Shown here: piece by piece, positions 1 to 64,000 of the stretch | How positions within the stretch are numbered: position 1 is the stretch's first letter | Layout of the letters: each line of letters begins with the position of its first letter | NCBI GenBank assembly: GCA_965224165.1 | Contig: CBDCYM010000011.1 | Coordinates: 1,522,877-1,586,876 of the forward strand | DNA: 64,000 nucleotides | From: Methyloligellaceae bacterium | Lineage (GTDB): Bacteria; Pseudomonadota; Alphaproteobacteria; Rhizobiales; CBDCYM01 | Reading direction: 5' to 3' | Notes under the pieces: generated by a model | Databases searched by the model: none | What the model was told of the DNA's origin: nothing | Seen by the model: only the letters and a program-made list of their open reading frames with translations | Program-made: the position numbers and the translations under genes

Positions 1-1
1 C

Positions 2-637
2 ATTGATCTTATTGGCTATGCGGGGCACTCGGAAGGTGGCTATATAGCGCCACTGGCAGCTCAGGAAGAGGTCCCCGGTTTCATAATCTTGTTGGCCGGT
101 CCAGCACAAAAACTCTCTGACGTCATTCTTCAGCAGCAAATTGATATTGCGAAAGCGCATAACAAAGACGAAGCCGAGTTTAAGAAAATCCATGTGGTGA
201 TCGGCGGGTTGGTTCGAATTCTGAAGTCTTCATCGACCCCAGAGGAAGCAAGGAAAAAACTTCAAGCCTTTCTGAAAAAAAATGATCTTTCACGCGAACA
301 GATCGATGCGACCATTGATTTGTTTGCGACAAAATGGGGGTTATGGATCATCGACCGTGACCTTATGCCATCCATCAAAGCCTATAAGGGACCCGTCCTC
401 GCGGTTTTTGGTGGGAAGGATTTGCAAGTCTCAGCCGAGATAAATGCGCCGATCATAGAAAAAGCCCTATCTCACAAAGCCTCCCAAGTGGTGACGTTTC
501 CTGAGTTAAACCATCTTTTTCAACCAGCAAAAACGGGTTCCCCGGAAGAGTATGTTTGGATAGAAACAACCTTTGATGAAAGCGCGCTAAAGGTAATTGC
601 TGATTGGTTGAAAGGTGTTATCGCGCGGGGTCGGTAA
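2..637 (+). CDS. alpha/beta hydrolase, 5'-partial; the reading frame is open from window position 2
   Basis: The frame of ORF 89..637 stays open back to nt 2. The upstream translation contains GHSEGG, a GxSxG nucleophile elbow. The C-terminal part resembles an alpha/beta hydrolase fold. Confidence 0.55.
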   Translation: MDLIGYAGHSEGGYIAPLAAQEEVPGFIILLAGPAQKLSDVILQQQIDIAKAHNKDEAEFKKIHVVIGGLVRILKSSSTPEEARKKLQAFLKKNDLSREQIDATIDLFATKWGLWIIDRDLMPSIKAYKGPVLAVFGGKDLQVSAEINAPIIEKALSHKASQVVTFPELNHLFQPAKTGSPEEYVWIETTFDESALKVIADWLKGVIARGR

Positions 638-720
638 AAGCAGTAGCGATAGCTGTGTCAATTATATCTTTAATCATTTCGGGCATACCATTGTATTGTG
701 TTGAGTAGAATTTTGAGACA

Positions 721-1103
721 GCATTAGGTCACGAACTCATAAATGTGGTTAAAAATGGTATGAGTCAATCTGTTCGAATACAAGAAGCAAAGGTGCAGGA
801 AATGTGGTGCATTTTCTAACCTTTGCGACGCTGTAGTTGGACAGATTGGCCATATCCTCCGGACGCTGAAACGGCTTCAATCTGCAGCGTCGAAGCGCTT
901 GAAAAGGGAAACAACCCTTGTCTGCACGCTTCTCCTAGATCAACCCACGTTCAAGTAAATTCACTTGAACGTGGTAAAGTTGATCGATATCAAAAAATGA
1001 GAGCATCCAAGCGATTCCATCTAAACGCAGGATGCTCTAGCATCCTTTTGCCGTTTCTAGCGCCATTTTCAGCGCATTTATGAGTCCGTGACCTAGCGTG
1101 GAT
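721..1103. mobile_element. MITE-like unit of about 380 bp bounded by imperfect 20-22 bp inverted repeats (726-745 aggtcacgaactcataaatg; 1076-1095 catttatgagtccgtgacct)
   Basis: The reverse complement of the right end matches the left end at about 19 of 20 positions. The unit encloses the two-hairpin repeat copy A. No credible coding sequence lies inside; ORF 823..1083 is composed of repeat sequence. Confidence 0.4.
947..1056. repeat. Two-hairpin intergenic repeat, copy A. Hairpin 1 is 956-985 with a 12-bp stem. Hairpin 2 is 1011-1049.
   Basis: About 75% identical to 29341-29450. Both hairpins are kept in the second copy through compensatory substitutions. Confidence 0.7.
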
Positions 1104-1209
1104 AATGTGATGATAAATCATCGTTGGGGCTGAGTTTTCTTGTCATATCCATCGCTATTATTCAAACTGCCGAGGCATCGAAACAAATTGATTACTTCGG
1201 GGAGAGGGC

Positions 1210-2466
1210 ATGGAGGCGTTAGGGCATCTGGCATTGATTTGGGCAGCGGTGTTTGTCGCCAACGTCTTGGCGCAGAGGACTAGGCTCACCTCAGTCCTCT
1301 GGTTCCTGGGCCTGGGTGCCGTCATGGTCAATGTCGGTCTGATGCCTAAAACCAGCGATCCGTTTATCTCTGGTCTTGCGAACCTTGGCATCATCCTGGT
1401 TATGTTTGCGTTGGGTTTTGAGGAAAAGACCAACAACTTCATCCAAAGCATAAAGAAGAGTTGGGGCATTGCCTTATTTGGTGCCGGTGCACCATTTCTC
1501 GCGGCTTTCTTGGTGGCAGAATATTTCTGGAATGATGTAAATGTCGCGCTGATGTGTGGTTTGACAATGGCAGCTACCGCCGTATCGCTGACCATGGTAT
1601 CTCTGAAAAGTGTGGGGTTGCATCACTCACGTTCCGCCACGCGCATTATGACGTCGGCAGTTCTGGACAGCATTACATCACTTACACTGGTGGCAATTCT
1701 CGTGCCGCTTGCGACCGGCCAAGGTCCGTTAGACATCAAGCAGCTTGCCACGATTCTCGGCAAGGCTATCGCCTTCTTCCTGGTTGTCACGGCGCTTGGG
1801 GCTGCGTTACTGCCGCACGAGGCTCGCGGATGGTTGCGGCATATACCACTGGTTAGGAGCTACGGCATGCGGCATCTGCTGGCATTCGGCCAGCATTCGA
1901 CGCTGACGGTTCTATTGCTTGCCGTGCTGGTCGGTCTGCTCGCCCATGAATTCGGTTTGCATCCAGCAGTCGGTGCTTATATGGCGGGATTGATCATCAA
2001 GCAGGAATATTTCCAGCGTAAAGATGAAAAAGGTTCCTACGAAGATACAAAACGCATTATTGATAATGTGGCCTTCTCATGGATCGGTCCGGTGTTCTTT
2101 GTCACGCTTGGCACCAAGCTCGTGTTTGACTGGCAAATTCTGATTTCGGTAATCCCGCATATCGCTATAATGGTGACGAGCGTGGCCGTGGCACAAATCA
2201 CTTTCGCGACACTTGCCGCCCGCTTCACGGGCGGGATGGACTGGCCGGGCAGTATTTTGATAGGCTTTGGAATGCTTGGCCGTGCTGAATTAGCGTTTGT
2301 GGTTATGGATATCGCTTACGTGCAGAATTCAATTTTGAACACTCAAGCCTTCTACACCTTAATGGCGACGGCGTTCATCCTAAACATTTTGGTTCCAGTT
2401 ACGATTACGCTTTGGAAGCCCTATTATTCTGTATCGCACGCGCCGGGTTCTGCACCATCGCATTAG
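1210..2466 (+). CDS. cation:proton antiporter (CPA/Na+-H+ exchanger family) membrane protein
   Basis: 418 aa with about 11-12 hydrophobic helices and a glycine-rich transporter-like composition, typical of the Na_H exchanger family. Family assignment is by overall resemblance only. Confidence 0.5.
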   Translation: MEALGHLALIWAAVFVANVLAQRTRLTSVLWFLGLGAVMVNVGLMPKTSDPFISGLANLGIILVMFALGFEEKTNNFIQSIKKSWGIALFGAGAPFLAAFLVAEYFWNDVNVALMCGLTMAATAVSLTMVSLKSVGLHHSRSATRIMTSAVLDSITSLTLVAILVPLATGQGPLDIKQLATILGKAIAFFLVVTALGAALLPHEARGWLRHIPLVRSYGMRHLLAFGQHSTLTVLLLAVLVGLLAHEFGLHPAVGAYMAGLIIKQEYFQRKDEKGSYEDTKRIIDNVAFSWIGPVFFVTLGTKLVFDWQILISVIPHIAIMVTSVAVAQITFATLAARFTGGMDWPGSILIGFGMLGRAELAFVVMDIAYVQNSILNTQAFYTLMATAFILNILVPVTITLWKPYYSVSHAPGSAPSH

Positions 2467-3095
2467 CTATGTCGGCGCTGTCCGATAACAGAAATGGCAG
2501 GTACGGGTTTTAAGAAGAGTTCCTCGGTGCGAAGGACCTTAAATCCAACATCTTTCATACTTTTTGTCACATTTTCAGCCATTCGCAGGGCGTCATTCCG
2601 TTTTGGATTTTTGTGTCTTGGTTGGTAGGTTGTTGCACACATGCCGCCTTCTGTGAGGTGATTATAGACGCATGTAAAGAAAACATTCATGTCAGGAAGA
2701 AACTGGATGACGTTAACAGAAAAAATTCGGTCAAATTGGATATCAAGGCTTTCAATTCTATCAAAGCTACCATGATACAGCGCAACCTTATTCGCTTGGA
2801 TTTCTTCGGAGAGGCGCTTCTGTGCCTGCGTAATCATAACCTTTGAATGGTCTACACCGATTGCGCACCCTGTCATCAGTTTTGAAGCGCATGCCTTCAA
2901 GGAAAGGCCTGGACCACAACCAAGCTCCAATACGTGGTGACTGGGATCTAAGTCAAGAAGATCAACAGTCCATAAATTCCGTGCACGGTTGGAACCGCGG
3001 CTGGCCATGATAAAACCAGCCACATGGCCCAGAAGACCATGTGGCTGTTTGAACTGGCCTGTGATTTTAGAGTGTATGGTCACTACGGTCCTCAC
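2463..3095 (-). CDS. class I SAM-dependent methyltransferase
   Basis: Contains VLELGCGPG, the SAM-binding motif I. The 210-aa length fits small-molecule or RNA methyltransferases. Confidence 0.7.
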   Translation of the reverse strand: MRTVVTIHSKITGQFKQPHGLLGHVAGFIMASRGSNRARNLWTVDLLDLDPSHHVLELGCGPGLSLKACASKLMTGCAIGVDHSKVMITQAQKRLSEEIQANKVALYHGSFDRIESLDIQFDRIFSVNVIQFLPDMNVFFTCVYNHLTEGGMCATTYQPRHKNPKRNDALRMAENVTKSMKDVGFKVLRTEELFLKPVPAISVIGQRRHS

Positions 3096-3340
3096 GGGGC
3101 GTGATGGCGTGTGTGACCCGATGATAACCGCAAAGTCAGCCCGAATATCGCTGCTATAGATGCAGCTAATAATTCAATGGCAAGGGCGTGGCGGAATTGC
3201 ATTTTTGGTGCTTGGAATAGATCTACTGCAAAGGTGTTCCAAGACCATAAAATCAGCACGCCGCTGACAAACAAAACGCCTATCGCCACAAGGATAGCTA
3301 TTGTCATCTTATAACCCTTATTATCAGTTTCTTCAGTCAT
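3092..3340 (-). CDS. small hypothetical membrane protein, 82 aa, two predicted TM helices
   Basis: The ORF shares start and stop overlaps with its neighbours, an operon-like arrangement, and is hydrophobic. There is no recognisable motif. Confidence 0.35.
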   Translation of the reverse strand: MTEETDNKGYKMTIAILVAIGVLFVSGVLILWSWNTFAVDLFQAPKMQFRHALAIELLAASIAAIFGLTLRLSSGHTRHHAP

Positions 3341-3794
3341 CTTGAGGTCCTTTCTCCTGTTCCTTAATAAGACTGTGGTTCAAAGTCGTGAGCGCCAATT
3401 CTGCCGCTTTTAGTGTTTCAAGCGGCAGCTCTTCAGCCAGCCGTTCAAGCACTTTGATTTCTCGTTTACGAATTGCAGCAAATGTATTTTTGCCCTTTTG
3501 TGTCAGGGCATAGAGCGGCGATCTTTTATGAGCCGGGTTTTGCAGGCGCTTGACAAAACCGCAGCTAAACAACTCGTCCATGTTGACTTGGATATGCTGA
3601 CGCGAAACGCCTTTGGGCCGAGCGATGTCAGGAACAGTGTGAGGCCCATCTTCCGCCAAGAACTCCATCACAGCTCTCATTGAAGCGCTTACGCCGATAT
3701 CCCTATGCATTTCGTCAGCAATGTTCTTGAGCCGATTAAAGCTTGTGCGGATCCGTGCAATGACGGCATATAATTTTTGTGCTTTCGGCGACAT
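3333..3794 (-). CDS. MarR family transcriptional regulator
   Basis: 153 aa with a winged-helix region (…VSRQHIQVNMDELFSCGFVKR…) typical of MarR, and a palindromic operator-like sequence immediately upstream. Confidence 0.75.
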   Translation of the reverse strand: MSPKAQKLYAVIARIRTSFNRLKNIADEMHRDIGVSASMRAVMEFLAEDGPHTVPDIARPKGVSRQHIQVNMDELFSCGFVKRLQNPAHKRSPLYALTQKGKNTFAAIRKREIKVLERLAEELPLETLKAAELALTTLNHSLIKEQEKGPQDD

Positions 3795-3810
3795 GACACA
3801 TCAGCCTCCT

Positions 3811-3857
3811 TATTGACAACAAGATTGTCATATATAAAATGACAACTTAATTGTCAA
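3811..3857. promoter_or_regulatory. Two adjacent inverted repeats of the form TGACAA-N4-TTGTCA (ATTGACAAcaagATTGTCAt and ATGACAACttaATTGTCAAT). These are candidate MarR operators in the marR promoter region.
   Basis: Read directly from the sequence 17-60 bp upstream of the marR start codon on the - strand. Confidence 0.4.
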
Positions 3858-3963
3858 TATGTGTGGAGTAACTATTTTGTCATGACCGTGAATTATCTAA
3901 GCGTAGATGAGACGACAGATATTTAGTGAGCAGAAAATTTTTGGCTATAATTATCGCTAATCG

Positions 3964-6900
3964 CTAATCGCTAAAAATGAATTCTTCTTCAGGCTCCGGC
4001 TCGCGTTTACGACGAGGAGGTCTCCGCCGGCGCTGAGTTGGTTGTTCAATAGTAATTGCATCCGCTGGTGTTTCAAGCAAATCCGTCGGCAATTTTTCTG
4101 GCGCTAAAATAGAATTTTCCGTCAAACCAGTTGGTGGCAACACCCCTTGAGGGAGGGGGTCTGCAGATTGTCCCGCACCTGTATTGGCGGGCTGTTGCTC
4201 GAATGTGGGCTGGCCGGTATTTGATTGTCCGGGAAGAATAAAACCACCTTGTCCGTTGCGTGGCGCTTCTTGCGGGATGCGTGGTATCTCTTGTGGGATA
4301 CGCGATGTCTCTTGTTGAATGCGCGGAGGTTCTTGAGGAATGCGAAGTGTTTCCTGTTGGATGCGAGGTGCCTCTTGCGGTATGCGTGCGGCGACCCCAT
4401 CTTCACGCAAAGCTTTCTGACGCTTTTCGCGTTGGCGTTGGCTCCAGTATTGTTGTTCTTCCCGTTCCTGCTTTTCTAAACTTTTTTGGATCTGTTCCAA
4501 TTTCTGAACATTTTGCTCTATTTTGCGGACGGTCAAAAAGCGTTCCAATGGTTTGGTATCGATTTGAGGTGTGAGTTGGCCAAATTGTGATAGGGGACCT
4601 GAAAAGGCGAGTGTGACAGGAGGTAGCTTTTCTGCACCTCCGGGAAGTGGCGCCAAGAGTTGCCAATCGCTACTAAGTTTTAGATTGGGAAGTTCCAAAG
4701 AACTTTTCACTTTCAGGTCTGTTTTGGCGGCGGTTAATTTGATCTGTTGCAACCGGATAACGCCATCGCGGATGACAAATGTTGTATTAAACGGTGATAC
4801 AGGAAATGTTCCGTCTTTGAATTTCTGAGGGAGGCGTGTCGATAAGTTCGGAGATTTATCTTTTGGGTCCCCCATGCTTTCCGCGGCGAGTTTGGATATG
4901 GCATAAGGTGAAAATCTCAAAATCTGGCCTTGACCGACAGAAAGTTTCCCTTTGCCCTGCAAAACAGATATGAGTCCGTGGGGGCTAAGCCCTTCACCAT
5001 TGACCGAAAAATCTAAATTGACAGTGCCGCGTGCCAAGGCTTTCCCTTGGTTGCCTTGTGTCAATGTGCCGAGTTTCGCCTGTTTGATGTGCCCAGCTCC
5101 AGTAAGCTTAAATCTGCCATTAGCGCGCATGAGCTGTCCGGTGGCGGAGAAATCGCCTCCATGTAATTTTCCCTTTAATGTTTTGAGATATAGCCCCCCT
5201 CCTGCAAGTTCGGCTGCTAAGGTACCACCTTTCAATTTAAGACCGCCACCGATATCAAATTTTTCGGCGTTCACGGCAATACGCCCCTGATATCCCTTCA
5301 GGACTTCTTTATCAAAAGGCTGGTTTGGCCAAAATGATGCTGATTGGTTGGCAACGGCGTTTGAAGCAATTTCCAATATGGATTTGTCTTTCCACTGAAC
5401 GACAAAGCCCAGAAGCGTAGGTAATGCCGCCTCGGTAGAGGTCATCGAAACATCAATACGGGCGGGGGTGGAGCTTGAATCAACGACTGCATTTCCTTGG
5501 AGACTGCCAGCCCCCAAACGTCCAGAAATATTGCTTAAACGGTAGGTATTCTTTGTCTTGTTTAGATCTGCCCGGATATTAAGAGCATCTTTCATATCAT
5601 TTGATGTATTGCCAAATCCAATCAAAGCCAAAGGAACCGCTGCCGTTTTTGATGAGACTTTTACGGTGCCGTCCATCTCTGTTATGTCACCGTCATCTGA
5701 CATTTGCACAAGCCCGTCAAAGTTGAACCGGGTGTCTGCGGCATCAAGGGAGAGAGTTGTTTTTACGCCTTTGTTTGGTACTCCATGCCCATGGAAGACG
5801 AGTCTTCCCGCACTCGAAGCCAGAGCATTTTTAGAAAGCGAAGCGGACGCCATTTGCCGGATCAGTTCTGCCCCTTTGGGGTTTTCAGCCGTCATGGAGA
5901 TATTTAAGGGCTTTGCACCCAAATCAGCAAACCTGCCTTCATGATGCATTTTGAGTGAAATATGGCTATCGGCCGCCATGCCATCGACTTTGAATTCAAA
6001 GCCAGAGCGTGTTTGGTTACCTGTATTGAGAGATCCAGCCAGTCTAAGAGGGCTAAGGGTTCTAAGGCGTTTTGGATTCTTTAAGAGAGCGCTCGGCAGT
6101 GCGATCATTTCACCAAGTTGATGAAGGGCTACCGCGCTCTCCGCCTCAACCATAAAATTAATGGCGCCTTTAGAGGCTGCATTTGATTGATCAATCTGTC
6201 CATCTGCACGGATTAAAATGCCATCCTCCGATGCCAGATGAAGCTTATTGATGGCAAGCCTGCCATCCTTCATTTGTAAGTCGGCATCCAAGTCGCGCCC
6301 ATTAAAGCCGGACATCAAAAGATGGCCTACCCGAAGTTTGATACGCGCATTAGCTTGATTTAGAAAATCCGCCGTGGAATTGCCATCTATAGTTGCTGCC
6401 CTTGCATTGGTAATCAGTTGGCGTTTTGATTGTTTTTGAAGCTGTTGCCCCCCGGTGTCGAGATATTTCTTAATGAGTTCCCGCGGTGAAGATTGGGGGC
6501 CCAATATATCGACAAGATTGAAGCGATCACCGTCAAGCGTGAGTTCGAAGTTTTTCTTATCACCAAACTCATAGTGTAAGGCGGCCGAGAAGGCTGATCC
6601 GGCGGCCTCCCCACGCAATTGTTTGACCCGAAGTGCGTTTGGCCTGAGGGTCAAATGCCCTTGTGCAAAATAATGCTCACTGCGCACTGCTTGGGGCTTT
6701 TCCCTTCGAGAAAGCGCCCAACGTGTCAGTAGTCCAAGGTTGCTCCCTCTCAAGGAAAACGGTCCTGAAAACGCAATGCCCTTCTCTCCGGCTTGAAGTT
6801 GACCATTTAAGTTCAACTCGCTAGCACCCGGAAGACCGGCACGCATGTTAGTAATCTTAAAAACATCGCCAGTCTTGGTCAGGCGTAGTTTAAAATTCCT

Positions 6901-8016
6901 CACAAGTTCGCCGCCTAGGCTAGCTTGCTCCACACTGGCTTGAAGTGATCCACGAGAAATAGCAGGTGCCAGGTCATGCAACGTCCAAGCGAACAATTCA
7001 AATGCTTCTTGAGGAGCGCCTTCCCCGGTTTCGCCACGGCCAAGGGATTGGTCGAGATCAAGCCAACGTGCCTGAACCTGAGCATTTACATTGAAGCCGT
7101 CGTTCCAATCGACCGCTGCTTTGCCTTGGAGGTTTTGCGGTCGGTTTTTACTTTCAAAAGCAATTGTTAGGTCATCAAGAACAGCCTGTTTCAGTGAGGC
7201 GTTCACTTTTGCTTTCATTTCAACCGGACGGATATCTTTTCCAATGGGAATTTCCGCAGTTAATTCTCCGGTAAGTCGAGGGGCCTTATTGGGTGTGCTG
7301 AGATGCCCATCAAATGTGTAAACGTTGCCGGATTGCGTGATTTGAACCACGGACTTTACGCGCATTACGCCGCCTTTTTGCCAGCGTCCTGTCGATAAGC
7401 GAATCTCACGCCGTTTGCCTTGTCCATTGACATGACCGGTAAATTTGTAGGGGCCTTCTAGGGTACCTGCAGAAAGCGTTCCGTTGAAATCATTCAAAGT
7501 AAATGTTTTCTTGCTACCGATTTGACGGAAGAGTAATCGGCCATCAGTAATCTTAACTGAATTAAGCGCGACTTCTTTGGGCATAAAGGGGACGTTTGCA
7601 TTGGGGTTTCCAATGCCGTGCCAATTTCCCGTGCCGTTTTTTTGAACGTCTAAGCGAATTTCCGGCCGAGTTATCTCAATTTCTTTGGCTACAACCGTCC
7701 CCCTCAGGAGCGGTGAAATCGAAAGCCAAATGGTAAAATCATCTGCTTCGAGGAAGGGGTTCTGAATACCCCCTCGTTTCAAATCGGCAATGCGAACTTT
7801 CTGAAAACGCATAAAGGGAACTGGCAAAAGCCTCATGCTGACCGAGCCGTCGACTTTCACAGTACGGCCAATCAATTTTGAAGCGTGGGCCTCGAACACA
7901 TGGCGATAATTGTTCCACTCTACAAAGTGAGGGACTGCAAAAAGGACGCCGACCACAAGGATGAGAAGGCCTGCCAGAATATTTAGGAAGGAGTTCAAGG
8001 GGCTCTCCACCTCCAT
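3964..8016 (-). CDS. AsmA family outer-membrane biogenesis protein, 1350 aa, with a C-terminal proline/glutamine-rich 7-aa repeat region
   Basis: N-terminal signal-anchor (LILVVGVLFAVPHFVEW), very large size, and AsmA-like beta-rich composition. C-terminal repeats read RIPQE(A/P)PRIQQET. Confidence 0.75.
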   Translation of the reverse strand: MEVESPLNSFLNILAGLLILVVGVLFAVPHFVEWNNYRHVFEAHASKLIGRTVKVDGSVSMRLLPVPFMRFQKVRIADLKRGGIQNPFLEADDFTIWLSISPLLRGTVVAKEIEITRPEIRLDVQKNGTGNWHGIGNPNANVPFMPKEVALNSVKITDGRLLFRQIGSKKTFTLNDFNGTLSAGTLEGPYKFTGHVNGQGKRREIRLSTGRWQKGGVMRVKSVVQITQSGNVYTFDGHLSTPNKAPRLTGELTAEIPIGKDIRPVEMKAKVNASLKQAVLDDLTIAFESKNRPQNLQGKAAVDWNDGFNVNAQVQARWLDLDQSLGRGETGEGAPQEAFELFAWTLHDLAPAISRGSLQASVEQASLGGELVRNFKLRLTKTGDVFKITNMRAGLPGASELNLNGQLQAGEKGIAFSGPFSLRGSNLGLLTRWALSRREKPQAVRSEHYFAQGHLTLRPNALRVKQLRGEAAGSAFSAALHYEFGDKKNFELTLDGDRFNLVDILGPQSSPRELIKKYLDTGGQQLQKQSKRQLITNARAATIDGNSTADFLNQANARIKLRVGHLLMSGFNGRDLDADLQMKDGRLAINKLHLASEDGILIRADGQIDQSNAASKGAINFMVEAESAVALHQLGEMIALPSALLKNPKRLRTLSPLRLAGSLNTGNQTRSGFEFKVDGMAADSHISLKMHHEGRFADLGAKPLNISMTAENPKGAELIRQMASASLSKNALASSAGRLVFHGHGVPNKGVKTTLSLDAADTRFNFDGLVQMSDDGDITEMDGTVKVSSKTAAVPLALIGFGNTSNDMKDALNIRADLNKTKNTYRLSNISGRLGAGSLQGNAVVDSSSTPARIDVSMTSTEAALPTLLGFVVQWKDKSILEIASNAVANQSASFWPNQPFDKEVLKGYQGRIAVNAEKFDIGGGLKLKGGTLAAELAGGGLYLKTLKGKLHGGDFSATGQLMRANGRFKLTGAGHIKQAKLGTLTQGNQGKALARGTVNLDFSVNGEGLSPHGLISVLQGKGKLSVGQGQILRFSPYAISKLAAESMGDPKDKSPNLSTRLPQKFKDGTFPVSPFNTTFVIRDGVIRLQQIKLTAAKTDLKVKSSLELPNLKLSSDWQLLAPLPGGAEKLPPVTLAFSGPLSQFGQLTPQIDTKPLERFLTVRKIEQNVQKLEQIQKSLEKQEREEQQYWSQRQREKRQKALREDGVAARIPQEAPRIQQETLRIPQEPPRIQQETSRIPQEIPRIPQEAPRNGQGGFILPGQSNTGQPTFEQQPANTGAGQSADPLPQGVLPPTGLTENSILAPEKLPTDLLETPADAITIEQPTQRRRRPPRRKREPEPEEEFIFSD
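4255..4400. repeat. About seven tandem 21-bp repeats (cttgNgggatgcgNNgtNtct) encoding the heptad RIPQExP in the asmA C-terminus
   Basis: Periodicity is visible in the nucleotide sequence and in the translation RIPQEAPRIQQETLRIPQEPPRIQQETSRIPQEIPRIPQEAPR. Confidence 0.8.
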
Positions 8017-8176
8017 CCAAAAAGTTTTACCACTGATGCGAACTTAACACGTAGTGTTATCAACGCCTCAGTTTTCCCCCCTATTCCATATTTTGGAATA
8101 TTTAATCAGATTATTCGTTTATTTTTGGTATTTAGGAGCTTTTTGTAACAAGCTTTTGATATTTAATGCAATTATT

Positions 8177-9589
8177 TCAGGATACAGATACCACTTTTCC
8201 AGGATTGAGGATATTGAGAGGATCAAGCGCCTTTTTTATGGCAATCATAACATCAATGCCATCACCGTGCTCAGCCCTCATATATTTCAATTTCCCATGT
8301 CCAACCCCATGTTCGCCTGTACATGTGCCATCCATTCGCAAAGCACGATCAACCAGCCTATCCAAAAATTCATCTATAATGGCTCGTTCAGCCTCATTAT
8401 CCATATCGATCATCGCCTGAACATGAAAATTGCCATCACCTACATGTCCGACAATCGGGGCTACTATGTCCAATCTTTTAATATCATCATGAGTTTCAGC
8501 AACGCATTCTGCAAGACGCGAGATCGGTACGCAAACATCCGTGACCAGTGGTTTTGCACCAGGCCTTAATTCACGAGCCGCCCAATAGAAATGATGTCGT
8601 GCAGCCCAGAGACGATTGCGCTCTTCATGATCTGCCGCCCAATGCAGATCGCCACTGCCTTGCTCTCGGGCCAGCTCCTCAAAAATCTCGACCTGCTCCT
8701 TAGTCCCGCTTTTTGTTCCATGGAATTCTAGAAACAGTGTCGGCGTTTCTTCAAGCCCAAGGTTTTCTGACATATTGGCAGCTTTGATGCTTAAAGGGTC
8801 CAATAACTCAATGCGTGCCGGGCTAAGGCCCATTTGGATGACGGAAATGACCGTGTTACAGGCACCGTCAAGGGTCTTAAAGGGACAAATAGCTGAAATG
8901 ATGGAATCTGGAACGCCGTGTAATTTGAGCGTTAACTCAGTGATAACACCAAGCGTGCCTTCCGAGCCAATAAGCAAATGAGTAAGGTCGTAGCCTGCAG
9001 CCGACTTTTTTGCCCGTCTTGCGGTTCGTACAATCTGCCCATCAGCCATGACCGCGGTGAGGTTCAAGACATTTTCGCGGATTGTCCCGTATTTAACTGT
9101 GGTGGTACCTGAAGCTCGAGTGCTGGCCATGCCTCCAAGCGTGGCATCCGCACCAGGATCGACTGGGAAAAAGAGCCCTGTATCCCTTAGGTGTTCATTA
9201 AGCTGTTTGCGGGTGACGCCAGCTTCGATAACGCAATCAAGATCCTCGCTATTCACAGACAAGATATTGTTCATACGTGTCATGTCGATAGTGATCCCAC
9301 CCAATGGCGCATTAAGATGGCCTTCGAGGGAGGTGCCTGCCCCAAATGGAATAATCGGAACATGATGATGCGCGCAAAGCCTTACGACCTCGGCAACTTC
9401 GTCGGTTGTTTCTGGGATGATAACCGCGTCGGGCGGTTCGTTTGGTAGCCATGTGAGCGTGTGTCCGTGTTGTTCCCTCACGGTTTGGCTGGTTGAAATC
9501 CGATCTCCGAAACGCTCCTTAAGTTTTTGAATTGCCGAATCATAAGCCCCGGTCGTTGTGTGCCCAATATTTTCCTTAGCAGTAGCCAC
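8177..9589 (-). CDS. FAD-linked oxidase (GlcD / D-lactate dehydrogenase family)
   Basis: 470 aa with an FAD-binding PCMH-type N-terminal domain (…IPFGAGTSLEGH…) and a C-terminal oxidase domain with a conserved HGVG motif. Confidence 0.8.
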   Translation of the reverse strand: MATAKENIGHTTTGAYDSAIQKLKERFGDRISTSQTVREQHGHTLTWLPNEPPDAVIIPETTDEVAEVVRLCAHHHVPIIPFGAGTSLEGHLNAPLGGITIDMTRMNNILSVNSEDLDCVIEAGVTRKQLNEHLRDTGLFFPVDPGADATLGGMASTRASGTTTVKYGTIRENVLNLTAVMADGQIVRTARRAKKSAAGYDLTHLLIGSEGTLGVITELTLKLHGVPDSIISAICPFKTLDGACNTVISVIQMGLSPARIELLDPLSIKAANMSENLGLEETPTLFLEFHGTKSGTKEQVEIFEELAREQGSGDLHWAADHEERNRLWAARHHFYWAARELRPGAKPLVTDVCVPISRLAECVAETHDDIKRLDIVAPIVGHVGDGNFHVQAMIDMDNEAERAIIDEFLDRLVDRALRMDGTCTGEHGVGHGKLKYMRAEHGDGIDVMIAIKKALDPLNILNPGKVVSVS

Positions 9590-9864
9590 TATCTGGCCTC
9601 TCCTTCACTATGCATATACTAGGAGATGTCCATAATATTCGAATAGATTCTTGGGCTGCAATGGCATCCCACCATATAATCATATTCGATGGATAAGTTT
9701 AGCAAACTAAGCTCCTATATCCATCCTATACCAAAGAAAAAAAGACTTTATTTTAAATGTTGCATATCTGGCCTTGGAGCGAGCGGCACTGCCGACTACT
9801 TTATTAATCAGATCAAGATATGATCTTACTATATGCAAACCCATAGAAGACTCTTAGGAAGACT

Positions 9865-11598
9865 ATGTCCGCTGACCGGAGACCAGCACCCCCGAATAAG
9901 AAGGGAAATATGGTTCCTCAGTATGAGAGAGATGTTCCCACGATATCGCTGAAGCTAAGCTCATTAAAAGCCTTTATTGTCTTGGTGCGCCACGCCATTG
10001 AAGAGCGTGTTGTCCCAAATCTCAGAGCCTTCCTAAAAGACCGTCAACCGTTTGTTTGGCTGCTCGCCGTGCTTATTGGCTTTGGCGTTGCCTATTTTGC
10101 AATTGCGTTCCGAAAGCTAATCGGTTTTTGTCAATATTTTTGGCTAGGCATAACATCAGAACGTGTTTATGAAGCCGCCGTCACGCAGGCTTGGTGGGTT
10201 CTTTTATTTGCACCTGCTATCGGGGGGCTTTTGGTTGGTTTGCTTTTACATCATTTCATGCCTGGCCGACGGGCTTATGGCGTTGCAGATGTTATTGAGG
10301 CCCGTGCCATAAAGGGATGTAAAATCCCGGCAAAAACAGGCTTTTGTAGCGCCATCGTTTCCGCAGTTTCTCTCGGCTTTGGTGGAAGTGCAGGCCGCGA
10401 AGGCCCCATGGTGCATTTAGGCGCCATGCTTGCCTCACTCATTGAGGACCTCTTTAATCTGCCCAAGAGTGCACGCCGTACATTACTTGCTTGCGGGGTG
10501 GCTGCTGCTGTATCGGCTTCTTTTAATGCGCCTATTGCCGGTGTGCTATTTGCCCATGAAGTCATTCTCGCTCATTATGCTTTGAGTGCTTTTGTGCCAA
10601 TTGTTATTTCGAGTGTGATTGGGACAGTGATTGCCCGTATTCATTTTGGCGATTTTCCAGCCTTCATTATTCCACAATATCAAATCACGTCTTATTGGGA
10701 GTTTCCGGCATTTGCACTTCTAGGCCTTACTTGCGCCGCTGTAGCGATTATTTTCCAATTCTCTATCATCACAACAGATCGGGTCGCGCGCAATATTCCA
10801 ATGCCTCTTTATATACGGCCAGTGATTGGAGGTTTGATGATTGGGGGCATCGCCGTTTTCTTTCCGCAGATTTTGGGTGTTGGCTATGATTCAACGGATG
10901 CCGCCCTCAAGCAGCAGTTTTCGCTCGAAATTCTTTTTGCACTTCTCTTTGCGAAAACAGCTGCTACCGCCATTACCTTGGCAAGCCGTTTTGGCGGCGG
11001 TGTTTTTTCACCGTCCCTTTACCTTGGCGCCATGACCGGTGGTGCTTATGGCATGATCGCCGCAATGGCGTTCCCTGAAATTGCTTCGAGCCATGGTCTT
11101 TATGCTATTATCGGTATGGGAGCTGTCTCTGCGGCGGTCCTTGGAGCGCCAATTTCGACAACCCTCATTGTCTTTGAGCTAACCGGTGATTATGAGGTAA
11201 CAATCGCGCTGTTGCTTGCGGTCTCCATGTCATCCGGATTTACGCAGGCCATACATGGCATGAGCTTTTTCCATTGGCAGTTGTCAACGCGTGGTCTTTT
11301 CTTACAAGAAGGTCAGCACAAACAAATTTTGCGTTCTCTTTGTGTGCGAGACTTTCTCACCCCCCTGGATCCGGACGAAGAACCTGAACAAATTGATATG
11401 GAAAATGGCGCTCCATGGCTTACACCTGAGGACACGCTTGAAACAACTCTGCGAACTTTCGATAAGTATGGTTGCCATAAAATCACAGTTGTTGATGCTA
11501 AAGATGTCAGCAAAATCATTGGTTGGGCGGATCATTGGGCCGCGCTTGATGCGATGAACAAGGCCCTTATTGAAGTCCATGTGGAAGAGCATCGGTGA
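9865..11598 (+). CDS. ClC family voltage-gated chloride channel / H+-Cl- antiporter with a C-terminal CBS pair
   Basis: Selectivity-filter motifs GSAGREGP and GGVFSPSL, about 10 TM helices, and CBS-like C-terminal domains. Confidence 0.85.
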   Translation: MSADRRPAPPNKKGNMVPQYERDVPTISLKLSSLKAFIVLVRHAIEERVVPNLRAFLKDRQPFVWLLAVLIGFGVAYFAIAFRKLIGFCQYFWLGITSERVYEAAVTQAWWVLLFAPAIGGLLVGLLLHHFMPGRRAYGVADVIEARAIKGCKIPAKTGFCSAIVSAVSLGFGGSAGREGPMVHLGAMLASLIEDLFNLPKSARRTLLACGVAAAVSASFNAPIAGVLFAHEVILAHYALSAFVPIVISSVIGTVIARIHFGDFPAFIIPQYQITSYWEFPAFALLGLTCAAVAIIFQFSIITTDRVARNIPMPLYIRPVIGGLMIGGIAVFFPQILGVGYDSTDAALKQQFSLEILFALLFAKTAATAITLASRFGGGVFSPSLYLGAMTGGAYGMIAAMAFPEIASSHGLYAIIGMGAVSAAVLGAPISTTLIVFELTGDYEVTIALLLAVSMSSGFTQAIHGMSFFHWQLSTRGLFLQEGQHKQILRSLCVRDFLTPLDPDEEPEQIDMENGAPWLTPEDTLETTLRTFDKYGCHKITVVDAKDVSKIIGWADHWAALDAMNKALIEVHVEEHR

Positions 11599-11697
11599 GG
11601 TGAAAGATAGCGCTTTTTGTGTTCTTTTGAGTGCTATACTCCTTATCCATGAAGAAGATTCGTAAAGAGGCGGTTTCTCTACGCAACCGAGTGTGCT

Positions 11698-13992
11698 GTG
11701 TCTGAGCCTGCGGAAAAATTACCATTGTCAGCGCGGGCATCAGCCAGCCCTTCCTATTTGGAGGCGCTGAATGAGGAACAGCGGGCGGCTGTTGAAAGCC
11801 TTGATGGCCCTGTTCTTGTGCTGGCAGGCGCGGGTACGGGTAAAACCCGGGTCTTAACTACACGCATTGCTCATATTCTTGCGACACGGAGTGCGCGCCC
11901 ACATCAGATTCTCGCGGTCACTTTTACCAATAAAGCGGCTCGTGAGATGAAGGAGCGCGTTGGCGAACTCGTTGGCGGGGCGGTCGAGGGGATGCCTTGG
12001 CTGGGTACGTTTCATTCCATCGGTGTCAAAATTTTGCGCCGTCACGCGGAGCTTGTCGATCTAAAATCCGGTTTCACCATTCTCGATTCCGATGATCAGA
12101 TCCGCCTTTTGAAACAACTCATTCAAGCGGAAAATATTGACGAAAAGCGTTGGCCCGCACGTCAGCTTGCTACTTATATCGATGGGTGGAAGAATCGTGG
12201 CCTTGTACCTGAAAAGGTTTCAGGTGAAGATGCTTTTGCTTTCGCAAATGGCCGAGGGGCTGAGCTTTATGCGGCTTATCAATGCCGCCTTAAGGACTTG
12301 AACGCGGCAGATTTCGGAGACCTCCTCCTTGAGTGTCTGAGGCTTTTTCAGAACAACCCCGATATTCTCAACGAATATCATGATAGGTTTGCTTATCTTC
12401 TGGTAGATGAATATCAGGACACCAATGTAGCTCAATATCTGTGGTTGCGGTTGCTTGCCCAAGGGTCAAACAATGTTTGTTGTGTGGGGGATGATGACCA
12501 GTCGATCTATGGATGGCGGGGGGCAGAGGTTGATAACATTCTGCGCTTTGAACAGGACTTTGCTGGCGCCAAGGTCATTCGTCTTGAACGCAATTACCGC
12601 TCAACCGGACATATTCTCGGGGCAGCCGCAGGATTAATTGCTCATAATGAGGGGCGGCTTGGCAAGACATTACGCACGGATGGTGAGGAGGGGGAAAAAG
12701 TTGTTGTTCAGGGAGCATGGGATGACGAAGAGGAAGCCCGGCTTATTGGTGACGATATCGAGCAGTTGCAACGCCAAGAGCATCCTCTAAACGAGATTGC
12801 GATTTTAGTGCGCGCAAGCTTTCAGATGCGTGCATTTGAGGACCGCTTTGTCACCCTTGGCCTCGATTACCGGGTAATCGGTGGCCCGCGTTTTTACGAA
12901 CGCCAAGAAATAAAGGATGCCATTGCCTATCTGGATGTGACGCTTAATCCTGCAAATGATCTGAAATTCGAGCGGATTATCAATACACCAAAGCGTGGCC
13001 TTGGTGATGCAACCCTCAAGCTTGTTCACGGCCATGCCCGTTCACGTGGCGTTCCCTTACTGCAGGCTGCACGCGAGTTAGTTGAAACAGAAGAGTTGAG
13101 ACCTAAAGCTCGGAAATCACTTTCAGATGTTATTGCCATATTTGACAGATGGCGTGCGCAAATTGACGCCATGCCACACACGGAACTCGCGGAGATGATT
13201 TTGGATGAGTCCGGTTACACAGCCATGTGGCAAAACGATAAGAGCCCGCAAGCCCAGTCTCGGCTTGAAAACCTGAAAGAGCTTATCCGTTTCATGGGGG
13301 ATTTTGAAGGTTTGGCGGAATTTCTAGAGCATGTTTCTCTCGTAATGGATACTGAAACAGACGAAGCTACGGATAAGGTCAATCTGATGACACTCCATTC
13401 AGCCAAAGGCCTCGAGTTTACGACGGTATTTTTGCCAGGTTGGGAAGAGGGTGTTCTACCTCATCAGCGCCATTTGGATGAAGCCGGACAAGCCGGTTTG
13501 GAAGAGGAGCGGCGCCTAGCTCATGTGGGTTTAACGCGTGCAAAAAAGCGCGCCAAAATCACGTTTACACAGAACCGACGCATTCATGCGCTTTGGCAGT
13601 CAGCTATTCCATCCAGATTTATTGACGAATTACCGGAAGGGCATGTGGAATTGGCTGAGGGGCAAAGTCAATATGGCGGTTACGGCATAAGCCGTTTTGA
13701 TAAACAAAAAGCTGCTTTCTCGGGAGCCTATGACACCCCCGGTTGGCAACGGGCAAAACGTAACCAGCGCGAAAAGGCAGCTCCTCGTAAAGTAAGTCCT
13801 CCTCTCACGATCGAAGGTGAGATTGTCAGCTCTGACACCGCACAGAATTCAGGCTTCTCGATAGGGGAACGCGTTTTTCATATCAAATTCGGCTATGGTC
13901 ATATCGCACAGATTGACGGTGATAAACTTACTGTCGATTTTGAAAAGGCCGGTCGTAAGAAGGTTGTTTCTTCATTTGTCGAGCGGCATTAA
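11698..13992 (+). CDS. uvrD: ATP-dependent DNA helicase of the UvrD/PcrA/Rep family (GTG start)
   Basis: Walker A GAGTGKT, helicase motifs (VDEYQDTN, TLHSAKGLEF), 764 aa. Confidence 0.88.
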   Translation: MSEPAEKLPLSARASASPSYLEALNEEQRAAVESLDGPVLVLAGAGTGKTRVLTTRIAHILATRSARPHQILAVTFTNKAAREMKERVGELVGGAVEGMPWLGTFHSIGVKILRRHAELVDLKSGFTILDSDDQIRLLKQLIQAENIDEKRWPARQLATYIDGWKNRGLVPEKVSGEDAFAFANGRGAELYAAYQCRLKDLNAADFGDLLLECLRLFQNNPDILNEYHDRFAYLLVDEYQDTNVAQYLWLRLLAQGSNNVCCVGDDDQSIYGWRGAEVDNILRFEQDFAGAKVIRLERNYRSTGHILGAAAGLIAHNEGRLGKTLRTDGEEGEKVVVQGAWDDEEEARLIGDDIEQLQRQEHPLNEIAILVRASFQMRAFEDRFVTLGLDYRVIGGPRFYERQEIKDAIAYLDVTLNPANDLKFERIINTPKRGLGDATLKLVHGHARSRGVPLLQAARELVETEELRPKARKSLSDVIAIFDRWRAQIDAMPHTELAEMILDESGYTAMWQNDKSPQAQSRLENLKELIRFMGDFEGLAEFLEHVSLVMDTETDEATDKVNLMTLHSAKGLEFTTVFLPGWEEGVLPHQRHLDEAGQAGLEEERRLAHVGLTRAKKRAKITFTQNRRIHALWQSAIPSRFIDELPEGHVELAEGQSQYGGYGISRFDKQKAAFSGAYDTPGWQRAKRNQREKAAPRKVSPPLTIEGEIVSSDTAQNSGFSIGERVFHIKFGYGHIAQIDGDKLTVDFEKAGRKKVVSSFVERH

Positions 13993-14030
13993 ATTGGGCT
14001 CAAACTAAATTGAATGATGTGAGAACCAAG

Positions 14031-14372
14031 CTACCAGCCTGGCCTTGTCCTGATTTTGCAAGGCTTGGAGGGTTCTAACGCGTCACAAGAATCGCATTTT
14101 CTCAAATCAATCGGATCTGAAATACAAATTCCCCAGGTCGAGGTCGGCGGAGTCGTGATGATATTTTTGTTGCGGCTGGTAAAGAACAGTCTTCCGGCCA
14201 CGCATCGCCAAGCTTGAATGCATCCTGTATTGATAATATGAGAAAAATTATCTTTTACCCAGTAGCCCTTATATTCTGACACACGCTTCTGCGCATGAGC
14301 ATTTTCAAAATCTGCAATAAAATGCATTGCAAAAAATAAGAAAATAGTTGTGAGGAAGTGACGATGACACAT
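14031..14372 (-). CDS. hypothetical small Cys-rich secreted protein (113 aa), doubtful
   Basis: Signal-peptide-like N-terminus (…FLFFAMHFIADFENAHA), 7 Cys, AT-rich codon usage, sitting in an 890-bp gap. No homology is recognisable. Confidence 0.25.
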   Translation of the reverse strand: MCHRHFLTTIFLFFAMHFIADFENAHAQKRVSEYKGYWVKDNFSHIINTGCIQAWRCVAGRLFFTSRNKNIITTPPTSTWGICISDPIDLRKCDSCDALEPSKPCKIRTRPGW

Positions 14373-14881
14373 GCTATATCATTACTTGAACAAAAATCCC
14401 CATCTACTAGTAATAGCAGAAAATTCTTATTTCAGAAAGAATTCCGTTAGCTGTTTGGATGCGGGTGTAAAATGCCCCATAATCATGTTTTATATTGGAT
14501 AGCATGAGCACTCGAAGGCCAAACCAACAAAAGAGTTCTTGCTCGCGGGCTCACCATCAAACTCCTGCCGAATTTCGCCCTATCCACACCCCTTAATCGA
14601 TCGATTGATTGACGGCAAACGTGAACAGTAAGATTGTGATAGTGCGGTTTGTTAAATTGGAGGTTTCTGTTCTAATAAACATTCCGACGAAATTCTAAAA
14701 ACGCTAACTAACGAAATCTAAGCTGTAGCAAAGTATTTTACTAACCATAAGGATCAAAATCCGGCCACAGGTTCAGTTTAATGGGTAAACGTCATCTCTG
14801 AGACTTGACAAATTTCAACAAGTTCCAGAGCCATACGCGGGTATAAGATTGTTCTTTTGATATTTCTCGGAATTTCTCACA

Positions 14882-16270
14882 ATGAGTCAAACTGCTGCGT
14901 TAGAAACATTACAAGATTCAGACTCGGTTTCAGAAGCGACTGCAAAAGATGTCGCTGCGCCCACGCCTGTGGCTGAGCCTGCTGCAATCTCTACGACAGA
15001 AAAAGAGAAATTCATCCCCGTCACCCGTTTTGCGATTTTGGATAGGCTTGATCGTGAAGAGGTTTGGCGTGAGGGGGAGTATGAGTCGATACGCACGTTT
15101 TTAGCTTATTTCAATGCATGGCGTCATCAAGGCTATAGCGAGCAGTTGTTGAGACTCAAGGAAGCCTACCTTCCGTTCAGTCCGGATCGCGATACCGTCC
15201 GTGTTTTACGATACACCGACAAAGAAATGGCCAAAATGCAAAAGAGGGTCACCAAAGCCATTACTGAGCTTTTGACCCAGGCCAATTATCAAGAAATTAC
15301 ACAAGATGATATCAACGCATATTTTGCAGCAAAATCACCCTACAGTCTTGAGCTGAAAGTGGATTTAAGCGAGTTCGATGAGGTTATAGTTTTTTGCCGT
15401 GGTTCAGATAACATCACACGGTACCAGCGCACGGCTAAATCGCTTTATCTAAAAAAAGAAGCGCTTGAGATCCCTATTTTTCAACGGCTTTTCCTCCTCC
15501 TTAAATTGAAGCCGGAAGAAGAGCGTGTTCGGGAGATTATGAGTGCGAAAAGCGTTAATGAGGTTCGTGCCCGTAGGATCCTTCAGAAGAACAGAAAAAA
15601 TCTGCCTAAGAATGCCTCCCCAAACCATATTTATCTCAAACTTTTTAAACGTATTCATCAATCCGACTTGGAGATGTTGTTTCCGAACACCAAGGTAGCA
15701 TTTAAGCCTTTTGACAAAATAAAATTTGCAGTTACCGCAGGTGGTGGCACGGCCACAAGCATTGTCGGTATCATGACGAAAATATTCGCCGCAACCAATC
15801 CTATCGCTCTTCTGGGAGCACTCGCCGCATTGGGTGGGCTGATCTTCCGCCAGATCATGAGTTTTTTCAACCAACGTGCAAAATATATGATGGTGCTTGC
15901 GCAAAATCTTTACTTTCATAATTTGGCAAACAATCGCGGTGTCCTGACACTACTTGTGGATCGGGCAGAGGAGGAAGACGTAAAAGAAGACCTCCTGCTT
16001 TATGCGTATCTTTCCCAATATAAAGTGCCCAAACAGTGTCTGATGCAGGCGAAAATGGCGATTGAGCAATTTCTCGAAAATGAGTTTAACGTTTCGGTGG
16101 ATTATGACATTGAAGACTCTCTCGGACGGCTTTTGCATGATGGGCTTGTTAGAGAGACGGAAGATGGAGTGCTTACGTCCTTGCGTCCTCCAGAATGTGC
16201 TAAGCATCTTGAGACGCTCTGGAAAGAATGCGTGCAGAAAAAAATAGATGAACAGAACGGAGAAGGATAA
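14882..16270 (+). CDS. conserved hypothetical protein, 462 aa, with a Gly/Ala-rich transmembrane hairpin near residues 285-330 (possibly DUF3754/TMEM143-like)
   Basis: Clean long ORF with good codon usage and a hydrophobic segment AVTAGGGTATSIVGIMTKIFAATNPIALLGALAALGGLIF. Domain assignment is from memory and uncertain. Confidence 0.55.
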   Translation: MSQTAALETLQDSDSVSEATAKDVAAPTPVAEPAAISTTEKEKFIPVTRFAILDRLDREEVWREGEYESIRTFLAYFNAWRHQGYSEQLLRLKEAYLPFSPDRDTVRVLRYTDKEMAKMQKRVTKAITELLTQANYQEITQDDINAYFAAKSPYSLELKVDLSEFDEVIVFCRGSDNITRYQRTAKSLYLKKEALEIPIFQRLFLLLKLKPEEERVREIMSAKSVNEVRARRILQKNRKNLPKNASPNHIYLKLFKRIHQSDLEMLFPNTKVAFKPFDKIKFAVTAGGGTATSIVGIMTKIFAATNPIALLGALAALGGLIFRQIMSFFNQRAKYMMVLAQNLYFHNLANNRGVLTLLVDRAEEEDVKEDLLLYAYLSQYKVPKQCLMQAKMAIEQFLENEFNVSVDYDIEDSLGRLLHDGLVRETEDGVLTSLRPPECAKHLETLWKECVQKKIDEQNGEG

Positions 16271-17159
16271 GGCCTGCACGTTGTTTAAATTAAGTCTCAT
16301 TCTAGAAAGGGATGAGGCTAGAGCTTGGCAAATTGTTGATTTTCTTGAAGAAGTAATGGTGCCTTCAGCATCGGCCATAAGTCTGTTTGAGCAGGCCGAG
16401 AGAGCAATCCAGGTGGAGGCTTATTTTGAGAAAAAACCTGATCCGATAACATTTAGCGCAGATTTGAAAAATGAGTTGGGTTTTGTTATTTCCCCTTCTC
16501 TTATCCGTGTAGAAGCAGTTAAAGACCGAGGTTGGGTCGCAGAATTTGAACGCACGTTATTTCCTGTTCGCTCGGGACGTTTTCTAATTCATGGTAGTCA
16601 TCACCGTCATTGTGTGCTTGCCCTCAGAACCAAAATCGAAATAGATGCCGCCCAAGCATTTGGTACAGCTCATCATGGTACAACACAGGGCTGTCTTTTG
16701 GCTCTTGATAGGCTCATGCATGCGCATTTTTTCGAAACGATTTTAGATATTGGAACCGGAACAGGAGTGTTGGCCATAGCTGCGGCTAAAGCTCTACCAT
16801 CAGCATCGGTCATAGCGACCGATATTGATTCCATTGCTGTCGCTATCGCCCGTGAAAATTGTAAGAAAAACCAAGTCGCATCAAATGTGACCGTCATCAA
16901 AGCTGCAAACCTTCAACATCAGATGCTTCGTGCTTTGCCTCCCCATGACCTGATAATGGCGAATATTTTGGCTAACCCACTTCGCATGCTTGCCCAGGAC
17001 ATCACTAGGAAGCTCAAACGTGGAGGTTTTGCTATTCTTTCAGGCATGCTGGATGAGCAAGCTCGCTGGGTTTTTTCAGCCTATGGTCAGTTTGGTTTTT
17101 CTATGATGAAACGCATTTCATTAGATGGCTGGACAACACTGATCATAAGAAAGCGATAG
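16248..17159 (+). CDS. prmA: ribosomal protein L11 methyltransferase
   Basis: SAM motif ILDIGTGTGVLAIAAA, PrmA-like N-terminal region, about 300 aa. The start overlaps the upstream ORF by 23 nt. Confidence 0.85.
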   Translation: MNRTEKDKACTLFKLSLILERDEARAWQIVDFLEEVMVPSASAISLFEQAERAIQVEAYFEKKPDPITFSADLKNELGFVISPSLIRVEAVKDRGWVAEFERTLFPVRSGRFLIHGSHHRHCVLALRTKIEIDAAQAFGTAHHGTTQGCLLALDRLMHAHFFETILDIGTGTGVLAIAAAKALPSASVIATDIDSIAVAIARENCKKNQVASNVTVIKAANLQHQMLRALPPHDLIMANILANPLRMLAQDITRKLKRGGFAILSGMLDEQARWVFSAYGQFGFSMMKRISLDGWTTLIIRKR

Positions 17160-17166
17160 GTGACTA

Positions 17167-17279
17167 TCTCTAAATACTCCCTTCGGACCATCCACCATCT
17201 ACCATCCCCCGCCACCCGCCATATTCTGCGATAATTAGGCGGGTGCAGGGGATGGTAGATGGTGGATGGTTTTTAGAGG
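17167..17279. repeat. Long palindromic repeat element, copy 1 (family with copies 2 and 3 at 29171-29257 and 59424-59536)
   Basis: Shares the core gccacccgcc-atattctgcgataattag-gcgggtg with the other two copies. Both arms carry the same extra 'atctacc' segment relative to the other copies. The left arm has a tactcccttcgg segment that the right arm lacks. Confidence 0.85.
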
Positions 17280-17627
17280 TATCGAGGTGCCTACCATCCG
17301 TTAATCGACCTTCGTATAAAGGATTTATAGTCGTCGAAAGTAATGCGTTGTATTTTTGCACCCATTCAAATCATATTTGTATGTTGGTGCTCCGCAAGAA
17401 CTTGTCGCCGTCTTAAAATAAAATTAAACCTCTTCATGTAATTTGATTCAAACTTTACTTGACGACTCCTGGGGGGGGAGACATGGAAAATATGACACCG
17501 GGCGAACATAGCGACTATCCTGAGCATCCACTTGACGGACCTATCCCAACGGATTGAGAACCGGATAGTTCAAAATCAGGCGCTGCTGGGAAGCAGTGAT
17601 TGCAAATTGCAATAATAAAAACGGCTG

Positions 17628-19172
17628 TCAGTTTGGCGGTCGTTTTTGCATTAATTTGGAGCGCAACTCCGTCTTTAGAACTTTGCCATAGTTATTTTTT
17701 GGCAATGTTGTTTCTTGAAGATAAGTTTTAGGTCGCTTGAACCGGGCGATGTTTTCCAGGCAAATCCTGTCGAGTGATGAAGGGTCCATATTCCGCCCTG
17801 GCTTCATCACCACAAAGGCGACTACATCCTCTCCCCAGTCAGGGTGAGGGCGTCCGACAACCGATACTTCCAGCACATCCGGGTGAAGTAGAAGAGTTTC
17901 TTCTACTTCTCTCGGATAGATGTTACTGCCTCCTGAAATGATAATGTCTTTCGACCGATCATGCAGAGTGAGGAAACCATCTTCATCGAGTGACCCCATA
18001 TCCCCGGTCCATAACCACCCCTCTCGCAAAGTGTCGGCTGTCGCTGCCGGTTGCCGCCAGTAGCCCGCCATAACAGATGGACCGCGAACCAGAACTTCAC
18101 CAATCTGTCCAGGTGATAATAATCCGCCGTCCGGATTGCCAATCTGAATTTCAACACAGGACTGAGCAATCCCAACGGATGAGAGACGCGCCTCCCAACG
18201 CGGGTGCTTCATGTCTGCATGAATGTTCCGGCTGAGTGCGGTGATTGTCATGGGCGATTCACCCTGACCATAAATCTGGACAAAGCGTTGCCCCATCACG
18301 TTCATAGCTTCTTTTATGTCAGCCAAGTACATTGGCCCACCGCCATAAACAATCGTCTTAATGCCGTCACCATAGGAGCCTTCGTTTAGAGCTTGATCAA
18401 CTAAACGGCGGACCATAGTGGGTGCGAGGAACATCGAAACATTTCTTAGTGAACGCGACAGATTAAGCAGAGTTTGAGGGTTAGAGGAGCTTTGCTCCGG
18501 CACCACGTGACGTGCGCCTTTCAGAACGAACATAAAGTTGTAAAGGCCGGCGCCATGAGACATTGGCGCGGCATAAAGTTTCGCACCATCCCTTTCAACG
18601 GTATCGACATCGGCGAAATAGCTATGGGTCATGGCGGCAAGGTTTGCGTGCGTAATCATTACGCCTTTCGGCCGCCCAGTTGTTCCGGAAGTATAAAATA
18701 GCCATGCCAAATCATTAGGACCTTTCGGACATACCTTGCTTAAAGGGTCTTCATTGTAAAGCGCGGTGAATTCAGAGCGGTCAGTAGAAATAACTTCTCT
18801 GAGTGTCTTACAGTCATCCAACTGGCCATAGAGAGCATCACCTCCATTATCGGATATGAAGGCAAGTGTGGCTTGAGCATCCTGCAAAATCCAAGCGGCT
18901 TCCTTGGGATGGAGTTTTGCATTAATGGGGACAACCGCAGCTCCGGCCCACCAAGCACCGTAAAGAACCTCTAAATATTCCGTACAGTTACTCATAAAAA
19001 GGGCGATGCGGTCTCCTTCGCGGATGCCGTAACTAGTGCGGAAGGTGGCTGCCATGGATGCGGCTCTCAGAGCAAAGTCATTATATGTTGCCTTTAACGT
19101 TTCGCCTGAGAGGAGCGCAGGCGAGTGGGGGGCTATTTTTGCCGTACGCGCCAACCATGTGCACACATTCAT
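17628..19172 (-). CDS. AMP-binding acyl-CoA synthetase / fatty-acid-CoA ligase. The likely start is the internal Met (MNVCTWLARTAK…), while the longest ORF extends to 19247.
   Basis: AMP-binding signature FYTSGTTGRPKGV, about 515 aa, ANL superfamily layout. Confidence 0.8.
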   Translation of the reverse strand: MNVCTWLARTAKIAPHSPALLSGETLKATYNDFALRAASMAATFRTSYGIREGDRIALFMSNCTEYLEVLYGAWWAGAAVVPINAKLHPKEAAWILQDAQATLAFISDNGGDALYGQLDDCKTLREVISTDRSEFTALYNEDPLSKVCPKGPNDLAWLFYTSGTTGRPKGVMITHANLAAMTHSYFADVDTVERDGAKLYAAPMSHGAGLYNFMFVLKGARHVVPEQSSSNPQTLLNLSRSLRNVSMFLAPTMVRRLVDQALNEGSYGDGIKTIVYGGGPMYLADIKEAMNVMGQRFVQIYGQGESPMTITALSRNIHADMKHPRWEARLSSVGIAQSCVEIQIGNPDGGLLSPGQIGEVLVRGPSVMAGYWRQPAATADTLREGWLWTGDMGSLDEDGFLTLHDRSKDIIISGGSNIYPREVEETLLLHPDVLEVSVVGRPHPDWGEDVVAFVVMKPGRNMDPSSLDRICLENIARFKRPKTYLQETTLPKNNYGKVLKTELRSKLMQKRPPN

Positions 19173-19820
19173 GAAACCAGTCCCAGACATCGGAAGAGTA
19201 GAGAGTAGAAACAAAGTTACGACAGAAGGTGTGCCTATGTCGAACATACTATTTATTGTCTTATACCAATGATCTTTGAGTTTGATTCATCGGTATTCCT
19301 AATGGCCAACGGCATATATGATTTTCTCGAGTTGCTGATTGCTGAATGGTTTGTGGGCGGAAATCCGCTTATAAACAAACCACAGGCCGGCCAAATCGGC
19401 ATGTTTATGTGCTGGGCGGGTTTTTCATTTATATGTAGAGAATTCTTATCAGTCGAGCTGTGCAGCGATTGAAAAGTAGCGAAGCTTGTTGCCTCTTAGA
19501 TCACAGACTTTCTGCCTAATGACGAAACATGATAGCTATTATCTCTGGAAAAAAGCTCGACCAGTTGATTACGGCCTTCAGCTCCATTTTGAATCACAAA
19601 ATTTCCCTCTTCGCCAGTAAGCAATTTTGCTGTCAGCAATAATATATCTCTCCCAGGAGGGGCGTGATGAACTTGCAGATCAGGTGAAGAAAGACCTATT
19701 AAGAGAGTGGTCCGGTATGGACCCATGAAATAATGGCGCGCCTCGAGGGAGAAACCTCGAACACAACCCAAGCTATCCCCAAGCACCCGACGTCTACCAA
19801 AATAAAGCACACGAAGTGTG

Positions 19821-19896
19821 TGGCGCCCCCAAGGGGACTCGAACCCCTGTTTCCGGCGTGAGAGGCCGGCGTCCTAGGCCACTAGACGATGGGGGC
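19821..19896 (-). tRNA. tRNA-Glu (anticodon CUC), 76 nt including an encoded CCA
   Basis: Reverse complement is GCCCCCATCGTCTAGTGGCCTAGGACGCCGGCCTCTCACGCCGGAAACAGGGGTTCGAGTCCCCTTGGGGGCGCCA. It has a 7-bp acceptor stem, anticodon stem CCGGC/GCCGG with loop CTCTCAC, and T-loop GGTTCGAGTCC. Confidence 0.88.
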
Positions 19897-19963
19897 TAGT
19901 GGATAGGATGCGATCATAATACCAACAGGTTGAGATCACCAGTGCTTTCATGGACATAAATCT

Positions 19964-20347
19964 TTATTGAGGTTTTAAACGGATCCGGCGAATGACCTTG
20001 CCGGTTTGGAGATCAAGGATCGTAATCTCATCACCTTTTTGATTTTCAAGATGCAAAACTAAGTGGGTGCCATTTAGAGACATAGCTTTGACCTTGCTGC
20101 CTTGGGGCACAGATAAGTCAATATCGCTAGTCCTGGCGTTGGCCTTAGACTTTACAATCGCAGGATGATCAGTCTTACCTTTACCGAGCTGCGCAGCCTG
20201 ATAAACAAGGGCTATAATCATGACAGTAAAACCGATGACCAAAAGGAGCCCCATGACAATGACAATAACTTTAAGTATGCCTACTTGGCGCGGGGTCATG
20301 ACGGTCCCTTCCAAGGGCTGATTATCTGCGTCGATATTCTCTGTCAT
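19964..20347 (-). CDS. hypothetical membrane-anchored protein, 127 aa, single N-terminal TM helix
   Basis: Hydrophobic segment ILKVIVIVMGLLLVIGFTVMIIALV, good coding statistics, divergent from rluD. Confidence 0.5.
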   Translation of the reverse strand: MTENIDADNQPLEGTVMTPRQVGILKVIVIVMGLLLVIGFTVMIIALVYQAAQLGKGKTDHPAIVKSKANARTSDIDLSVPQGSKVKAMSLNGTHLVLHLENQKGDEITILDLQTGKVIRRIRLKPQ

Positions 20348-20366
20348 GACCTTATATCCATAGATA

Positions 20367-21392
20367 ATGCTCCACTCCGAAAATATGACATCCGCTCGTC
20401 CAGAAAAACACGCCTTCGTAGTTGATGATCATCAACAGGGAGTGCGCCTGGATCGTTTTCTCTCAGAACAACTCAGTACGTTGAGTCGCTCGCGTGTCAA
20501 AACCCTCATCAAAGAGGGACATGTGACTATTGACGAGCGCACCATAGAAGAGCCTAATTATCGGGTCAAACCCGGTGAGACCTTCACTATTAGTTTGCCT
20601 GCCCCTGAACCGGCCATTCCGCGCGGGGAACCTATTCCACTTAATGTCGTTTTCGAGGATGACGCCATTATTGTTATTGATAAGCCTGCCGGCCTGGTCG
20701 TTCATCCTGCCGCGGGCCATTGGACCGGCACGCTGGTCAATGCGCTTATTGCCCATTGTGGCGACAGCTTGTCAGGCATTGGTGGCGTGAAACGGCCGGG
20801 CATCGTGCATCGCATTGATAAAGAAACAAGCGGGCTTATGGTCGTAGCAAAAACAGATGCGGCACATAAGGCCTTAAGCAAGCAGTTCGCTAACCATGGC
20901 CGCGATGGTCAGCTTGAGCGAACTTATGCCGCTCTCGTTTGGGGTGTCCCAGAAAGGCCCAAGGGTACTATTAGCGCTCCACTTGGTCGCAAAGTAACCA
21001 ATCGGCAGAAAATGGCGGTTGTCGCTGAAGGCGGCAAAGAGGCCATCACGCATTATCAGGTTGTGAGGCGGTTTCCTGAACCGCCAGAAGCCCCTCCTCT
21101 CGTCAGCCTTATTCACTGTAGTTTGGAGACCGGCCGCACCCACCAGATCCGGGTGCATATGGCCCATATTGGTCATCCGCTTTTAGGAGATGCAACTTAT
21201 GGTGCAGGCTTTTCCGCCAGTGCACGCAAATTGCCTCAACTTGCCCAAGATGCTCTAACGGCTCTGGGCAGACAGGCCCTCCACGCCCAAACCCTCGCCT
21301 TTGTTCATCCTATTAAAGGTGAAAGATTGAGTTTTGAAAGTGAACTACCTAATGATTTTCAGGTAGTTTTTGATGCCCTAAGTCATTTGTAG
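20367..21392 (+). CDS. rluD: 23S rRNA pseudouridine synthase, RluA/RluD family
   Basis: S4 domain at the N-terminus, catalytic motif HRIDKETSGLMVVAKT, about 330 aa. Confidence 0.85.
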   Translation: MLHSENMTSARPEKHAFVVDDHQQGVRLDRFLSEQLSTLSRSRVKTLIKEGHVTIDERTIEEPNYRVKPGETFTISLPAPEPAIPRGEPIPLNVVFEDDAIIVIDKPAGLVVHPAAGHWTGTLVNALIAHCGDSLSGIGGVKRPGIVHRIDKETSGLMVVAKTDAAHKALSKQFANHGRDGQLERTYAALVWGVPERPKGTISAPLGRKVTNRQKMAVVAEGGKEAITHYQVVRRFPEPPEAPPLVSLIHCSLETGRTHQIRVHMAHIGHPLLGDATYGAGFSASARKLPQLAQDALTALGRQALHAQTLAFVHPIKGERLSFESELPNDFQVVFDALSHL

Positions 21393-21572
21393 GCTGATTA
21401 AATATAACATTACGATATATTCATTTTATATCCCCTGGAAACTTGGATAAAATAACATATCTATATGCAGCGAAAGATTTTTTTCATCATCGCGATTGAT
21501 ATAGTTTATGCATGACGATGGACACCGATAAGGATATTTTCGCAACAGAAATGTTGCGTTGATACAGTTTTT

Positions 21573-22457
21573 ATGGCGACAAGATCTCTCCCCACCGTCT
21601 CCTCCAGCCAAGGCGGGTTGTCACGTTATCTTCAGGAAATCCGGCGTTTTCCGATGTTGGAGCCTCAGGAAGAATACATGCTGGCCAAATGTTGGCGTGA
21701 GCACGGAGACCGCGATGCAGCACATAAACTCGTGACGAGTCATCTGAGACTTGTCGCGCGTATTGCTATGGGATATCGCGGTTATGGACTTCCGATAGGT
21801 GAGGTTATCTCTGAGGGAAATGTCGGCTTAATGCAGGCTGTGAAGCGTTTTGAACCCGAAAAGGGGTTCCGCCTTGCTACCTATGCCATGTGGTGGATAC
21901 GGGCCGCTATTCAGGAGTACATTCTCCGATCCTGGAGCCTGGTAAAGATGGGCACCACGGCAAGTCAGAAAAAGCTTTTTTTTAATCTGCGCAAAATCAA
22001 AGGACAAATACAGGCACTTGAAGATGGTGACCTTAAGCCTGACCAAGTGAAACAGATTTCCGAACAGTTGGGAGTTTCCGAAGATGATGTCGTCTCAATG
22101 AACAGACGGCTCTCTGGCGATAGTTCTCTAAACGCTCCGGTCCGCAATGATAATGAAAGCGGTGAGTGGCAAGACTGGCTTGTGGATGACAAACTCGACC
22201 AGGAAACTGTGTTGGCCGAGTCGGAAGAATTAGAGCAACGTCGCGAACTTTTAAAAGATGCCATTGCAACTTTGAATGACCGGGAAAAAAGGATTTTCAC
22301 GGCGCGTAGACTGGCGGAAAGCCCGCTAACGCTTGAGCAATTGTCAGGAGAGTTTGACGTGAGTCGTGAACGGATTCGTCAAATTGAGGTCAGAGCGTTT
22401 GAAAAAGTACAGGCAGCGGTTCAGAAGGCTGCTGCTGATAGTGCCCCCGCTGAATGA
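21573..22457 (+). CDS. rpoH: RNA polymerase sigma-32 heat-shock factor
   Basis: RpoH box QEYILRSWSLVKMGTT, sigma-70 regions 2 and 4, 294 aa. Confidence 0.9.
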   Translation: MATRSLPTVSSSQGGLSRYLQEIRRFPMLEPQEEYMLAKCWREHGDRDAAHKLVTSHLRLVARIAMGYRGYGLPIGEVISEGNVGLMQAVKRFEPEKGFRLATYAMWWIRAAIQEYILRSWSLVKMGTTASQKKLFFNLRKIKGQIQALEDGDLKPDQVKQISEQLGVSEDDVVSMNRRLSGDSSLNAPVRNDNESGEWQDWLVDDKLDQETVLAESEELEQRRELLKDAIATLNDREKRIFTARRLAESPLTLEQLSGEFDVSRERIRQIEVRAFEKVQAAVQKAAADSAPAE

Positions 22458-22734
22458 TGGCTATTGATTGTTAAGTTATCCCCCGTAACCCCTGACTGTG
22501 ATTTAAGTTGTTGACCAATTGCTCCAAATCATGTGATTTGGCTTTAAATGCGGTTTTCGCCACGATCCCGCCGCCTTTGGGCTACAAAGGGGGAGTAGGT
22601 AGGTCATTCGGAAGGAATGCACTTTGTATTGCGGTGACCAACTAACAAATGAATACAACCGCAAGAAAAGTAGAAATTGAGTCTCCGTCCTCAAATTGTT
22701 TTTGTAATTGTTTGTTCGGGTTAGGTGTTATGTG

Positions 22735-23361
22735 ATGCGCATTATTTTTCTGCTTCTTATGGGGGCACTGCTGTCAGCTTGCTCTAATCAAGCAGAAACC
22801 GCTTCAAATTTTGGTCCCATATCACCTGAAAGCTCCTTTTCACTTAATAATATTTTTGGTGGATCGTCGGACAAAACCAAGAGGACCGCCAAAGGGTCAA
22901 AGCTTGCTGCTTGTGTTAATAAAAAGATATCTTCAACTAAACCAACAACACTGCTCGGGGGGCTTTTTGGCCAAATAAGCGCTGAAGGCATATCTAAAAC
23001 TGTGACGGTTGGCCCCGAAATTCTCACCGCTTATGTGACAACACTGTTCAAGGCTCATAAAGATGATCCCTCCAAAGTTCGTGCAAATATCATCAGTCAT
23101 CGAAAGATTGATAAGACCTGCTTCGACCGGCAAATCGCTTATTGGTCGTTAGAAAAAAAACAGGATGTACAGCCAACATCTGCCAGCGGACCATCCCCGC
23201 TTCTTACAGGTGTTGAAGCAGCCGAGCAATATAAGCGTTCGCAAGATTTACTAATGCAGCTTTATGATAAGCTCGTAATATATATCAGTGATTCAAATGT
23301 TAACGTGGTCTCAGAACGAATCGCTCGTGATTACGTACCAACTTTGATTGAGCTGTTCTAA
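22735..23361 (+). CDS. hypothetical lipoprotein. Start taken at MRIIFLL…, while the longest ORF begins at 22708.
   Basis: Signal peptide plus lipobox LLSAC|S. No recognisable domain. Confidence 0.5.
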   Translation: MRIIFLLLMGALLSACSNQAETASNFGPISPESSFSLNNIFGGSSDKTKRTAKGSKLAACVNKKISSTKPTTLLGGLFGQISAEGISKTVTVGPEILTAYVTTLFKAHKDDPSKVRANIISHRKIDKTCFDRQIAYWSLEKKQDVQPTSASGPSPLLTGVEAAEQYKRSQDLLMQLYDKLVIYISDSNVNVVSERIARDYVPTLIELF

Positions 23362-23502
23362 ATCCTATCCCTCACGGAAACTTTTCTTATTTACGCTTTC
23401 ACCATATAGGATGGCGCACCGTAAGCTCGAGCCTCCTATGACCACCTCATATCTAAAATATTTTCGCTTAAAGCGGAAAGCTTCTAAAGGAATAAAGTCC
23501 GC

Positions 23503-24936
23503 ATGGATACTTCTCCGGATAAAAAATCGGCAAACACCAACAATGCCAAGTTTGTGACCGGGTCCACCATGCGGCACATCTTAGTGATGACGTCAACGGC
23601 CTCGGTCGGTTTGATGGCTATTTTTCTTGTTGATTTCGCCGATATGTACTTCCTGAGTCTTCTAGGCGAGGTCGAAGTAGCCGCCGCCATTGGCTATGCC
23701 GGATCGATACTGTTTTTCACAACATCGATCGGCATTGGTCTTTCGATTGCAGCTACAGCTTTGACATCACGCTCAATTGGGGCTGGCGAGTGGGAAAGAG
23801 CTCGCCGTACGGCCGTTAATTCTCTGCTATTTGCAACCGTGACCACACTTGTTCTTTCTTTGATCATTTGGCTATTTCTGTCGGACCTTCTAAAACTGCT
23901 TGGAGCAACAGGACGGGCCCATGAATTGGCTTTAGGCTATCTCCGCATCATTGTGCCTTCTATGCCGCTTTTAGCTCTCGGCATATGTTCGTCGGCTATT
24001 TTAAGATCTGTTGGAGATGCCAAAAGATCCATGTATGTGACGCTTGCTGGTGGCATGGTGAACGCTGTCCTGGATCCTATCTTCATTTTTGCTCTTGGTT
24101 TTGGCGTTGATGGTGCTGCAATTGCCTCGGTTTGCGCACGCATTGTCGTACTTATAGTAGGTTTGCACGGCGTTATCCGTGTCCATGATCTCATTGCACG
24201 ACCGGATTGGGAAAAATTTATTGATGACATTCTACCAATTTCGAAAATAGCGTTGCCAGCAATTCTCACCAATATTGCAACGCCTATCGGTAATGCTTAT
24301 GTCACCGCCGCCATAGCTCCTTTCGGTGATAGCCCGGTCGCCGGATGGGCGATTATCGGGCGTATTATCCCTGTCGCATTCGGAACAATTTTTGCGCTTT
24401 CCGGAGCTGTAGGTCCTATTCTTGGGCAGAATCTCGGTGCAAAACAATATGCCCGCGTACGACGTACTTTAACAGATGCTCTCATTTTTACCGGCTGTTA
24501 TGTCCTTATTGCTTGGGGCGTGCTTGCCCTGATTCATACGGAAATTGCCGCTCTCTTTGGCGTCGGTGGAGAAGCCAGAGAATTGATTAGATTTTTCTGT
24601 TTGTGGCTTGTCCCAACATTTACTTTTTTGGGTGCACTTTTTGTCACCAATGCCGCCTTTAATAATTTGCACCGTCCGCATTATTCTACCATCTTCAACT
24701 GGGCCCGTGCGACCCTTGGAACAATTCCCTTTGTCTATTTCGGCGGCCAATGGTTCGGCGCGGTCGGAGTAATCGCTGGAAATATGGTGGGTGGGCTTAT
24801 CTTCGGAACCTTGGCTGTTATTGTTTGTTACCTGCTGATAGACAAGCTCGCCGTCCACCCGGAACCAATGAAGACCGATGAGATTAAGTTACAGCGCCGC
24901 TGGCCTCTTTGGCCCTTCACGACCCCCAGAGGATGA
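23503..24936 (+). CDS. MATE family multidrug/sodium-driven efflux transporter
   Basis: 477 aa, 12 TM helices in a 6+6 arrangement, NorM-like composition. Confidence 0.75.
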   Translation: MDTSPDKKSANTNNAKFVTGSTMRHILVMTSTASVGLMAIFLVDFADMYFLSLLGEVEVAAAIGYAGSILFFTTSIGIGLSIAATALTSRSIGAGEWERARRTAVNSLLFATVTTLVLSLIIWLFLSDLLKLLGATGRAHELALGYLRIIVPSMPLLALGICSSAILRSVGDAKRSMYVTLAGGMVNAVLDPIFIFALGFGVDGAAIASVCARIVVLIVGLHGVIRVHDLIARPDWEKFIDDILPISKIALPAILTNIATPIGNAYVTAAIAPFGDSPVAGWAIIGRIIPVAFGTIFALSGAVGPILGQNLGAKQYARVRRTLTDALIFTGCYVLIAWGVLALIHTEIAALFGVGGEARELIRFFCLWLVPTFTFLGALFVTNAAFNNLHRPHYSTIFNWARATLGTIPFVYFGGQWFGAVGVIAGNMVGGLIFGTLAVIVCYLLIDKLAVHPEPMKTDEIKLQRRWPLWPFTTPRG

Positions 24937-25223
24937 TGAGCGGATCTTCACTCAATGTTAAAGAATTCCATTCAATAACTTCGTTAATAATGATAAGCTT
25001 ACGCATGTTAGTTAATTTTTGAGATGCGGATTTACAGAATGTCGTGCTTCTGCCATATTACTGATTTTATAAGGTATTAGAGCGGCAATCAGAGTAGTTA
25101 GTTGTGTAGGGAGACCGGGAGAAATACCGCACTTTAATTAGGGCAGGTGTGGCGTTAGCATCGCTCTAAGTGCCGCATCTTACAAACAAAGTGCAAGAAC
25201 CGGCTCCATGAGTAGGAGCGCTT

Positions 25224-25850
25224 ATGCTCTTTGACGTTATTGCCACTGCTCAAGGTGGACGTGCCATTGTCAATCTTGGATATCATTTTGGCTTGACCGA
25301 GGCACAAGCTGCAAACGCACTTTATCATGTGGTCCCAGAAATTGAATTTGGCTTGAGGCGCAGGTCCTCAAGTGATGAAGGTCTTGTTCGTCTGCTCCGT
25401 GTTTTGGGCACTGGGCGGTATGCTCATTGCTATGACGATCATAAGATCTTTTCGGATATCCATGTGGGCTATGATGGCGGATCAATTGTTGAGAGTGTGA
25501 TAGGGCCGGAACCAATTCAAAGAAGGCTTGTCAATCGCGTATCTCAGGTTACCGCTATTCATCCCGAAACATTGATGCAAATGCTTCCCTTCATAGCAGC
25601 CCTAACCATGGGCGCGATTGACCACAAAGCTCGTGTAAAGATAACGGCTCTTCTTAGGCGAGTCACTTCGGATCCTGCTAGGCGTGGTGCACTTACTAAG
25701 GATCCGTTTGGCACTGTTGCGAATATTATTTCGAGCAATGTTATGCATCGAGCTCGTAGCCGTGGTTATAAGAGCCTTGGCAGCAGGCTTCGTGATGTCA
25801 CGCCGGAGCGTTCTGTCCCAGCACCTGTATATGAAGGCGACACAGCTTAA
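25224..25850 (+). CDS. hypothetical protein, 208 aa (possibly DUF937-like)
   Basis: Clean ORF with typical codon usage and no diagnostic motif. The domain guess is weak. Confidence 0.45.
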   Translation: MLFDVIATAQGGRAIVNLGYHFGLTEAQAANALYHVVPEIEFGLRRRSSSDEGLVRLLRVLGTGRYAHCYDDHKIFSDIHVGYDGGSIVESVIGPEPIQRRLVNRVSQVTAIHPETLMQMLPFIAALTMGAIDHKARVKITALLRRVTSDPARRGALTKDPFGTVANIISSNVMHRARSRGYKSLGSRLRDVTPERSVPAPVYEGDTA

Positions 25851-27223
25851 TATGCATAGTCTCTAAAAACTGGGTCGACATGTCCTTCCCATTCTGTGTC
25901 ATATTGGGCGAGCATCTTTTCAGCGGATGTCCGCCCATCTTTAATAATGGCCTCTAACTCAGCTAGAAAAAGATTTTCTTCCGAAGCATCATTATTGATT
26001 AGCTTACGTGCTTTTAGTCCCTCTTTGGCAAGGATGATCGAGGCCCGCGCAACATCAAGAACGGTTCCCCCTCTAAAAGGTGTTGCCAACGCCATTTTCG
26101 GAACTGTGTCTCGCAACATTTGACGCTCTTCGGCAGTCCAATCTTTTACGAGCGCCCATGTAGCATCAAGGGTCGCGCTATCATAAAGCAATCCCACCCA
26201 AAATGCCGGAAGGGCACAAAGTCGCCGCCATGGCCCACCATCCGCGCCGCGCATTTCAAGAAATTTTTTCATGCGAACTTCAGGAAATAACGTTGTTAAA
26301 TGGTCAGACCAATCCGTTACTGTCGGTCGCTCATCCTTCAACGCTTCATGCCGTCCGTCTAAGAAAGCTCGAAACGTATTACTGGTCGCATCAATATACC
26401 GTCCACCGCGGTAAAGAAAATACATGGGCACATCAAGGGCATAATCCACATAGCGTTCGAACCCCATTCCGTCTTCAAAGACAAATGGCAACATGCCTGT
26501 CCGGTCAGGGTCCGTATTGCGCCAGACCTCGCTTCGATAGGAAAGGAAGCCGTTTGGTTTGCCGTCGGTAAAAGGTGAGTTCGCAAAAAGTGCCGTCGCA
26601 ATTGGTTGCATGGCCAGGGCCACGCGGAACTTTTTGCGCATATCCGCTTCATTTGCGAAGTCAAGATTTACTTGTACAGTGCAAGAGCGATACATCATGT
26701 CCAGACCAAGACGCCCGACTTTTGGCATATGGGCCGTCATGATGTCATAACGCCCTTTTGGCATGCGCGGCGTTTCCTCCAACCGCCATTTTGGAGAAAA
26801 GCCAAGCCCGAGAAATCCGATACCAAGTTGATCACCAACCCTGCGGACTTGTGAAAGATGTTCCTCCACCTCCCGGCATGTCTCATGTAGGCTGACGACT
26901 GGGGCACCTGAAAGTTCGAATTGTCCGCCAGGTTCAAGTGTAATTGACCCCCCTTGTGGACAGTCCCGTTGTTTAAGGCCAATGATGTTTGCCCCTTCCA
27001 TGATAGGTTCCCAGCCGAAACTTTGTGAAAGCCCCTCAAGCAGGGCTCGCACACCGCGCGGTCCTTCATAGGGAAGGGGGGTTAAGTCGTCCGTATGAAA
27101 TCCGAACTTTTCGTGCTCGGTTCCGATCCGCCACTCAGGACGTGGCTTGCATGCAGCTTCAAAATAACCGACCAGTGTGTCACGTGACTCGATCGGCAGG
27201 CTTTCGCCAACGCTGTCTGCCAT
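25847..27223 (-). CDS. gshA: glutamate-cysteine ligase, plant/alphaproteobacterial GCS2 type
   Basis: 458 aa with strong overall similarity to GCS2-family gamma-glutamylcysteine synthetases (…RMPKGRYDIMTAHMPKVGRLGLDMMYRSCTVQVNLDF…). Confidence 0.85.
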   Translation of the reverse strand: MADSVGESLPIESRDTLVGYFEAACKPRPEWRIGTEHEKFGFHTDDLTPLPYEGPRGVRALLEGLSQSFGWEPIMEGANIIGLKQRDCPQGGSITLEPGGQFELSGAPVVSLHETCREVEEHLSQVRRVGDQLGIGFLGLGFSPKWRLEETPRMPKGRYDIMTAHMPKVGRLGLDMMYRSCTVQVNLDFANEADMRKKFRVALAMQPIATALFANSPFTDGKPNGFLSYRSEVWRNTDPDRTGMLPFVFEDGMGFERYVDYALDVPMYFLYRGGRYIDATSNTFRAFLDGRHEALKDERPTVTDWSDHLTTLFPEVRMKKFLEMRGADGGPWRRLCALPAFWVGLLYDSATLDATWALVKDWTAEERQMLRDTVPKMALATPFRGGTVLDVARASIILAKEGLKARKLINNDASEENLFLAELEAIIKDGRTSAEKMLAQYDTEWEGHVDPVFRDYAY

Positions 27224-27287
27224 ATAAATCTCCTTGGCATCTGCTCAGCCAATTGCACTTAGGCTTTGGCTACAGCCCCTTTAAAGA

Positions 27288-28046
27288 TTATTTCTGCCAG
27301 TCGCCTAGCACAGCATTGACAAGTGCAAGTGCTGCAACGCCGGCTGTATCTGCCCTCATGATACGAGGTCCGAGCGAAATTGCCGTTACAAACGGCAAGC
27401 CCTTAAGCCATGTCTGCTCCTCTGTTTCAAAACCGCCTTCCGGCCCTATGAGAACTGCAAGTGGTCCTGGTTTTATGTCCCGGAGCTGATCAATAGGTGC
27501 CGCAATTTCTGCGCTCTCATCGCAATAAATCAGCGGCCGTTCATGTGTCCAACCCTTTAACGCCTGGGTGAGCTTCTGAGGCTCTTCAATGTCTGGAACA
27601 TGAAGAATGCCGCACTGTTCCGCCGCCTCAATAGCATTGGCGCGCATACGTTCCAAGTTTACACGAGCAACCTGGGTGCGGCTGGTGATCACAGGGTTCA
27701 GGACAGAAACACCCATTTCAACGGCTTTTTGAACCATATAATCCATGCGTGCACGCTTTAAAGGGGCGAAAAGGTAATGGATATCCTGTCCATTTTCTTG
27801 AGGACGAATCTGAACGACAATTCTTAATCGGCAATGGCCTTTACGAACTTCAATGAGGTGAGCGCGCCACTCACCGTCTTTGCCGTTAAAAACCGACACG
27901 TCATCTCCTTCCCGCAGCCGAAGGACATTGACTAAATAATTTGTCTGGTTTGCTGTACTTATATGCTCAGCATTGGAACTAAGGGGAGTTTCCACAAAAA
28001 GCCGGGGCGCAGAAAAATCAAAGCGGGGCACTAGGCCGCTTTCCAT
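27288..28046 (-). CDS. rsmE: 16S rRNA (uracil1498-N3)-methyltransferase, RsmE family
   Basis: RsmE-like N-terminal PUA-like region and C-terminal SPOUT domain, about 250 aa. Confidence 0.75.
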   Translation of the reverse strand: MESGLVPRFDFSAPRLFVETPLSSNAEHISTANQTNYLVNVLRLREGDDVSVFNGKDGEWRAHLIEVRKGHCRLRIVVQIRPQENGQDIHYLFAPLKRARMDYMVQKAVEMGVSVLNPVITSRTQVARVNLERMRANAIEAAEQCGILHVPDIEEPQKLTQALKGWTHERPLIYCDESAEIAAPIDQLRDIKPGPLAVLIGPEGGFETEEQTWLKGLPFVTAISLGPRIMRADTAGVAALALVNAVLGDWQK

Positions 28047-28585
28047 TTTATGGAGCAGCCCATGGAAGGAATTTGTTCTTTAGGACCGATGCCGGTTTCA
28101 GCCACCTGCTTCATTGCTTCAAAAAGGTCACGTCTAACATCCGTAGGCGCGGTTTCTTTCCGGCTTGCATCAAGTCGTCCGCGATATTGCAATTCGAGGT
28201 CCTTGTTAAAACCAAAAAAGTCCGGCGTACAAGCAGCATTATAAGCTTTTGCAACAGCCTGGGTTTCATCGTGCAAATAGGGAAATGTGAAGCCGTGCTC
28301 ATCGGCAAACCGTTTCATATTTTCAAATGAGTCATCCGGATAAGCTTCCGCATCATTTGCGCAGATGGCCACAGAGCGAATACCTAATGGTTCGAGGGCA
28401 GCAACTTCCCGTACAATCCGGTCAATCACCGATTTCACATAGGGGCAATGATTACAAATAAACATGATCAGCAAGCCCCGCTCACCCAGCATATCATCTC
28501 GACGGTATATATTGCCGTCTGTTCCGGGCAAGTGAAAGTCAGGTGCTGTCCAACCAAAATCACATATCGGTGTTTCTACAGGCAT
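28031..28585 (-). CDS. thioredoxin-fold thiol-disulfide oxidoreductase (CNHC active site)
   Basis: Active-site motif ICNHCPYV within a thioredoxin-like fold, 184 aa. Confidence 0.7.
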   Translation of the reverse strand: MPVETPICDFGWTAPDFHLPGTDGNIYRRDDMLGERGLLIMFICNHCPYVKSVIDRIVREVAALEPLGIRSVAICANDAEAYPDDSFENMKRFADEHGFTFPYLHDETQAVAKAYNAACTPDFFGFNKDLELQYRGRLDASRKETAPTDVRRDLFEAMKQVAETGIGPKEQIPSMGCSIKWKAA

Positions 28586-29101
28586 CGTGTTTCCTAGCAG
28601 AATTTTTCCAGTTTAATAGGTGGATGTTGATATTTGAAGGTGAAGCTTAGGTGAGTATCACATCTAATGCAATTCAGAGTTGACGCGGAAGGGTTTTTCA
28701 TATCATAATCCAAATATAGATATGAACGGAGGTTTAAGAAAATGACCCCTCCAAAAAGGTTCGAGCTATCCTGAGCGTGCTTTATTACAGCTTTTCCTTA
28801 GGATGGCATAATATTCCATAAGAAAGATCTTTGCGAAAGTTTAACTCCGAACGTATGGTGGGAGAGTATGCTTGTGGTATAGTTCCGAATACATTCAATT
28901 TCCACCTTTTGTTTGGAGTGATGCTTGATAGACCTGATGTGATCAGGTGGGCCATATGAGGCAGTAGTTACAACGTATGCTGTGCTGACATGGGGTTATC
29001 CGGGCGGAGCAACGTAAAGGACCTGCAAAATCGCGAGAGGCCCGACATCACTGAGTTAGGACTGTATCAAACGTAAGGAATTCAGTAAAAGTCAAGGAGG
29101 G

Positions 29102-29138
29102 GGCCTCGTGAACATGGACTCACGAGGCCCTTTTCTTG
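29102..29138 (+). terminator. Rho-independent terminator-like hairpin (ggcctcgtga-N8-tcacgaggcc followed by CTTTTCTT) with no annotated + strand gene upstream
   Basis: 10-bp perfect stem plus a T-rich tract on the + strand only. It is preceded by about 500 bp with no credible ORF. Confidence 0.4.
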
Positions 29139-29170
29139 CAGTATTTTTATACGAGTTGGACATCTTTAAG

Positions 29171-29257
29171 AACCATCCACCACCCCCTGCCACCCGCCAT
29201 ATTCTGCGATAATTAGGCGGGTGGCAGGGGGTGGCCCGAAGGGAGTATTTAGAGATG
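29171..29257. repeat. Long palindromic repeat element, copy 2 (each arm differently truncated)
   Basis: The core ctgccacccgcc-atattctgcgataattag-gcgggtggcag is identical to copy 3. The right arm keeps cccgaagggagtatttagagatgccc. Confidence 0.85.
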
Positions 29258-29340
29258 CCCAGTTGATTTATACCAATCCAACCTACAAGCTTGCCGGAAA
29301 TAATTGACTATCGAGGTTATTTTGTACATTTGATCCTTAT

Positions 29341-29450
29341 TGAGAGTCACTAGATCAATCTGCGTTCAAGTGGATTCACTTGAATGCAGAAAAATTGATC
29401 GATATCAAAGAAGTAGAGCATGTTAAGCGAACTCACTTGAGCGCAACATG
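29341..29450. repeat. Two-hairpin intergenic repeat, copy B (hairpin 1 at 29350-29379, hairpin 2 at 29404-29445)
   Basis: Aligns with 947-1056. Stem differences are compensatory: ccacg/cgtgg against ctgcg/tgcag, and catcc/ggatg against catgtt/aacatg. Confidence 0.7.
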
Positions 29451-29519
29451 CTCTAGAATGTGGGATGATACTCCCCGGTGACAGTATGATGTTGGGCGAA
29501 ATATTGGAGATCATATTTC

Positions 29520-30386
29520 ATGGGTATTTCAGCCTTTATGCATAGGGGGAGGGGCGCATTTTTGTGTGTCTCTCTGATTGTCATGCAAGCATCGTTAGCA
29601 TGGGGTGAGAAGACGCCTTCCCATCCCTGGCCGACAACATCAAAGACGTTTGTTTCTCTTGCGACGCATATAAAGCCTCCCAAGGGTTACCATCGCATCA
29701 AAGCTGAACCTGGAAGTTTTGCCCACTGGCTCCGCAGCTTGCCTTTGAAGCCATCAGGAAGTTTTGTCCGCCTCTATAACGGCAGTTTCAGATTTAATCA
29801 GCTCGCCCATTATGCGGTTATAGATATGGATGTCGGTAAACGCGATTTGCAGCAATGCGCCGATGCCGTCATGCGTCTCCGTGCCGAATATCTATATGCT
29901 CAAGGGCGACGGAATGAAATTGCCTTTAATTTCACAGGCGGGTCTCGCATTCCGTTTTCCCGTTGGAGCAAGGGGTGGCGGCCGCACGTCAAAGGTAAAC
30001 GCGTGAGTTGGTCACGGCGCGGCAAAAGAGGGGCCCATTACAAGAGTTTTCGGAAATATATGGACATTATTTTTGCGTATGCGGGAACATACTCGCTTGA
30101 ACGTGAGATGATCTCGGTCTCAGTTAAAGACATGGCCATTGGAGATGTTTTTATCCAGGGTGGTTTTCCAGGTCATGCCATCCTTGTTGCGGACATGGTG
30201 AAGAACCCAGAGACAGGCGAAAAACGCTTTCTTCTGATCCAAAGTTTCATGCCTGCGCAAGATATTCATGTTTTGCGTGATCCGAAAAATCCGCTTACGC
30301 CTTGGTATGGTCTTGATTTCAGCAAAACACTCATAACACCGGACTGGATCTTCCGGGCTAAAGATTTGCGGCGGTTTAAGAATTGA
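29520..30386 (+). CDS. hypothetical secreted protein, 288 aa (possibly DUF4846-like)
   Basis: N-terminal signal peptide (LCVSLIVMQASLAWG), basic, no catalytic motif recognised. It lies just downstream of two repeat elements. Confidence 0.5.
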   Translation: MGISAFMHRGRGAFLCVSLIVMQASLAWGEKTPSHPWPTTSKTFVSLATHIKPPKGYHRIKAEPGSFAHWLRSLPLKPSGSFVRLYNGSFRFNQLAHYAVIDMDVGKRDLQQCADAVMRLRAEYLYAQGRRNEIAFNFTGGSRIPFSRWSKGWRPHVKGKRVSWSRRGKRGAHYKSFRKYMDIIFAYAGTYSLEREMISVSVKDMAIGDVFIQGGFPGHAILVADMVKNPETGEKRFLLIQSFMPAQDIHVLRDPKNPLTPWYGLDFSKTLITPDWIFRAKDLRRFKN

Positions 30387-30403
30387 AATGTGGCTTGAAC
30401 GGT

Positions 30404-31279
30404 TCAGGACGCAAATAAATAGTCTCTATACTCAGCGAAATCGGATTTAGCCGAACCACACCAAAACAAACTTGGCCAATTCACTAAGTACAGACAATTT
30501 TCACTCATAAATGACTCAATTTCTGGCTCAATCTCATCAACATTAGCGTTTTCTGCTTCCCTCAAGTTGAGGGCAATAATATTGCCGGAAACGTCTACTT
30601 GCCCCCACAACAACCAACCTGATTGCGTCTCAAGCGCAAAACCGTTGACTATAGCTGCCGCAATATTATTGAAAGCCACGCCAGAGAAAGTCCTTTTAAT
30701 TGAAAAAAGATGTTTTATCCGGTCAAAATGGAGGAACTTATCACGAAGAGGCTCTTTTATTATTTTTCGCACATGTATTTGATTAAAACCAATACCTTCT
30801 CTGTGATTTTCATATATCGACTTAATCGCTTTCATTTCCTCGTCAATTGATGAGTTAAAACTGTTGGATATAAACTCAAATTGCCTCCAATCATCTTCTA
30901 AAACAATCAAGGCATCTTCCAATGATATTTTGGCCTCCTTAACTGCTGCGATGTCATCATTTATCGTAGGCAAACTGAACAAGACTGTATTCGGGTCAAT
31001 ATCAAGGATTTCAACCTTTACGAGGGATAATTTTAGATTTCCGGATTTTATGAATTCAGATTTCTTCGGCGGCGATGCATTCAGAACACGCCAATCCTGA
31101 TCCGCCAAATTTATTGTCGTTTGAATTTCGAAGGTATCTGGAAGATCATCTACGGCAATGTTTGATACGGCAAACGGTTGAGAATTATCCCCCTCAAAAA
31201 ATTCTACTTTTATTTCATTCGGATTATTTTTAGATTCAAACATGACAGCTCCAAAAGTCAGGCATTCATAATTAAACAA
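30404..31279 (-). CDS. hypothetical acidic protein, 291 aa, AT-rich (GC clearly below the surrounding genes)
   Basis: Long clean ORF convergent with 29520..30386. Asp/Glu/Asn-rich. No recognisable domain. Confidence 0.45.
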   Translation of the reverse strand: MFNYECLTFGAVMFESKNNPNEIKVEFFEGDNSQPFAVSNIAVDDLPDTFEIQTTINLADQDWRVLNASPPKKSEFIKSGNLKLSLVKVEILDIDPNTVLFSLPTINDDIAAVKEAKISLEDALIVLEDDWRQFEFISNSFNSSIDEEMKAIKSIYENHREGIGFNQIHVRKIIKEPLRDKFLHFDRIKHLFSIKRTFSGVAFNNIAAAIVNGFALETQSGWLLWGQVDVSGNIIALNLREAENANVDEIEPEIESFMSENCLYLVNWPSLFWCGSAKSDFAEYRDYLFAS

Positions 31280-31412
31280 ATTTTGGGTTATTCCTCCGCT
31301 AGCCTGGGCCTGTAATCTGTCAATTTTACTTACGCCGCAATATCAAAAAACAGGATGTTCTTTCGTAACCGCTGGCATAAACGGTTCAGTTCGTTTTAGC
31401 AGATGCAATGCG

Positions 31413-32588
31413 CTAGCGATCTTCTTCACTTGAGGAAGCCTGATCATCTTCTTGCCTCGGTGCTTTTTCAAGGTGCAAGAGGTTATGGAGAAGACTGTCG
31501 AAACCTCGGGCTTCACCACCTGTGACCAGCTTGATCTTACCGACCTTTTCGGTCAGCTTCTCAAGCGCTTCAATTTCTTTCAGACGCAAGAGTAATGGAT
31601 TGTTTTCCATAAGCCGTGCTGTATTGAGCAGTGAGCGCGTGGCGGCTGTTTCTTCGCGGCGGCGGATCAGATTAGCTTGTGCCACCTTTTCCGCTTCTAC
31701 GACCTTGTTAATCAACTCACGCATCTCGCCGGGAAGGATAATGTCCTTCAAGCCAAGCTCGTTGACCGAGACACCTATGTCACCTAGATGCACGTCGACA
31801 TAGGTGCGAACTTGGTTGTCAACAGTCTCACGGTTATTCAGGATCTGATCGAGAGTGCGTGTCGATACGGCTTCCCGCACCGCAAACTGAGTAAGGCGAT
31901 AGATATATGTTGCATAATCAGATGTTTCCTGAACGGCCTTTTCAGGATGCGTCACCTGCGTAAAGGCTGTCAGTGTCACACGCAGTGAGACGCGGTCTTT
32001 GGTCAGGATTTCTTGCGCTGTAATTTCATGCGGGATCGGACGCAGATCTAGTGTCTCCACGCGCACTTGATGATGCACAGCCCAAAAAGCATGCCGGCCG
32101 GGGTCGAGCTCTTCCTTGAGTTCGCCATCGACAAAGAGGAGGCCGGCCTCATGCTGGTTAACCGTCACATCTTGAACAAGAGTCGTCGTGCTGGTCTGGA
32201 TCGCATTCAGATCTTCTTTTTCCACCTTGATGTCTTTTGACGTATCGATCATCTTGACCGTTACGGTGTTCAATGCTTTCCAAAAGACTCGCTTTTTCCA
32301 TGGGCCCATTAAATGAGTAGGCACACCGTCAAATGAGACAATGGCGACCTCGCCTTCACCTGTTTGAACGATTTCAAAATGTTCCTCGGCAATATCAGGA
32401 TGGTTCTTTTCAATAACGGTTGCTATCGCTTCGGGTACTTCGGCCTTCAGGACTGAATGGCGATCAATTTCAATTTTTTGCGAAAAATTAGCAAAACGAT
32501 AACGTCCCGGGCCAAGCACCCGGCTGAATTTTCCATTCTCAAACAAAAAGGCGCGTTCACCTTCGCGCACTGTAACGACGCGGTACAT
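31413..32588 (-). CDS. SPFH/band-7 (stomatin/flotillin-like) domain protein with an about 190-aa N-terminal region of unknown function
   Basis: C-terminal half shows SPFH-like features (…ILTKDRVSLRVTLTAFTQV…ILPGEMRELINKVVEAEKVAQANLIRRREE…) followed by a coiled coil. No TM helix is apparent. Confidence 0.65.
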   Translation of the reverse strand: MYRVVTVREGERAFLFENGKFSRVLGPGRYRFANFSQKIEIDRHSVLKAEVPEAIATVIEKNHPDIAEEHFEIVQTGEGEVAIVSFDGVPTHLMGPWKKRVFWKALNTVTVKMIDTSKDIKVEKEDLNAIQTSTTTLVQDVTVNQHEAGLLFVDGELKEELDPGRHAFWAVHHQVRVETLDLRPIPHEITAQEILTKDRVSLRVTLTAFTQVTHPEKAVQETSDYATYIYRLTQFAVREAVSTRTLDQILNNRETVDNQVRTYVDVHLGDIGVSVNELGLKDIILPGEMRELINKVVEAEKVAQANLIRRREETAATRSLLNTARLMENNPLLLRLKEIEALEKLTEKVGKIKLVTGGEARGFDSLLHNLLHLEKAPRQEDDQASSSEEDR

Positions 32589-32939
32589 CGGTCTATCCTA
32601 AAAACTTTTTATTTCGAGTTGAGCCATCTGGCTCACCTACCAATCACAATCAAAAGTCTTGGAGGACTGGATGGCTACCGATTTCGACGAAAACGGAAGC
32701 AATCCAACTGCATGATATGAAGCAATCCAACTGCATGATATTATGTGACAAAAGGTAGCGGCAGGTACGCGTGCTGTGTGGCGAAATAATGGCCTTAAGC
32801 AAAAAAACTGTTGTATGGATTGATAATATCTATTTTTCTTCATCTAATATCTGATCAAAATAACTCCCACCTGTTAAATGAGCCCAAGAACTTGGGCGGC
32901 AAGGATTTTATATTGATCCCTTGAGTTGAGGTTATTGCA

Positions 32940-33232
32940 CTTTCCTAAACAGGTCACCGGAGGCTTGACCTCGACACGTCATGTGCGGGCCCTTGCTTGA
33001 GGTGCTGCGAGCCCGCCCGCGCCACAAGCACCGCGAGACGAACGCACTCTGGGGCCCGAAGGCCCAGAGCCGCTCATCCGGCAGACCTGTGCGCCAGGCT
33101 TCGCGCAGCACCGGTATCCGCAAGGGCACAAAGCCCATGTCGTGCCTGCCACAATCCGGGTACTCATTTTGGCCGAAGCCGCCACGAGCACCTATCATGT
33201 GGCGTGAGCCCAAACCTCCGGCTCCCCAATAA
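32940..33232 (-). ncRNA. candidate structured ncRNA of about 290 nt. It is GC-rich with two C(UUCG)G tetraloop hairpins on the - strand. Its identity is unknown.
   Basis: GC is about 64% against a local 45-50%. No protein-like ORF is present; the six-frame ORFs here are Arg/Pro-rich and overlap on both strands. On the - strand there are hairpins gggcc-TTCG-ggccc and ggc-TTCG-gcc. The ends are complementary (gccggagg … cctccggt). Confidence 0.35.
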
Positions 33233-33279
33233 GTATTTGAGCCAGATTATCAGTCTGGTCCAGGTTATGAGCCTGGTCG

Positions 33280-33351
33280 ATCAGATAGAAGGAATCGAAC
33301 CTTCGTCCCATTGGGGGAAACCCAATTGCTCTACCTCTGAGCTATATCCGA
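33280..33351 (-). tRNA. tRNA-like cloverleaf, 72 nt, with an aberrant anticodon arm (6-bp stem with a 5-nt loop, or loop GUUUCCC reading UUC). Possibly a tRNA pseudogene or tRNA-derived element.
   Basis: Reverse complement is TCGGATATAGCTCAGAGGTAGAGCAATTGGGTTTCCCCCAATGGGACGAAGGTTCGATTCCTTCTATCTGAT. D-arm and T-arm are canonical (TAGCTCAGAGGTAGAGC; GAAGGTTCGATTCCTTC). The acceptor stem has a G3·U70 wobble and no CCA is encoded. The anticodon loop is not a canonical 7-nt loop with a purine at position 37. Confidence 0.4.
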
Positions 33352-33605
33352 GTGGCGGATCGGCACTGGAACACGGCATCCGCAGCGCGGCCCGCGCCGG
33401 AGAGGTCTCAGCGAGCCCCAACCAAAGTGCGACAATCCACCAACAGGTCTAGCTGATAAAGTAGCAAAAGCAAAGCCGCCTCTTGCACAAAAGTCCGTAC
33501 CATGCGACCAAAATAGAGGTTTAGGAGAGAGATTCGCGGATGCAGCGCAGTTGGTACCTTCTACGAAAGTCGTCATTGCGACCGAGCATTTTAGATGTGC
33601 TATCG

Positions 33606-33664
33606 GCTAACGCCTACTTGAGCACTTGATATTTTGTGCTAACGGCCAGCGCCTACTTGAGCAC
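33606..33664. repeat. Direct repeat of gctaacg…cgcctacttgagcac (perfect 15-mer at 33611-33625 and 33650-33664) in the parE upstream region
   Basis: Read directly from the sequence, about 150 bp upstream of the parE start. Confidence 0.5.
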
Positions 33665-33806
33665 AAGTGAGCGTGGCAATCCAGATGTGAGGCAAATCAA
33701 GCCTAAAACAGGATTGCGTCGTCGGCTAAAGCCTCCTCGCAATGACGGGGAATCTATTTCGTGGAGAAATCCGGTTAGGAGTAACGCTGTCTAAGATGAT
33801 GAGACG

Positions 33807-35840
33807 ATGGGAAAAGTAGGCGATCTTTTCGCAAGATTAGAAGAAAAAATGGAACAAGCTCCGATCAGCCGCCGCGGGTCGAAAAAAGGCCGGGAGGGTG
33901 AAGCAAAATATACGGCTGCCGATATTGAGGTGCTCGAAGGGCTGGAACCCGTGCGCCGCCGTCCTGGCATGTATATTGGTGGCACGGATGAAAAGGCGCT
34001 GCATCATCTCTTTGCCGAAGTTATCGATAATTCCATGGATGAAGCCGTTGCCGGGCATGCGAGTTGGATTGAGGTTGCGTTGGACAAAGACGGCTGGTTG
34101 ACGGTAACGGACAATGGCCGGGGTATTCCTGTTGACCCTCATCCAAAATATAAAAAGAAATCCGCTCTTGAAGTCATTATGACCACGCTGCATGCAGGCG
34201 GAAAATTCAACTCTAAGGTTTATGACACATCAGGCGGTTTGCATGGCGTTGGCGTTTCGGTGGTCAATGCCCTTTCCGAAAAGCTTGAGGTTGAGGTTGC
34301 GCGCGATAAGCAGCTTTACCGGCAAATCTACAGTCGTGGCAAACCGCAAGGAGCGCTTAAAAAGCTAGGATCTATAAAGAATCGCCGTGGTACCAAAATC
34401 CGCTTCAAACCGGATGAGAAAATCTTCGGCAAAAAAGCGGCTTTTAAGCCTTCGCGATTATTCCGCATGGCGCGATCCAAAGCCTATCTCTTCGGCGGTG
34501 TGGAAATTCGTTGGTCCTGTGCGCCAAGCCTCATTGACGCGAAAGATGAGACACCGCCGCAAGCGGTTTTTCATTTTCCGGGAGGTCTAAAGGACTTCTT
34601 GGCGTCGCGCATTGAAGGGCGGACATATGTTGCCCGCGATGCTTTCTTTGGCAAACACAACCAGGATGGCGGTCATGGTTCCGTGGAATGGGCCATCGCT
34701 TGGATTGGCGATGCGGACGGCTTTTTAAACTCTTATTGTAACACTGTGCCGACGGCTGACGGCGGCACGCATGAAGCCGGATTGCGCGCTGCTCTCACCA
34801 AAGGGTTGAGGGCCTATGGTGAGCTAACGGGCAATAAAAAGGCGGCGCAGATAACGGCTGATGACGTTTTGTCTTCCGCTGCGGCTATGCTCTCAGTTTT
34901 CATTCGGGAACCAGAGTTTCAAGGCCAAACAAAGGATAAACTCGCCACGCAGGAGGCGGCTCGTATTGTCGAGAGCACGCTGCGCGATGCATTTGATCAT
35001 TGGCTGACGGCGAGCCCTCAGCAAGCGAACAAACTCTTGGAATGGGTTATTGACCGCTCAGAAGAACGCCTGCGCCGCCGTCGCGAAAAAGAAGTAAACC
35101 GTAAAACCGCGGCCCGCAAACTGCGTCTGCCTGGGAAACTTGCTGATTGTTCAAAGTCGGCAAAGGATGGAACGGAAATTTTTATCGTTGAGGGGGACTC
35201 AGCTGGTGGTTCAGCCAAACAGGCGCGCAATCGTGCGACCCAAGCCGTCTTGCCTCTGCGTGGCAAAATTCTAAACGTTGCCAATGCCAGCTCCGCCAAG
35301 CTTGCGCAAAACCAGCTTTTGTCGGACCTCATTCAGGCTTTGGGCTGTGGAATGGGAACAAGTTACCGGGATGATGATTTGCGCTACGAGAAGGTTATCA
35401 TCATGACCGACGCCGATGTGGACGGTGCCCATATTGCGTCTCTACTCATCACCTTTTTTTACCGGCAAATGCCGGAACTCATCGAAAATGGCCATCTTTA
35501 TCTAGCCGTGCCGCCGCTTTATAAAATTACGCAAGGCGCTAAATCGGTCTATGCCCGTGATGATGCGCACAAAGATAGTTTGCTTGAGAGCGATTTTACA
35601 GGGCGCGGTAAGATCGAAATTTCCCGCTTTAAAGGCCTTGGTGAAATGATGCCGGCCCAGCTTAAAGAAACCACCATGAATCCGGAGACGCGCATTCTGC
35701 TTCGTGTTGAAGTGGATGAAGATGATCGCACCCAAACCTCAAAAGCAGTTGATCAACTTATGGGAAATAAGCCGGAAGCGCGCTTTAAGTTTATCCAGGA
35801 CAATGCTGAATATGTCAGTGGTGAGGAGCTGGATATTTAA
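33807..35840 (+). CDS. parE: DNA topoisomerase IV subunit B
   Basis: GHKL ATPase, TOPRIM and GyrB C-terminal motifs. The 677-aa length is the ParE size (short against GyrB, about 800 aa). Confidence 0.88.
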   Translation: MGKVGDLFARLEEKMEQAPISRRGSKKGREGEAKYTAADIEVLEGLEPVRRRPGMYIGGTDEKALHHLFAEVIDNSMDEAVAGHASWIEVALDKDGWLTVTDNGRGIPVDPHPKYKKKSALEVIMTTLHAGGKFNSKVYDTSGGLHGVGVSVVNALSEKLEVEVARDKQLYRQIYSRGKPQGALKKLGSIKNRRGTKIRFKPDEKIFGKKAAFKPSRLFRMARSKAYLFGGVEIRWSCAPSLIDAKDETPPQAVFHFPGGLKDFLASRIEGRTYVARDAFFGKHNQDGGHGSVEWAIAWIGDADGFLNSYCNTVPTADGGTHEAGLRAALTKGLRAYGELTGNKKAAQITADDVLSSAAAMLSVFIREPEFQGQTKDKLATQEAARIVESTLRDAFDHWLTASPQQANKLLEWVIDRSEERLRRRREKEVNRKTAARKLRLPGKLADCSKSAKDGTEIFIVEGDSAGGSAKQARNRATQAVLPLRGKILNVANASSAKLAQNQLLSDLIQALGCGMGTSYRDDDLRYEKVIIMTDADVDGAHIASLLITFFYRQMPELIENGHLYLAVPPLYKITQGAKSVYARDDAHKDSLLESDFTGRGKIEISRFKGLGEMMPAQLKETTMNPETRILLRVEVDEDDRTQTSKAVDQLMGNKPEARFKFIQDNAEYVSGEELDI

Positions 35841-36209
35841 CTACTGGCTCTCCGGCCCTCTATAGACGCATCCCTCCTGACAAGAATCGCGCGACACTGC
35901 AATTTCAGCTAAGCCAGGGAATTCACCTTCAAGCCTCTTCCATAGCCACTTGGTAATGTGCTCCAAAGTCGGGAGTTCAAGCCCTGGAATATCGTTTAGG
36001 TAGCGATGGTCAAGCTCTGCACGAGCCTTGTTCAACGCTTTGGTCATCTCATCGAAATGCACAATAACACCGGTTTCAGGGTCCGGTTCACCATCAATGG
36101 TAACGCGCACGCGGAATGAGTGCCCATGCATCCGGGCATTGGGATGGCCTTCCGCGGCGGTTGGCAGCAAATGGGCCGCCTCAATATGAAATTCCTTATA
36201 GATACGCAT
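35841..36209 (-). CDS. queD: 6-carboxy-5,6,7,8-tetrahydropterin synthase
   Basis: Begins MRIYKEFHIEAAHLLP… with the Zn-binding His/Glu pattern of QueD. Start taken at the internal Met of ORF 35841..36269. Confidence 0.85.
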   Translation of the reverse strand: MRIYKEFHIEAAHLLPTAAEGHPNARMHGHSFRVRVTIDGEPDPETGVIVHFDEMTKALNKARAELDHRYLNDIPGLELPTLEHITKWLWKRLEGEFPGLAEIAVSRDSCQEGCVYRGPESQ

Positions 36210-36372
36210 GGAATGCTCTTTATGCGATTTTTGCGTCCGCGTCACCCTGGCAAATTTACGCAATGACATTTATAAGACGGCAATAATCTTAGCTTATGAG
36301 CTAATGTTATAGGGTCTTGCGGACTAAGTCCTATTTGCCCGTTTCACAATTGGACGTTATTGCTGTCTGGCA

Positions 36373-37026
36373 TTACGCAATGCCGATGAGCTTATGGGTC
36401 TGCAGGCTTAAACGCCATTGGGGATGCGCAAGGCAATAGCGGATTGCAACACGGGTATTCTCTTCTTTTAAGGCGTTATCCATCGGCTGCAAAAAGAAAT
36501 GATCAAAGCTCAACGCGCTCACTTCTTCGGGGCTTATACCATCTTGAGGGTAAACAAGCTTAAGTTCATTGCCGGATGTTTGAACAAGGTCTGCTCCTGC
36601 TTTCGGGCTCACGCAAATCCAATCAATGTCACGGGGAACAGGCAATGTCCCGTTTGTCTCAATGGCAATCTCGAATCCGACGTCATGAAGGGCGGTAATC
36701 AGCTTTTCGTCAATCTGTAACATTGGCTCACCGCCAGTGAGGACGACAAAGGGCGTACCCGGCCGATCATCCCATATGTTTTTACATGCCAAAGCTAAAT
36801 CTTGGGCCGCCTTAAATTGACCACCACCCGGTCCGTCCGTGCCAACAAAATCCGTATCACAAAACGAGCAGACGGCACCTTCACGGTCTTCCTCCCGGCC
36901 TGACCAAAGATTGCATCCCGCGAAGCGACAGAATACTGCCGACCGGCCTGTATTGGCCCCTTCACCTTGCAAGGTATGATAGATTTCTTTGACTGAGTAC
37001 ATATTCTGAAACTGCAACAACCTCAC
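36373..37026 (-). CDS. queE: 7-carboxy-7-deazaguanine synthase (radical SAM); the true start may be the Met at 37002
   Basis: …LQGEGANTGRSAVFCRFAGCNLWSG… with the QueE-type Cys cluster, about 210 aa, immediately upstream of queD on the same strand. Confidence 0.8.
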   Translation of the reverse strand: MRLLQFQNMYSVKEIYHTLQGEGANTGRSAVFCRFAGCNLWSGREEDREGAVCSFCDTDFVGTDGPGGGQFKAAQDLALACKNIWDDRPGTPFVVLTGGEPMLQIDEKLITALHDVGFEIAIETNGTLPVPRDIDWICVSPKAGADLVQTSGNELKLVYPQDGISPEEVSALSFDHFFLQPMDNALKEENTRVAIRYCLAHPQWRLSLQTHKLIGIA

Positions 37027-37128
37027 CTAATAGGTAAAGGTTAAATTCTTGCCAGCCAAATTTTTTCGCCTATTGCAGCGCAGGTTGTTATTGCCGTTTG
37101 ATAAAGCACGTTATTTGACTGGCACAGT

Positions 37129-37443
37129 CTAAGTCGAAACCTCATGTAAAGGTGTCAACGACTTCTGATCGATTTTACGCTGAGCATGCCACAGATCGTG
37201 AGCGTTTTGCATTTTAAGCCAACTCTCGGGCGAGCGCCCAAAAACAATGCTCATGCGAACAGCCATTTCAGGCGTGACCGCTTGTTCTTCATTGAGCAGA
37301 TCATAGAGGGTTTGCCGCGAAACACCTAAAGCCCGCGCGATCGCTGCTTTGGACACATCAAGCGCAGGCAAAATAATTTCATGCAAAATCTTACCAGGAT
37401 GTGCTGGGCATCGATTTGGGCTTCTGAGTAATTTTTTTGTCAT
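37129..37443 (-). CDS. higA: HigA-type antitoxin (XRE-family HTH)
   Basis: HTH sequence AAIARALGVSRQTLYDLLNEEQAVTPEMAVRMS. Start chosen at the Met preceded by GGAGGTGGTG. It lies directly downstream of higB. Confidence 0.8.
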   Translation of the reverse strand: MTKKLLRSPNRCPAHPGKILHEIILPALDVSKAAIARALGVSRQTLYDLLNEEQAVTPEMAVRMSIVFGRSPESWLKMQNAHDLWHAQRKIDQKSLTPLHEVST

Positions 37444-37465
37444 GGCACCACCTCCAACACAATAC

Positions 37466-37744
37466 TTAGTGGTAGTCTTCAAGGTCGATAGCAATTGCAT
37501 CTCCATCTTCCCAGGCAAAGGTTACCCTCCAGTTACCCTGCACGTCCACAGCATAACGACCTTTCATATTACCTTTAAGGGGATGAAAATTCAGGCCAGG
37601 AACATTCATGTCTTCCGGCACGATACTTGTGTCCAACAAATCAAGGATCATTGCGATTTTATCGACCCATTCAGGGGAGAGTTTGCTGGCATCGTCTTTC
37701 TCCCAAAAACGGCGGAGACGCCGACTCTGAAACGAAACAATCAT
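37466..37744 (-). CDS. higB: HigB-type toxin (RelE/ParE superfamily mRNA interferase, 'plasmid maintenance system killer')
   Basis: 92 aa. The N-terminal RRLRRFWEK… and C-terminal …GRYAVDVQGNWRVTFAWEDGDAIAIDLEDYH are typical of HigB. It is the upstream partner of the HTH antitoxin. Confidence 0.8.
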   Translation of the reverse strand: MIVSFQSRRLRRFWEKDDASKLSPEWVDKIAMILDLLDTSIVPEDMNVPGLNFHPLKGNMKGRYAVDVQGNWRVTFAWEDGDAIAIDLEDYH

Positions 37745-37884
37745 TGTTATATTGCCCCCGCAATTCTGTTTGTGACATCGTCATCCCCATATTTCCCCAC
37801 CGTATTTCTATTTGTAAGGAGAGTCTTTACACATGTCAAGTGATGGCTGACATTGTTGTTGCTTTGAATTAGGAATAGAACCAA

Positions 37885-38604
37885 TTAGGCTCTGCTTGCC
37901 TTCGCCCCCTGCTCCCACCAAGCCTGAAACCCCTTCGCACGTAACTCGCAAGCCGGACATGTTGCACACCCATAGCCCCATACGTGGCGTTCCGTACGTA
38001 CACCATTATAGCAACTGTGGGTGTGTTCAACGATGAGATCAATGAGATCTTGCCCACCAAGTTCTTCAGTCAAAGCCCAAGTTGCCGCTTTATTGTGCCA
38101 CATCAGGGGCGTTTCGATGTGGAATTCTGTATCCGTTCCTAGATTGATGGCTTTCGCGAGAGTTAGCAAAGTATCGTTTCGGCAATCAGGATAGCCGGAA
38201 TAATCTGTTTCACACATACCGCCCACTAGGGTTTTGATATCCCGTCGGTAACCTAGCGCTGCGGCATAGGTAAAAAACAAAAGGTTTCGCGCAGGAACAA
38301 ATGTGTTGGGCAGGCCTGCTTGGCTCATCTCGATTTCAACATTCCGGGTGAGGGCGGTATCTGAAATCTGCCCTAACGCGGTCAGGTTTAATAGGTGATC
38401 CCGACCAAGCTTCGCAGTCCAGTTCGGAAATTGCTTTTTTAGGGCAGTTAAAATCACGTTGCGGCACTCAAGCTCAATCTTATGGCGTTGGCCATAATCG
38501 AAGCCGATAGTTTCAACGGCCTTATAACGGTTTAAAGCCCAAGCAAGGCATATTGTTGAATCTTGGCCCCCAGAAAAGAGAACAAGTGCCTTATCGCCTA
38601 TCAT
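37885..38604 (-). CDS. queC: 7-cyano-7-deazaguanine synthase
   Basis: PP-loop motif [14 protein letters not shown] and C-terminal Zn-binding cysteines (CATCPAC). Confidence 0.9.
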
Positions 38605-38916
38605 GGAACATTATCCTGTACTTACGAAATCCTGTACTTACGGACAATTAACTTCTATCAAGCTCATACCATATACCCGTGGTATTTCTGGTCAAAAAAA
38701 TGACCGAAGAGCATTCAAGCGCTATGCGGGCTTATACGCCAAAAGGCGCGATGTGCGGTCGACCTTGTCAATGGTTCATGAAACAAACTCAAACACCATT
38801 GGTATAAATCATATGGTTTGCAGTTTCAGGTGAGATGTTGACGAATCGTTAACTTTGAGAAGCTAGAAATAAAAAGGTTTTTTAAGTTTTCCAGTAGTTT
38901 GCGTAATTAAGAGACC

Positions 38917-39255
38917 ATGCCAGTTCAAGAGCGTTCTAAACATTTTTCAAGCATTCTTTTTCTGCTCGTTTCATTGGGGCTGATTTCCTATTTTATCTAC
39001 CATGCCCTTCAAGGGAATCACGGATTAAAGGCGCGAACACATCTCAAATGGCGTGTCGAAAGGCTAGAGCGTCAACACGCTGAGCTAAGCAAACTACGTA
39101 CGCAAATTGAACGTGATGTAGCACTCCTAAAGCCGGAAAAAATTGATCCGGACATGCTAGATCAACAAGCGCGAAAACTTCTCAATATCGTGCATTCCGA
39201 TGATATAATTATCCTGAGGCCGAGAGTGAAAAAAGAAAAGGCAGTGATGCCCTAA
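38917..39255 (+). CDS. ftsB: septum formation initiator (FtsB/DivIC family)
   Basis: N-terminal TM helix followed by a coiled coil, 112 aa. It sits directly upstream of pdhA, as is conserved in alphaproteobacteria. Confidence 0.65.
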   Translation: MPVQERSKHFSSILFLLVSLGLISYFIYHALQGNHGLKARTHLKWRVERLERQHAELSKLRTQIERDVALLKPEKIDPDMLDQQARKLLNIVHSDDIIILRPRVKKEKAVMP

Positions 39256-39454
39256 TCTTAAATCCTTAAACAAGGACTTCACTAGAACGCCCCGTCTCAT
39301 AAATTGGATCATTTTGTTTCATTTGATGAAAATGTGCGTGATAAGTGATAAATTGCCTTTGGAAAAGTGATAAAATTTGGCATGCTTAGCTGAGATAAAT
39401 TTACTACATATTGCATAAAGCAAAAAAATGGGGTGGATCGACAAAGGAGGCCTT

Positions 39455-40537
39455 ATGTCTGACAATGAGGTTAAGGCTGACAAAAAGAAGTCAGCAGATG
39501 ATAAACCGGATTCTCAGCCATCCAAAACCAAAGCAAAAACCAAAACAAATGGGAAATCTGCTGAAGTCTATTCTTTCTCCAAAGAAGAAGAGCTCTTTGC
39601 TTATCGAGAAATGCTCCTGATCCGACGGTTTGAAGAAAAGGCCGGGCAACTTTATGGCATGGGCTTCATTGGTGGTTTCTGCCACCTATATATCGGTCAG
39701 GAAGCTGTCGTGGTCGGTATGCAGATGGCCATACGGGATGGGGACCAGATCATTACCAGTTATCGTGATCATGGTCATATGTTGGCTTGCGGTATGGATG
39801 CGAACGGGGTTATGGCCGAGCTAACAGGCCGCAAAGATGGATACTCCAAAGGCAAGGGTGGCTCGATGCACATGTTTTCCGTGGAGAAAAGCTTCTATGG
39901 CGGACATGGTATTGTTGGAGCATCTGTCCCTTTGGGAACAGGGCTTGCCTTTGCCAACAAGTATCGTGGTAACGATCAGGTTTCCCTCACCTATTTTGGT
40001 GACGGTGCTTCAAACCAGGGACAGGTCTATGAAAGTTTTAATATGGCCAAGCTCTGGGGGCTGCCGGTTATTTACATTATTGAGAACAACAAATATGGCA
40101 TGGGAACAAGCGTGGAGCGTGCGTCCTCAACGACAGATCTCTCGCAAAGAGGGGTGAGCTTTGGTATACCCGGCGAACAGGTCGATGGCATGGATGTACG
40201 GGCTGTCAAAGCTGCGGCCGATAAAGCAGTGAAATCAGCACGCGAAGGTAATGGCCCGCAAATTCTTGAAATGATCACTTACCGCTATCGCGGCCATTCC
40301 ATGTCCGATCCGGCCAAATATCGATCTAAAGAGGAAGTTCAAAAAGTTCGCCAAGAGCATGATCCGATTGAGCAAGTGAGGATCCGTATTCTGGAACAAG
40401 GTTATGCGAGCGAGGATGAATTAAAAGCTATAGATAAAAGTGTCCGAGCAATCGTAAATGAATCCGCTGATTTTGCCCAAGTCAATCCTGAACCACCAGT
40501 TTCTGAACTCTATACAGATGTTCTGGTCGAAGCCTGA
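39455..40537 (+). CDS. pdhA: pyruvate dehydrogenase E1 component, alpha subunit
   Basis: TPP-binding motifs (GDGASNQG) of the E1-alpha family. Start chosen at the Met preceded by AAAGGAGG; the longest ORF starts at 39428. Confidence 0.9.
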   Translation: MSDNEVKADKKKSADDKPDSQPSKTKAKTKTNGKSAEVYSFSKEEELFAYREMLLIRRFEEKAGQLYGMGFIGGFCHLYIGQEAVVVGMQMAIRDGDQIITSYRDHGHMLACGMDANGVMAELTGRKDGYSKGKGGSMHMFSVEKSFYGGHGIVGASVPLGTGLAFANKYRGNDQVSLTYFGDGASNQGQVYESFNMAKLWGLPVIYIIENNKYGMGTSVERASSTTDLSQRGVSFGIPGEQVDGMDVRAVKAAADKAVKSAREGNGPQILEMITYRYRGHSMSDPAKYRSKEEVQKVRQEHDPIEQVRIRILEQGYASEDELKAIDKSVRAIVNESADFAQVNPEPPVSELYTDVLVEA

Positions 40538-40589
40538 TTGATTTGCGCCATAGGTTAGAGAGAAACGCCCAAATTTAAGAGATAAAGAT

Positions 40590-41966
40590 ATGGCCACCGA
40601 AGTCTTGATGCCAGCCCTATCCCCTACGATGGAGGAGGGCAAACTTGCCAAATGGTTGGTAAAAGAGGGAGATGAGATCACTGCAGGAGATGTGATCGCA
40701 GAGATTGAAACAGATAAAGCGACCATGGAGGTTGAGGCGGTGGATGAGGGGACCGTCGGTAAAATCCTCATTAATGAGGGAACTGAAAACGTTAAGGTGA
40801 ATACGCCAATCGCTGTCATCCTACAGGAAGACGAACCAAGCGATAAAACAATATCAACCGAAAAGACATCACCCACAGATGTCGTGGATGTGCCTGTCGA
40901 AAGCGACAAATCCGGTGCATCGCTCGCCAAGCCGGATTATTCAGCGTCACTAGCAGCTGAGCCTGACATTCCGGCAGGGACTCAGATGGTTAGTCTCACG
41001 GTTCGTGAAGCTCTGCGCGACGCCATGGCTGAAGAAATGCGTCGTGACGAGGATGTATTTGTAATGGGTGAAGAAGTTGCAGAATATCAAGGGGCTTACA
41101 AAATCACCCAGGGGTTGTTGGATGAGTTTGGAGACCGGCGCGTTATTGATACACCGATTACCGAGCACGGGTTTGCCGGTGTTGGGGTTGGGGCTGCCTT
41201 TGCAGGCCTTAAGCCCATCGTTGAGTTCATGACGTGGAATTTTGGTATGCAGGCCATCGACCATATCATTAATTCGGCGGCAAAAACCCTCTACATGTCG
41301 GGCGGTCAGATGCGCTGTCCGATCGTATTTCGTGGTCCAAATGGCGCTGCTTCGCGGGTGGCGGCGCAACATAGCCAATGCTATTCAGCATGGTATTCGC
41401 ATGTGCCTGGGTTGAAAGTTATTTCTCCCTTTACGGCGGCGGACCATAAGGGATTGCTTAAAGCTGCCATTCGCGATCCTAATCCGGTTGTTTTTCTTGA
41501 AAACGAAATACTCTATGGCCAAAACTTCGATGTTCCGGACATTGAGGATTGGGTTGTGCCGATTGGCAAGGCAAAAGTGGTTCGAGAAGGAAAGGACGTT
41601 ACAATTGTCTCCTTTTCCCGGGGAATGGCCTATGCGTTTGAGGCGGCTGAAATATTGACCGGTGACGGCATTGACGCTGAGATTATTGATTTGAGAACTT
41701 TGAGGCCGTTGGACATCCCAACACTTATCAATTCCGTTAAAAAGACCAACCGGATTGTAACTGTTGAAGAAGCCTGGCCTGTTTGTTCAGTCGGTTCTGA
41801 AATTTGTTCAACCATCGCTCGTGAGGCCTTTGATTATCTTGACGCCCCACCTACAAAGGTTTCTGGTGCAGATATTCCTATGCCCTATGCCGCTAATCTT
41901 GAAAAATTGGCGTTGCCATCGGCGGATCAAGTGGTCAAAGCAGTCAAATCTGTTTGTTACGTATAG
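40590..41966 (+). CDS. pdhB: pyruvate dehydrogenase E1 component, beta subunit, with an N-terminal lipoyl domain
   Basis: Lipoyl-attachment motif [10 protein letters not shown] at the N-terminus followed by transketolase-like E1-beta domains, 458 aa. Confidence 0.9.
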
Positions 41967-42078
41967 TCATTACGTGTCAGTCGAGTGTGTTATTGCGTCT
42001 ATTATTAAGCACAGAAGTTCAACCCAGATATTGCGTTCATATTAAGCGTTATATCTTGGTGATAATCGGGGAATAGAC

Positions 42079-43440
42079 ATGCCTATACCTATTCTTATGC
42101 CCGCACTTTCACCAACCATGGAAGACGGCACACTTGCCAAGTGGTATGTGAAGGAAGGTGATGAAGTGACATCCGGTGATGTCATTGCAGAAATTGAAAC
42201 CGACAAAGCCACCATGGAGGTGGAAGCTGTTGATGAGGGAACTGTGGGGAAAATTCTTATCGTTGAAGGTACGGAGGGGGTCGCGGTTAATGCACCAATC
42301 GCTGTGCTGTTAGAAGAGGGCGAAGATAGTGGTGCGCTTCAGGCTTTTAATGCCGAAGGGGCCAAACACGCGACCCCAACGGCGGCTGCGACAATTATTG
42401 AGACAACGTCTGATCAGCCAGTTGAGTCAAAAGAGGCATCTGTAGAAGTGGTAGAACAATCAACACAAACAGCGTCACTTAACGGACAAGGTGGACGAAT
42501 TTTGGCAAGTCCTTTAGCTCGAAGGATTGCCAAGGATAATGAAGTTGATATCGCGGTTGTTTCAGGCTCAGGCCCTCACGGGCGCGTGGTCAAGCGCGAT
42601 ATTGAACGCGCGGTCAAAGAGGGCGTGCAGGCTGATACCGGTAGGGCGGTGGTCGCCCCAGGTGCTGGCGACCAGTCGAAAGCAGGGCCGTCTCTTCCCA
42701 TAGGGATGAGTGATGATCAAATCATGGCTCTTTATGATTCCGGCAGTTATGAGGTCGTGCCTCATGACAATATGCGTAAAACGATTGCGCGGCGCTTGGT
42801 TGAATCCAAAATTACCATCCCGCATTTTTATCTTTCAATTGAATGTGAGCTGGATGCACTTTTAGCTGCTCGCAGGCGCATGAATGATATTGCACCTCAA
42901 GAGGGACCCAAAACCTATAAGCTTTCAGTCAATGATTTTATTATCAAAGCAATGGCGATGGCCCTGCAACAAGTGCCGCATGCAAACGCAACTTGGACGG
43001 AGCAAGGTATTTTGCGCCACAGAAGTTCCGATGTGGGTGTTGCTGTTGCTGTTGATGGCGGGTTGTTTACACCGGTTCTCCGACATGCGGAATTAAAAAG
43101 CCTTTCGGAAATCTCAAACGAGATGAAGGATCTGGCCGAACGGGCTAGAAATCGACGGCTAGCGCCACATGAATATCAAGGTGGCACGACATCAATTTCC
43201 AATCTTGGCATGTTTGGAATTAAGAGATTTGACGCGGTTATTAATCCGCCTCATGCCACCATTTTGGCCGTGGGAGTGGGCGAGCGCCGACCGGTTGTAA
43301 AAGGTGATGCCGTACAAATTGCAAATATCATGTCTGTCACGCTTTCTTGTGATCATCGTGTCGTTGATGGAGCATTGGGGGCGGAATTGTTAGGTGCGTT
43401 TAAGCGGTTCATCGAAGAGCCAGTCTCCATGTTGGTTTAG
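42079..43440 (+). CDS. pdhC: dihydrolipoamide acetyltransferase (E2)
   Basis: Lipoyl domain ([11 protein letters not shown]), E3-binding domain, and catalytic domain with the …DHRVVDGA… motif. Confidence 0.9.
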
Positions 43441-43492
43441 TATCTGGTGAAATGTTTTTGCACGTTGATTTAGATGGAGACTATAAGAAAAA

Positions 43493-44893
43493 ATGGCTGA
43501 GACTTCCTTCGATCTTGTAATCATTGGTGCAGGACCGGGAGGCTATGTCACAGCCATCCGAGCGGCACAGCTTGGCTTAAAAACGGCCATAATAGAGGAA
43601 AAGCACCTTGGCGGCATTTGTCTGAATTGGGGATGTATTCCAACCAAGGCATTGCTCAGAACCTCTGAAATTTATCACTATATGCAGCATGCGAAAGACT
43701 ATGGGTTGTCCGTTAAAAACCCTAGTTTTGATTTAAGTGCTGTTGTGAAGCGTTCACGCAAAGTATCTAAGCAGCTTAATCAGGGGGTTGCACATCTCCT
43801 GAAAAAGAACAGAGTCACCGTTATTGACGGGCGGGGAACTCTGGTAGCGCCTGGCAAGGTATCTGTTGTCAAAGATAGCAAACCTATTGGCGAATATGCA
43901 GCAAAGCATATTATTCTTGCCACTGGCGCCCGGCCGCGAGCACTTCCAAATATTCAACCTGATGGCAAACTCATATGGACTTATTTTGAAGCCCTTGTTC
44001 CTAAGGAAATGCCGAAATCATTACTTGTCATTGGATCTGGTGCTATCGGAATTGAGTTTGCTTCCTTCTATCTCACAATGGGTGCCGATGTAACGGTTGT
44101 TGAAGTAATGGATCAGATCATGCCCGTTGAGGACGCTGAGATTGCCGCTGCGGCCCGTAAACGCATGGAAAAGCAGGGCATGAAGATTATAACCGGTGCT
44201 ACCGTGAAGTCTGTAAAGAAGGAGGCTGACTCGGTAACCTCTACAATTGAAGACAGCAAAGGCAAAACCAACGAAATCACGACCGACCGGGTTATCTCGG
44301 CGGTTGGTGTCAGTGGCAATATTGAAGCGCTGGGTCTCGAGAGCCTTGGTGTGAAAACAGATAAGGGGTGTATTGTCACTGATGGTTTTGGGCAAACTAA
44401 TGTCAAGGGGATTTATGCAATCGGCGATGTTGCAGGGCCACCGATGTTGGCTCATAAAGCAGAGCATGAAGGTGTGATTTGTGTTGAAAAGATTGCTGGG
44501 CTTAATGTTCATCCATTGGAAAAAGAAAAAATCCCAGGGTGCACCTATTGTCATCCGCAAGTGGCCTCCGTTGGGCTAACAGAGGCAAAAGCCAAAGATG
44601 CCGGATATGATGTGAAAGTTGGCCGCTTTCCCTTTATCGGTAATGGTAAGGCCATTGCCCTTGGTGAGCCAGATGGTCTCATAAAGACGGTTTTTGATAG
44701 TAAGACGGGCCAGCTTCTTGGCGCTCATATGGTTGGTGCTGAGGTGACCGAGCTTATTCAGGGTTTCGTAGTTGCTATGAACCTAGAAACCACAGAGGAA
44801 GAGCTGATGCATACGGTCTTCCCGCATCCAACGCTATCTGAAATGATGCATGAGTGCGTGCTCGACGCTTATGATAGGGTTATTCATATGTAG
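43493..44893 (+). CDS. lpdA: dihydrolipoyl dehydrogenase (E3)
   Basis: FAD motif GAGPGGY, redox-active disulfide [13 protein letters not shown], 466 aa. Confidence 0.9.
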
Positions 44894-44937
44894 CGGACGT
44901 ATCCCTATATATTAAGGGAAACGGAAAGACTAAAAGT

Positions 44938-45912
44938 ATGCCAACACTTCTTGATACGGTCTCGAAAGATAAGGATACGGAGTCTGAGCGCCCGCGCCAT
45001 CCGGAAAAAGCACATCGGCCGGACAGCCCGCTATTGCGCAAGCCCGATTGGATACGTGTAAAAGCGCCTGGTTCACCGGTCTATCATGAGACACGCAAGC
45101 TTATGCGTGACAACAGTCTGCATACCGTTTGTGAAGAAGCAAGTTGTCCGAATATTGGTGAATGCTGGTCCAAAAAACACGCGACCATGATGATCATGGG
45201 TGATACATGCACGCGCGCATGCGCCTTTTGTAATGTACGCACCGGTGTGCCCGGGCCGCTCGACAGCCAAGAGCCAAAGAATGTCGGCGATGCAGTTGCC
45301 AAACTCGGCCTTGAGCATGTGGTTATTACATCCGTCGACCGTGATGATCTTCATGATGGTGGTGCCCAGCATTTTGCCAAGGTCATCCATGCCATCCGTG
45401 AAGCAACTCCGAAGACAACAATCGAAGTTCTAACACCTGATTTTTTACGCAAGGATGGTGCGTTAGAAATCGTTGTTGAGGCCAAACCAGATGTTTTCAA
45501 TCATAATCTGGAAACTGTGCCCAGGTTGTATCTGACCATCCGGCCGGGAGCACGTTATTTTCATTCTCTACGGCTTTTACAACGGGTCAAGGAGTTAGAC
45601 CCGTCCATGTTTACCAAGTCTGGTATTATGGTTGGTCTTGGTGAAGAGAGGAATGAGGTGCTCCAACTTATGGATGATCTGCGTTCAGCCGATGTCGATT
45701 TTCTCACAATTGGCCAGTATCTTCAGCCAACCCGTAAGCATGCCCCTGTCGATTGCTTTGTAACGCCTAATGAGTTTCAGGCCTTTGAGCGGGTGGCGTA
45801 CACAAAGGGATTTCTGCTGGTTTCTTCTAGTCCGCTTACGCGTTCTTCTTACCACGCAGGTGATGATTTTGAGCGGCTTCGCGAGGCACGCATGCTTAGC
45901 CTTGGACGTTAA
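44938..45912 (+). CDS. lipA: lipoyl synthase
   Basis: Radical-SAM cluster CTRACAFC and auxiliary-cluster cysteines [12 protein letters not shown]. Confidence 0.9.
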
Positions 45913-45927
45913 TATCAAACTATACTT

Positions 45928-46383
45928 ATGCCAAGTTTTCACACAACACGGCGCGTCCAACATTCCGCAGAAAATATGTTCTTTCTGGTGGCGGATATTG
46001 AGCGTTATCCGGAATTCGTGCCTTTGTGCGAGGCTTTGACAATCCGCTCAAGACAAGAAGACGCCGGTCATGAGATTCTCATTGCGGATATGACGGTTGC
46101 TTACAAGTTTCTCCATGAGACCTTTACAAGTCGGGTGAGGCTTAATCGTGCGTCTTTGGAAATTGTAAGCGAATATATTGACGGTCCCTTCCAGATGATG
46201 GAAAACCGATGGCATTTTCGAGACCTTGGTGAAAAGAATTCTGAAGTGGATTTTTATATTGATTATGAGTTTCGCTCGCGGTCTTTCCAGCTTCTTGTCG
46301 GGGCATTGTTTGACAAGGCTTTCCGCAAGTTTTCTGGTGCTTTCGAAAAACGTGCAGATGAGATTTATGGTCGTTCGTCATAA
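45928..46383 (+). CDS. SRPBCC-fold protein (RatA/COQ10-like; type II toxin RatA family)
   Basis: 151 aa with the START/polyketide-cyclase-like fold pattern. It follows lipA, as is conserved in alphaproteobacteria. Confidence 0.65.
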   Translation: MPSFHTTRRVQHSAENMFFLVADIERYPEFVPLCEALTIRSRQEDAGHEILIADMTVAYKFLHETFTSRVRLNRASLEIVSEYIDGPFQMMENRWHFRDLGEKNSEVDFYIDYEFRSRSFQLLVGALFDKAFRKFSGAFEKRADEIYGRSS

Positions 46384-46480
46384 AATTGTTTATGCTTAAT
46401 AATAATTCTTTTTTACTTGAAATAAATTTTCATAGACCAATGTTATTGTCATATTCAACGGGCTTGCTGGATCATCATCC

Positions 46481-48043
46481 ATGTTGAGGGATAATGAAGA
46501 GCTAGAGATCAAGTTTGAGCTGACGGGTGATGAATTAGAGGAAATCCGTTCAAATCAGACACTCGAAGACCTCGCGGTCAAGAAACCTATCACAAAAACC
46601 CTACACTCAATCTATTTCGATACACCTGACCATTCACTGCGCTCCCAGAGCATCTCATTAAGGGTGCGCCAAGTTGGGAAGGAGTGGATTCAGACGATAA
46701 AATCGAAAATTGGTGTGACGGCGGGCGTATCTCATCCCGTAGAATTTGAAGTGAAGGTGGAGAATTCTGAGCCTGATCTTACATCTATCTCAGATACGAG
46801 CCTGCGTAAAAAAATTACAAAGCTCACGAGTAAGGACGCGCTTATTCCGGTATTTGAAACTGTCATCCGGCGCACGACACGGCTCCTGCGAGCGCCGGAT
46901 GGGAGCGAGATCGAAATTGCACTTGATAAGGGCGATATTCTTGCTGGAAAACGTTCAGCAGAAATTTATGAAGCTGAACTTGAGTTAAAATCAGGGACGG
47001 TCCGTTCCATACTCACCCTGGCGGAAGCTTTGATGGGCAGCAAAGCAATGAAGCTTTCAAAAATGAGTAAGGCTGAACGCGGTTATCGTCTCGTCGAAGA
47101 GAGTCAGGCATTTGCAGACCTAAAACCTCAAACGTCAAAAAAGCCGAACTTGAAATCCCGGCATACCGCTGAGGAAGCTTTAAAGCATATTTTACAATCT
47201 GTTGCAGGTCAGGTGACGCATAACCTGGGCGTTACACGTCATTCGGAAGTGCCGGAGGGAGCACACCAATTGCGCATTGGCCTTAGAAGATTGCGTGCCG
47301 CACTCCGAGCTTACCGTCCAATCACAGATTGCGAAATGGTGCGCTGGCTTGGCCGCGAAGCGCGTGATTTGGCACAGCTTGTCGGCGAACAACGGGATAT
47401 TGATGTTCTCATTTCAGATATCGTAATGCTGGCATCTAAGAATGCTCCCCCAGACCTTGGCGCGGAAAAAGTTTTGAAGAAATTAGAGCGTCACCGCCAA
47501 GGCATAAGGTCACATGTTTGTCGCGCATTGCGGGATAAGCGATGGACTATGTTTGAGCTGAAGCTTGGAATGTTTATCGAGATGGCGGGGTGGCGGCTAG
47601 ATAATAATTTGAAAGCGGAGAAAGTTTTGCGGGCACCTGCCCACAAATATGCCCGTACAGCCCTTAATAAGAGTTGGCGGCGTGCGGAAAAATTGGGGGG
47701 CCGGATTTCAGAACTCAGTATTAGTGAGCGCCATGATTTGCGGAAGGCTCTCAAAAACTTACGCTATCTCGTGGAGTTTTTTTCAAGCCTTTACCCTGCA
47801 AAGAAAGTACGCCCCTTCCTCAAACAACTTAAACAGGCGCAAAACGTGTTTGGCTATCTGAACGATGTAGCTATGGCAGAGCAATTGCTACACATTTTTC
47901 AGGATGCGGATGGTCAGCTAAAAGATGCCAGGCTAACCACAGGATATGTATTGGGGTGGCATATGGCTGAGGCAGAAAATGCTTGGAAAGACGCGGTATC
48001 CCGTTGGAAATCTCTTAGCAAAGCGGAACGTTTTTGGAAGTGA
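46481..48043 (+). CDS. CYTH (triphosphate tunnel metalloenzyme) plus CHAD domain protein
   Basis: N-terminal EIKFEL… CYTH signature (ExExK) and a helical C-terminal CHAD-like region, 520 aa. Confidence 0.65.
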   Translation: MLRDNEELEIKFELTGDELEEIRSNQTLEDLAVKKPITKTLHSIYFDTPDHSLRSQSISLRVRQVGKEWIQTIKSKIGVTAGVSHPVEFEVKVENSEPDLTSISDTSLRKKITKLTSKDALIPVFETVIRRTTRLLRAPDGSEIEIALDKGDILAGKRSAEIYEAELELKSGTVRSILTLAEALMGSKAMKLSKMSKAERGYRLVEESQAFADLKPQTSKKPNLKSRHTAEEALKHILQSVAGQVTHNLGVTRHSEVPEGAHQLRIGLRRLRAALRAYRPITDCEMVRWLGREARDLAQLVGEQRDIDVLISDIVMLASKNAPPDLGAEKVLKKLERHRQGIRSHVCRALRDKRWTMFELKLGMFIEMAGWRLDNNLKAEKVLRAPAHKYARTALNKSWRRAEKLGGRISELSISERHDLRKALKNLRYLVEFFSSLYPAKKVRPFLKQLKQAQNVFGYLNDVAMAEQLLHIFQDADGQLKDARLTTGYVLGWHMAEAENAWKDAVSRWKSLSKAERFWK

Positions 48044-48094
48044 CGAGTGGTTGGTAAGATTTGTCCCAATATTAGTTCCCAGCCCCCATTCTGC

Positions 48095-49387
48095 TTAATT
48101 GAAGTTATTTTTTTGCGTCATTCGATTGTGCGAGGAATTCATGAGCCAGCGGATCAAAAAACGTCGCGTGCCAGAATAAAAAATCTCATGGCCACCTTGT
48201 TCCAGTCCAAAGGATAGTTTCTCCGGATCGTCCCTCCAAAACTTAGAGATTTCTTTCACGGCCGCTTCAGCACTGCCAGATCTTGGCTGGTCTTGTGCTC
48301 CAGCCTCAAGAAAGAATGGACGGGGTGCGATGAGCCAGGCAAAACGTTCATGATCAAATTCCGGTAAAAAGCCAAAATTATTCGCCCAAATTCCGTGAGG
48401 GAACTTCCAATATGCGTGTTTTGCATATTGGTGTTTTCTCCCTATCCATTTGTGTACGAAATTTTGGAAGAATTGGCTGACAACAACAACATCAATTGTT
48501 TTATCAATAGCTGAAAGGTAGAGGGCGACTTGGCCGCCTAGGCTGATCCCGTAAGTGCCGGTGTTTGCAGAAGGAATGTTGAGATGATTCCTTAGGGCAT
48601 TGAGAGCGCTCGAGATGGCACCGATCTCAAGCCCAATCAACCTTAGGCCGGAACTCATTATTCGGCGGTCCACCTTATCGCGGAACTCATTAGACTTAAA
48701 AACTTTGTGCCTTTTTAACTGCGTAATGATGTACGGAGCGAAAACTGTAAAACCATCCTGTACAAGTTTGCTTCCAAGTTCCTTATGGTAATCTTTAAGT
48801 TTATAATCTGAGGGTTTTTCAAGTCCGAAAAGAAACTCTGGACTCCCCGCTGTTCCATGCACAGCAACCACAAGCGGAGAGGTGGGTAAACTTTTCTTTT
48901 TATATCCGAGTAAACCAGCTAATCTGAATTGGCTCATGCAAACTTCAAATTCAAGATATTCGATTTTCACATCCTGGGTTTCATATATTTTTCTCTTTGA
49001 AATAATCCGTGCAGAATTATTATGCGCTCGTTGAACTGGTATTGATGGAATGCAAGAAGCTGGGACACCCATTCGTTTCATTAGGATTTGACGAGCATCT
49101 GTTTTCGAGCCACTAATTTTTTCCCTTTTCTCAACTTCAATCTTATTTGCTTCTTTATCCATATACTCGTGGATTGAGTCATAAAAAATGTTTGCCCCTA
49201 ATGTCATTGCAAACTCGGGCTTTTGTGGTTTTAATAGATTTCTATACTTAATTTTTTCAGTGGTGCGGCCGATGAAAAAACCGAGACAGGAACAAATGAT
49301 AAGACTCAACAATAGCCCGGCTATTTTTTTGTTACGCGGATTAATCACAATATTCTCCTGCTTTACAGGCCGGTACGATTTAATCAA
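48095..49387 (-). CDS. alpha/beta hydrolase (esterase/lipase-like) with an N-terminal membrane anchor, in an AT-rich gene
   Basis: GxSxG motif GISLGGQVAL, N-terminal TM (LLLSLIICSCLGFFIG), and low GC against its neighbours. Confidence 0.5.
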   Translation of the reverse strand: MIKSYRPVKQENIVINPRNKKIAGLLLSLIICSCLGFFIGRTTEKIKYRNLLKPQKPEFAMTLGANIFYDSIHEYMDKEANKIEVEKREKISGSKTDARQILMKRMGVPASCIPSIPVQRAHNNSARIISKRKIYETQDVKIEYLEFEVCMSQFRLAGLLGYKKKSLPTSPLVVAVHGTAGSPEFLFGLEKPSDYKLKDYHKELGSKLVQDGFTVFAPYIITQLKRHKVFKSNEFRDKVDRRIMSSGLRLIGLEIGAISSALNALRNHLNIPSANTGTYGISLGGQVALYLSAIDKTIDVVVVSQFFQNFVHKWIGRKHQYAKHAYWKFPHGIWANNFGFLPEFDHERFAWLIAPRPFFLEAGAQDQPRSGSAEAAVKEISKFWRDDPEKLSFGLEQGGHEIFYSGTRRFLIRWLMNSSHNRMTQKNNFN

Positions 49388-49573
49388 ATCCTGAATCTAA
49401 ATGCGCTTGATTGTCACTTTAAATATTAATCTAGATATTTTTCTAAATGCAACAAGATGATGAAATAAGTATATTTTATAGGATTATTATAAAATCAATT
49501 TTCTATTTTGCGAGCTTCAGGCAAATAACGATCTCGCCTATATTGATCTAAGTTTATAAGGAGGGGCGAAAGC

Positions 49574-50737
49574 ATGGTGCATTTTGCGCAAAATATGGAG
49601 CGCCTTGGGACGGAGACAGCCTTTGAAGTTCTTGCTCGCGCGGGTGAACTGGAGCGCCAGGGCCGTAGCATCATCAATCTTGGGATTGGTCAACCAGACT
49701 TCAAAACGCCGGAGCACATTGTTGAAGCGGCGGTTAAGGCTCTTCGTGACGGGCATCATGGCTATACCCCCAGTCAGGGCATTTTGCCGCTGCGCGAGGC
49801 GGTCTCTACGGATTTGCATAAGCGCTATGGTGTTGAAGTTAATCCTGACCACATTGTGATTATGCCGGGTGGTAAACCCACGATGTTTTTTGCAATCTTG
49901 ATGTTTGGAGTACCTGGCACGGAAGTCCTTTATCCCGATCCCGGTTTTCCCATTTACCGGTCCATGATCGAATATACCGGTGCTACCCCTGTGCCTATTG
50001 CGCTTCGTGAGGAGAATGGATTTTCCTTTAGTGCCGAAGAGGTGCTTGAGCAAATCACGGAAAAGACAAGACTGATTATTCTCAATAGTCCAGGAAATCC
50101 AACAGGAGGCGCTGTTCCGGAAGAAGAGATGACCCGTCTTGTCGAGGGGCTGTTAGCCCACCCGGATGTGGCTATTTTGTCTGATGAGATTTACAGCCAA
50201 ATGCTCTATGACGGACGAGAGCATGTGACCTTGCTACGTTATCCGGAAATTAGAGACAGACTGATCCTTCTCGATGGTTGGTCAAAAACCTATGCCATGA
50301 CGGGATGGCGCCTTGGTTTCAGCGTTTGGCCGCAAGCGTTGGTAGAAAAGATTGTTCGGCTTGCCGTCAATTGCCATTCCTGCATTAATGCGCCAACGCA
50401 ATATGCGGGCATTGCCGCCCTTGAGGGACCGCAGGATGAGGCCCGGAAAATGGTGCAAGCCTTTGATGAGCGCCGCCGGATCATTGTGCCGTTGCTCAAC
50501 CAACTTCCTGGGCTTAGCTGTGTCGAGCCTGGCGGGGCGTTTTATGCATTTCCTAATGTGACAGGAACAGGGTTCAGCGCAAAGGAGTTGCAGAACAAAA
50601 TGTTGGAAGAGGCTGGTGTGGCAACAGTGGCAGGCACAAGCTTCGGTGAATTCGGTGAAGGCTATATCCGCTTTTCGTATGCCAATTCGGTTGAGAGTAT
50701 CAAAACTGCAATTGAGCGTATTGGTGGGCTGCTCTAA
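49574..50737 (+). CDS. pyridoxal-phosphate-dependent aminotransferase (class I, aspartate/aromatic aminotransferase-like)
   Basis: 387 aa, fold-type I aminotransferase pattern with conserved Lys region (…DGWSKTYAMTGWRLG…). Confidence 0.85.
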   Translation: MVHFAQNMERLGTETAFEVLARAGELERQGRSIINLGIGQPDFKTPEHIVEAAVKALRDGHHGYTPSQGILPLREAVSTDLHKRYGVEVNPDHIVIMPGGKPTMFFAILMFGVPGTEVLYPDPGFPIYRSMIEYTGATPVPIALREENGFSFSAEEVLEQITEKTRLIILNSPGNPTGGAVPEEEMTRLVEGLLAHPDVAILSDEIYSQMLYDGREHVTLLRYPEIRDRLILLDGWSKTYAMTGWRLGFSVWPQALVEKIVRLAVNCHSCINAPTQYAGIAALEGPQDEARKMVQAFDERRRIIVPLLNQLPGLSCVEPGGAFYAFPNVTGTGFSAKELQNKMLEEAGVATVAGTSFGEFGEGYIRFSYANSVESIKTAIERIGGLL

Positions 50738-50797
50738 CTGTTTATTGCCGCATATCTTTTTTTCGCAAAACCAGTACCCGCTTTTGCGAGATATGCT

Positions 50798-51334
50798 TTA
50801 ATTTTTGAGAAGTTTCCAAATAAGCTTGAATGCTGTTTCGACCGTTTTTATGCGGACTTCACTTCGGCCAATATCCCCAAAGAGGCATTTACGATGAACA
50901 TATCCGCCCTTACGTGTCGCTGCGGCAATGTGCACTAAACCAACAGGCTTTTTTGCGCTACCACCGCCAGGACCCGCAACGCCTGTAACCGCAACAGTTA
51001 CATCCGCATCTGAATGAGCCAAAGCGCCTTTGGCCATAGCGCGTGCGGTTTGTGCGCTGACAGCACCGTATTTTGTGAGCATATGGTCAGGAACGTCTAA
51101 GAGGGCCATTTTTGCTGGGTTTGAGTAGGTCACGAATGCCCGGTCGACGACATCTGAGGACCCGGGAACCTCGGTTAACACGGCCGCGATTAATCCGCCT
51201 GTGCAGGATTCAGCTGTCGCAAGCTTTAGTTTAGCACGTCTTAGATCCTTAAGAAGGTATTTTGCCTGTTCTATAAGATTATCAGTCAGCACGGCAGAAT
51301 CTCTCTGAGAAAGCCTATAATTGCACCAGTTCAA
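50798..51334 (-). CDS. CinA family protein (nicotinamide-nucleotide amidohydrolase PncC-like C-terminal domain)
   Basis: …LATAESCTGGLIAA… motif typical of the CinA C-terminal domain, 178 aa. Confidence 0.75.
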   Translation of the reverse strand: MNWCNYRLSQRDSAVLTDNLIEQAKYLLKDLRRAKLKLATAESCTGGLIAAVLTEVPGSSDVVDRAFVTYSNPAKMALLDVPDHMLTKYGAVSAQTARAMAKGALAHSDADVTVAVTGVAGPGGGSAKKPVGLVHIAAATRKGGYVHRKCLFGDIGRSEVRIKTVETAFKLIWKLLKN

Positions 51335-51404
51335 ATCACATGAGGAATGATATGTAAAATAGTGTTGCCCATTGAGAGAAAAGAAAGGTTAAAGGCATAG
51401 TTTC

Positions 51405-51935
51405 TCAATGAACGGCAACACATGTACGCAAAGTGGTACGGCAAACTTCCTGAGAGACGCTGCCAAATGTCATGGCTTCAATCTGACGCAACCCGCGCAT
51501 GCCCATAATGATGGTGTCTGCATCAATTTTATCCGCGGCGGCAACAATGGCGGCCGCTGGGGGACCATCCGTCAATTCCAAAACCTCAACTGACACGTCC
51601 CGTTCAAGGGCTTGTGCCTTGGCACGTTTTAAAACATGATCCCCAATTAAACGCAGAACTTTTTCTGACACCGGCCGTTTCACAGCAAATGCCATTAACT
51701 TCTCAGCAGAAAGCTCTATTGCCGGTCCCTGCTTCAAGCTGTTTAACTTACTTACGATTTCTTCATCGGCGCTTGATACACCTGGAAGACGTAATAATTC
51801 GTCCGGCTCTTTATCGCGCAGCAAGACATGCAATAGCTTAATCTCTGCACCATGATGTTGGGCCAAATCCAACGCCAGATTAGTGGCTTTTTCAGCGGCC
51901 GCTGATCCGTCAGTAGGTACGAGAATTATCTTCAT
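51405..51935 (-). CDS. universal stress protein (UspA family)
   Basis: N-terminal MKIILVPTDGS… and C-terminal …GSVS… ATP-binding-like motif, 176 aa. Confidence 0.75.
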   Translation of the reverse strand: MKIILVPTDGSAAAEKATNLALDLAQHHGAEIKLLHVLLRDKEPDELLRLPGVSSADEEIVSKLNSLKQGPAIELSAEKLMAFAVKRPVSEKVLRLIGDHVLKRAKAQALERDVSVEVLELTDGPPAAAIVAAADKIDADTIIMGMRGLRQIEAMTFGSVSQEVCRTTLRTCVAVH

Positions 51936-52091
51936 CGGTTTCTTCGTGTTCCGTCATTTTCTTAGGTCACACCATCTTGGATATAAAGCTTTTTACAATT
52001 GGTGCATTGACATAGCTCAAGCCTACATGGCCTTTGAACACTTTTCGGTTGTCAAAATGGCTTATATGAAAAATGAAAGCATCCACAACCT

Positions 52092-52751
52092 ATGCCCGCT
52101 AATATACGTGTGCAATCGCTGCAAATAAGAGGGTACGATCCTCTATCCTTTGTCCTTGATGGTGGGACATGTCTTGCTGTGCAGGGACCATCTGGAACAG
52201 GTAAGTCCCTGCTGCTACGCGCTATCGCTGATCTTGACCCAGCCCATGGAAAGATCTTTTTGAATGGCCGAGAGCGATCAGAGGTGACTGGTCCGGAATG
52301 GAGGCGGTGTGTTCGTTACGCTGCGGCGGAGCCGGGCTGGTGGGCGGAGACGGTGCGGGCGCATTTTTCAGAAAATAATAAATCTGTGTTTTCGGAAAAT
52401 AATAAATCTGTGGGTGCTGAGACGGAAAATCTAGATGTTGAAAACATGACTACTGCACTTGGACTTTCCGTTGATTTACTTGATCGGCCGGTTAGCGAAC
52501 TCTCGACCGGAGAGCGTCAGAGATTTGCATTGATCAGAGCCGTTGCGGACTCGCCGCAGGTTTTACTACTTGATGAACCAACGGGTGCGTTGGACAGCAA
52601 GGCGGCGGCCTATGCTGAGACATTGATCAAGAAACAGCTTGAAAGAGGGTGCGCCATTATGCTTGTGACGCATGATCCAGACCAAGCTTTGCGGCTCGCT
52701 AACCGGCGACTTCATCTTGAAAACGGCATCGCGCGCCTGGAGGACATATGA
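52092..52751 (+). CDS. ABC transporter ATP-binding protein (FetA/YbbL-like putative iron exporter) carrying an in-frame 8-aa tandem duplication
   Basis: Walker A GPSGTGKS, ABC signature LSTGERQRF, Walker B LLLDEP. Partnered with a UPF0014-type permease downstream. Confidence 0.75.
   Translation: MPANIRVQSLQIRGYDPLSFVLDGGTCLAVQGPSGTGKSLLLRAIADLDPAHGKIFLNGRERSEVTGPEWRRCVRYAAAEPGWWAETVRAHFSENNKSVFSENNKSVGAETENLDVENMTTALGLSVDLLDRPVSELSTGERQRFALIRAVADSPQVLLLDEPTGALDSKAAAYAETLIKKQLERGCAIMLVTHDPDQALRLANRRLHLENGIARLEDI
52365..52412. repeat. 24-bp tandem duplication (ttttc[a/g]gaaaataataaatctgtg, two copies) inside the ABC ATPase gene, encoding FSENNKSV twice
   Basis: Read directly from the sequence. 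The duplicated segment is AT-rich and out of character with the codon usage of the rest of the gene. Confidence 0.85.
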
Positions 52752-53551
52752 GTTACGTTCAACTCTCATTGTGGGATTTGGCTCTAGCGGCGTCGCTTGT
52801 CCTACTTAACGGTGGTCTGTCGCTTGCTTTTAGTCTTGGCTTAGAGCGCACACTTGCTTGGGCGATGCTTCGCATGGCGGTGCAGCTAGGGGCTATCGGC
52901 TTTGTTTTAAAATTCATATTTGCACAGACCTCGCCACTTTGGACGGCAGGGTTGGCGTTGATCATGATTTTCATGGCTGGGTATGAGGTGCGAGCTCGCC
53001 AATCAGTGCGCTTCAAAGGTTGGCAAGCATATGGTCTTGGAACAGCGACGCTCTTTTTTGTGGGAACCGTTGCGACACTTTTTGGCGTTGGCGTTATTAT
53101 TGGCCCAGATCCCTGGTATGCGCCGCGTTATATCTTACCCATACTTGGTATGATGCTTGGCAACACGCTCACGGGCATTAGTCTTGGACTTGAAAGTTTA
53201 ACGACGTCAGCCAAGCGAGAACGCGCTGCAATCGAGGCCAGGATTGCGCTTGGAGCCGCGCGGCTTGAAGCCCTTGACCAGGTCCTAAGGCAGGCGCTGA
53301 AAACCGGCATGATGCCCATTATCAATGCCATGGCAGCTTCCGGCATTGTTGCCCTGCCGGGCATGATGACTGGTCAGATCTTGTCTGGAGTGGATCCGGT
53401 AGACGCAACGAAATATCAACTCATGATTATGTTTTTAATTGCAGGGGCAACCGCGCTGGGCGTTTTTCTTGCAGTATTTGGGGCTGTTCGGTTGTTAACA
53501 GATGAGCGCCACCGTTTGCGGTTGGACCGGTTGCTAAATAATAGCAGATGA
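52748..53551 (+). CDS. ABC transporter permease (FetB/YbbM-like, UPF0014 family)
   Basis: 267 aa with about 7 TM helices. Its start overlaps the ATPase stop, indicating translational coupling. Confidence 0.7.
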   Translation: MSYVQLSLWDLALAASLVLLNGGLSLAFSLGLERTLAWAMLRMAVQLGAIGFVLKFIFAQTSPLWTAGLALIMIFMAGYEVRARQSVRFKGWQAYGLGTATLFFVGTVATLFGVGVIIGPDPWYAPRYILPILGMMLGNTLTGISLGLESLTTSAKRERAAIEARIALGAARLEALDQVLRQALKTGMMPIINAMAASGIVALPGMMTGQILSGVDPVDATKYQLMIMFLIAGATALGVFLAVFGAVRLLTDERHRLRLDRLLNNSR

Positions 53552-53567
53552 CAAAGATAGGGTTATT

Positions 53568-54095
53568 TCAGGTGCCCACGAAGTGATGGCGGAGCCGGTC
53601 TATTGCATGTTCGACCACATCTGATGCTGTTCCGTCGGCTTTAGCGACAGTTTGGAGCATATTAATCAATTCTCTCTTTTCTCGATCAGAGCAAATCTGG
53701 TCGATGGGTGGTGTTAAACGGCGGAGAAATGACGAGATATCTCCGACATCTTTTGCAAGCCAGCGGCCGCGGGCTAGGAGTTCGCCAGCTAGTTTTTCAT
53801 CGATCTCGAAATTGTCCATCATTTGAGAGATAATGACATCCCGTTCGCGTTCACTAAGGGTTCCGTCAAACTCGGCGATGGCCATCATCATCGCGACCGC
53901 TGCTTCCCTGGGATCATCGATTGCAGCTAAAAGATCTGCATCATGTTTGCGTTGCCATCGCCAGCGTCGAAACAAACCCTTTGCATCCCGTGCTGCACCT
54001 GCAAGTTCATTTGCTGTATTTGCCGCCATATTAATCCGCCAAAGAATGACACCAATGACGCCAATAGCGCTCAATATTCCTAGAAGTATATGCAT
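53568..54095 (-). CDS. hypothetical protein with a TerB-like (tellurite-resistance/DjlA N-terminal) domain and an N-terminal TM helix
   Basis: TM helix ILLGILSAIGVIGVILW, then a helical domain with …DGTLSERERDVI… and …VAKADGTASD… patterns reminiscent of TerB. Confidence 0.45.
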   Translation of the reverse strand: MHILLGILSAIGVIGVILWRINMAANTANELAGAARDAKGLFRRWRWQRKHDADLLAAIDDPREAAVAMMMAIAEFDGTLSERERDVIISQMMDNFEIDEKLAGELLARGRWLAKDVGDISSFLRRLTPPIDQICSDREKRELINMLQTVAKADGTASDVVEHAIDRLRHHFVGT

Positions 54096-54228
54096 GGGTA
54101 AAACCCTCTAATGGGAAACCGTATTGCAAATTTCTATCGTTCACATTTGCCAATGATTTGTAGTCGTTACTAGAGCTGGAATGGTTCAGAAAAATGACAT
54201 TTCCTTTTTAAGGCAGTAGAGGAAAATA

Positions 54229-54936
54229 TCACATGTTCCAACCGAGACTCGAAAAAAGCTCAGAAAGTTTATCGAGCGTAGCAAACTCTTCATCCGGCGT
54301 ATAGTCAGGCAGGGGTTTGCGGCCGGTTCCACGGTTGATCCAAATGCAACGGAACCCCATATCACGCGCGGCGGCGAGGTCGAGGTGCGGGCTGGCGCAG
54401 ATATGAACAATATCGTCTTTGGTCACGCTCAAAGCCGAGTGGGCATGATCAAAGATTTTAGGCGACGGCTTATAGGCTTGAGCTTGCTCCGCGGTAATCA
54501 CCCGGTCAATGTATCCTCCCATTTGGTCGACATTACCGGCAATGATGTCATCATCTGTATTTGAGATAATACAAATTTTGAAATCCATCTCTTTCAGACT
54601 TTTCAGTGAAGTAATAACTTCCGGAAAAGGCGGCATCTTTGAAATGCCAGACGTCAGGGTCTCGATATCTTCGCTGGTGAATGGCAGACCAAGCTCCTCC
54701 ATTGCCATTTTGAGGGCCGTTCCGGCAACAATACGAAATGGCTGGTGAGGCTTTTTTTGCTTAAGCTTATGTTCGTGAGTATCATAGATGTTTATCAAAG
54801 TGTCTGCATTAATATCGGAACTATTGTGGCGTCCCAGTATCTCTTGCACTGCCCTAAGCAGCCCCTCATCCCATTGGATCAGAGTGCCGTAGCAGTCAAA
54901 GGTCAGCCAATCAGGTTTTGGTCCTGAGAGAGGCAT
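54229..54936 (-). CDS. HAD-superfamily hydrolase, haloacid dehalogenase type II-like
   Basis: Motif I FDCYGTL near the N-terminus and HAD motifs II-IV, 235 aa. Confidence 0.75.
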   Translation of the reverse strand: MPLSGPKPDWLTFDCYGTLIQWDEGLLRAVQEILGRHNSSDINADTLINIYDTHEHKLKQKKPHQPFRIVAGTALKMAMEELGLPFTSEDIETLTSGISKMPPFPEVITSLKSLKEMDFKICIISNTDDDIIAGNVDQMGGYIDRVITAEQAQAYKPSPKIFDHAHSALSVTKDDIVHICASPHLDLAAARDMGFRCIWINRGTGRKPLPDYTPDEEFATLDKLSELFSSLGWNM

Positions 54937-55101
54937 CTATTTCTCCATATTATCATCTGTGGTTTTTTAGAACCAAAATATCACTTTATTCCATTGTTTC
55001 TTACGATCCTATCCACATAGAGGGCGTGTATAAAAAGGTGAGGCTTGCTTGAGACGTGAGAATCATACGGATTTACCTGATAAGATATAGGACAGGATTT
55101 T

Positions 55102-58100
55102 ATGGCATCAAAAATAAGTAATCTTGGTTTTGTACATTTGCGGGTGCATTCCGCCTATTCGTTGCTTGAAGGGGCGCTACCAATTGCGAAACTGGTGGAG
55201 TTGGCGAAAGCTGACAAGATGCCAGCATTGGCGCTTACGGATACGAACAATCTTTTTGGTGCTTTAGAATTTTCAGAAGCGCTGGCAAAGTCCGGCATCC
55301 AACCCATCATTGGTTGTACTCTTGCAATTGATTTGTGCGAAGGGGAGACGAATGACCCCATTTACGACGCTGCACGCATGGGGGACGGGCCCAAGGCGGG
55401 TATCAATGGTTTAATCGCACTTCTGGCAAAAGATAAAGCAGGCTATGAGAACCTTATGTGGCTTGCGAGCCAGGCCTTTCTGGTACACAGCGATCAGGGT
55501 CAAACCCACATTAAATTGGACGAATTGAAGGACCGTAATGAAGGGCTTATTCTTTTATCAGGTGGGCCAAGCGGACCTATTAATCGTGCGCTTATTGAAG
55601 ATGGTGAGACACTTGCCCGCACACGTCTTGGCGAGTTAAAGGCAGCTTTTAGCGATCGTTTTTATGTGGAATTGCAACGCCATGGCAGAACTGAAGAGCG
55701 GGACATTGAACGCCAGCTTATCGAAATTGCCTATGATATGAAATTGCCCTTGGTTGCAACCAATGAACCTTATTTCCCCACACGTGATGATTATGAAGCC
55801 CATGATGCTTTGATTTGTATAGCGGAAGGCAGCTATGTTTCTGAGGATGATCGCCGCCGCTTAACACCGGAACATCATTTCAAGAGCCGGGAAGAAATGA
55901 TGGCGCTGTTTTCAGATCTCTCGGAAGCTTTGGAAAATACGATTGAGATTGCTAAGCGTTGCGCTTACCGACCGTTGACGCGCGGACCAATTCTGCCGCA
56001 ATCAGTGAAGGTCGCTAAAGGACAAAAGGCAGAAGAGATCGAGAAGGCGGAAGCAAAGGAGCTTAAGCGTCAAGCCACCTCCGGGCTTAAAGAGCGACTT
56101 GCCGCTCATGGCTGCGCCCCGGGTTACAACAAAAAAGATTACGAAACTCGCTTAGCTTACGAACTCGATGTTATTACCGGTATGAAATTTCCAGGGTACT
56201 TTCTTATCGTTTCTGATTTTATCAAATGGACAAAAGCACAGGGCATTCCCGTTGGACCGGGGCGCGGTTCGGGTGCCGGGTCCGTGGTTGCATGGTCTTT
56301 AACGATTACCGATCTTGATCCAATGCGTTTTGGGCTGCTTTTTGAGCGCTTCTTAAATCCTGAACGCGTTTCCATGCCTGATTTCGACATTGATTTCTGC
56401 CAAGACCGTAGAGACGAAGTCATTCGTTATGTTCAGAAAAAATACGGTACGGACCGTGTGGCGCAGATTATTACTTTTGGAAAATTGCAGGCGCGGGCCG
56501 TTTTGCGTGATGTAGGGCGGGTGCTTTCCATGCCCTATGGACAGGTTGATAAGCTTTGTAAAATGGTTCCCAATAATCCGGCTAATCCGGTTACTTTAGC
56601 GGAGGCCATAAATGGTGAACCAAAACTGCAAGAAGCTCGCGACAGCGAGCCCATCGTCGCCCGGTTGCTTGATATTGGTCAGAGACTTGAAGGGCTTTAC
56701 CGGCACGCGTCAACCCATGCGGCAGGCGTGGTTATTAGCGATCGCCCATTAACAGAGCTTGTCCCTCTTTATCGTGATCCCCGCTCAGACCTGGCTGCAA
56801 CGCAGTTCAATATGAAATGGGTAGAACCTGCCGGGCTCGTAAAATTTGACTTTCTTGGTCTTAAAACCCTCACAGTTATTGAAAAAGCCGTGCAACTCAT
56901 TGCTGGGCAGGGTGTTGAGATTGATATGGCTGCCTTGCCACTCGATGATAGTAAAACTTATGAACTTATGGCGCGGGGTGACACGATAGGCGTCTTTCAA
57001 TTGGAAGGATCGGGGATGCGCGAGAGCTTACGCAAACTCAAACCCGATCGCTTTGAAGACATTATCGCTATGGTTGCGCTTTATCGGCCTGGCCCGATGG
57101 ATAACATTGAAACCTACATAAACAGAAAATATGGACTGGAGGAGCCCGACTATCTGCATGCCCTTATTGAGCCAATTCTAAAAGAGACTTATGGGGTTAT
57201 TATTTATCAAGAGCAGGTCATGCAGGTAGCCCAGCAGCTTTCGGGCTATTCACTTGGTGAAGCGGATCTTTTGCGCCGGGCTATGGGCAAAAAGATCAAG
57301 GCTGAAATGGATAAGCAGAAAACGCGTTTTATTGAAGGGGCTATCGAGAACGATGTAGAGAAAGCGCAGGCAGAGTACATTTTTGAACTGGTAGCAAAAT
57401 TTGCAGGCTATGGTTTCAATAAGTCACATGCGGCAGCTTATGCACTATTGGCCTACCAAACGGCCTATCTCAAGGCGAATTATCCGGTTGAGTTTATGGC
57501 TGCGATTATGACCCTTGACCAGGGCAATACAGATAAGATCAATTTATTCTATCAAGAGGGGCAAAAACTTGGCATTGAGATGAAGCCGCCATGTGTGAAC
57601 GCCTCAAGGCAAGAGTTTCTGCCTGAAGATGGCGGCATTCGCTATTCTCTTGCAGCGCTAAAAAATATCGGCCAACAGGCCGTTGAGCATATTTGTGAGG
57701 AACGTGAAAAAACAGGAGGCTTTGCCAGCCTTAGTGAATTCGCCCAGCGAATTAATCCGCGTATGCTCAATAAACGCGCATTAGAGACTTTGGCCGCGGC
57801 AGGTGCATTCGATGTGCTCGAACCGGATCGGGCGGCAGTTTACGGTAACATTGATAAATTGCTAGGTGAGGCCAACAGATCATCGGAGGATCGCGCCCAC
57901 GGTCAAAGTGATCTTTTTGGAAATGGCGGTAAGCCTCCACCAATGGAACTTCGCCGAACAGAACCCTGGCTGCCCATGGAAAAACTGACGCGGGAATTTG
58001 ACGCTGTCGGGTTTTTCCTCTCCGGGCATCCATTGGATGAGTATGAAGCGGCGTTGACGCGTCTTGGTGTGGAGCACTGGGTGGACTTCGAAAATGAAGT

Positions 58101-58593
58101 GCGCTCAGGACGCACAGCCGGTGTTTTAGCAGGGACCGTGACCTATCGCCAGGAACGCAAATCAAAGTCCGGTAACCGGTTCGCTTTTGCCGGTTTTTCA
58201 GATCAAACAGGACAATTCGAAGCGGTCATTTTTTCAGATACCTTAGCTGTATCACGTGAGCTTCTTGAGCCAGGTACACCGGTATTTCTGCGCGTCGAGG
58301 CCGAGCTCGATGGTGATAATGTAAAGACCCGTGTGCAAAGTATCGACTCTCTCGACCATGCAGCCCAAGGAGTCCAAAAGGGGCTTTGTCTACGTGTTGA
58401 CAGTTCAGCCAGGCTTCAAGAGATCGCCGGTAAGATCGAAGAAAAGGGCGCTGGCGAAATTCGCTTACTCGCGACCCTGGATGATCTGGACCGAGAGGTC
58501 GAATTTACTTTACCCGGTCGTTTTAACGTATCGCCTCGCCAAGCAAGCCTATTTCGGACACTTTCTGGTGTTATATCTGTATACGAAATCTAG
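55102..58593 (+). CDS. dnaE: DNA polymerase III subunit alpha
   Basis: 1163 aa with PHP domain at the N-terminus, polymerase core motifs and an OB-fold. Confidence 0.95.
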   Translation: MASKISNLGFVHLRVHSAYSLLEGALPIAKLVELAKADKMPALALTDTNNLFGALEFSEALAKSGIQPIIGCTLAIDLCEGETNDPIYDAARMGDGPKAGINGLIALLAKDKAGYENLMWLASQAFLVHSDQGQTHIKLDELKDRNEGLILLSGGPSGPINRALIEDGETLARTRLGELKAAFSDRFYVELQRHGRTEERDIERQLIEIAYDMKLPLVATNEPYFPTRDDYEAHDALICIAEGSYVSEDDRRRLTPEHHFKSREEMMALFSDLSEALENTIEIAKRCAYRPLTRGPILPQSVKVAKGQKAEEIEKAEAKELKRQATSGLKERLAAHGCAPGYNKKDYETRLAYELDVITGMKFPGYFLIVSDFIKWTKAQGIPVGPGRGSGAGSVVAWSLTITDLDPMRFGLLFERFLNPERVSMPDFDIDFCQDRRDEVIRYVQKKYGTDRVAQIITFGKLQARAVLRDVGRVLSMPYGQVDKLCKMVPNNPANPVTLAEAINGEPKLQEARDSEPIVARLLDIGQRLEGLYRHASTHAAGVVISDRPLTELVPLYRDPRSDLAATQFNMKWVEPAGLVKFDFLGLKTLTVIEKAVQLIAGQGVEIDMAALPLDDSKTYELMARGDTIGVFQLEGSGMRESLRKLKPDRFEDIIAMVALYRPGPMDNIETYINRKYGLEEPDYLHALIEPILKETYGVIIYQEQVMQVAQQLSGYSLGEADLLRRAMGKKIKAEMDKQKTRFIEGAIENDVEKAQAEYIFELVAKFAGYGFNKSHAAAYALLAYQTAYLKANYPVEFMAAIMTLDQGNTDKINLFYQEGQKLGIEMKPPCVNASRQEFLPEDGGIRYSLAALKNIGQQAVEHICEEREKTGGFASLSEFAQRINPRMLNKRALETLAAAGAFDVLEPDRAAVYGNIDKLLGEANRSSEDRAHGQSDLFGNGGKPPPMELRRTEPWLPMEKLTREFDAVGFFLSGHPLDEYEAALTRLGVEHWVDFENEVRSGRTAGVLAGTVTYRQERKSKSGNRFAFAGFSDQTGQFEAVIFSDTLAVSRELLEPGTPVFLRVEAELDGDNVKTRVQSIDSLDHAAQGVQKGLCLRVDSSARLQEIAGKIEEKGAGEIRLLATLDDLDREVEFTLPGRFNVSPRQASLFRTLSGVISVYEI

Positions 58594-58744
58594 CGGTTAT
58601 TACCCTAATTACATGTGGAAGATTTTGCTCATACTATTGCTTCCAAGTAGGCTTTAGATGTGAGATAAACTTATATCGTTTGGTGGGGTCTAGAGTTTAT
58701 GGCTTCTTATGAAGCCATAACAGTAATTCTAAGTATAAATCAAA

Positions 58745-59272
58745 ATGAGTTCAATTGTATTTATCGGAATTTTGGTTTTACTTCTAGCTGCAGCGGATTT
58801 TTCTGGCTGGTTTTCCAGAATTGAAATCTTTTTGAACCGGCTTAGCTTGAAATCACAAGCTTTTTTCAAATGGACTAAGAGTTTTATATCTCTCATTTGG
58901 ACGAATGAATTCGGCGATTGGGTCTTCAAAATTTGGATATACGGTTTCATTTTATCAGCAATTATTATGATGGGAGTTGTCATAGTAAAAGGTCCAGTTG
59001 GAATATCATTAAATGATGACAACTCATCTTTTGTAATAAATTTGCTTATATACTTCTATTATGCATTCGGAATTTTCTTGCTGGTCAATATATACTTCGT
59101 TATTGCTGTGTATCTTTTAATCTATCCTGCGACAGTTATTCTTTCTTGGCTTGTAAAAGCGTTCCATTTTATGAGTAAAGCCCCTAGAGGAATTGTTAGC
59201 AGAGCAGCCTTAGTTTTGGCTTTGGCCGTCTTTTTAGGTCGGTTTGTTTTTAGTCAGCTAATATTTATTTGA
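58745..59272 (+). CDS. hypothetical integral membrane protein, 175 aa, AT-rich
   Basis: Four or five hydrophobic helices. GC is clearly lower than dnaE. It is followed by palindromic repeat copy 3. Confidence 0.4.
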   Translation: MSSIVFIGILVLLLAAADFSGWFSRIEIFLNRLSLKSQAFFKWTKSFISLIWTNEFGDWVFKIWIYGFILSAIIMMGVVIVKGPVGISLNDDNSSFVINLLIYFYYAFGIFLLVNIYFVIAVYLLIYPATVILSWLVKAFHFMSKAPRGIVSRAALVLALAVFLGRFVFSQLIFI

Positions 59273-59423
59273 TAGTGTGTTAAGATTGCCACGTCAGGTG
59301 TTGCAAGTGCAGAAACCTTGCTAACAGTATTGAAATCTACCACAAAAATTACTCTCTAAAACCAATTTGCCATTGATAATCAATAAGTTAGTGCTATTTG
59401 GCAATTAACAATACGATTGGATA

Positions 59424-59536
59424 CCTCTAAATACTCCCTTCGGGCCATCCACCATCCCCTGCCACCCGCCATATTCTGCGATAATTAGGCGGGTGGCAGG
59501 GGATGGTGGATGGCCCGAAGGGAGTATTTAGAGATG
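59424..59536. repeat. Long palindromic repeat element, copy 3. This is the most complete copy, with perfect 47-bp inverted arms around an 18-nt centre (atattctgcgataattag).
   Basis: The left arm tctctaaatactcccttcgggccatccaccatcccctgccacccgcc equals the reverse complement of the right arm. Confidence 0.9.
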
Positions 59537-59587
59537 CCCGATTAGACAACCCTTTACACCAAACAAGCGTTTGTTTAACATCGCTTT

Positions 59588-60265
59588 ATGACACAGCAAG
59601 CCACGGCTCGAAAAAGCATCAAGCAAAAGAATACGCAAAGGAAGCCAAATAAGAGGCCCAAACTCGGTGATGGCGCGCAAACACGCGCCTCCAACCGGCA
59701 TGCCCAACTTTTAGATGTGGCTGCGGAGCTTTTTGCGACAACCGGATTCCGAGGTACAACAATGCGGGACATTGCAGCCCGAACGAAAATGCTACCGGGC
59801 TCGATCTATTATCATTTTCCGTCAAAAGACCAGCTCCTCGTTGCCGTTTATGAGGAGGGGGTTAAGCGTCTTATGGCCCGCATTGATGAAGCCGATCCAG
59901 GGGTATCGAGCGAGCCGTGGTTACGTTTAGAGGCGATCCTTACGGCTCATCTCCAGTCTATCCTGGACGACTCTCCCTATGCACGGGTTCTTATTCGGGT
60001 CCTTCCCGATGTAACGCCAACGGTGTCTGAGCGTTTGATAGAGCTACGCGATTCTTACGAGCAAGTTATTGCTGATATTATTGCCGAATTGCCATTGGCT
60101 CCGGGATTTGACCAGCGGCTGCTTCGCCTTTTTCTTATTGGTGCTGCAAATCATGTCCACATTTGGCGACGTGAGGGACAACATTCACCTGAAAAGATTG
60201 CTGTTGAATTGGTTCGCATGTTCCGCCTGCCCGTTGGCGCGGAGGAGGGGAGATTTGAACAATGA
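59588..60265 (+). CDS. TetR/AcrR family transcriptional regulator
   Basis: N-terminal HTH LLDVAAELFATTGFRGTTMRDIAARTKMLPGSIYYHFPSKDQLL, 225 aa. Confidence 0.8.
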   Translation: MTQQATARKSIKQKNTQRKPNKRPKLGDGAQTRASNRHAQLLDVAAELFATTGFRGTTMRDIAARTKMLPGSIYYHFPSKDQLLVAVYEEGVKRLMARIDEADPGVSSEPWLRLEAILTAHLQSILDDSPYARVLIRVLPDVTPTVSERLIELRDSYEQVIADIIAELPLAPGFDQRLLRLFLIGAANHVHIWRREGQHSPEKIAVELVRMFRLPVGAEEGRFEQ

Positions 60266-60681
60266 TGGATTATCCTGAGCGGGTGCTTATCACCAAGATC
60301 GGCCTTGATGGTCACGACCGTGGCTCCCGCATCGTTGCCGCTTACCTGCGCGATGCGGGCATGGAGGTGATTTACACACCGCCCTGGCAAGCCATTGATG
60401 CCGTTGTTGCTCTCGCAATGCAAGAAGACGTGGATGTAATCGGTGTGAGTTCACTTGCCACCGACCACCTGATTGTCCCGGATCTTATGGCAGCCCTGAA
60501 AGCTGCTAAGCTTGAGCATATAGGTGTGATCGTTGGGGGTATTGTGCCGGACACGGAGCATGCCATGCTTGAACAAGCCGGCGTGCACAAAATTTTTGAG
60601 CCCGGTGTTGCCCGGAGAGAGATTGTCGAGGCTGTCCGTATGTTAGCTAAAGACGCCCGCCGCGCACGGGAATTTGCGTGA
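60262..60681 (+). CDS. cobalamin-binding (B12) small subunit of a split acyl-CoA mutase (methylmalonyl-CoA mutase family)
   Basis: B12-binding motif DGHDRG (DxHxxG) in a Rossmann-like domain, 139 aa. Its start overlaps the TetR stop and its stop overlaps the large-subunit start. Confidence 0.8.
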
Positions 60682-62372
60682 GGAGAGACCCAATGAATGA
60701 GATGCCACACCAACTTAAAGACGCGGAATTTAAGGATAGGCGGGAGCAATGGCAAAGCGACTACGATCGCCAGATTGGATCAGATAAGCAGGTGAAAAAC
60801 CGGTCAGGTTTTGAGATTAATCCGCTTTACACATCTGCTGACTGGTCGGACGCACGTTATTCCGAAGACCTGGGGTTTCCAGGTCAGGAACCTTTTACCC
60901 GCGGAATTTATCCAACCATGCACCGCGGGCGAACTTGGACACAACGCCAGCTCATCGGGCTGGGAACGCCGCAAGATTATAATGAGCGAGTTAAAAAGCT
61001 TCTCGATCTTGGCACGACGGCAATCAGTCTTATTCCCTGTAACTCAGGCTTTCGCGGTGTGGACTGCGATGAGGTTCCGACGGCGTTGCTTGGTACTTGT
61101 GGGACGGTCGTCAACACATTGGATCATATGGATCAAGCCCTAAGCGACGTGCCTATCGATCGGATCTCGACGGCCATGAATGACCCGTCTCCTTTTACCT
61201 TATTTGCGTTTCTTTTGGGCGTGGCTAAGCGGCGCGGTATTTCTTGGAACAAAGTGACAGGCACCGCCAATCAATCCGACTATATTTCGCATTTCGTCGC
61301 CAATCACATGTTTTTCCGCTTGTCATTACCGGGAGCTAGGCGCGTGTTTCTTGATCACGTTGCGTTTTGCCGGGAGCATGTGCCGGGTTGGAATCCGGTT
61401 TCAGTTGTTGGGCAGCACATGCAACAAGCGGGTGCCACACCGGCCGAGGCCATGGGCTTTGCGCTCTCAACGGCAATTCAATATGCGGGTGATTGCATAG
61501 ATCGTGGCATGGATCCCGATATGGTTTTGTCGCGTTTTACATTTTTCTTCGATATTTCGATTTCATTTTTTGAGGAGATAGCCAAGTTCCGCGCGGGGCG
61601 ACGCATTTGGGCACGCATTGCGCGGGAAAGACTTGGTGCAAAAGATCCGAAATGCTGGAGGTTCAAATTCCATGCCCAAACGTCCGGTGTGGATCTGACG
61701 CGGCAGCAACCGCTGAATAACATCGCACGCGTTACCACACAAGCCATTGCGGGGATCTTAGGCGGGCTGCAATCCCTGCACACCGACAGCTATGATGAAG
61801 TCATTGCCGTGCCAACCGAAGAGCCAGCAAAAATTGCCGTCGCAACGCAAAATATTTTGCGCGAAGAAGCCCATCTCTGCGATGTCATCGATCCCCTTGG
61901 CGGTTCCTATTATGTGGAAGCCCTGACTAATCAAATGGAAGAAAAAATTCTTGAGGTCATAGAGATAGTCGACAAAGCCGGTGGGATGTACCAGGCGGTG
62001 GAGGGTGGTTTGGTTCAGCGCATGTGCGGCGCATCAGCCCTGGCTTATCAGGAAAAGGTCGACCGCGGTGAAGAAAAAATTGTCGGTGTCAATTGTTATA
62101 CCGATACGGAGGATGAAACAGAGCCGCCGCCTTATCGACCTGACCGGCCAGCGATGGAGGCCCATGTTGCCGCCTTCAAAGCCTATAAAGCTGAGCGAGA
62201 CAACCACGCTGTAACAACAGCTATCGATGCGCTTTCCAAGGGAGCTAAGAGCGAGACGGAAAATATTTTCGCCCGTATTGTGGAGGCGGCTGAAGCAGGG
62301 GTCACACATGGCGAAATCATCTCCCGGTTGCGAGAGGATCTCGGAGACGGCCAGCCTTTGATTGTTGCTTAA
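60678..62372 (+). CDS. acyl-CoA mutase large (substrate-binding TIM-barrel) subunit, methylmalonyl-CoA mutase family
   Basis: 564 aa with the methylmalonyl-CoA mutase N-terminal-domain pattern (…[19 protein letters not shown]…). It lacks a fused B12 domain. Confidence 0.85.
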
Positions 62373-62699
62373 CCTGTGTGTGGACGGTGGAGTTGTAGGC
62401 AAGCGATGTTTCTCCGAAGTTACTACAGACCCTGGTCATCCCCACGAAGGTGGTGATCCAAATGTGAAGTTACTTTAAGAAAGAGTGTATGTTTGAGCCA
62501 AAAGGATCGTTGAAATTTGTTTGCTTAGGATGGGTATATTCAAACGAAAGAATAGAGAAGCTTGGACAGGCCGATTTAGATTCCCGCCTTCGCGCATTGG
62601 TGTCCGGGGAATTTTTAGGTGAAGGTGAAAAGTGGTTGATATAAAAAGACATAACGCTATCTTGGAGTATCGGGACTTGGTTCTGACGGTGCCACTTGC

Positions 62700-62880
62700 G
62701 CTCCTTCCCCCTCGAGGGGGGAAGGCCAAACGCCACTGGCTTAGCCCCTCAGGGCTAAGGCGCATGGTGTTTGGGATGGGGGTGACGGTGACGGAGGCAG
62801 ATTCAAGTGTATAGGTTTTCTCATGAATCCCCCCCACCCGGCACTCCGTGCCGACCTCCCCCTCCAGGGGGGAGGTTATT
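62700..62880. repeat. Cluster of four GC-rich perfect or near-perfect palindromes (cttccccctcgaggggggaag; cttagcccctcagggctaag; cggcactccgtgccg; cctccccctccaggggggagg) in the gap between the mutase and meaB
   Basis: Read directly from the sequence. The run-of-C then run-of-G stems resemble REP/MITE-type hairpins. Confidence 0.5.
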
Positions 62881-63084
62881 GGAGTATGCTGTCAAACCTC
62901 ACGACACGACAAGTGGAGATGCATTTCCAAATTTTCCCGGACAGCAGTGCGCCTTCGCGGGAATGACGAAGTTTGTGGCAAATCTGCTGATAAATTTCAT
63001 TCTGTTCTCATCTATAGCTAAGCTCAATCCTAACAAAGCAGATATAGTTTCTTATCCATATAAATCGGGTTTTCTTAGGTGGAG

Positions 63085-64000
63085 ATGGAACAAACCAAAT
63101 TAACGCCCATCGTGCGTTTGGCAGAAGCTGTTCTTGACGGTGATATTGGAGCTCTTGCCCGTGCGATTACACTTGTTGAAAACCACCAGCCAGGTTCGGA
63201 CGAGCTGTTAAGTATGCTTCGTCCTAAAGCTGAGGGGGGTGCCATCATCGGCATTACCGGTCCACCAGGTGCGGGGAAATCAACGCTTGTTGATGCTTTG
63301 ATCAAAGAGGTCCGCCAGACCGGTCGGAAAGTGATGGTGCTGGCTGTTGATCCCTCAAGTCCCATCACCGGTGGGGCGTTACTAGGCGATCGCACCAGGA
63401 TGGGGTCACACAGTGTTGATAGCGGTGTTTTTATTCGCTCTCTCTCCTCACGCGGCTATCTTGGCGGATTGTCAGAGGCTACTTTCGATGTCATTGATCT
63501 GGTGAATTCCGCCGGTTGGGATATGACGATTATCGAAACGGTGGGCGCTGGGCAATCAGAAACCGATCTCGCGGCCGTGGCGGATATTAAACTCTTGGTT
63601 TTGCCACCAGGCCTTGGAGATGAGGTTCAGGCGATCAAAGCCGGCATTCTTGAAATTGCGGATATCTTGGTGGTCAATAAAGCCGATAGAGAAGGTGCCG
63701 ATCAGTTGGTGCGTCAGCTTCAGGGCATGCTGGATCTGAGACCCGAAGATGAGCAGAGGGTTGAGATATTAAAAACTATTGCGACGGAAGGCGAAGGTGT
63801 TGCCGAACTTCTGATGGCGATTGAAGGATGTGTGTCGTCATCTGAGGAAGGTGACTTACGCAAACGCCAGATCGCCCGTACACGTGCCGCCCTGGCAGGA
63901 TTAACAGCGGATCTGGTCCGCCGCAGGATAGATGATGAAACAGATCCTGCGTTAGAAGGCGTGTTGACGGATATTGTTGATGGCCGTGTCACGCTTCGTG
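63085..64000 (+). CDS. meaB: methylmalonyl-CoA-mutase-associated GTPase MeaB/ArgK (G-protein chaperone), 3'-partial at the window end
   Basis: Walker A GITGPPGAGKST after an RBS aggtggag; MeaB-like N-terminal region. The frame is open to nt 64000. Confidence 0.85.
   Translation, partial: MEQTKLTPIVRLAEAVLDGDIGALARAITLVENHQPGSDELLSMLRPKAEGGAIIGITGPPGAGKSTLVDALIKEVRQTGRKVMVLAVDPSSPITGGALLGDRTRMGSHSVDSGVFIRSLSSRGYLGGLSEATFDVIDLVNSAGWDMTIIETVGAGQSETDLAAVADIKLLVLPPGLGDEVQAIKAGILEIADILVVNKADREGADQLVRQLQGMLDLRPEDEQRVEILKTIATEGEGVAELLMAIEGCVSSSEEGDLRKRQIARTRAALAGLTADLVRRRIDDETDPALEGVLTDIVDGRVTLR

What the first reader, a model, noticed from the sequence alone, without database searches (positions are those of the whole stretch)
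32940..33232. About 290-nt GC-rich non-coding block with two C(UUCG)G tetraloops: candidate structured ncRNA, identity unresolved
Between the SPFH gene and parE there are 1.2 kb without a credible ORF. Within it, 32940-33232 is about 64% GC against about 45-50% around it. Its six-frame translations are low-complexity Arg/Pro strings on both strands. On the - strand it contains two canonical C(UUCG)G hairpins (gggcc-TTCG-ggccc and ggc-TTCG-gcc) and complementary termini (gccggagg … cctccggt) that would close a terminal helix. I checked for RNase P (GGAAAGUCCGGGCUCC and ACAGAACCCGGCUUA), SRP RNA and a tmRNA tag (ANDN…LAA) and could not match any of them. It may therefore be an unclassified RNA. 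It lies immediately downstream (on the - strand) of a tRNA-like cloverleaf, so the two could be one transcription unit.
Basis: seen in the sequence. Interest (0 to 1): 0.65.

Follow-up and report, generated by a model that had tools for sequence, protein, structure and literature searches.

The report
New tRNA-linked structured RNA family
The GC-rich block is the 3' two-thirds of a roughly 490-nt, previously unclassified structured RNA (two 5' hairpins, an embedded tRNA look-alike, two anticodon-arm-like hairpins and a long rod); it recurs, with abundant compensatory base changes, just upstream of a membrane-anchor-less slipin (SPFH) gene in many Hyphomicrobiales-type bacteria, and its function is unknown.

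Summary
Window 32940-33232 has 64% GC and is the most GC-rich 293-nt stretch in the 64-kb window. Its minus strand folds into a long rod (-174.6 kcal/mol, z = -7). The block is only part of the feature. Minus-strand 33419-32950 contains hairpins P1 and P2, a tRNA cloverleaf with a non-canonical anticodon loop, two hairpins with 7-nt loops, and a 278-nt rod.

The same composite RNA lies upstream, on the same strand, of slipin/SPFH homologs (49-71% amino-acid identity) in 10 of 12 lineages examined. Flanking genes differ between lineages. On five sequences, 90.8% of pair cells are paired (34-44% with slid partners), and 48 of 117 pairs carry double substitutions (0 of 500 shuffles reach this). 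Thirteen percent of paired cells are G·U, which fixes the strand.

Rfam 15 matches only the tRNA module, in the window and in homologs. ARAGORN finds no tmRNA. The tRNA module keeps its body while its "anticodon" varies or degenerates, so it is not a decoder.

My best reading is a new ncRNA family with its own promoter, probably cut at the tRNA-like modules by RNase P/Z, and functionally tied to the slipin gene. The mechanism is inferred, not shown.

The parts
33446..33474 (-). Promoter-like site for the RNA: -35 TTTGCT (33474-33469), 17-nt spacer, -10 TAGACC (33451-33446). The predicted transcription start is near 33439, about 20 nt before P1.
   Evidence: Read from the sequence. An equivalent -35/-10 pair lies at about the same distance before P1 in most homologs, for example TCGACA-N17-TATAGG in L081-83, TTGACT-N17-TATCAG in L109 and TTGACG-N17-TATCAA in L105; none was convincing in L095. 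This is inferred only. The E. coli-style scan did not call it.
33402..33419 (-). P1 hairpin, GGGGCUC-GCU-GAGACCUC.
   Evidence: A hairpin is present at this position in all 11 aligned lineages, with different sequences (for example CCGGGUUUUAAAAGCCUGG and UCAGGUUAUGAAUACCUGA). Five of its 9 pairs show double changes.
33368..33400 (-). P2 hairpin: outer helix GGCGCGG/CCGUGUU with three conserved G·U pairs, and inner hairpin CCGC-NNU-GCGG.
   Evidence: The G·U pairs are kept in 10-11 of 11 sequences, with CG<->UA and CG<->GC compensatory changes. This segment gave the first cross-locus BLAST match.
33280..33351 (-). tRNA-like module 1: a full cloverleaf with G3·U70. Its anticodon loop GUUUCCC is non-canonical (C at position 37), and no CCA is encoded (UCGA instead).
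   Evidence: Infernal tRNA score 58.5 bits; ARAGORN calls it 'Glu ttc'. In homologs the body is conserved but the anticodon is GUG, CAU, CAG or UAG, a shortened loop, or a GAAA tetraloop.
33260..33276 (-). Hairpin A: CCAGG-CUCAUAA-CCUGG, 5 bp with a 7-nt loop. It occupies the position where some homologs carry a complete second tRNA-like module.
   Evidence: Three of its 5 pairs show double changes (helix 8). L095, L081-84 and L106 have a second tRNA or tRNA-like module at this position (a full cloverleaf called by ARAGORN/Infernal in L081-84 and L095; in L106 read from the sequence only).
33242..33258 (-). Hairpin B: CCAGA-CUGAUAA-UCUGG, an anticodon-arm-like hairpin.
   Evidence: It is present in all lineages, with a loop of CUGAUAA, CUGUUAA or CUGAAAA type. 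Two pairs show double changes.
32950..33227 (-). It has a basal helix GGG..GCCGGAGG/CCUCCGG..CCU and a side branch capped by UUCG (33183-33171). Its conserved core comprises GUGCCCUUGC/GCAAGGGC, the invariant GGAUACCG (33119-33112), CCUCAAGC...GCCCGC (33002-32985) and the 3' GACCU. The distal part, capped by the second UUCG (33069-33047), is variable.
   Evidence: The core helices are conserved in 10 sequences, with 20 of 28 pairs showing double changes. Helices 10-19 are analysed. The invariant motifs are visible.
32876..32897 (-). Possible weak terminator: GCCCAAG-UUC-UUGGGC followed by UCAUUU.
   Evidence: Read from the sequence. The terminator scan did not call it, and it is not conserved in homologs. 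This is inferred only.
31413..32588 (-). Slipin/SPFH gene (391 aa), the conserved downstream partner. It has two N-terminal beta domains, an SPFH domain and a long helix. It has no transmembrane segment and a pI of 5.6.
   Evidence: Pfam Band_7 E = 7e-34. The AlphaFold model has pLDDT 81. Stomatin, HflK and prohibitin are the best structural matches. The RNA lies upstream of homologs in 10 of 12 lineages.

Best explanation
This is a single-copy gene for a previously unclassified composite structured RNA of about 490 nt, on the minus strand from about 33439 to about 32950.

Shown here: the RNA runs 5' domain (P1 + P2), one or two tRNA-shaped modules, one or two anticodon-arm-like hairpins, then a long rod with a conserved core and a variable tip. 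It is strand-specific, maintained by purifying selection on base pairing, and genetically coupled to a membrane-anchor-less slipin (SPFH) gene directly downstream on the same strand.

Inferred: it is transcribed from its own sigma-70-type promoter. The tRNA-shaped modules are not decoders. They act as structural or processing modules, recognised by RNase P at their 5' side and by RNase Z or 3' trimming at their mostly encoded RCCA end. The primary transcript would then be cut into a roughly 80-nt 5' fragment, free tRNA-like RNA(s), and a roughly 300-nt rod RNA. The rod either stays at the 5' end of the slipin mRNA or acts with the slipin protein.
For: 1. The structure is real. The minus strand folds to -174.6 kcal/mol, z = -7.0, against z = -2.7 for the plus strand.
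2. Homologs were found by synteny in 10 of 12 slipin lineages (49-71% protein identity) whose other neighbours are unrelated.
3. Covariation is strong: 117 pairs, 90.8% of cells paired against 34-44% with slid partners, and 48 pairs with double changes against 9-17 (slid) and 22.9 +/- 3.1 (shuffled, 0 of 500). The core rod helices hold in 10 sequences and P2 holds in 11.
4. 75 of 575 pair cells are G·U, which would be C·A on the other strand. The tRNA orientation agrees with this strand.
5. No Rfam family matches any part except the tRNA, in the window or in nine homolog loci. There is no tmRNA.
6. The tRNA module is not a decoder. Its body is conserved while the anticodon is UUC-like, GUG, CAU, CAG or UAG. 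Leu- and Ser-type anticodons sit on short-variable-arm bodies. The loop is aberrant in the window, shortened in L095 and replaced by a GAAA tetraloop in L106. The acceptor, T and D arms persist, and RCCA persists in most.
7. A promoter-like site lies at a conserved distance before P1.
8. The element is single-copy in the window and absent from 80 parE loci and from viral, phage and plasmid collections.
Against: - There are no expression data, so ends, processing and abundance are all inferred.
- The window's own tRNA module lacks the encoded CCA and has a weak -10 (TAGACC).
- Two slipin orthologs (L090, L094) have no such RNA upstream, so the protein does not strictly need a cis-linked copy.
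- The slipin protein is acidic (pI 5.6) and has no recognisable RNA-binding domain, which argues against direct RNA binding.
- The alignment holds about 10 lineages only. Shuffle controls ignore phylogeny, although the slid controls do not.
- I could not scan genomes for copies unlinked to slipin genes.
Confidence: 0.6

Rival explanations
1. The RNA is purely a cis-acting 5' leader. The whole 490-nt structure would be the regulatory 5' UTR of the slipin mRNA, acting as a sensor, an attenuator or a stability element. The tRNA-like and anticodon-arm-like hairpins would serve as binding sites for a tRNA-binding protein or as RNase P entry sites that set mRNA half-life.
For: The RNA is always upstream of the same gene family, on the same strand, while all other neighbours vary. 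The spacer to the start codon is only about 85-100 nt in L088, L091 and L095, with no obvious terminator. In those loci the only convincing conserved promoter-like site lies before P1.
Against: In the window the spacer is 360 nt, with a terminator-like hairpin and a tandem repeat. L106 and L109 have about 200-350 nt spacers with other repeats. No conserved expression platform that sequesters the RBS or terminates transcription was found. The size and ornate conserved core exceed any known leader. Two orthologous slipin genes lack it.
Confidence: 0.22
2. The tRNA module is an alanine-accepting tRNA mimic, either tmRNA-like or a deliberate mistranslator. After processing it would be charged by AlaRS through G3·U70/A73/CCA. 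AlaRS ignores the anticodon, which would explain why the anticodon drifts. The rod and 5' domain would be partner or chaperone RNAs.
For: G3·U70 is present in module 1 of the window, L088, L091, L095 and L106. A73 plus CCA is encoded in L088, L091 and L095 (and the sequences). The anticodon is free to vary or degenerate. From my own knowledge: G3·U70 is the AlaRS determinant and is the one used by tmRNA, and the L082 first module carries a UUUGCAC loop like tRNA-Ala(UGC).
Against: L087 and L105 have A3-U70 with mismatched top pairs. The window and L105 lack CCA (sequence). There is no tag reading frame and ARAGORN makes no tmRNA call. G·U to A-U is a single transition, so the pattern may simply reflect ancestry from a tRNA-Ala gene. 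Charging is untested.
Confidence: 0.1
3. These are ordinary tRNA gene(s) followed by a structured 3' trailer. The cloverleaf would be a working decoding tRNA, and the GC-rich rod would be a transcribed spacer or terminator region.
For: Infernal tRNA scores are high, 48-71 bits. Canonical 7-nt anticodon loops with U33 and A37 occur in L087, L088, L091 and L105.
Against: The window's loop is GUUUCCC. L095 and L106 have no usable anticodon loop. The same body carries His, Met, Leu and Glu-type anticodons, and Leu/Ser anticodons sit on class-I bodies without a long variable arm. The rod and 5' domain show conservation and covariation well beyond a spacer.
Confidence: 0.04
4. The element is a known RNA too divergent for Rfam (RNase P, SRP, 6S, two-piece tmRNA), or a DNA-level element such as a MITE, an inverted repeat or a decayed high-GC pseudogene.
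For: The rod shape superficially resembles 6S or SRP RNA. Alphaproteobacteria have permuted tmRNA genes. A REP/MITE-like element lies 220 nt away.
Against: No hit to any of these families appears at E<=10, either in the window or in nine homolog loci. The element is single-copy. No DNA-level inverted repeat was detected for the rod. Thirteen percent of pairs are G·U, and stability differs between strands by 50 kcal/mol. Translated matches occur in all frames. There are no Pfam hits.
Confidence: 0.03

Closest known systems
GOLLD RNA (Rfam RF01998), and more loosely ROOL
   Same: Both are large ornate bacterial ncRNAs of unknown function with a 5' domain and a 3' domain. In GOLLD, tRNAs are sometimes embedded in the linker between the domains, and the gene is often next to tRNAs (PMC12286853). 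Here one or two tRNA-shaped modules always sit between a 5' domain and a 3' domain.
   Different: There is no sequence or structure match to the GOLLD or ROOL models. This RNA is smaller (about 490 nt against more than 800 nt). Its context is chromosomal alphaproteobacterial loci next to a slipin gene, not phage or prophage, and nothing was found in viral contigs. Its 3' domain is a rod rather than a multi-pseudoknot fold. Oligomerisation is untested.
tmRNA (including the two-piece alphaproteobacterial form)
   Same: Both combine a tRNA-shaped module with an acceptor that in most members looks like an alanine acceptor (G3·U70, A73, CCA) and does not use an anticodon, joined to a larger structured RNA. 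The host clade has permuted ssrA genes.
   Different: Here the tRNA module is a complete closed cloverleaf with its own anticodon arm. There is no tag ORF, resume codon or pseudoknot ring. ARAGORN and the Rfam tmRNA models do not match. G3·U70 is not universal.
Bacterial Y RNA / YrlA (the Ro60-Rsr system)
   Same: Both are ncRNAs that combine a long stem with a tRNA-mimicking domain, encoded next to the protein they work with (PMC4201824, listed).
   Different: There is no Ro60/TROVE, RtcB or RtcA gene within about 4 kb. The only Y RNA model hit is a sub-threshold T-arm match (21 bits, E = 0.26). This RNA is four times larger. In YrlA the long stem replaces the anticodon arm, whereas here the cloverleaf is closed.
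tRNA-punctuated transcripts (the E. coli tRNA-tufB operon; MALAT1-mascRNA; plant t-elements)
   Same: In these, tRNA or tRNA-like structures embedded in a longer transcript are used by RNase P/Z to define the ends of flanking RNAs. That is the mechanism I infer here. This comparison rests on my own knowledge.
   Different: In those cases the flanking RNA is an mRNA or a eukaryotic lncRNA. Here the flanks are themselves conserved, covarying structured domains, and the tRNA modules have lost decoding features.

Membership tests
tRNA (RF00005), functional decoder | Cloverleaf with acceptor, D, anticodon and T arms that scores above the Rfam gathering threshold | tested here: met
   58.5 bits against a gathering score of 29 in the window; 48-71 bits in homologs.
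tRNA (RF00005), functional decoder | Canonical 7-nt anticodon loop (U33, purine 37) and an anticodon consistent with the body's identity elements, conserved among orthologs | tested here: not met
   The window loop is GUUUCCC. L095 has a shortened loop and L106 a GAAA tetraloop. Orthologous bodies carry GUG, CAU, CAG and UAG. Leu and Ser anticodons sit on bodies without a long variable arm.
tmRNA (one-piece or permuted) | tRNA-like domain plus a tag-peptide reading frame and pseudoknots, detectable by ARAGORN or the Rfam tmRNA clan | tested here: not met
   ARAGORN finds tRNAs only. No tmRNA-clan hit appears at E<=10 in the window. The only such hit is a 10.6-bit beta_tmRNA fragment over a T arm in L106.
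RNase P RNA, SRP RNA, 6S RNA | Match to the corresponding covariance models or their conserved core motifs | tested here: not met
   No hit appears at gathering or at E<=10 over 32600-33900 on both strands, and none at E<=0.1 in 7 homolog loci.
GOLLD / ROOL / OLE / raiA / HEARO (large ornate bacterial ncRNAs) | Match to the family covariance model | tested here: not met
   No hits. The only resemblance to GOLLD is architectural: tRNAs lie between two domains.
GOLLD / ROOL | Phage or prophage context | tested here: not met
   No relative of the slipin gene or of the RNA motifs was found in IMG/VR, and there is no phage-record match beyond the tRNA part. Neighbouring genes are housekeeping or metabolic.
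Bacterial Y RNA / YrlA | Encoded next to rsr (Ro60, TROVE domain), with a Ro-binding stem carrying the conserved bulged helix | tested here: not met
   Genes within about 4 kb are DUF4846, an unknown ORF, SPFH, ParE, QueD and a radical-SAM protein. There is no Y RNA model hit in the window.
MITE / REP-type DNA repeat | Multi-copy, with DNA-level terminal inverted repeats and equal stability on both strands | tested here: not met
   The element is single-copy in the 64-kb window and absent from about 100 other loci not selected on the slipin gene. No inverted repeat was reported for the rod. The two strands differ by 50 kcal/mol, and 13% of pairs are G·U.
Riboswitch / cis-regulatory leader | Consistent position upstream of one gene family | tested here: met
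   Found in 10 of 12 slipin lineages, on the same strand, 85-360 nt before the start codon.
Riboswitch / cis-regulatory leader | A conserved expression platform (terminator/antiterminator or RBS sequestration) coupled to the aptamer, and ligand binding | tested here: inconclusive
   No conserved terminator or RBS-pairing element was seen between the rod and the start codon. No systematic search was done, and ligand binding is not testable here.

The most novel reading that the evidence does not exclude
The RNA and the anchor-less slipin may form a bacterial ribonucleoprotein cage. The slipin has N-terminal beta repeats, an SPFH 'shoulder' and a long cap-like helix, and its only full-length structural matches are to major vault protein. 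Alternatively the RNA could self-assemble like GOLLD or ROOL, displaying or enclosing its covalently linked, alanine-acceptor-like tRNA mimics. Either case would be a new kind of bacterial RNP or RNA compartment tied to tRNA biology.
Probability: 0.08. Interest if true: 0.95.

Novelty: categorically new. Interest (0 to 1): 0.8.

Why it matters
Large (over 400 nt), highly structured bacterial ncRNAs of unknown function are rare; OLE, GOLLD, ROOL, raiA and HEARO are the main examples, and each has opened new biology. This candidate adds an alphaproteobacterial class with an unusual architecture: tRNA-shaped modules that have lost decoding but keep an acceptor end, which is alanine-like in most members, are wired between two conserved structured domains. 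It also has a clean genetic handle, because it is a two-gene unit with a soluble SPFH/slipin protein whose own function is unknown. It therefore offers a direct experimental route both to a new RNA function and to the role of non-membrane SPFH proteins. It also warns annotators that the "tRNA-Glu", "tRNA-His", "tRNA-Leu" and similar genes called at these loci are probably not decoding tRNAs.

Tried and rejected
- Synteny through parE: 80 alphaproteobacterial parE loci (61-78% identity) contain no nucleotide homolog and no Rfam RNA upstream of parE. The element is therefore not parE-linked.
- BLASTN of 32880-33420 against plasmid and phage records matched only the tRNA part.
- Exact-protein look-ups of the window's own SPFH and ParE proteins failed.
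- Viral contigs: a P1/P2 pattern gave 0 hits. The slipin protein gave 0 relatives. A looser P2 pattern gave 120 chance hits, none confirmed by the family HMM.
- Coding hypothesis: rejected.
- Defence-system hypothesis: no PADLOC hit for the slipin or the neighbouring ORF.
- A T-box-like 'specifier' complementary to the variable anticodon, kissing between the 7-nt loops, pairing of the invariant GGAUACCG with the P2 strand CGUGUUCC, and pairing of the 5' leader with the 3' tail (GCACUUU/AAAGUGC in the window only) were all examined by eye. None was conserved.
- Literature searches for an SPFH/stomatin-linked tRNA-like RNA found nothing.
Full report
**1. The observation**

Window 32940-33232 is 64.2% GC. 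The mean for 293-nt stretches in this window is 47.8% (sd 4.6), and this is the most GC-rich stretch of that length in the 64 kb.

On the minus strand it carries the two C(UUCG)G hairpins (33183-33171 and 33069-33047) and the complementary ends GCCGGAGG...CCUCCGG.

The minus strand of 32930-33240 folds into an almost continuous rod with one side branch. The MFE is -174.6 kcal/mol against -130.9 +/- 6.2 for dinucleotide shuffles (z = -7.0). The plus strand reaches only -124 kcal/mol (z = -2.7).

The 1218-nt gap between the SPFH gene (31413-32588, minus strand) and parE (33807-35840, plus strand) holds no credible ORF. The four ORFs inside the block have no Pfam hit. Their translated similarity to homologous loci appears in several frames and on both strands, which is what nucleotide-level conservation produces.

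**2. Known families**

A cmscan of the whole window against Rfam 15 finds only two tRNAs. One is the cloverleaf at 33351-33280, directly 5' of the block (58.5 bits). A permissive scan of 32600-33900 at E<=10 adds only noise. ARAGORN sees no tmRNA.

The cloverleaf itself is odd. Its anticodon loop reads GUUUCCC, with C at position 37, and no CCA follows it.

**3. Finding relatives**

The ParE protein places the window in the Hyphomicrobiales-type Alphaproteobacteria (best match 78%, a Methyloceanibacter MAG). None of 80 parE loci contains anything similar, and none of the 15 scanned with Rfam has an RNA family upstream of parE. Plasmid and phage records match only the tRNA part.

The breakthrough came from the other neighbour. 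Metagenomic loci encoding SPFH homologs only 49-51% identical also carry a tRNA about 430 nt upstream on the same strand, plus a 54-60-nt segment matching window 33420-33367.

I then fetched the genomic context of closer and more distant SPFH homologs and searched with a family HMM. The same composite element lies upstream of the SPFH gene in the window, L081-83, L084, L087, L088, L091, L095, L105, L106 and L109. That is ten lineages, with protein identity to the window of 49-71%. It is absent upstream of two orthologs, L090 and L094. Genes on either side of the RNA-SPFH pair differ in every lineage.

The element is single-copy in the window and absent from all loci not selected on the slipin gene. 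It is also absent from viral contigs.

**4. Anatomy (minus strand)**

| Feature | Coordinates | Notes |
|---|---|---|
| Promoter-like site | -35 at 33474-33469, -10 at 33451-33446 | TTTGCT-N17-TAGACC. Equivalent sites lie at about the same distance in most homologs, several much closer to consensus, such as TTGACT-N17-TATCAG in L109. |
| P1 hairpin | 33419-33402 | Present in all aligned lineages with different sequences. |
| P2 | 33400-33368 | Outer helix GGCGCGG/CCGUGUU keeps three G·U pairs in 10-11 of 11 sequences. |
| tRNA-like module 1 | 33351-33280 | Full cloverleaf, non-canonical anticodon loop. |
| Hairpin A | 33276-33260 | In L081-84, L095 and L106 a second tRNA or tRNA-like module occupies this position (a full cloverleaf in L081-84 and L095). 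|
| Hairpin B | 33258-33242 | Anticodon-arm-like, loop CUGAUAA. |
| Possible weak terminator | 32897-32876 | Not conserved. |

Within the rod, the following are conserved in all ten aligned sequences: the basal helix, the helices flanking an internal junction, and the motifs GGAUACCG (33119-33112), CUCAA, GCCCGC and the 3' GACCU. The distal part of the rod and the tip of the side branch vary in length and sequence. Both UUCG loops sit in these variable parts, and L088 and L091 lack them.

**5. Is the structure selected?**

RNAalifold on four sequences, and then on five, predicts 104 and 117 pairs. Of these, 44 and 46 carry compensatory double changes.

Counting the 117-pair structure on the five-sequence alignment gives:

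| Measure | Observed | Partners slid 1-3 columns | Column shuffles |
|---|---|---|---|
| Pair cells forming a standard pair | 90.8% | 33.6-43.6% | 80.2 +/- 0.9% (0 of 500 reach it) |
| Pairs with changes on both sides | 48 | 9-17 | 22.9 +/- 3.1 (0 of 500 reach it) |

The rod core holds in ten sequences, with 20 of 28 pairs showing double changes.

Seventy-five of the 575 pair cells are G·U. On the opposite strand they would be C·A, and pairing would drop to 77.7%. Together with the tRNA orientation and the 50 kcal/mol strand asymmetry, this fixes the RNA on the slipin-coding strand.

Two caveats apply. There are only about ten lineages, and the shuffle control ignores phylogeny. The slid control does not have that weakness.

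**6. The tRNA-shaped modules**

Infernal scores them at 48-71 bits, but they do not behave like decoders.

- In module 1 the body (GGAUAUAGCUCAG.GGUAGAGCA...GGUUCGAUUCC...UAUCU) is conserved. The 'anticodon' is GUG (L087), CAU (L088), CAG (L091) or UAG (L105).
- The loop is aberrant in the window, shortened in L095, and replaced by a 4-bp stem with a GAAA tetraloop in L106.
- In the second module of L081-84 the anticodon is UGU, GAU, GGU or GCU on nearly identical bodies.
- Leu- and Ser-type anticodons sit on bodies without a long variable arm.

What persists is the acceptor, T and D arms and, in most lineages, an encoded RCCA. These are the features bacterial RNase P and the 3'-end machinery recognise (established knowledge, not tested here).

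Module 1 also has G3·U70 in five of seven lineages, with A73 and CCA in three of them. That set is the alanine identity set used by tmRNA. L087 and L105 have A3-U70, so I treat this as a lead and not a finding.

**7. The partner protein**

The 391-aa protein has a Band_7/SPFH domain. The AlphaFold model is confident (pLDDT 81) and shows two N-terminal beta domains, the SPFH domain and a roughly 60-residue helix.

The protein has no hydrophobic segment and is acidic, with pI 5.6. It gives no PADLOC hit, and its only NCBIfam matches are sub-threshold HflK/HflC hits. Nothing marks it as an RNA-binding protein.

**8. Interpretation**

Shown: a conserved, strand-specific, single-copy composite structured RNA of about 490 nt that belongs to no Rfam family and is genetically coupled to an anchor-less slipin gene.

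Inferred:
- It has its own promoter.
- The tRNA-shaped modules serve as RNase P/Z processing or structural modules that separate a 5' domain from a 3' rod.
- The RNA and the slipin gene act in one pathway, either because the rod remains on the slipin mRNA or because the two products cooperate.

The main rival is that the whole element is a giant cis-regulatory leader. Position supports this, but there is no visible expression platform, and the spacers are variable and sometimes long.

Other readings:
- An alanine-charged tmRNA-like or mistranslating tRNA mimic is possible but weakly supported.
- An ordinary tRNA gene with a trailer, a divergent housekeeping RNA, a MITE and a pseudogene are each contradicted by specific tests (section 2).

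**9. Comparison and novelty**

The nearest architectural precedent is GOLLD, whose linker between a variable 5' region and a conserved 3' region sometimes contains tRNAs (PMC12286853). There is no model match, and both the context and the fold type differ.

tmRNA and YrlA share the idea of a tRNA mimic fused to a larger RNA, but their defining features were tested here and not met.

Six full-text literature searches for an SPFH/stomatin-linked or alphaproteobacterial tRNA-like RNA found no description. The library does not cover subscription journals, so an earlier description cannot be fully excluded.

I rate it as a new RNA class. The reality of the conserved structure is near-certain. The mechanism is only moderately supported.

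Noticed in passing
window 33572-33746: A roughly 175-bp element bounded by perfect 10-nt inverted repeats (GTCATTGCGA / TCGCAATGAC). It contains two 29-30-nt direct repeats, each itself partly palindromic (33597-33625 and 33636-33664). It lies between the parE start and the RNA's promoter. A related motif, GTCATTGCGAGGAGGC..AGCCGACGA.GCAATCC, occurs between the RNA and the slipin gene in L106-L108. It looks like a REP/MITE-type repeat of this clade.
   Followed up: partly
window 32696-32741: A perfect tandem duplication of a 23-nt unit (GAAGCAATCCAACTGCATGATAT x2), about 110 nt upstream of the slipin start codon. It could be an operator or a recent slippage event. It is not present in homologous loci.
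   Followed up: no
window 30404-31279 (minus strand): A 291-aa ORF directly downstream of the slipin gene, in a distinctly AT-rich stretch (GC 0.35-0.39 against 0.48). It has no Pfam, NCBIfam or PADLOC match and is not conserved next to slipin genes elsewhere. It looks foreign.
   Followed up: partly
tRNA-like modules in L087 3496-3570, L088 3572-3646, L091 3547-3621, L105 1124-1196, L095 2535-2677, L081-84, L109 2469-2543: tRNA finders label these orthologous modules His, Met, Leu, Leu, Glu+Asn, Thr/Ile/Thr/Ser and SeC respectively. Genome annotations will therefore carry spurious, mutually inconsistent tRNA genes at this locus.
   Followed up: yes
L105 5216-5829 and L106 6199-7182: A TraG/VirD4-type coupling-protein gene lies 2.4 kb downstream of the RNA-slipin pair in L105, and a Mu-transposase C-domain gene lies 2 kb downstream in L106. 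This hints that in some genomes the pair sits at or near mobile DNA.
   Followed up: no
window 35841-37026 (minus strand): A 6-pyruvoyl-tetrahydropterin-synthase-family (PTPS) gene and a radical-SAM gene, possibly the queuosine-precursor genes queD and queE, lie just beyond parE. They are tRNA-modification genes, but their proximity to the tRNA-like RNA is not conserved in other lineages, so it is probably coincidental.
   Followed up: no
L087 5726-5802 (minus strand): A sub-threshold match (34 bits against a gathering score of 59.8, E = 0.001) to the Brucella sRNA CI27 model, downstream of the slipin gene in the closest homologous locus.
   Followed up: no

What the first reader, a model, noticed from the sequence alone, without database searches (positions are those of the whole stretch)
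33280..33351. tRNA-like cloverleaf with canonical D and T arms, a G3·U70 pair, and a non-canonical anticodon arm
The - strand sequence TCGGATATAGCTCAGAGGTAGAGCAATTGGGTTTCCCCCAATGGGACGAAGGTTCGATTCCTTCTATCTGAT folds into acceptor, D (GCTC/GAGC), anticodon and T (GAAGG-TTCGATT-CCTTC) arms. The anticodon region can only form a 6-bp stem with a 5-nt loop, or a 7-nt loop GUUUCCC with pyrimidines at 32 and 37, which is not a functional decoding loop. The acceptor stem carries the G3·U70 wobble, the alanine and tmRNA identity element. No CCA is encoded. It could be a decaying duplicate tRNA, a tRNA-derived regulatory or processing element flanking the GC-rich RNA next to it, or the remnant target of an integrative element. 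The surrounding region, with repeats, AT-rich genes and orphan RNA-like sequence, looks accessory.
Basis: seen in the sequence. Interest (0 to 1): 0.55.

Follow-up and report, generated by a model that had tools for sequence, protein, structure and literature searches.

The report
Non-decoding tRNA mimic beside SPFH gene
The odd "tRNA" is real but does not look like a decoding tRNA or a decaying one: it appears to be a tRNA-shaped domain of a larger structured RNA that travels with a stomatin-like (SPFH/Band-7) gene, a pairing predicted in 2016 ("b7a-tRNA") in bacterial RNA-repair loci and, as of a 2018 paper, not yet tested experimentally.

Summary
The cloverleaf at 33280-33351 (-) is real: ARAGORN calls tRNA-Glu(UUC) and Rfam tRNA scores 58.5 bits. 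It is not an isolated relic. Relatives of the SPFH/Band-7 gene 691 nt downstream carry a same-strand tRNA-like unit upstream in all 4 metagenome loci with enough upstream DNA, 4 Burkholderia and 1 Photobacterium. In the last two groups the order is rtcR, tRNA-like unit(s), slipin, rtcB, nucleotidyltransferase. [quoted passage not shown] Across 11 units the cloverleaf covaries (14 of 21 pairs), but the anticodon arm varies freely, no CCA is encoded, and G3.U70 is unique to the window. In the window and four relatives the unit lies inside a ~485-nt RNA whose 5' and 3' domains covary (7 of 32 and 25 of 81 pairs). The 3' domain folds 50 kcal/mol better on the tRNA's strand. No rtc genes were found in the 64 kb. 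Verdict: a new member of a known but untested class. The larger RNA and the rtc-free context may be new; I could not read the 2016 paper.

The parts
33280..33351 (-). tRNA-like cloverleaf (b7a-tRNA-type unit). It has a 7-bp acceptor stem with G3.U70, canonical D and T arms, a non-decoding anticodon arm (loop GUUUCCC, or a 6-bp stem with a 5-nt loop), U73 and no CCA.
   Evidence: ARAGORN; Rfam tRNA 58.5 bits; MFE cloverleaf; covarying cloverleaf across 11 units.
33352..33435 (-). 5' domain of the RNA: a three-helix GC-rich element with the conserved blocks GGGGCUC..GAGACC and CCGUGUUCCA. It ends directly at the 5' end of the tRNA-like unit.
   Evidence: Alignments A1 and A3 with L088-L091. 32 pairs, 94% of cells paired, 7 pairs compensatory against 3.1 in shuffles, slide controls <=3, and three G.U pairs invariant in all 5 sequences.
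33242..33276 (-). Two anticodon-arm-like hairpins: CCAGG-CUCAUAA-CCUGG (33260-33276) and CCAGA-CUGAUAA-UCUGG (33242-33258). I interpret them as the remnant of a second, tandem tRNA-like unit.
   Evidence: The 15-mer CAGACTGATAATCTG (33243-33257) is identical to the anticodon arm of the full tRNA-like unit in L089 and is unique in the window, with 0 expected by chance. Tandem units occur in Photobacterium, and degenerate first units occur in L091 and L096. The homology assignment is an inference.
32951..33226 (-). 3' domain of the RNA: a ~275-nt extended, branched GC-rich hairpin with the conserved blocks GGCUUUGUGCC and GGAUACCGG.
   Evidence: -173 kcal/mol, z=-8.1 on the minus strand against -123 kcal/mol, z=-3.3 on the plus strand. 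15 G.U pairs against 4. 81 consensus pairs, 25 compensatory against 9.5+-2.4 in shuffles (0 of 500 reach 25), slide controls <=9.
33446..33473 (-). Possible sigma-70-type promoter of the RNA (TTGCTT, 16 nt, TAGACC). It is aligned with the TCGACA-N17-TATAGG / TAGAGG element upstream of the RNA in L088-L091.
   Evidence: Read from the sequence and alignment A1. The promoter scan did not flag it. This is an inference of low confidence.
31413..32588 (-). SPFH/Band-7 ('slipin') gene, 391 aa, with no predicted membrane anchor. It is the conserved partner gene on the same strand, 691 nt downstream of the tRNA-like unit.
   Evidence: Pfam Band_7 7.4e-34. Full-length homologs at 35-51% identity, each with upstream tRNA-like units. 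Maximum KD(19) of 0.82. The closest solved structures are stomatins deposited as 16-chain assemblies.

Best explanation
[quoted passage not shown] In this genome it is one domain of a ~485-nt structured RNA (about 32951-33435, minus strand). That RNA consists of a 5' three-helix domain, the tRNA-like unit, the remnant of a second tRNA-like unit, and a long 3' rod. It is encoded just upstream of, and co-inherited with, a soluble stomatin-like SPFH/Band-7 gene.

Shown here:
- The tRNA shape is conserved by covariation while the anticodon arm is free to vary.
- The flanking domains are conserved RNA structure on the same strand.
- The RNA and the SPFH gene move together between genomic contexts.
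- In Beta- and Gammaproteobacteria the same pairing sits in RtcR-controlled rtcB / nucleotidyltransferase RNA-repair operons.

Inferred:
- The RNA is the cognate partner of the oligomeric SPFH protein, as Y RNA (YrlA) is for Ro/Rsr. The RNP would act in the response to RNA, especially tRNA, damage.
- The L-shaped tRNA-like domain would be what tRNA-recognising enzymes see: RNase P, CCA-adding enzyme, modification enzymes, RtcB-type ligases, or anticodon nucleases that it could decoy.
- With its 7-bp acceptor stem the unit may be excised by RNase P and 3' processing and receive CCA post-transcriptionally, as was shown for M. smegmatis YrlA (PMC4201824).
- It is not used in translation.
For: 1. 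It is a real, intact cloverleaf.
2. The association is conserved. All 4 SPFH-relative metagenome loci with enough upstream DNA carry a same-strand tRNA-like unit 410-430 nt upstream. So do 4 of 4 Burkholderia and Photobacterium, the latter with two tandem units.
3. tblastn shows the order rtcR, tRNA-like, slipin, rtcB, NTase in Burkholderia and Photobacterium. RtcR next to slipin is annotated in Citrobacter.
4. [quoted passage not shown] P. aeruginosa PaFlo8 is an SPFH protein embedded in the rtc locus (PMC13086221).
5. Across 11 units 97.8% of cells are paired and 14 of 21 pairs are compensatory. The D arm and T loop are invariant. The anticodon arms range from 7-nt loops with UGU, GAU, GGU, GCU or CAU to GAAA tetraloops and an AAA triloop. 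None encodes CCA.
6. The flanking domains covary and favour the tRNA's strand.
7. Only the RNA and the SPFH gene are shared between contexts: DUF4846...parE in the window, gap-pgk-peroxiredoxin...TamB/ThiE in the relatives.
8. The SPFH protein has no TM-grade segment, and its nearest solved relatives are stomatin assemblies.
Against: - No RtcB, RtcA, RtcR or partner nucleotidyltransferase was found in the 64-kb window or in the flanks of L088-L093. The link to RNA repair is therefore by homology of the SPFH gene only.
- A leave-one-out covariance model scores the window's unit at 54.9 bits, and an ordinary tRNA-Pro at 50.8. Body sequence does not separate it from real tRNAs, so membership rests on context and the shared flanks.
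- The covariation rests on only 5 sequences, 3 of which are close to each other.
- Which unit of the relatives the window's cloverleaf corresponds to is ambiguous.
- I have no expression, processing or binding data.
- I could not read the primary 2016 paper, so its definition is taken second-hand.
Confidence: 0.75

Rival explanations
1. The structured RNA, including the tRNA-like unit, is a cis-acting 5' leader of the SPFH mRNA. It would act as a processing or stability signal, or as a sensor of tRNA-related stress, and not as a trans-acting RNA partner of the protein.
For: It lies on the same strand as the SPFH gene and upstream of it in every case. In Burkholderia I read a TGGCAC-N5-CGCT sigma-54-like motif upstream of the tRNA-like units in the sequence, which would place them in the operon's leader. 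The window has no strong terminator between the RNA and the gene.
Against: In L088-L091 the RNA ends in a hairpin followed by a U-rich tract, and a separate promoter-like element precedes the SPFH gene (read; inference). The spacer to the gene varies widely, about 360 nt beyond the 3' domain in the window against about 150 nt in the relatives. The analogous YrlA is a stable, protein-bound RNA although it is encoded inside an operon (PMC4201824). The two readings are not exclusive.
Confidence: 0.15
2. It is a decaying tRNA pseudogene, or the leftover tRNA target (attB) of a lost integrative element, with no present function.
For: The region is an insertion relative to a close relative. It contains a low-GC (0.38) foreign gene whose homologs sit in accessory regions elsewhere. 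The anticodon loop is non-functional, and no exact counterpart of this loop was found in metagenome or viral collections.
Against: All 21 stem pairs and the U8-A14, G15-C48, G18G19 and T-loop nucleotides are intact. No integrase or coding remnant was found and no repeat of either half. Homologous units with conserved, covarying flanks accompany orthologous SPFH genes in three proteobacterial classes.
Confidence: 0.06
3. It is a functional tRNA: either the tRNA-Glu(UUC) that ARAGORN calls, or an alanine-accepting tRNA (through G3.U70) that reads GAA/GAG and deliberately mistranslates.
For: ARAGORN assigns Glu-UUC. The tRNA score is high. G3.U70 is the main AlaRS identity element (established knowledge). 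[quoted passage not shown]
Against: G32 and C37 violate the pyrimidine-32 / purine-37 rule, and G32-C38 closes the loop to 5 nt. From my own knowledge, the body lacks the bacterial tRNA-Glu identity features; compare the canonical tRNA-Glu. No CCA is encoded, whereas the genome's canonical tRNA encodes it. G3.U70 and the 'anticodon' are not conserved in the family, which includes tetraloop arms.
Confidence: 0.04

Closest known systems
b7a-tRNA (band 7-associated tRNA), predicted by Burroughs & Aravind, Nucleic Acids Res 2016 44:8525, as summarised in Wang et al. 2018 (bioRxiv 10.1101/312249)
   Same: It is a predicted ncRNA that closely resembles a real tRNA and is encoded next to a Band-7/SPFH gene. 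The window's SPFH protein is a full-length homolog (35-38% identity) of the slipins that sit with tRNA-like units in rtcR, slipin, rtcB, NTase operons.
   Different: No RtcB, RtcA, RtcR or nucleotidyltransferase was found within 64 kb. The unit is embedded in a ~485-nt RNA with covarying 5' and 3' domains and a probable promoter of its own. The anticodon arm has the unusual GUUUCCC loop, and the acceptor stem has G3.U70. I could not check whether the original paper covered such stand-alone versions or the flanking domains, because the paper is not held.
YrlA, the Y-RNA-like tRNA mimic bound by Rsr/Ro60 in rsr-yrlBA-rtcBA operons (Rfam RF02553; PMC4201824)
   Same: It is a tRNA-shaped domain (D arm, T arm, acceptor-like stem, tertiary contacts) inside a larger ncRNA, encoded beside a ring- or cage-forming protein in RNA-repair loci, with a non-decoding 'anticodon' region. 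M. smegmatis YrlA is cleaved by RNase P and receives CCA.
   Different: RF02553 does not match the window at E<=1 and gives only a 17-bit sub-threshold match in L088. The partner here is SPFH, not Ro/TROVE. The tRNA-like unit here is a complete, free-standing cloverleaf and not a domain closed by the Ro-binding stem.
Canonical bacterial tRNA (Rfam RF00005)
   Same: It matches the full-length cloverleaf at 58.5 bits, with all tertiary-interaction nucleotides present. Annotation pipelines will call it a tRNA.
   Different: The anticodon loop is non-decoding, CCA is not encoded while the genome's canonical tRNA encodes it, the apparent anticodon is not conserved among homologs, and it is embedded in a larger conserved RNA.
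tmRNA tRNA-like domain
   Same: It shares the G3.U70 pair and a T arm, and it is a tRNA mimic within a larger RNA.
   Different: ARAGORN finds no tmRNA, permuted or standard, in the window. There is no tag reading frame. A full D arm and anticodon arm are present. G3.U70 is not conserved in the family.

Membership tests
b7a-tRNA (Band-7-associated tRNA-like ncRNA) | [quoted passage not shown] | tested here: met
   Rfam tRNA 58.5 bits over the full model; ARAGORN call; MFE cloverleaf.
b7a-tRNA (Band-7-associated tRNA-like ncRNA) | Encoded adjacent to a Band-7/SPFH-domain protein gene of the subfamily found in RNA-repair loci | tested here: met
   The SPFH gene 31413-32588 lies on the same strand 691 nt downstream (Pfam Band_7). 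It is a full-length homolog of the slipins in the rtcR/rtcB operons of Burkholderia, Photobacterium and Citrobacter.
b7a-tRNA (Band-7-associated tRNA-like ncRNA) | Locus also encodes the RtcB RNA ligase (with RtcR and a nucleotidyltransferase) | tested here: not met
   tblastn with E. coli RtcA/RtcB/RtcR and the Citrobacter and E. coli NTases finds nothing in the 64-kb window or in L088-L093, but finds them in L096-L101. These genes could lie elsewhere in the 4.2-Mb genome, which cannot be tested here.
b7a-tRNA (Band-7-associated tRNA-like ncRNA) | Sequence and structure homology to other Band-7-associated tRNA-like units, beyond generic tRNA similarity | tested here: inconclusive
   The leave-one-out model R2 gives 54.9 bits for the window's unit, 50.8 for a canonical tRNA-Pro and 29.6 for tRNA-Leu. 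Homology is supported instead by the shared, covarying 5' and 3' flanks with L088-L091.
YrlA / bacterial Y RNA | Match to the Rfam RF02553 covariance model | tested here: not met
   No match at E<=1 in window 32500-34200. L088 gives 17 bits against a gathering score of 69.
YrlA / bacterial Y RNA | Encoded next to an rsr (Ro60/TROVE) gene | tested here: not met
   The Pfam domains of ten flanking gene products between 25.8 and 40.5 kb include no TROVE domain. The rest of the window was not scanned.
Decoding tRNA-Glu(UUC) | A 7-nt anticodon loop with pyrimidine 32, U33 and purine 37 | tested here: not met
   The loop is G32-U33-U34-U35-C36-C37-C38, and the MFE fold pairs G32 with C38.
Decoding tRNA-Glu(UUC) | Anticodon conserved among orthologs | tested here: not met
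   Homologous units carry UGU, GAU, GGU, GCU, CAU, or tetra- and triloops.
Decoding tRNA-Glu(UUC) | Aminoacylation and use on the ribosome | not testable with these tools
   This needs charging assays or tRNA-seq.
tmRNA | A tRNA-like domain plus a tag-encoding reading frame, detectable by ARAGORN | tested here: not met
   ARAGORN reports no tmRNA in the window. Rfam gives only the tRNA match.

The most novel reading that the evidence does not exclude
The ~485-nt RNA (5' three-helix domain, tandem tRNA-like units, ~275-nt 3' rod) may be a previously undescribed large structured ncRNA. It would form a cytoplasmic RNP with a soluble, cage- or ring-forming stomatin-like protein, a bacterial counterpart of Ro/Y-RNA or vault/vault-RNA particles. 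In this alphaproteobacterial lineage the particle would work independently of RtcB. The freely changing 'anticodon' (UGU, GAU and GGU among near-identical relatives) could be a bait that evolves against anticodon nucleases.
Probability: 0.3. Interest if true: 0.7.

Novelty: new member of a known kind. Interest (0 to 1): 0.5.

Why it matters
**Annotation.** tRNA finders label these units as ordinary tRNAs with spurious anticodons: Glu here, and Thr, Ile, Ser, Met or Phe in the homologs. That inflates tRNA gene sets and can suggest false codon-reading capacity or false integration sites.

**Biology.** The Band-7-associated tRNA-like RNA was a computational prediction that had not been validated experimentally as of the 2018 paper I could read. 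This locus and its relatives give a compact two-component version, RNA plus a soluble SPFH protein, without the rtc genes. It also shows that the tRNA mimic belongs to a much larger RNA whose structure is supported by covariation. That makes a concrete question testable: do bacterial SPFH/stomatin-type assemblies have a dedicated RNA cofactor, as Ro has Y RNA?

Tried and rejected
- **Island boundary.** I searched the window for a second copy of the tRNA's 3' or 5' half with up to 3 mismatches and found none.
- **Coding remnants.** Six-frame translations of the GC-rich flanks against Pfam at E<=1 gave nothing, so this is not a decayed integrase or other gene.
- **The same odd loop elsewhere.** The patterns TAGAGCA-N5-GTTTCCC-N12-14-GGTTCRA (metagenome contigs) and GCTCAGAGGTAGAGCA-N5-GTTTCCC (viral contigs) gave no hits.
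- **A parent tRNA in viruses.** Patterns for the acceptor/T half and for the 5' half gave no hits.
- **blastn of the region** against phage and plasmid collections gave nothing relevant.
- **parE-based synteny.** None of 84 relatives has a tRNA upstream of parE, and none shows DNA similarity. This showed the element is not tied to parE.
- **Exact-protein look-ups** for the window's ParE, QueD, SPFH protein and P0001 all failed.
- **The 291-aa ORF as a partner gene.** Its homologs lie in unrelated accessory contexts without SPFH or tRNA, and it is not the rtc-associated nucleotidyltransferase.
- **Known large RNAs.** The Rfam E-value searches would have reported any known family (GOLLD, ROOL, 6S, tmRNA, RNase P and others); only the tRNA model matched.
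- **Defence-system models.** PADLOC gave no match for the SPFH protein or the 291-aa protein.
- **The primary paper.** Burroughs & Aravind 2016 could not be retrieved by DOI or PMC id.

Full report
**1.

ARAGORN reports two tRNAs in the window. One is at 33279-33351 on the minus strand, labelled tRNA-Glu(ttc). Rfam's tRNA model matches 33280-33351 over its full length at 58.5 bits (E=4.5e-10 for the window). The window's other tRNA, a canonical tRNA-Glu(CUC) at 19821-19896, scores 63.4 bits.

The sequence and its minimum-free-energy fold show these features:
- Acceptor stem UCGGAUA/UAUCUGA, 7 bp, with G3.U70.
- D arm GCUC-AGAGGUA-GAGC.
- T arm GAAGG-UUCGAUU-CCUUC.
- Intact U8, A14, G15/C48 and G18G19.
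- Anticodon stem AUUGG/CCAAU enclosing G32-U-U-U-C-C37-C38.

G32 and C37 break the pyrimidine-32 / purine-37 rule, and RNAfold pairs G32 with C38, giving a 6-bp stem and a 5-nt loop. After U73 come CGACC, so no CCA is encoded. The canonical tRNA-Glu(CUC) in the same window does encode CCA.

**2. Context**

The window comes from an alphaproteobacterial chromosome of about 48% GC.
- The 677-aa gene at 33807-35840 (+) is parE. It passes TIGR01055 above its cutoff.
- Its best relatives are Hyphomicrobiales-type genomes and MAGs at 78-83% identity.
- An identical protein is on record on a 4.23-Mb contig.

Gene order around the finding:

| Coordinates | Strand | Feature |
|---|---|---|
| 29520-30386 | + | DUF4846 |
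| 30404-31279 | - | 291-aa gene with no Pfam match |
| 31413-32588 | - | SPFH/Band-7 gene |
| 32589-33806 | | 1.2 kb of non-coding DNA containing the tRNA-like unit |
| 33807-35840 | + | parE |
| 35841-38604 | - | queD, queE, a short unannotated ORF, queC |

In a relative with 81% identical ParE, DUF4846 is followed after 316 nt by parE (L082). About 3.4 kb is therefore extra in the window. None of 84 parE loci from relatives has a tRNA upstream or any DNA similarity to the non-coding stretch.

**3. The flanks are structured RNA on the tRNA's strand**

The blocks on either side of the cloverleaf are 0.65-0.69 GC, against 0.478 for the window and 0.496 for the SPFH gene.
- The 291 nt downstream of the tRNA-like unit fold to -173 kcal/mol (z=-8.1) on the minus strand.
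- On the plus strand the same stretch folds to only -123 kcal/mol (z=-3.3).
- The minus-strand fold uses 15 G.U pairs, the plus-strand fold 4.
- Six-frame translations have no Pfam match at E<=1.
- Rfam finds nothing but the tRNA at E<=1.

**4. The key result: the element travels with the SPFH gene**

A scan of metagenome contigs for close relatives of the SPFH protein returned six loci at 37-68% identity. All four with enough upstream DNA carry an ARAGORN/Rfam tRNA on the same strand, 410-430 nt upstream of the SPFH start. ARAGORN labels them Thr(tgt), Ile(gat), Thr(ggt) and Ser(gct).

A tblastn search of plasmid and chromid records found full-length homologs at about 35% identity, annotated "slipin family protein". 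Their contexts are as follows:

| Organism | Order of genes | tRNA-like unit upstream of slipin |
|---|---|---|
| Burkholderia (4 species) | rtcR (divergent), tRNA-like, slipin, rtcB, nucleotidyltransferase | One unit with an aberrant loop, preceded by a degenerate unit |
| Photobacterium | rtcR (divergent), tRNA-like x2, slipin, rtcB | Two tandem units |
| Citrobacter | rtcR, slipin, nucleotidyltransferase | T-arm-like remnant only |
| E. coli (L094) | slipin, nucleotidyltransferase; no rtcR hit in the locus | T-arm-like remnant only |
| Subdoligranulum | slipin, rtcB-like, nucleotidyltransferase | T-arm-like remnant only |

**5. What the literature says**

Wang et al. [quoted passage not shown] They add that its existence "has not been validated experimentally".

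- A 2026 survey notes that P. aeruginosa PaFlo8, an SPFH protein, is embedded in the rtc locus (PMC13086221).
- The analogous YrlA RNAs are tRNA mimics. They carry tRNA modifications, and in M. smegmatis YrlA is cleaved by RNase P and receives CCA (PMC4201824).
- A decoy role against an anticodon nuclease has been suggested for YrlA (PMC7790460).
- In Anabaena a slipin-family gene and an unlinked rtcB are co-derepressed in a trcR mutant, and the repressor is relieved under translational stress (PMC10272220). I did not check which slipin subfamily that gene belongs to, so this is tangential.
- I could not retrieve the primary 2016 paper. From memory, its abstract names SPFH/Band-7 modules and "a novel tRNA-like molecule" as cognate scaffold and RNA. 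That is my own recollection and not a tool result.

**6. Anatomy of the family**

I aligned eleven units: the window's, four from metagenome loci, four from Burkholderia and two from Photobacterium (A4).
- With the cloverleaf imposed, 97.8% of cells are paired, against 80.3% in shuffles.
- 14 of 21 pairs show compensatory changes, against 6.5 in shuffles and at most 7 in slide controls.
- The D arm (AGCUCA..GG.(A/G)GAGCA) and the T loop (GGUUCGA.UCC) are invariant.
- The anticodon stem covaries at all five pairs.
- The loop varies freely: CU-NNU-AA with UGU, GAU or GGU; UUGCUAA (GCU) in L091; a CAU loop; GAAA tetraloops; an AAA triloop; and the window's GUUUCCC.
- No unit is followed by CCA.
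- Acceptor stems are AU-rich or otherwise odd.
- The 3-70 pair is U-A in nine units and G.U only in the window.

The tRNA shape is therefore under selection, and decoding is not.

A leave-one-out model scores the window's unit at 54.9 bits, but a genuine tRNA-Pro scores 50.8. Body sequence does not discriminate, so I rest membership on context and on the flanks.

**7. A larger RNA**

The window and L088-L091 share sequence blocks on both sides of the tRNA-like unit (A1).

| Domain | Window coordinates | Consensus pairs | Cells paired | Compensatory pairs | Shuffle expectation | Slide controls |
|---|---|---|---|---|---|---|
| 5' (three helices) | 33352-33435 | 32 | 94.4% | 7 | 3.1 +/- 1.3 (1 of 500 reach 7) | <=3 |
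| 3' (branched rod) | 32951-33226 | 81 | 89.4% | 25 | 9.5 +/- 2.4 (0 of 500 reach 25) | <=9 |

The 5' domain also has three G.U pairs that are invariant in all five sequences. The 3' domain results are. Only five sequences are available and three are close relatives, so this is good but not definitive support.

The Burkholderia leaders likewise fold into a small hairpin followed by a long extended hairpin of about 200 nt between the tRNA-like unit and the slipin start. Those four sequences are too similar to each other to show much covariation.

In the relatives the order is: 5' domain, an acceptor-less tRNA-like core, a full tRNA-like unit, 3' domain. The covariance model finds that core in L091 at 3461-3512 (E=0.017), and a weaker full-length first-unit match in Burkholderia L096 (E=0.59), both.

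In the window the order is: 5' domain, the full cloverleaf, two anticodon-arm-like hairpins, 3' domain. One of those hairpins (33243-33257) is identical over 15 nt to the anticodon arm of L089's full unit and is unique in the window.

The simplest reading is an ancestral tandem pair of tRNA-like units, as still seen in Photobacterium, with a different unit reduced in each lineage. MAFFT places the window's cloverleaf at the position of the first unit. This assignment is an inference.

**8. The module is mobile as a pair**

In the relatives the RNA and SPFH gene sit between gap-pgk-peroxiredoxin and TamB or ThiE. In the window they sit between DUF4846 and parE. Only the RNA and the SPFH gene are shared.

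The neighbouring 291-aa gene has a GC content of 0.38. It belongs to an uncharacterised ~273-aa family found mainly in Gammaproteobacteria, where it lies in unrelated accessory contexts. It is not the rtc-associated nucleotidyltransferase.

No RtcA, RtcB, RtcR or NTase homolog was found in the window or in L088-L093.

**9. The protein partner**

The 391-aa SPFH protein has no TM-grade hydrophobic stretch; its maximum Kyte-Doolittle 19-residue mean is 0.82. It starts with an extra copy of the SPFH N-terminal strand motif, as read from the translation. Its closest solved relatives are stomatins deposited as 16-chain assemblies. A soluble oligomeric SPFH ring or cage is a plausible RNA-binding scaffold, but that is inference.

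**10. Mechanism proposed**

Shown:
- A conserved, non-decoding tRNA-shaped domain.
- Conserved flanking RNA structure on the same strand.
- Co-inheritance with a soluble SPFH gene.
- Membership of that gene's family in RtcR/RtcB RNA-repair operons elsewhere.

Inferred:
- The RNA is transcribed from its own promoter. A TTGCTT-16-TAGACC element at 33446-33473 aligns with TCGACA-17-TATAGG in the relatives.
- The RNA folds into three modules and associates with the SPFH oligomer.
- The tRNA-like domain provides the surface recognised by tRNA-handling enzymes, or by tRNA-targeting nucleases as a decoy or competitive inhibitor.
- Its 7-bp acceptor stem makes excision by RNase P and post-transcriptional CCA addition plausible.
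- G3.U70 could allow adventitious alanylation, but it is not conserved.

I put about 0.75 on the identity (a b7a-tRNA-type mimic within an SPFH-associated RNA). I put considerably less, about 0.4, on the specific scaffold/decoy mechanism.

**11. Verdict**

The finding is real and is not a pseudogene or an att-site relic. It belongs to a class already predicted in 2016, so the cloverleaf itself is a new member of a known kind. Two aspects may be new: the rtc-free, two-component context, and the ~485-nt covarying RNA around the unit. The limits are the small number of sequences and my inability to read the primary paper.

Noticed in passing
L088 2901-2915, L089 1826-1840, L090 3529-3543: Three tRNA-like units with otherwise near-identical bodies differ at the 'anticodon' triplet (UGU, GAU, GGU) while keeping U33, U36 and A37. 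This could reflect relaxed or diversifying selection on the loop, for example as bait for anticodon nucleases. With three sequences this is only suggestive.
   Followed up: partly
window 33596-33664 (also 33700-33750): Two 30-nt direct repeats (TGTGCTATCGGCTAACGCCTACTTGAGCAC, 90% identical, 39 nt apart), each able to form a GTGCT...AGCAC hairpin, lie between the RNA and parE together with further palindromic elements. A 31-nt stretch 84% similar to this repeat lies upstream of parE in relative L083. They may be REP-like or regulatory elements.
   Followed up: no
window 32696-32741: A perfect 23-bp tandem duplication (GAAGCAATCCAACTGCATGATAT x2) lies in the AT-rich spacer between the 3' RNA domain and the SPFH start codon. 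It could be a regulator binding site.
   Followed up: no
window 30404-31279 (-): This 291-aa gene (0.38 GC against 0.48 for the window) has no Pfam, NCBIfam or PADLOC match. It belongs to a ~273-aa uncharacterised family scattered in Thiodiazotropha, Pseudoteredinibacter, Serratia, Budvicia and Chania, in accessory contexts beside Fic and a transposase fragment.
   Followed up: partly
L094 4813-4827, L095 4814-4828, L101 3672-3690: The slipin + nucleotidyltransferase operons of E. coli and Citrobacter (rtcR-linked in Citrobacter) and the Subdoligranulum slipin locus have no full tRNA-like unit. They keep only a T-arm-like hairpin in the leader upstream of slipin. These may be reduced or diverged versions of the RNA.
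   Followed up: partly
window 31413-32588 (-), residues 1-30 and 143-170: The SPFH protein carries two copies of the motif that normally begins an SPFH domain (VREGERAFLFENGKF..GPGRYRF and VNQHEAGLLFVDGEL..DPGRHAFW) and has no hydrophobic anchor. This suggests a partly duplicated, soluble SPFH architecture shared by the whole slipin subfamily, whose members align over their full length.
   Followed up: partly
window 35841-38604 (-): The queD, queE and queC genes (queuosine precursor synthesis, a tRNA modification pathway) lie just beyond parE. Relatives L083 and L084 have a DEAD-box helicase there instead, so the proximity to the tRNA mimic is probably coincidental.
   Followed up: no
window 33279-33351; L088-L091; L096-L100: Annotation hazard: ARAGORN and Rfam label these Band-7-associated mimics as ordinary tRNAs (Glu, Thr, Ile, Ser, Met, Phe or '???'), so automated annotation will report spurious tRNA genes and anticodons.
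   Followed up: yes

What the first reader, a model, noticed from the sequence alone, without database searches (positions are those of the whole stretch)
37129..37744. higB-higA toxin-antitoxin pair inserted inside the queuosine-precursor operon queC-[higBA]-queE-queD
queC, queE and queD are normally contiguous. Here a 92-aa RelE/ParE-superfamily HigB toxin and a 104-aa HTH HigA antitoxin (toxin first, the hig-type order) sit between queC and queE on the same strand, with 22 bp between the two TA genes. A ribosome-dependent mRNA interferase embedded in and co-transcribed with the genes that make the tRNA wobble modification preQ1/queuosine is an unusual coupling. It is a candidate case of TA domestication or of an insertion that now shares que operon regulation.
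Basis: partly seen in the sequence, partly recalled or inferred. Interest (0 to 1): 0.6.

Follow-up and report, generated by a model that had tools for sequence, protein, structure and literature searches.

The report
HigBA toxin-antitoxin cassette splitting queC-queE
An intact, apparently self-regulated HigB/HigA toxin-antitoxin cassette sits between two queuosine-precursor genes that are adjacent in most related bacteria; nothing found here links the toxin to queuosine, so it looks like an ordinary mobile-cassette insertion.

Summary
On the minus strand the order is queC (37885-38604), higB (37466-37744, 92 aa), higA (37129-37443, 104 aa), queE (36373-37026) and queD (35841-36269), with 22 nt between higB and higA.

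- **Toxin:** HigB aligns without gaps over its full length with the solved Proteus vulgaris HigB. It keeps H54, R73, D90, Y91 and H92.
- **Antitoxin:** HigA is a canonical HTH HigA with a strong GGAGG ribosome-binding site.
- **Own promoter and operators:** The cassette has a perfect TTGACA -35 inside one palindrome and a second palindrome over the -10. This two-operator motif recurs upstream of homologous higBA pairs (39/76, against 0.04 in shuffles).
- **Relatives without the cassette:** Syntenic relatives (pdhB-pdhA-ftsB <> queC-queE-queD) have queC and queE 3-45 nt apart and no higBA. None of 82 loci with a HigB homologue carries que genes.
- **A variable junction:** 7 of 22 relatives with queC upstream of queE have other genes between queC and queE.
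- **Cassette habit:** About a third of family members sit between two genes on their own strand.
- **Composition:** Base composition and codon use match the rest of the window. No close relative of the host genome exists, so the insertion cannot be dated.

Verdict: a new member of a known kind. Any functional coupling to queuosine is unsupported. Interest is low.

The parts
37885..38604 (-). queC (7-cyano-7-deazaguanine synthase), 239 aa. First gene of the string.
   Evidence: PF06508 222.9 bits; TIGR00364 193 bits against a cut-off of 150.3.
38668..38695 (-). Candidate sigma-70-type promoter upstream of queC (TTGACC, 16 nt, TATGGT).
   Evidence: Consensus scan, 9/12 matches. The total number of promoter-like sites in the region is not above shuffles, so this is only a candidate.
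37833..37853 (-). Operator-like palindrome O1, ATGTCAGCCATCACTTGACAT. Its right arm is a perfect -35 hexamer TTGACA (37834-37839).
   Evidence: Read from the sequence. The pattern TGTMA-N9-TKACA occurs 4 times in 64 kb against 0.21 expected, and two of the four are adjacent here. The same motif is in 39/76 upstream regions of homologous higBA pairs against 0.04 in shuffles. L094 has a near-identical site, ATGTCAGCCAGCGATTGACAT.
37811..37831 (-). Operator-like palindrome O2, TGTAAAGACTCTCCTTACA (37813-37831). It overlaps the candidate -10 hexamer TACAAA (37811-37816), which lies 17 nt after the -35.
   Evidence: The layout matches that of L097, TTGACTTGTGTAAGGAATTGCCTTACACT. It also matches the P. 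vulgaris Phig arrangement, where O1 lies over the -35 and O2 over the -10 (PMC12266136).
37745..37810 (-). Predicted higB leader of about 60 nt, with a G-rich Shine-Dalgarno-like GGGGG 12 nt before the ATG.
   Evidence: Read from the sequence. No significant fold, z -0.35. The closest relatives L081 and L083 also have long leaders. Most of the family has TTGAC at -33 to -38 from the ATG, which implies a leaderless mRNA.
37466..37744 (-). higB, 92 aa, a RelE/ParE-superfamily ribosome-dependent mRNA endonuclease toxin.
   Evidence: PF05015 57.9 bits. Full-length, gap-free alignment to P. vulgaris HigB 4mct_B, E 1.5e-14. H54, K57, N71, R73, D90, Y91 and H92 are conserved; their roles are described in PMC5027501. 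dN/dS 0.07 against the closest homologue, L081.
37451..37455 (-). GGAGG ribosome-binding site, 7 nt before the higA ATG.
   Evidence: Read from the sequence. It is stronger and better spaced than the higB site, as expected if the antitoxin is made in excess (inference).
37129..37443 (-). higA, 104 aa, an HTH-XRE antitoxin and autorepressor.
   Evidence: TIGR02607 96.1 bits against a cut-off of 47.7; PF01381. Matches solved GraA (6f8s_A, 3e-15), P. aeruginosa HigA (6jpi) and P. vulgaris HigA (4mcx_A, 1e-9). A HigA homologue lies directly after HigB in 76 of 82 homologous loci.
37027..37128 (-). higA-queE spacer. It has a 12-bp stem (37050-37061 with 37113-37124) around a 51-nt loop, and no U-tract.
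   Evidence: Inverted repeat I7. RNA fold -38 kcal/mol, z -3.0. No canonical terminator. No similar sequence in any fetched locus or elsewhere in the window.
36373..37026 (-). queE (7-carboxy-7-deazaguanine synthase, Cx14CxxC type). The start is uncertain: GTG at 37026 or ATG at 37002.
   Evidence: TIGR04508 353.9 bits against a cut-off of 240.
35841..36269 (-). queD (6-carboxytetrahydropterin synthase). The likely start is the internal ATG at 36209. Its 3' end abuts the 3' end of the convergent parE gene.
   Evidence: PF01242 101.5 bits; TIGR03367 83.3 bits, just under the 89.25 cut-off. ORF table.

Best explanation
A complete hig-type type II toxin-antitoxin cassette inserted into the queC-queE intergenic spacer in this lineage. 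The cassette consists of its own promoter, two HigA operators, a leader, higB and higA. The surrounding block, ftsB-pdhAB <> queC-queE-queD, is otherwise conserved.

**How the module works (by homology with P. vulgaris HigBA).** HigB enters the ribosomal A site and cleaves mRNA. A HigA dimer binds and neutralises HigB. Through its HTH domains HigA also sits on the two palindromes over the -35 and -10 hexamers and represses Phig. The better ribosome-binding site of higA favours an excess of antitoxin.

**Effect on the que genes (inferred).** No terminator is evident on either side. Transcripts from the queC promoter therefore probably read through higBA into queE-queD, and Phig probably adds a second input to queE-queD. 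I regard this as a by-product of where the cassette landed, not an evolved coupling to queuosine.

**What is shown:** gene identities, intact catalytic and HTH features, operator conservation across the family, absence of the cassette from syntenic relatives, and absence of any recurrent que association.

**What is inferred:** toxicity, neutralisation, operator binding and co-transcription.
For: - **Identity and integrity:**, with residue roles from PMC5027501. dN/dS is 0.07 against the closest homologue.
- **Own promoter and operators:**. The architecture is the same as in P. vulgaris, with O1 over the -35 and O2 over the -10 (PMC12266136).
- **Insertion:** L002, L005, L022 and L050 share pdhB-pdhA-ftsB next to queC-queE-queD, with queC-queE 16-39 nt apart by tblastn coordinates. 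The closest QueC relatives (72% identity, L163-L166) have queC-queE-queD(-queF) with gaps of 0-4 nt between queC, queE and queD.
- **Mobility and no que link:** The nearest HigB homologues sit in unrelated contexts. These are a 2-hydroxyacid dehydrogenase, and an acyltransferase with a 5'-3' exonuclease. 524 plasmid records carry homologues. None of 82 homologue loci has que genes.
- **Read-through plausible:** no terminator-like site in either spacer. Only 2 of 69 family members have one after higA.
Against: - No close relative of the host genome exists in the collections. The best QueC match is 72% and the best HigB match is 76-77%. The 'empty site' is therefore seen only at roughly family-level distance, and the time of insertion is unknown.
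- GC, GC3 and codon use of higBA cannot be told apart from the other genes of the window: GC 47.3% against 49.1 ± 3, and 62nd percentile for codon log-likelihood. There is thus no compositional sign of foreign origin.
- No flanking target duplication or mobile-element gene explains how it arrived.
- The -10 hexamer is weak (TACAAA), and the simple promoter scan did not report this site.
A closer relative that carries the cassette could have been missed.
- Nothing functional has been tested.
Confidence: 0.8

Rival explanations
1. Co-opted regulator. The cassette is an old fixed resident, and its HigA-controlled promoter and operators now gate queE-queD transcription. Phig would add transcripts when HigA is degraded, and bound HigA would block read-through from PqueC. 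Queuosine-precursor synthesis would then follow the state of the TA module.
For: Same strand, with no predicted terminators. The operators lie only about 31 nt after the queC stop codon. Composition matches the other genes of the window. The higA-queE spacer is structured, z -3.0. higB is under purifying selection.
Against: The association is unique. None of 82 HigB-homologue loci has que genes and none of 80 QueE loci has higBA. The junction accepts unrelated genes in other lineages. Co-directional insertion is a habit of the family. No known link exists between HigB codon preference and Q-decoded NAY codons (own knowledge).
Confidence: 0.08
2. Anti-phage (abortive-infection) module. The higBA pair is kept because it limits phage replication, and its chromosomal position is irrelevant.
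For: The module is intact, under purifying selection and autoregulated. Homologues are widespread on plasmids and in varied chromosomal contexts. Type II TA systems are known to act in phage defence (own knowledge).
Against: No other defence genes were noticed nearby. The neighbours identified are housekeeping genes: parE, ftsB and pdhAB. No experimental data exist. This reading concerns what the module is kept for and is compatible with the best explanation of how it works.
Confidence: 0.1
3. Decaying remnant. The pair is a non-functional leftover of an old insertion that happens still to have open reading frames.
For: The higB ribosome-binding site is weak and poorly spaced, and the -10 hexamer is weak. 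Composition is fully host-like.
Against: Both ORFs are full length relative to solved homologues. All catalytic residues and all family-invariant residues are kept. Both operators are intact. higA has a strong ribosome-binding site. dN/dS is 0.07 on the path to the nearest homologue.
Confidence: 0.02

Closest known systems
Proteus vulgaris plasmid Rts1 HigB-HigA (PDB 4MCT/4MCX; Phig with operators O1 and O2)
   Same: Toxin-first gene order. The protein lengths are identical (92 and 104 aa). HigB aligns end to end without gaps and keeps H54, K57, N71, R73, D90, Y91 and H92. HigA is an HTH protein. Two palindromic operators of about 21 bp lie over the -35 and -10 hexamers.
   Different: HigB identity is only 37%. 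The HigA here is closer to GraA and P. aeruginosa HigA than to P. vulgaris HigA (E 3e-15 against 1e-9). This cassette is chromosomal, not plasmid-borne. Its operator half-sites are TGTMA/TKACA; they were not compared with the P. vulgaris operator sequence. A leader of about 60 nt follows the promoter.
Pseudomonas putida GraT-GraA and P. aeruginosa HigBA (PDB 6F8S, 6F8H, 6JPI, 7CSV)
   Same: These are the best solved matches for the antitoxin, at E 3e-15 to 1.5e-13 over residues 12-90. They are chromosomal hig-type modules with a palindromic operator.
   Different: GraT matches the toxin only weakly (E 5.7e-5, C-terminal part only). GraT has a disordered N-terminus with a regulatory role (PMC6393540 title and abstract), and no such extension is present here.
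Alphaproteobacterial and metagenomic HigBA clade (e.g. Propylenella binzhouense P0011/L082; L081, L094, L097)
   Same: 52-76% HigB identity in the named examples, with HigA directly downstream. The promoter and TGTMA-N9-TKACA operator motif are shared.
   Different: These cassettes sit in unrelated genomic contexts, never with que genes. Most have the -35 hexamer at -35 from the ATG, which implies a leaderless mRNA. The window, L081 and L083 have long leaders.

Membership tests
hig-type (HigBA) type II toxin-antitoxin system | The toxin gene precedes the antitoxin gene in one short operon. | tested here: met
   higB 37744-37466, then a 22-nt gap, then higA 37443-37129, on the same strand.
hig-type (HigBA) type II toxin-antitoxin system | The toxin belongs to the HigB family of the RelE/ParE superfamily. 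| tested here: met
   PF05015 57.9 bits against a cut-off of 27. Full-length match to P. vulgaris HigB structures, E 1.5e-14.
hig-type (HigBA) type II toxin-antitoxin system | Catalytic residues His54, Asp90, Tyr91 and His92 (plus Arg73) are present. | tested here: met
   All are present at the same positions. Their roles are described in PMC5027501.
hig-type (HigBA) type II toxin-antitoxin system | The antitoxin is an HTH (XRE/Cro-C1) protein of the HigA family. | tested here: met
   TIGR02607 96.1 bits against a cut-off of 47.7; PF01381 34.8 bits against 23. Matches solved HigA and GraA structures.
hig-type (HigBA) type II toxin-antitoxin system | An autoregulated promoter with palindromic operators overlapping the -35 and -10 hexamers. 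| tested here: met
   This was tested at sequence level only. Two adjacent TGTMA-N9-TKACA palindromes overlap TTGACA and TACAAA. The motif is enriched across the family, 39/76 against 0.04 in shuffles. Binding by HigA cannot be tested here.
hig-type (HigBA) type II toxin-antitoxin system | The toxin arrests growth and the cognate antitoxin neutralises it; mRNA cleavage depends on the ribosome. | not testable with these tools
   This needs expression assays and in vitro cleavage assays.
preQ0/queuosine precursor operon (queC-queE-queD) | QueC, QueE and QueD equivalogs lie together on one strand. | tested here: met
   QueC TIGR00364 193 bits against 150.3. QueE TIGR04508 353.9 bits against 240. 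QueD reaches Pfam PTPS 101.5 bits against 22.4 but TIGR03367 only 83.3 bits against 89.25, slightly under the cut-off.
preQ0/queuosine precursor operon (queC-queE-queD) | A known que regulatory RNA (preQ1 riboswitch) lies upstream. | tested here: not met
   No Rfam match in 35700-39000 even at E <= 5, and none at gathering threshold in the whole window.
Integron gene cassette (attC-bounded), as for the Vibrio cholerae higBA cassettes | An attC site with outer core sites RYYYAAC ... GTTRRRY at the ends of an imperfect inverted repeat, downstream of the cassette. | tested here: not met
   The only inverted repeat after higA (37050-37061 with 37113-37124) has no such core sites at its outer ends, as read from the sequence. 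The window was not searched for an integrase.

The most novel reading that the evidence does not exclude
The inserted cassette may have rewired the operon. The HigA-bound operators lie 31 nt after the queC stop codon and could block read-through from the queC promoter. Phig could then drive queE-queD whenever HigA is degraded. Synthesis of the queuosine precursor, and with it decoding of NAY codons, would become a stress-responsive output of a toxin-antitoxin switch.
Probability: 0.06. Interest if true: 0.55.

Novelty: new member of a known kind. Interest (0 to 1): 0.2.

Why it matters
As it stands, this is one more chromosomal HigBA module, landed in an intergenic site that tolerates insertions.

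It has modest value in two ways. First, it is a clean natural example of a TA cassette splitting an operon whose genes are otherwise tightly packed. Second, it shows that this HigBA clade travels with a conserved two-operator promoter. In most members that promoter is placed so that higB would be transcribed without a leader.

It would matter more only if experiments showed that queE/queD expression or tRNA queuosine levels depend on the state of the TA module.

Tried and rejected
- **Exact-sequence look-ups.** The window's HigB and QueE, and P0001, were not on record. The host stays unidentified beyond 'a single 4.23-Mb contig, Hyphomicrobiales-like relatives'.
- **Empty site in a close relative.** None exists. 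The best QueC match is 72% and the best QueE match is 71%.
- **Target-site duplications or terminal repeats around the cassette.** Only short matches at chance level were found.
- **Similarity of the two spacers to anything fetched.** None beyond the operator region.
- **Terminators.** None in the spacers, and rare in the family.
- **Known RNA families or a preQ1 riboswitch.** None.
- **A structured higB leader.** None, z -0.35.
- **A compositional signature of foreign origin.** None.
- **A second hig copy in the window.** None.
- **attC or integron cassette.** Core sites are absent.
- **The que genes as part of a 7-deazaguanine DNA-modification or Qat defence system.** Rejected. The equivalog scores are canonical, QatC scores 15 bits against a cut-off of 280, and the neighbours are housekeeping genes.
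- **Literature.** No paper in the searched library reports a TA pair inside a que operon.

Full report
**What is there.** The ORF table and sequence show five minus-strand genes in a row:
- queC, 37885-38604
- higB, 37466-37744 (92 aa)
- higA, 37129-37443 (104 aa, ATG preceded by GGAGG at 37451-37455)
- queE, 36373-37026
- queD, 35841-36269

The higB-higA gap is 22 nt, as reported. The queC-higB spacer is 140 nt and the higA-queE spacer is 102 nt. The flanks are housekeeping genes. parE (33807-35840) is convergent with queD, and ftsB/DivIC (38917-39255), pdhA and pdhB are divergent from queC.

**Family assignments.**
- HigB: PF05015, 57.9 bits (cut-off 27).
- HigA: TIGR02607, 96.1 bits (cut-off 47.7).
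- QueC: TIGR00364, 193 bits (cut-off 150.3).
- QueE: TIGR04508, 353.9 bits (cut-off 240).
- QueD: Pfam PTPS, 101.5 bits (cut-off 22.4), though it falls just under the TIGR03367 cut-off.

**Is the TA pair intact?** HigB aligns over all 92 residues, without a gap, to the solved Proteus vulgaris (Rts1) HigB, at E 1.5e-14. In an alignment with 24 database homologues and the P. vulgaris protein, the invariant or nearly invariant columns include H54, N71, R73, D90, Y91 and H92, and the window protein has all of them. These are the residues shown experimentally to be critical (H54, D90, Y91, H92) or contributory (R73) for mRNA cleavage on the ribosome (PMC5027501).

HigA matches solved GraA, P. aeruginosa HigA, E. 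coli CFT073 HigA and P. vulgaris HigA over its HTH core. Against the closest homologue with DNA available (L081, 76% identity), higB has dN 0.14 and dS about 2, giving dN/dS 0.07. This indicates purifying selection, although dS is near saturation. higA has a well-placed GGAGG. higB has only a GGGGG 12 nt before its ATG. That difference fits an excess of antitoxin, which is an inference.

**Own promoter and operators.** Reading the minus strand after the queC stop codon gives:
- 31 nt of spacer
- ATGTCAGCCATCACTTGACAT (37853-37833), a 6+9+6 palindrome whose right arm is a perfect -35 hexamer TTGACA
- TGTAAAGACTCTCCTTACA (37831-37813), a second palindrome whose right arm runs into TACAAA, which lies 17 nt after the -35 hexamer
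- a leader of about 60 nt, then the higB ATG

The generic pattern TGTMA-N9-TKACA occurs four times in the 64-kb window against 0.21 expected, and two of the four are these adjacent sites.

The motif belongs to the cassette family. Among 76 upstream regions of homologous higBA loci, 69 contain TTGAC (8.7 in shuffles). Of the 76, 39 contain at least one such palindrome (0.04 in shuffles) and 10 contain two. L094 has an almost identical O1, and L097 has the same -35/O2/-10 layout. This architecture matches that described for P. vulgaris Phig, with O1 over the -35 and O2 over the -10, each an inverted repeat bound by a HigA dimer (PMC12266136).

In most relatives TTGAC lies at -33 to -38 from the ATG, which implies leaderless higB transcripts. 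The window and its closest relatives (L081, L083) instead have leaders of 60-115 nt. The window's leader shows no significant structure.

**Is it an insertion?** The host genome is represented once, as a 4,226,890-bp contig. It has no close relative in any collection searched. The best QueE match is 71%, the best QueC match is 72%, and the best HigB match is 76-77% on contigs of 0.8-2.4 kb. The comparison is therefore at roughly family level.

- Four relatives (L002, L005, L022, L050) share the synteny pdhB-pdhA-ftsB next to queC-queE-queD. In them queC and queE are 16-39 nt apart, and there is no higBA.
- The closest QueC relatives (L163-L166) have queC-queE-queD-queF, with gaps of 0-4 nt between queC, queE and queD.
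- Overall, of 25 alphaproteobacterial-type loci, 15 have queC-queE contiguous, 3 have another gene order, and 7 have something else in the junction.
- That 'something else' is a conserved 84-85-aa ORF with no Pfam match, a Vut_1 (YhhQ-type) transporter on the opposite strand, an SDR, an AraC regulator, or a sulfotransferase.

So the ancestral state was most likely contiguous and the higBA pair is a lineage-specific insertion. The junction is also demonstrably tolerant of insertions.

**Is there any recurring link to queuosine?** None was found. The 80 QueE-anchored loci contain no HigB or HigA homologue. Of the 82 HigB-anchored loci, 76 have HigA immediately downstream and none has queC, queE or queD. 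The nearest homologues lie next to a 2-hydroxyacid dehydrogenase (L081), or between an acyltransferase and a 5'-3' exonuclease (L082, Propylenella). Homologues below 60% identity occur on 524 plasmid records from many genera.

Roughly a third of family members with enough flank lie between two genes on their own strand, often with short gaps. Being embedded in a gene string is therefore a habit of the cassette, not a peculiarity of this locus. No paper in the searched library reports a TA pair in a que operon.

**Age and origin.** GC (47.3%), GC3 (46.4%) and synonymous-codon log-likelihood (62nd percentile of 588-nt chunks from the window's genes) are all typical of the window's other genes. 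No target-site duplication, terminal repeat or mobility gene flanks the cassette. The spacers resemble nothing else fetched. The insertion is either old enough to have taken on host composition or came from a donor of similar composition. With so little sequence and a genome of weak codon bias, this test has low power.

**Transcription.** No terminator-like site lies in either spacer, and only 2 of 69 family members have one after higA. The higA-queE spacer does fold better than shuffles: -38 kcal/mol, z -3.0, with a 12-bp stem around a 51-nt loop. It has no U-tract and no attC-like core sites. No Rfam family, including the preQ1 riboswitches, matches the region even at E <= 5.

The most economical reading is that PqueC transcripts run through higBA into queE-queD and that Phig adds to them. 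Bound HigA might also impede read-through. All of this is inference and needs transcript mapping.

**Verdict.** The 'domestication or coupling with queuosine' reading has no support. The element is a new member of a well-known kind (HigBA), carrying the family's standard autoregulatory architecture. Interest is low (0.2). The residual novel possibility, TA-gated expression of queE-queD, has a probability of about 6%.

Noticed in passing
window 32955-33227 (minus strand), just downstream of tRNA-Glu(TTC) at 33279-33351: A GC-rich non-coding stretch of about 270 nt (61% GC against 48% for the window) folds into one long rod-like imperfect hairpin. The MFE is -185 kcal/mol, z -7.9 against 100 shuffles. 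It has no Rfam match even at E <= 1 and no plasmid match. It could be an unknown structured RNA or a palindromic mobile remnant at a tRNA gene.
   Followed up: partly
window 38613-38626 and 38629-38642 (minus strand), the queC 5' leader: An exact tandem 14-nt repeat, CGTAAGTACAGGAT x2, with 16 nt start to start, ends 8 nt before the queC ATG. These are the only two copies in the window, against 0.12 expected. It may be a regulator binding site or a duplicated Shine-Dalgarno region.
   Followed up: partly
window 37027-37128 (minus strand), the higA-queE spacer: A 12-bp stem (37050-37061 with 37113-37124) encloses 51 nt. The RNA fold has z -3.0. It is not a canonical terminator and is not repeated elsewhere in the window. 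A second 12-nt inverted repeat (37806-37817 with 37869-37880), also with 51 nt between its arms, brackets the hig operators. This is probably coincidence.
   Followed up: partly
loci L084-L162 (upstream of higB homologues): In most members of this HigBA clade the TTGAC -35 element lies 33-38 nt before the higB ATG. The mRNA would then start at or next to the start codon and be leaderless. The window, L081 and L083 are exceptions, with leaders of 60-115 nt.
   Followed up: partly
L009 5729-5983, L059 5735-5989, L019 3491-3748; also the contig of P0089: A conserved ORF of 82-85 aa with no Pfam match (MASRRELIRAIDLALSGQWEDAHK...) lies directly after queC in several Hyphomicrobiaceae-like genomes. 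It is sometimes followed by a Vut_1/YhhQ transporter on the opposite strand. It is absent from the window. It may be an uncharacterised que-associated protein.
   Followed up: partly
contig of P0089 (JGI 3300043331), gene 3286-4005: A 239-aa protein with both HTH_3/HTH_31 and QueF Pfam hits, apparently an HTH-QueF fusion, lies near queC and a Vut_1 transporter.
   Followed up: no
L099 1-1794 (soil metagenome contig): A homologous higBA cassette directly abuts a 29-codon parE-like fragment (residues 372-400). A separate parE 3' end lies about 860 nt away on the other side. The order is inconsistent with one intact gene, so this is either a rearrangement or a chimeric assembly.
   Followed up: partly
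window 30404-31279 (-), 58745-59272 (+), 48095-49387 (-), 22708-23361 (+): Four ORFs of 175-430 aa have below-average GC (34-43%) and no Pfam match at E <= 0.001. They may be accessory or orphan genes.
   Followed up: no
window 35840/35841: The stop codons of the convergent genes parE (ends 35840) and queD (ends 35841) abut with no intergenic base, which leaves no room for terminators between them.
   Followed up: no

Follow-up and report, generated by a model that had tools for sequence, protein, structure and literature searches.

Bacterial MITEs are defined as elements of less than about 200 bp that carry terminal inverted repeats (TIRs) and flanking target duplications, encode no transposase and give a long stem-loop in RNA (PMC3184786, PMC11602168), and this stem-loop is usually very stable (PMC3184786; PMC10969869; PMC11602168). 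Of 183,232 prokaryotic genomes, 56.5% contain MITEs; the clusters are genus-specific in 98% of cases, and about 90% of the copies lie between genes (PMC11602168), so that a lineage-specific, intergenic family is the picture to be expected. TIMEs, which are Tn3-derived MITEs of 262 bp, combine a 5-bp (5- to 6-bp) target duplication and a non-palindromic core with long (38-bp) inverted repeats that have G-rich outer ends and are homologous to those of the Tn3 family (PMC4133298). The intergenic Correia/NEMIS elements of Neisseria are about 100 to 155 bp long, with 26-bp TIRs, a TA target duplication, an IHF site, promoters and length variants that arise by internal indels; their long hairpin transcripts are substrates of RNase III (PMC10969869). 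The pneumococcal SPRITE, a repeat that is dispersed and about 105 bp long, forms a hairpin that can terminate transcription, and the alphaproteobacterial repeats RIME1/RIME2, CIR, Bru-RS and RPE are intergenic units of about 100 bp that form large palindromes. RIME1 and RIME2 are Rhizobium-specific intergenic mosaic elements. REPs, which are extragenic palindromes like the related BIMEs and often lie at the 3' ends of genes, are 20 to 40 nt long and imperfect, have a GTAG head, make no target duplication and are tied to a RAYT gene.

Here we describe a family of palindromic repeats in a 64-kb stretch of alphaproteobacterial DNA, which was analysed as a whole and is referred to below as the window. 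The window is ordinary chromosomal DNA and carries dnaE, a gyrB/parE-type topoisomerase gene, the genes of the pyruvate dehydrogenase complex, lipA, queC/D/E, an RpoH-like sigma factor gene, uvrD and prmA. Its host is nearest to the Hyphomicrobiales and is phylogenetically isolated: DnaE shares no more than 66% identity with any other sequence in the collections (MAGs and Hyphomicrobiales-type genomes), and the next-best homologue of PrmA (annotated at 292 aa) after the protein itself is 48% identical. The GC content of the window is 0.47, compared with 0.56 to 0.66 in the nearest Hyphomicrobiales-type relatives.

A 34-nt core, CCACCCGCCATATTCTGCGATAATTAGGCGGGTG, was found exactly three times in the window, each time on the + strand (at 17212, 29190 and 59462), while 100 dinucleotide-preserving shuffles gave 0 matches, even at 3 mismatches. 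This bore out the proposal of an initial annotation that three intergenic loci have a common core, which is exact at all three with 0 expected by chance. A repeat search of the window recovered the family as direct repeats and inverted arms, and neither module searches with mismatches nor blastn-short detected an additional copy, even a degenerate one, in the window. The loci had been placed correctly by the initial annotation, but the elements reach 5 to 6 nt further out on each side. With these bounds, the three copies and their loops are as follows.

17163 to 17284, 122 bp: candidate MITE copy 1; left arm long, right arm short; three heptads in each arm; two defects in the core stem
17221 to 17237, + strand, 17 nt: loop ATATTCTGCGATAATTA of copy 1
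29159 to 29260, 102 bp: candidate MITE copy 2; left arm short with two heptads, right arm long with one; CCAC variant in both arms
29199 to 29215, + strand, 17 nt: loop of copy 2
59419 to 59538, 120 bp: candidate MITE copy 3, the most intact; both arms long; GG at each outer terminus; 46-bp perfect arms
59471 to 59487, + strand, 17 nt: loop of copy 3, again ATATTCTGCGATAATTA

Copy 3 forms a perfect hairpin, as the initial annotation had described; its arms (59425 to 59470 and 59488 to 59533, around the 17-nt loop) measure 46 bp rather than the 47 bp given there. The predicted minimum free energies (MFE) of the RNA were -76, -53 and -111 kcal/mol for copies 1, 2 and 3, with z scores against shuffled sequences of -10.1, -6.6 and -16.9, respectively. 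RNA folding, which had been put forward as a check, therefore gave structures far more stable than shuffles (z of -6.6 to -17). The opposite strand folded equally well for all copies, as is expected of a DNA palindrome.

To describe the anatomy of the repeats, we compared all six arms in an alignment that runs from the outer end inwards to the loop. Each arm begins with a variable stretch of 5 to 6 nt (GGCAT, GGGCAT, GGATAC, CGATAC, ACTAT or GACAT), followed by a conserved CT(C/T)TAA(A/G); CTCTAAA and TTTAGAG serve as anchors at the two ends of all copies. The next position is held either by a 13-nt module, TACTCCCTTCGG(G/A), which contains a CCC-TTC-GGG mini-hairpin of its own and may also be written TACTCCCTTCGGG (long arm), or by AA in its place (short arm). 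This is followed by one to three heptads (CCATCCA, CCATCTA or CCA(T/C)CCC type), and the inner stem CTGCCACCCGCC leads into the 17-nt loop; the inner hairpin arm that abuts the loop reads ATCCNCCATCCCCTGCCAYCYGCC, with its complement on the other side. The consensus of the termini is GG(G)CAT/GGATAC-CTCTAAAT..., the 19-nt element end being CTCTAAATACTCCCTTCGG; a partner IS or transposon would be expected to have ends that start with GG(G)CATCTCTAAATAC... or GGATACCTCTAAAT... The TIRs of about 40 to 58 nt (about 50) per arm make up nearly the whole element. The asymmetric loop and the two kinds of terminus show different relative orientations among the copies.

Both outer ends are present in every copy, and copies 1 and 2 are therefore internal indel variants and not truncations. 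On this point the initial annotation, which regarded them as different truncations of the palindrome, was mistaken: the CTCTAAA and TTTAGAG ends are intact, and length is set by internal indels. The same short arm recurs in two independent copies and is thus a variant of the family rather than random decay. Changes were also mirrored within copies: copy 1 has an extra CCATCTA heptad in both arms, copy 2 has CCAC for CCAT (T>C) in both arms, and the two arms of copy 3 are identical. Pair counts from RNAalifold for the three copies were left out, since the indels shift the arms out of register.

We then searched the 14 nt outside each CTCTAAA or TTTAGAG anchor for direct repeats. Each of the three copies had exactly one direct repeat of at least 4 nt, in every case a 5-mer located 5 to 6 nt outside the anchors on both sides, which we interpret as a putative target-site duplication.

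17158 to 17162: putative left target-site duplication of copy 1, AGGTG; the final 2 nt of the prmA stop codon TAG fall within it
17285 to 17289: putative right target-site duplication of copy 1, AGGTG
29154 to 29158: putative left target-site duplication of copy 2, AGTTG
29261 to 29265: putative right target-site duplication of copy 2, AGTTG
59414 to 59418: putative left target-site duplication of copy 3, CGATT
59539 to 59543: putative right target-site duplication of copy 3, CGATT

Based on 200,000 random pairs of window positions, the chance of such a repeat at those offsets is P = 0.0146 per site and about 3e-6 for three of three; under a lax criterion, a repeat of at least 5 nt anywhere in the flanks, it is P = 0.094 per site and 8e-4 for all three. 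The 5-mers differ between the copies and thus belong to the target and not to the element. Identity between the copies ends at the duplications, the 40-nt flanks being 17 to 45% identical, which is approximately random. As the outer nucleotides vary, the exact ends are placed to within about 1 nt, and the duplication could be of 4 bp rather than 5 bp.

Each of the three elements lies between genes, in a window with a coding share of about 86% (p of about 0.003). Copy 1 starts 4 nt after the stop codon of prmA (TAG, 17157 to 17159), and the next gene is a convergent acyl-CoA ligase gene; since the duplication overlaps the TAG, the PrmA protein is unchanged. Copy 2 lies 20 nt after a canonical intrinsic terminator (29098 to 29138); a DUF4846 gene (PF16138, E = 2e-96) whose product has a signal-like N terminus follows 260 nt downstream of the element. 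Copy 3 has a 175-aa membrane-like ORF on one side and, 50 nt downstream, a TetR gene on the other; the genes for the small and large subunits of an acyl-CoA mutase come after the TetR gene. The three positions had been correctly assigned from the outset as after the prmA stop, upstream of a secreted hypothetical protein and upstream of the TetR-mutase operon (4, 260 and 50 nt). Copy 3 ends 14 nt upstream of a promoter-like TTTACA-17-TAACAT (59553 to 59581). Overlapping this site, 12 nt before the TetR start codon, is an inverted repeat of 6 bp whose halves are spaced by 4 bp, AAACAA-GCGT-TTGTTT (59561 to 59576). This inverted repeat may be an autoregulatory TetR operator for the operon of TetR and the split acyl-CoA mutase genes. 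Both the promoter-like site and the putative operator lie beyond copy 3, so the native TetR control region looks intact.

The region adjoining copy 2 has a further feature of its own. A promoter-like TTGACG-18-CATAAT (28680 to 28709, + strand) is followed, about 400 nt on, by the strong intrinsic terminator at 29098 to 29138, which has a 19-bp stem and a T-run. The interval 28680 to 29140 contained no convincing ORF (at most 42 aa on the + strand) and gave no Rfam match, and it may hold an unannotated sRNA or small-protein gene.

Taken together, these results lead us to propose, with a probability of roughly three in four, that the repeats are a family of bacterial MITEs, that is, non-autonomous DNA transposons of 102 to 122 bp with TIRs of about 50 bp and a 5-bp target duplication. 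In size and coding content, the copies (102 to 122 bp, open frames of at most 37 aa) are those of elements without a transposase. Their TIRs, for which 10 to 15 bp is the usual minimum, are present at both ends of all three copies and reach 46 perfect bp in copy 3; the duplications, within the usual range of 2 to 10 bp, differ between the copies (AGGTG, AGTTG and CGATT); and within the 64-kb window, three intergenic copies are dispersed over 42 kb. The window lacks any transposase, integrase or RAYT gene, and hence the copies are non-autonomous. Likewise, an autonomous element with matching TIRs was found neither in the window nor in PLSDB or the phage records. The family is new, in that it was found in no other sequence searched, but it is of an ordinary bacterial MITE kind. 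Of the initial description as a genome-specific MITE or RIME-like hairpin family, the MITE-like part is upheld by the differing 5-bp duplications in three of three copies, the random flanks beyond them and the absence of a coding sequence or a known RNA family, while the RIME-like part is not supported, as PLSDB showed no similarity.

Under this proposal, a transposase encoded elsewhere in the genome, which we infer as the partner, would bind the termini, make cuts in the target that are staggered by 5 bp and join the element to it, and repair of the gaps would leave the element between two copies of the 5-bp target. The sites before insertion, with one 5-mer each, would have read ...GCGATAGGTGCCTACC..., ...TACGAGTTGATTTATACC... 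and ...CAATACGATTAGACAACC... Insertions would have persisted where they were harmless: copy 1 behind the prmA stop, copy 2 behind an intrinsic terminator, and copy 3 on the upstream side of the putative -35 box of the TetR promoter, at a distance of 14 nt. Later divergence would have come from slippage of the CCATCCA-type heptads, gain or loss of the 13-nt mini-hairpin module and point changes, several of which are mirrored in both arms of one copy, so that the hairpin stays intact. Quasi-palindrome correction by template switch is known from E. coli, and the mirrored changes fit either such templated correction from arm to arm or descent from symmetric master copies. It has also to be considered that the arms do not evolve independently and that the element is actively kept as a perfect hairpin, rather than being a passively decaying MITE, through intrastrand templated correction or through a transposition intermediate, single-stranded or folded as a hairpin, that has "flip/flop" isomers of the loop, the inner stem perhaps being a functional module that also occurs in the metagenomic hairpin array described below; we hold this reading to be unlikely.

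Compared with described families, the repeats share with MITEs such as Nezha, Chunjie, MITEAba12 and the QMITEs a length of about 100 to 120 bp, the presence of TIRs, differing target duplications, the lack of a transposase, an intergenic position, a stable RNA fold and lineage specificity. They differ from other MITEs in their unusually long TIRs (about 50 nt) and in being essentially a single hairpin closed by a 17-nt loop, without a separate core, and their sequence is unrelated to that of any family searched. They resemble Correia elements in length, intergenic location, hairpin structure and variation by internal indels, but have a 5-bp non-TA duplication, no promoter-like site and no sequence similarity. 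The size of the duplication, the long inverted repeats and the G-rich outer ends recall TIMEs; TIMEs, however, are longer and have a non-palindromic core, and the element had no match in 72,556 plasmids, among which Tn3-family transposons are expected to be common. The inverted repeats of the Tn3 family carry an inner TAAG motif that is absent here. A 5-bp target duplication is made by several IS families besides the Tn3-derived TIMEs.

The likeness to REPs and BIMEs lies in the extragenic, palindromic nature of the repeats and, in part, their position at 3' gene ends, whereas the arms of 40 to 58 nt, the target duplications and the absence of a conserved GTAG and of a RAYT gene in the window set them apart. 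They share with RIMEs and the other alphaproteobacterial repeats the host group, the intergenic units of about 100 bp and the large palindrome, but in an indirect comparison, there was no similarity in the 80 dnaE loci described below or in PLSDB, which presumably includes the Sinorhizobium megaplasmids where RIMEs are annotated. Copy 1, with its stem and U-run after a stop codon, resembles SPRITE; in this family, however, the U-run forms part of the TIR, and in the full-length copy 3 it is paired, so that the terminator-like shape is an accident of one variant. Several other classes were considered and rejected. The repeats lack the R''/R' GTTRRRY ends of integron attC sites, and there are no spacers as in a CRISPR array; the target duplications speak against IS200/IS605 or RAYT ends, and the three distinct contexts with unique flanks speak against an assembly artefact.

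We next asked whether the repeats have coding potential or relatives in sequence collections. The longest open frame through an element is 37 aa, in agreement with the earlier remark that no annotated coding sequence explains the repeats. At the Rfam gathering threshold, the whole window yielded only two tRNAs, and none of the elements reached it; with permissive E-values, the elements matched only eukaryotic miRNA-precursor models, below threshold, and such matches mean no more than "generic long hairpin." The core is thus not part of a known conserved RNA gene; had it been, this would, by the initial annotation, have argued against a mobile family. BLAST searches with copy 3 returned only short chance matches (19 to 23 nt in all), including two of 23 nt in PLSDB (72,556 plasmids; blastn, word size 11, E up to 10), and the 50,697 phage records gave nothing longer. 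The element modules were absent from 80 alphaproteobacterial dnaE loci (1.6 Mb in all), and the dnaE loci of relatives showed no synteny with the TetR/mutase side. The 23-nt loop core, GCCATATTCTGCGATAATTAGGC, had 0 matches in the GTDB representative genomes and 0 in IMG/VR, where the TIR pattern and the inner-stem pattern had 0 matches each as well. If the GTDB representatives include the host genome with just this window masked, the family would consist of these three loci and be unusually small. A literature search with the element sequence strings found no paper.

Two metagenomic sequences were recovered in these searches. One exact match to the 23-nt loop core was found in the JGI metagenomes (contig Ga0163110_10187787, 427 to 449); it lies in an AT-rich, apparently coding region without flanking stems, and we judged it to be a chance match and not a relative. 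Concatenated six-frame peptides of the elements had no homologue among 5.8 billion proteins save one repeat-derived ORF, P0121, which itself had no other homologue in the same set. P0121 is a 244-aa ORF annotated over an array of at least 7 tandem hairpin units of about 90 bp (positions 76 to 810) on a 3.3-kb contig with a GC content of 0.61 (JGI 3300028398, Ga0256833_1025931), upstream of Sulf_transp, DsrE-like and TusA genes. The arm sequence of these units is ATCCTCCATCCCCTGCCATCTGCC.

An alternative to transposition is that the repeats are structural units of the REP/BIME, RIME or duplicated-terminator kind, spread by a RAYT-type enzyme, recombination or gene conversion. Such units would be palindromic and intergenic with a GC-rich stem, as found here, and two of the three copies coincide with or closely follow the end of a transcript, the stem of copy 1 leads into a U-run, and no transposase is nearby. 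The 5-mers would then be coincidental, yet they form direct repeats at consistent offsets in three of three copies (P of about 3e-6), and copy 3, which has no free U-tract, lies upstream of a promoter and not at a gene end. Given also the lack of a conserved GTAG, of a RAYT gene in the window and of similarity in PLSDB, we consider this explanation unlikely. The stem might instead be under selection as RNA, the repeats being a family of sRNA genes or of cis-acting stabilizers, terminators or RNase III elements for which mobility is irrelevant or long past. Extremely stable folds, the complete conservation of the loop and inner stem (34 nt, 100%) and the mirrored changes in the arms (the heptad of copy 1, the T>C of copy 2) would all be in keeping with this, and MITE-derived sRNAs and RNase III processing are documented elsewhere (PMC10969869). 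The folds are equally stable on both strands, though, as DNA palindromes give, the elements match no Rfam family and have no promoter-like site in or directly upstream of them, and their orientation and position are inconsistent (3' of a gene, after a terminator and 5' of an operon). A function in RNA would also leave the target duplications unexplained and is more plausible as a possible by-product of a MITE; as the primary explanation, we give it a low probability.

A third explanation concerns the inner hairpin alone, which could be an older and more widespread REP-like module embedded between transposon ends, with the tandem array of P0121 as its kin. The arm of the array units is identical to the inner arm at 21 of 24 positions and abuts a loop of 15 to 16 nt in the same way. 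This match was, however, found post hoc in a database-wide search, of a size at which chance alone should yield many 24-mers with three mismatches; neither the loops nor the outer parts are related, P0121 stands without another homologue, and the scan of IMG/VR for the inner stem was empty. We regard this explanation as very improbable.

The repeats may affect the transcripts in which they lie: transcribed copies would form very stable RNA hairpins and, as a side effect, could stop or destabilize read-through transcripts. The terminator scanner that was used takes loops of 3 to 8 nt and cannot score loops of 17 nt; the elements were inspected by eye. In copy 1, a stem of about 33 bp ends at 17270 and is followed by TTTT just after the prmA stop, making copy 1 a plausible terminator of prmA. 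A free U-run was seen in copy 1 only. Copy 2 shows a stem and U-run weakly, on the - strand, where there is no gene to terminate, and in copy 3 the T-run is base-paired, leaving no free U-tract, so that a terminator shape is not a property of the family. The promoter scan found no promoter-like site within the elements or directly upstream of them. The transcribed hairpins might be strong enough to stall or end transcription and, by analogy with Correia elements, might serve as RNase III substrates. Transcripts of the prmA 3' end and of the 5' regions of DUF4846 and TetR/mutase may thus feel a hairpin of -50 to -110 kcal/mol. Beyond annotation, the finding matters little: it adds a probable MITE family of fold-back type in an isolated, low-GC alphaproteobacterium. 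If the family is abundant genome-wide, it could be a marker for strain typing and a pointer to an active transposase, and the mirrored arm changes are a small natural data set on how long quasi-palindromes stay symmetric.

The window also contains other repeats. A second, unrelated family of about 108 nt is represented by two copies that are 81% identical (935 to 1041 and 29350 to 29458, + strand) and by a partial match at 13322 to 13341. Its members are bounded by CTAG...CTAG and form two hairpins with compensatory changes (CCCACG/CGTGG versus TCTGCG/TGCAGA, and GCATCC/GGATGC versus GCATGTT/AACATGC), with MFE values of -44 and -47 kcal/mol (z = -8.7 and -7.7). One of the copies precedes a Na+/H+ exchanger gene by about 170 nt, and the other precedes the DUF4846 gene by about 60 nt. 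The family has no Rfam match; it might represent a structured RNA, either cis-regulatory or an sRNA, or a further small mobile repeat. Three shorter repeats, tandem or nearly so, were noted as well: a perfect 23-nt sequence present twice (32696 to 32741) just upstream of an SPFH/Band-7 gene, an AT-rich 24-nt sequence present twice (52365 to 52412) within an ABC-ATPase ORF (52092 to 52751), and a pair of 30-nt repeats, 39 nt apart (33596 to 33664), between a tRNA (33280 to 33351) and the gyrB/parE-type gene.
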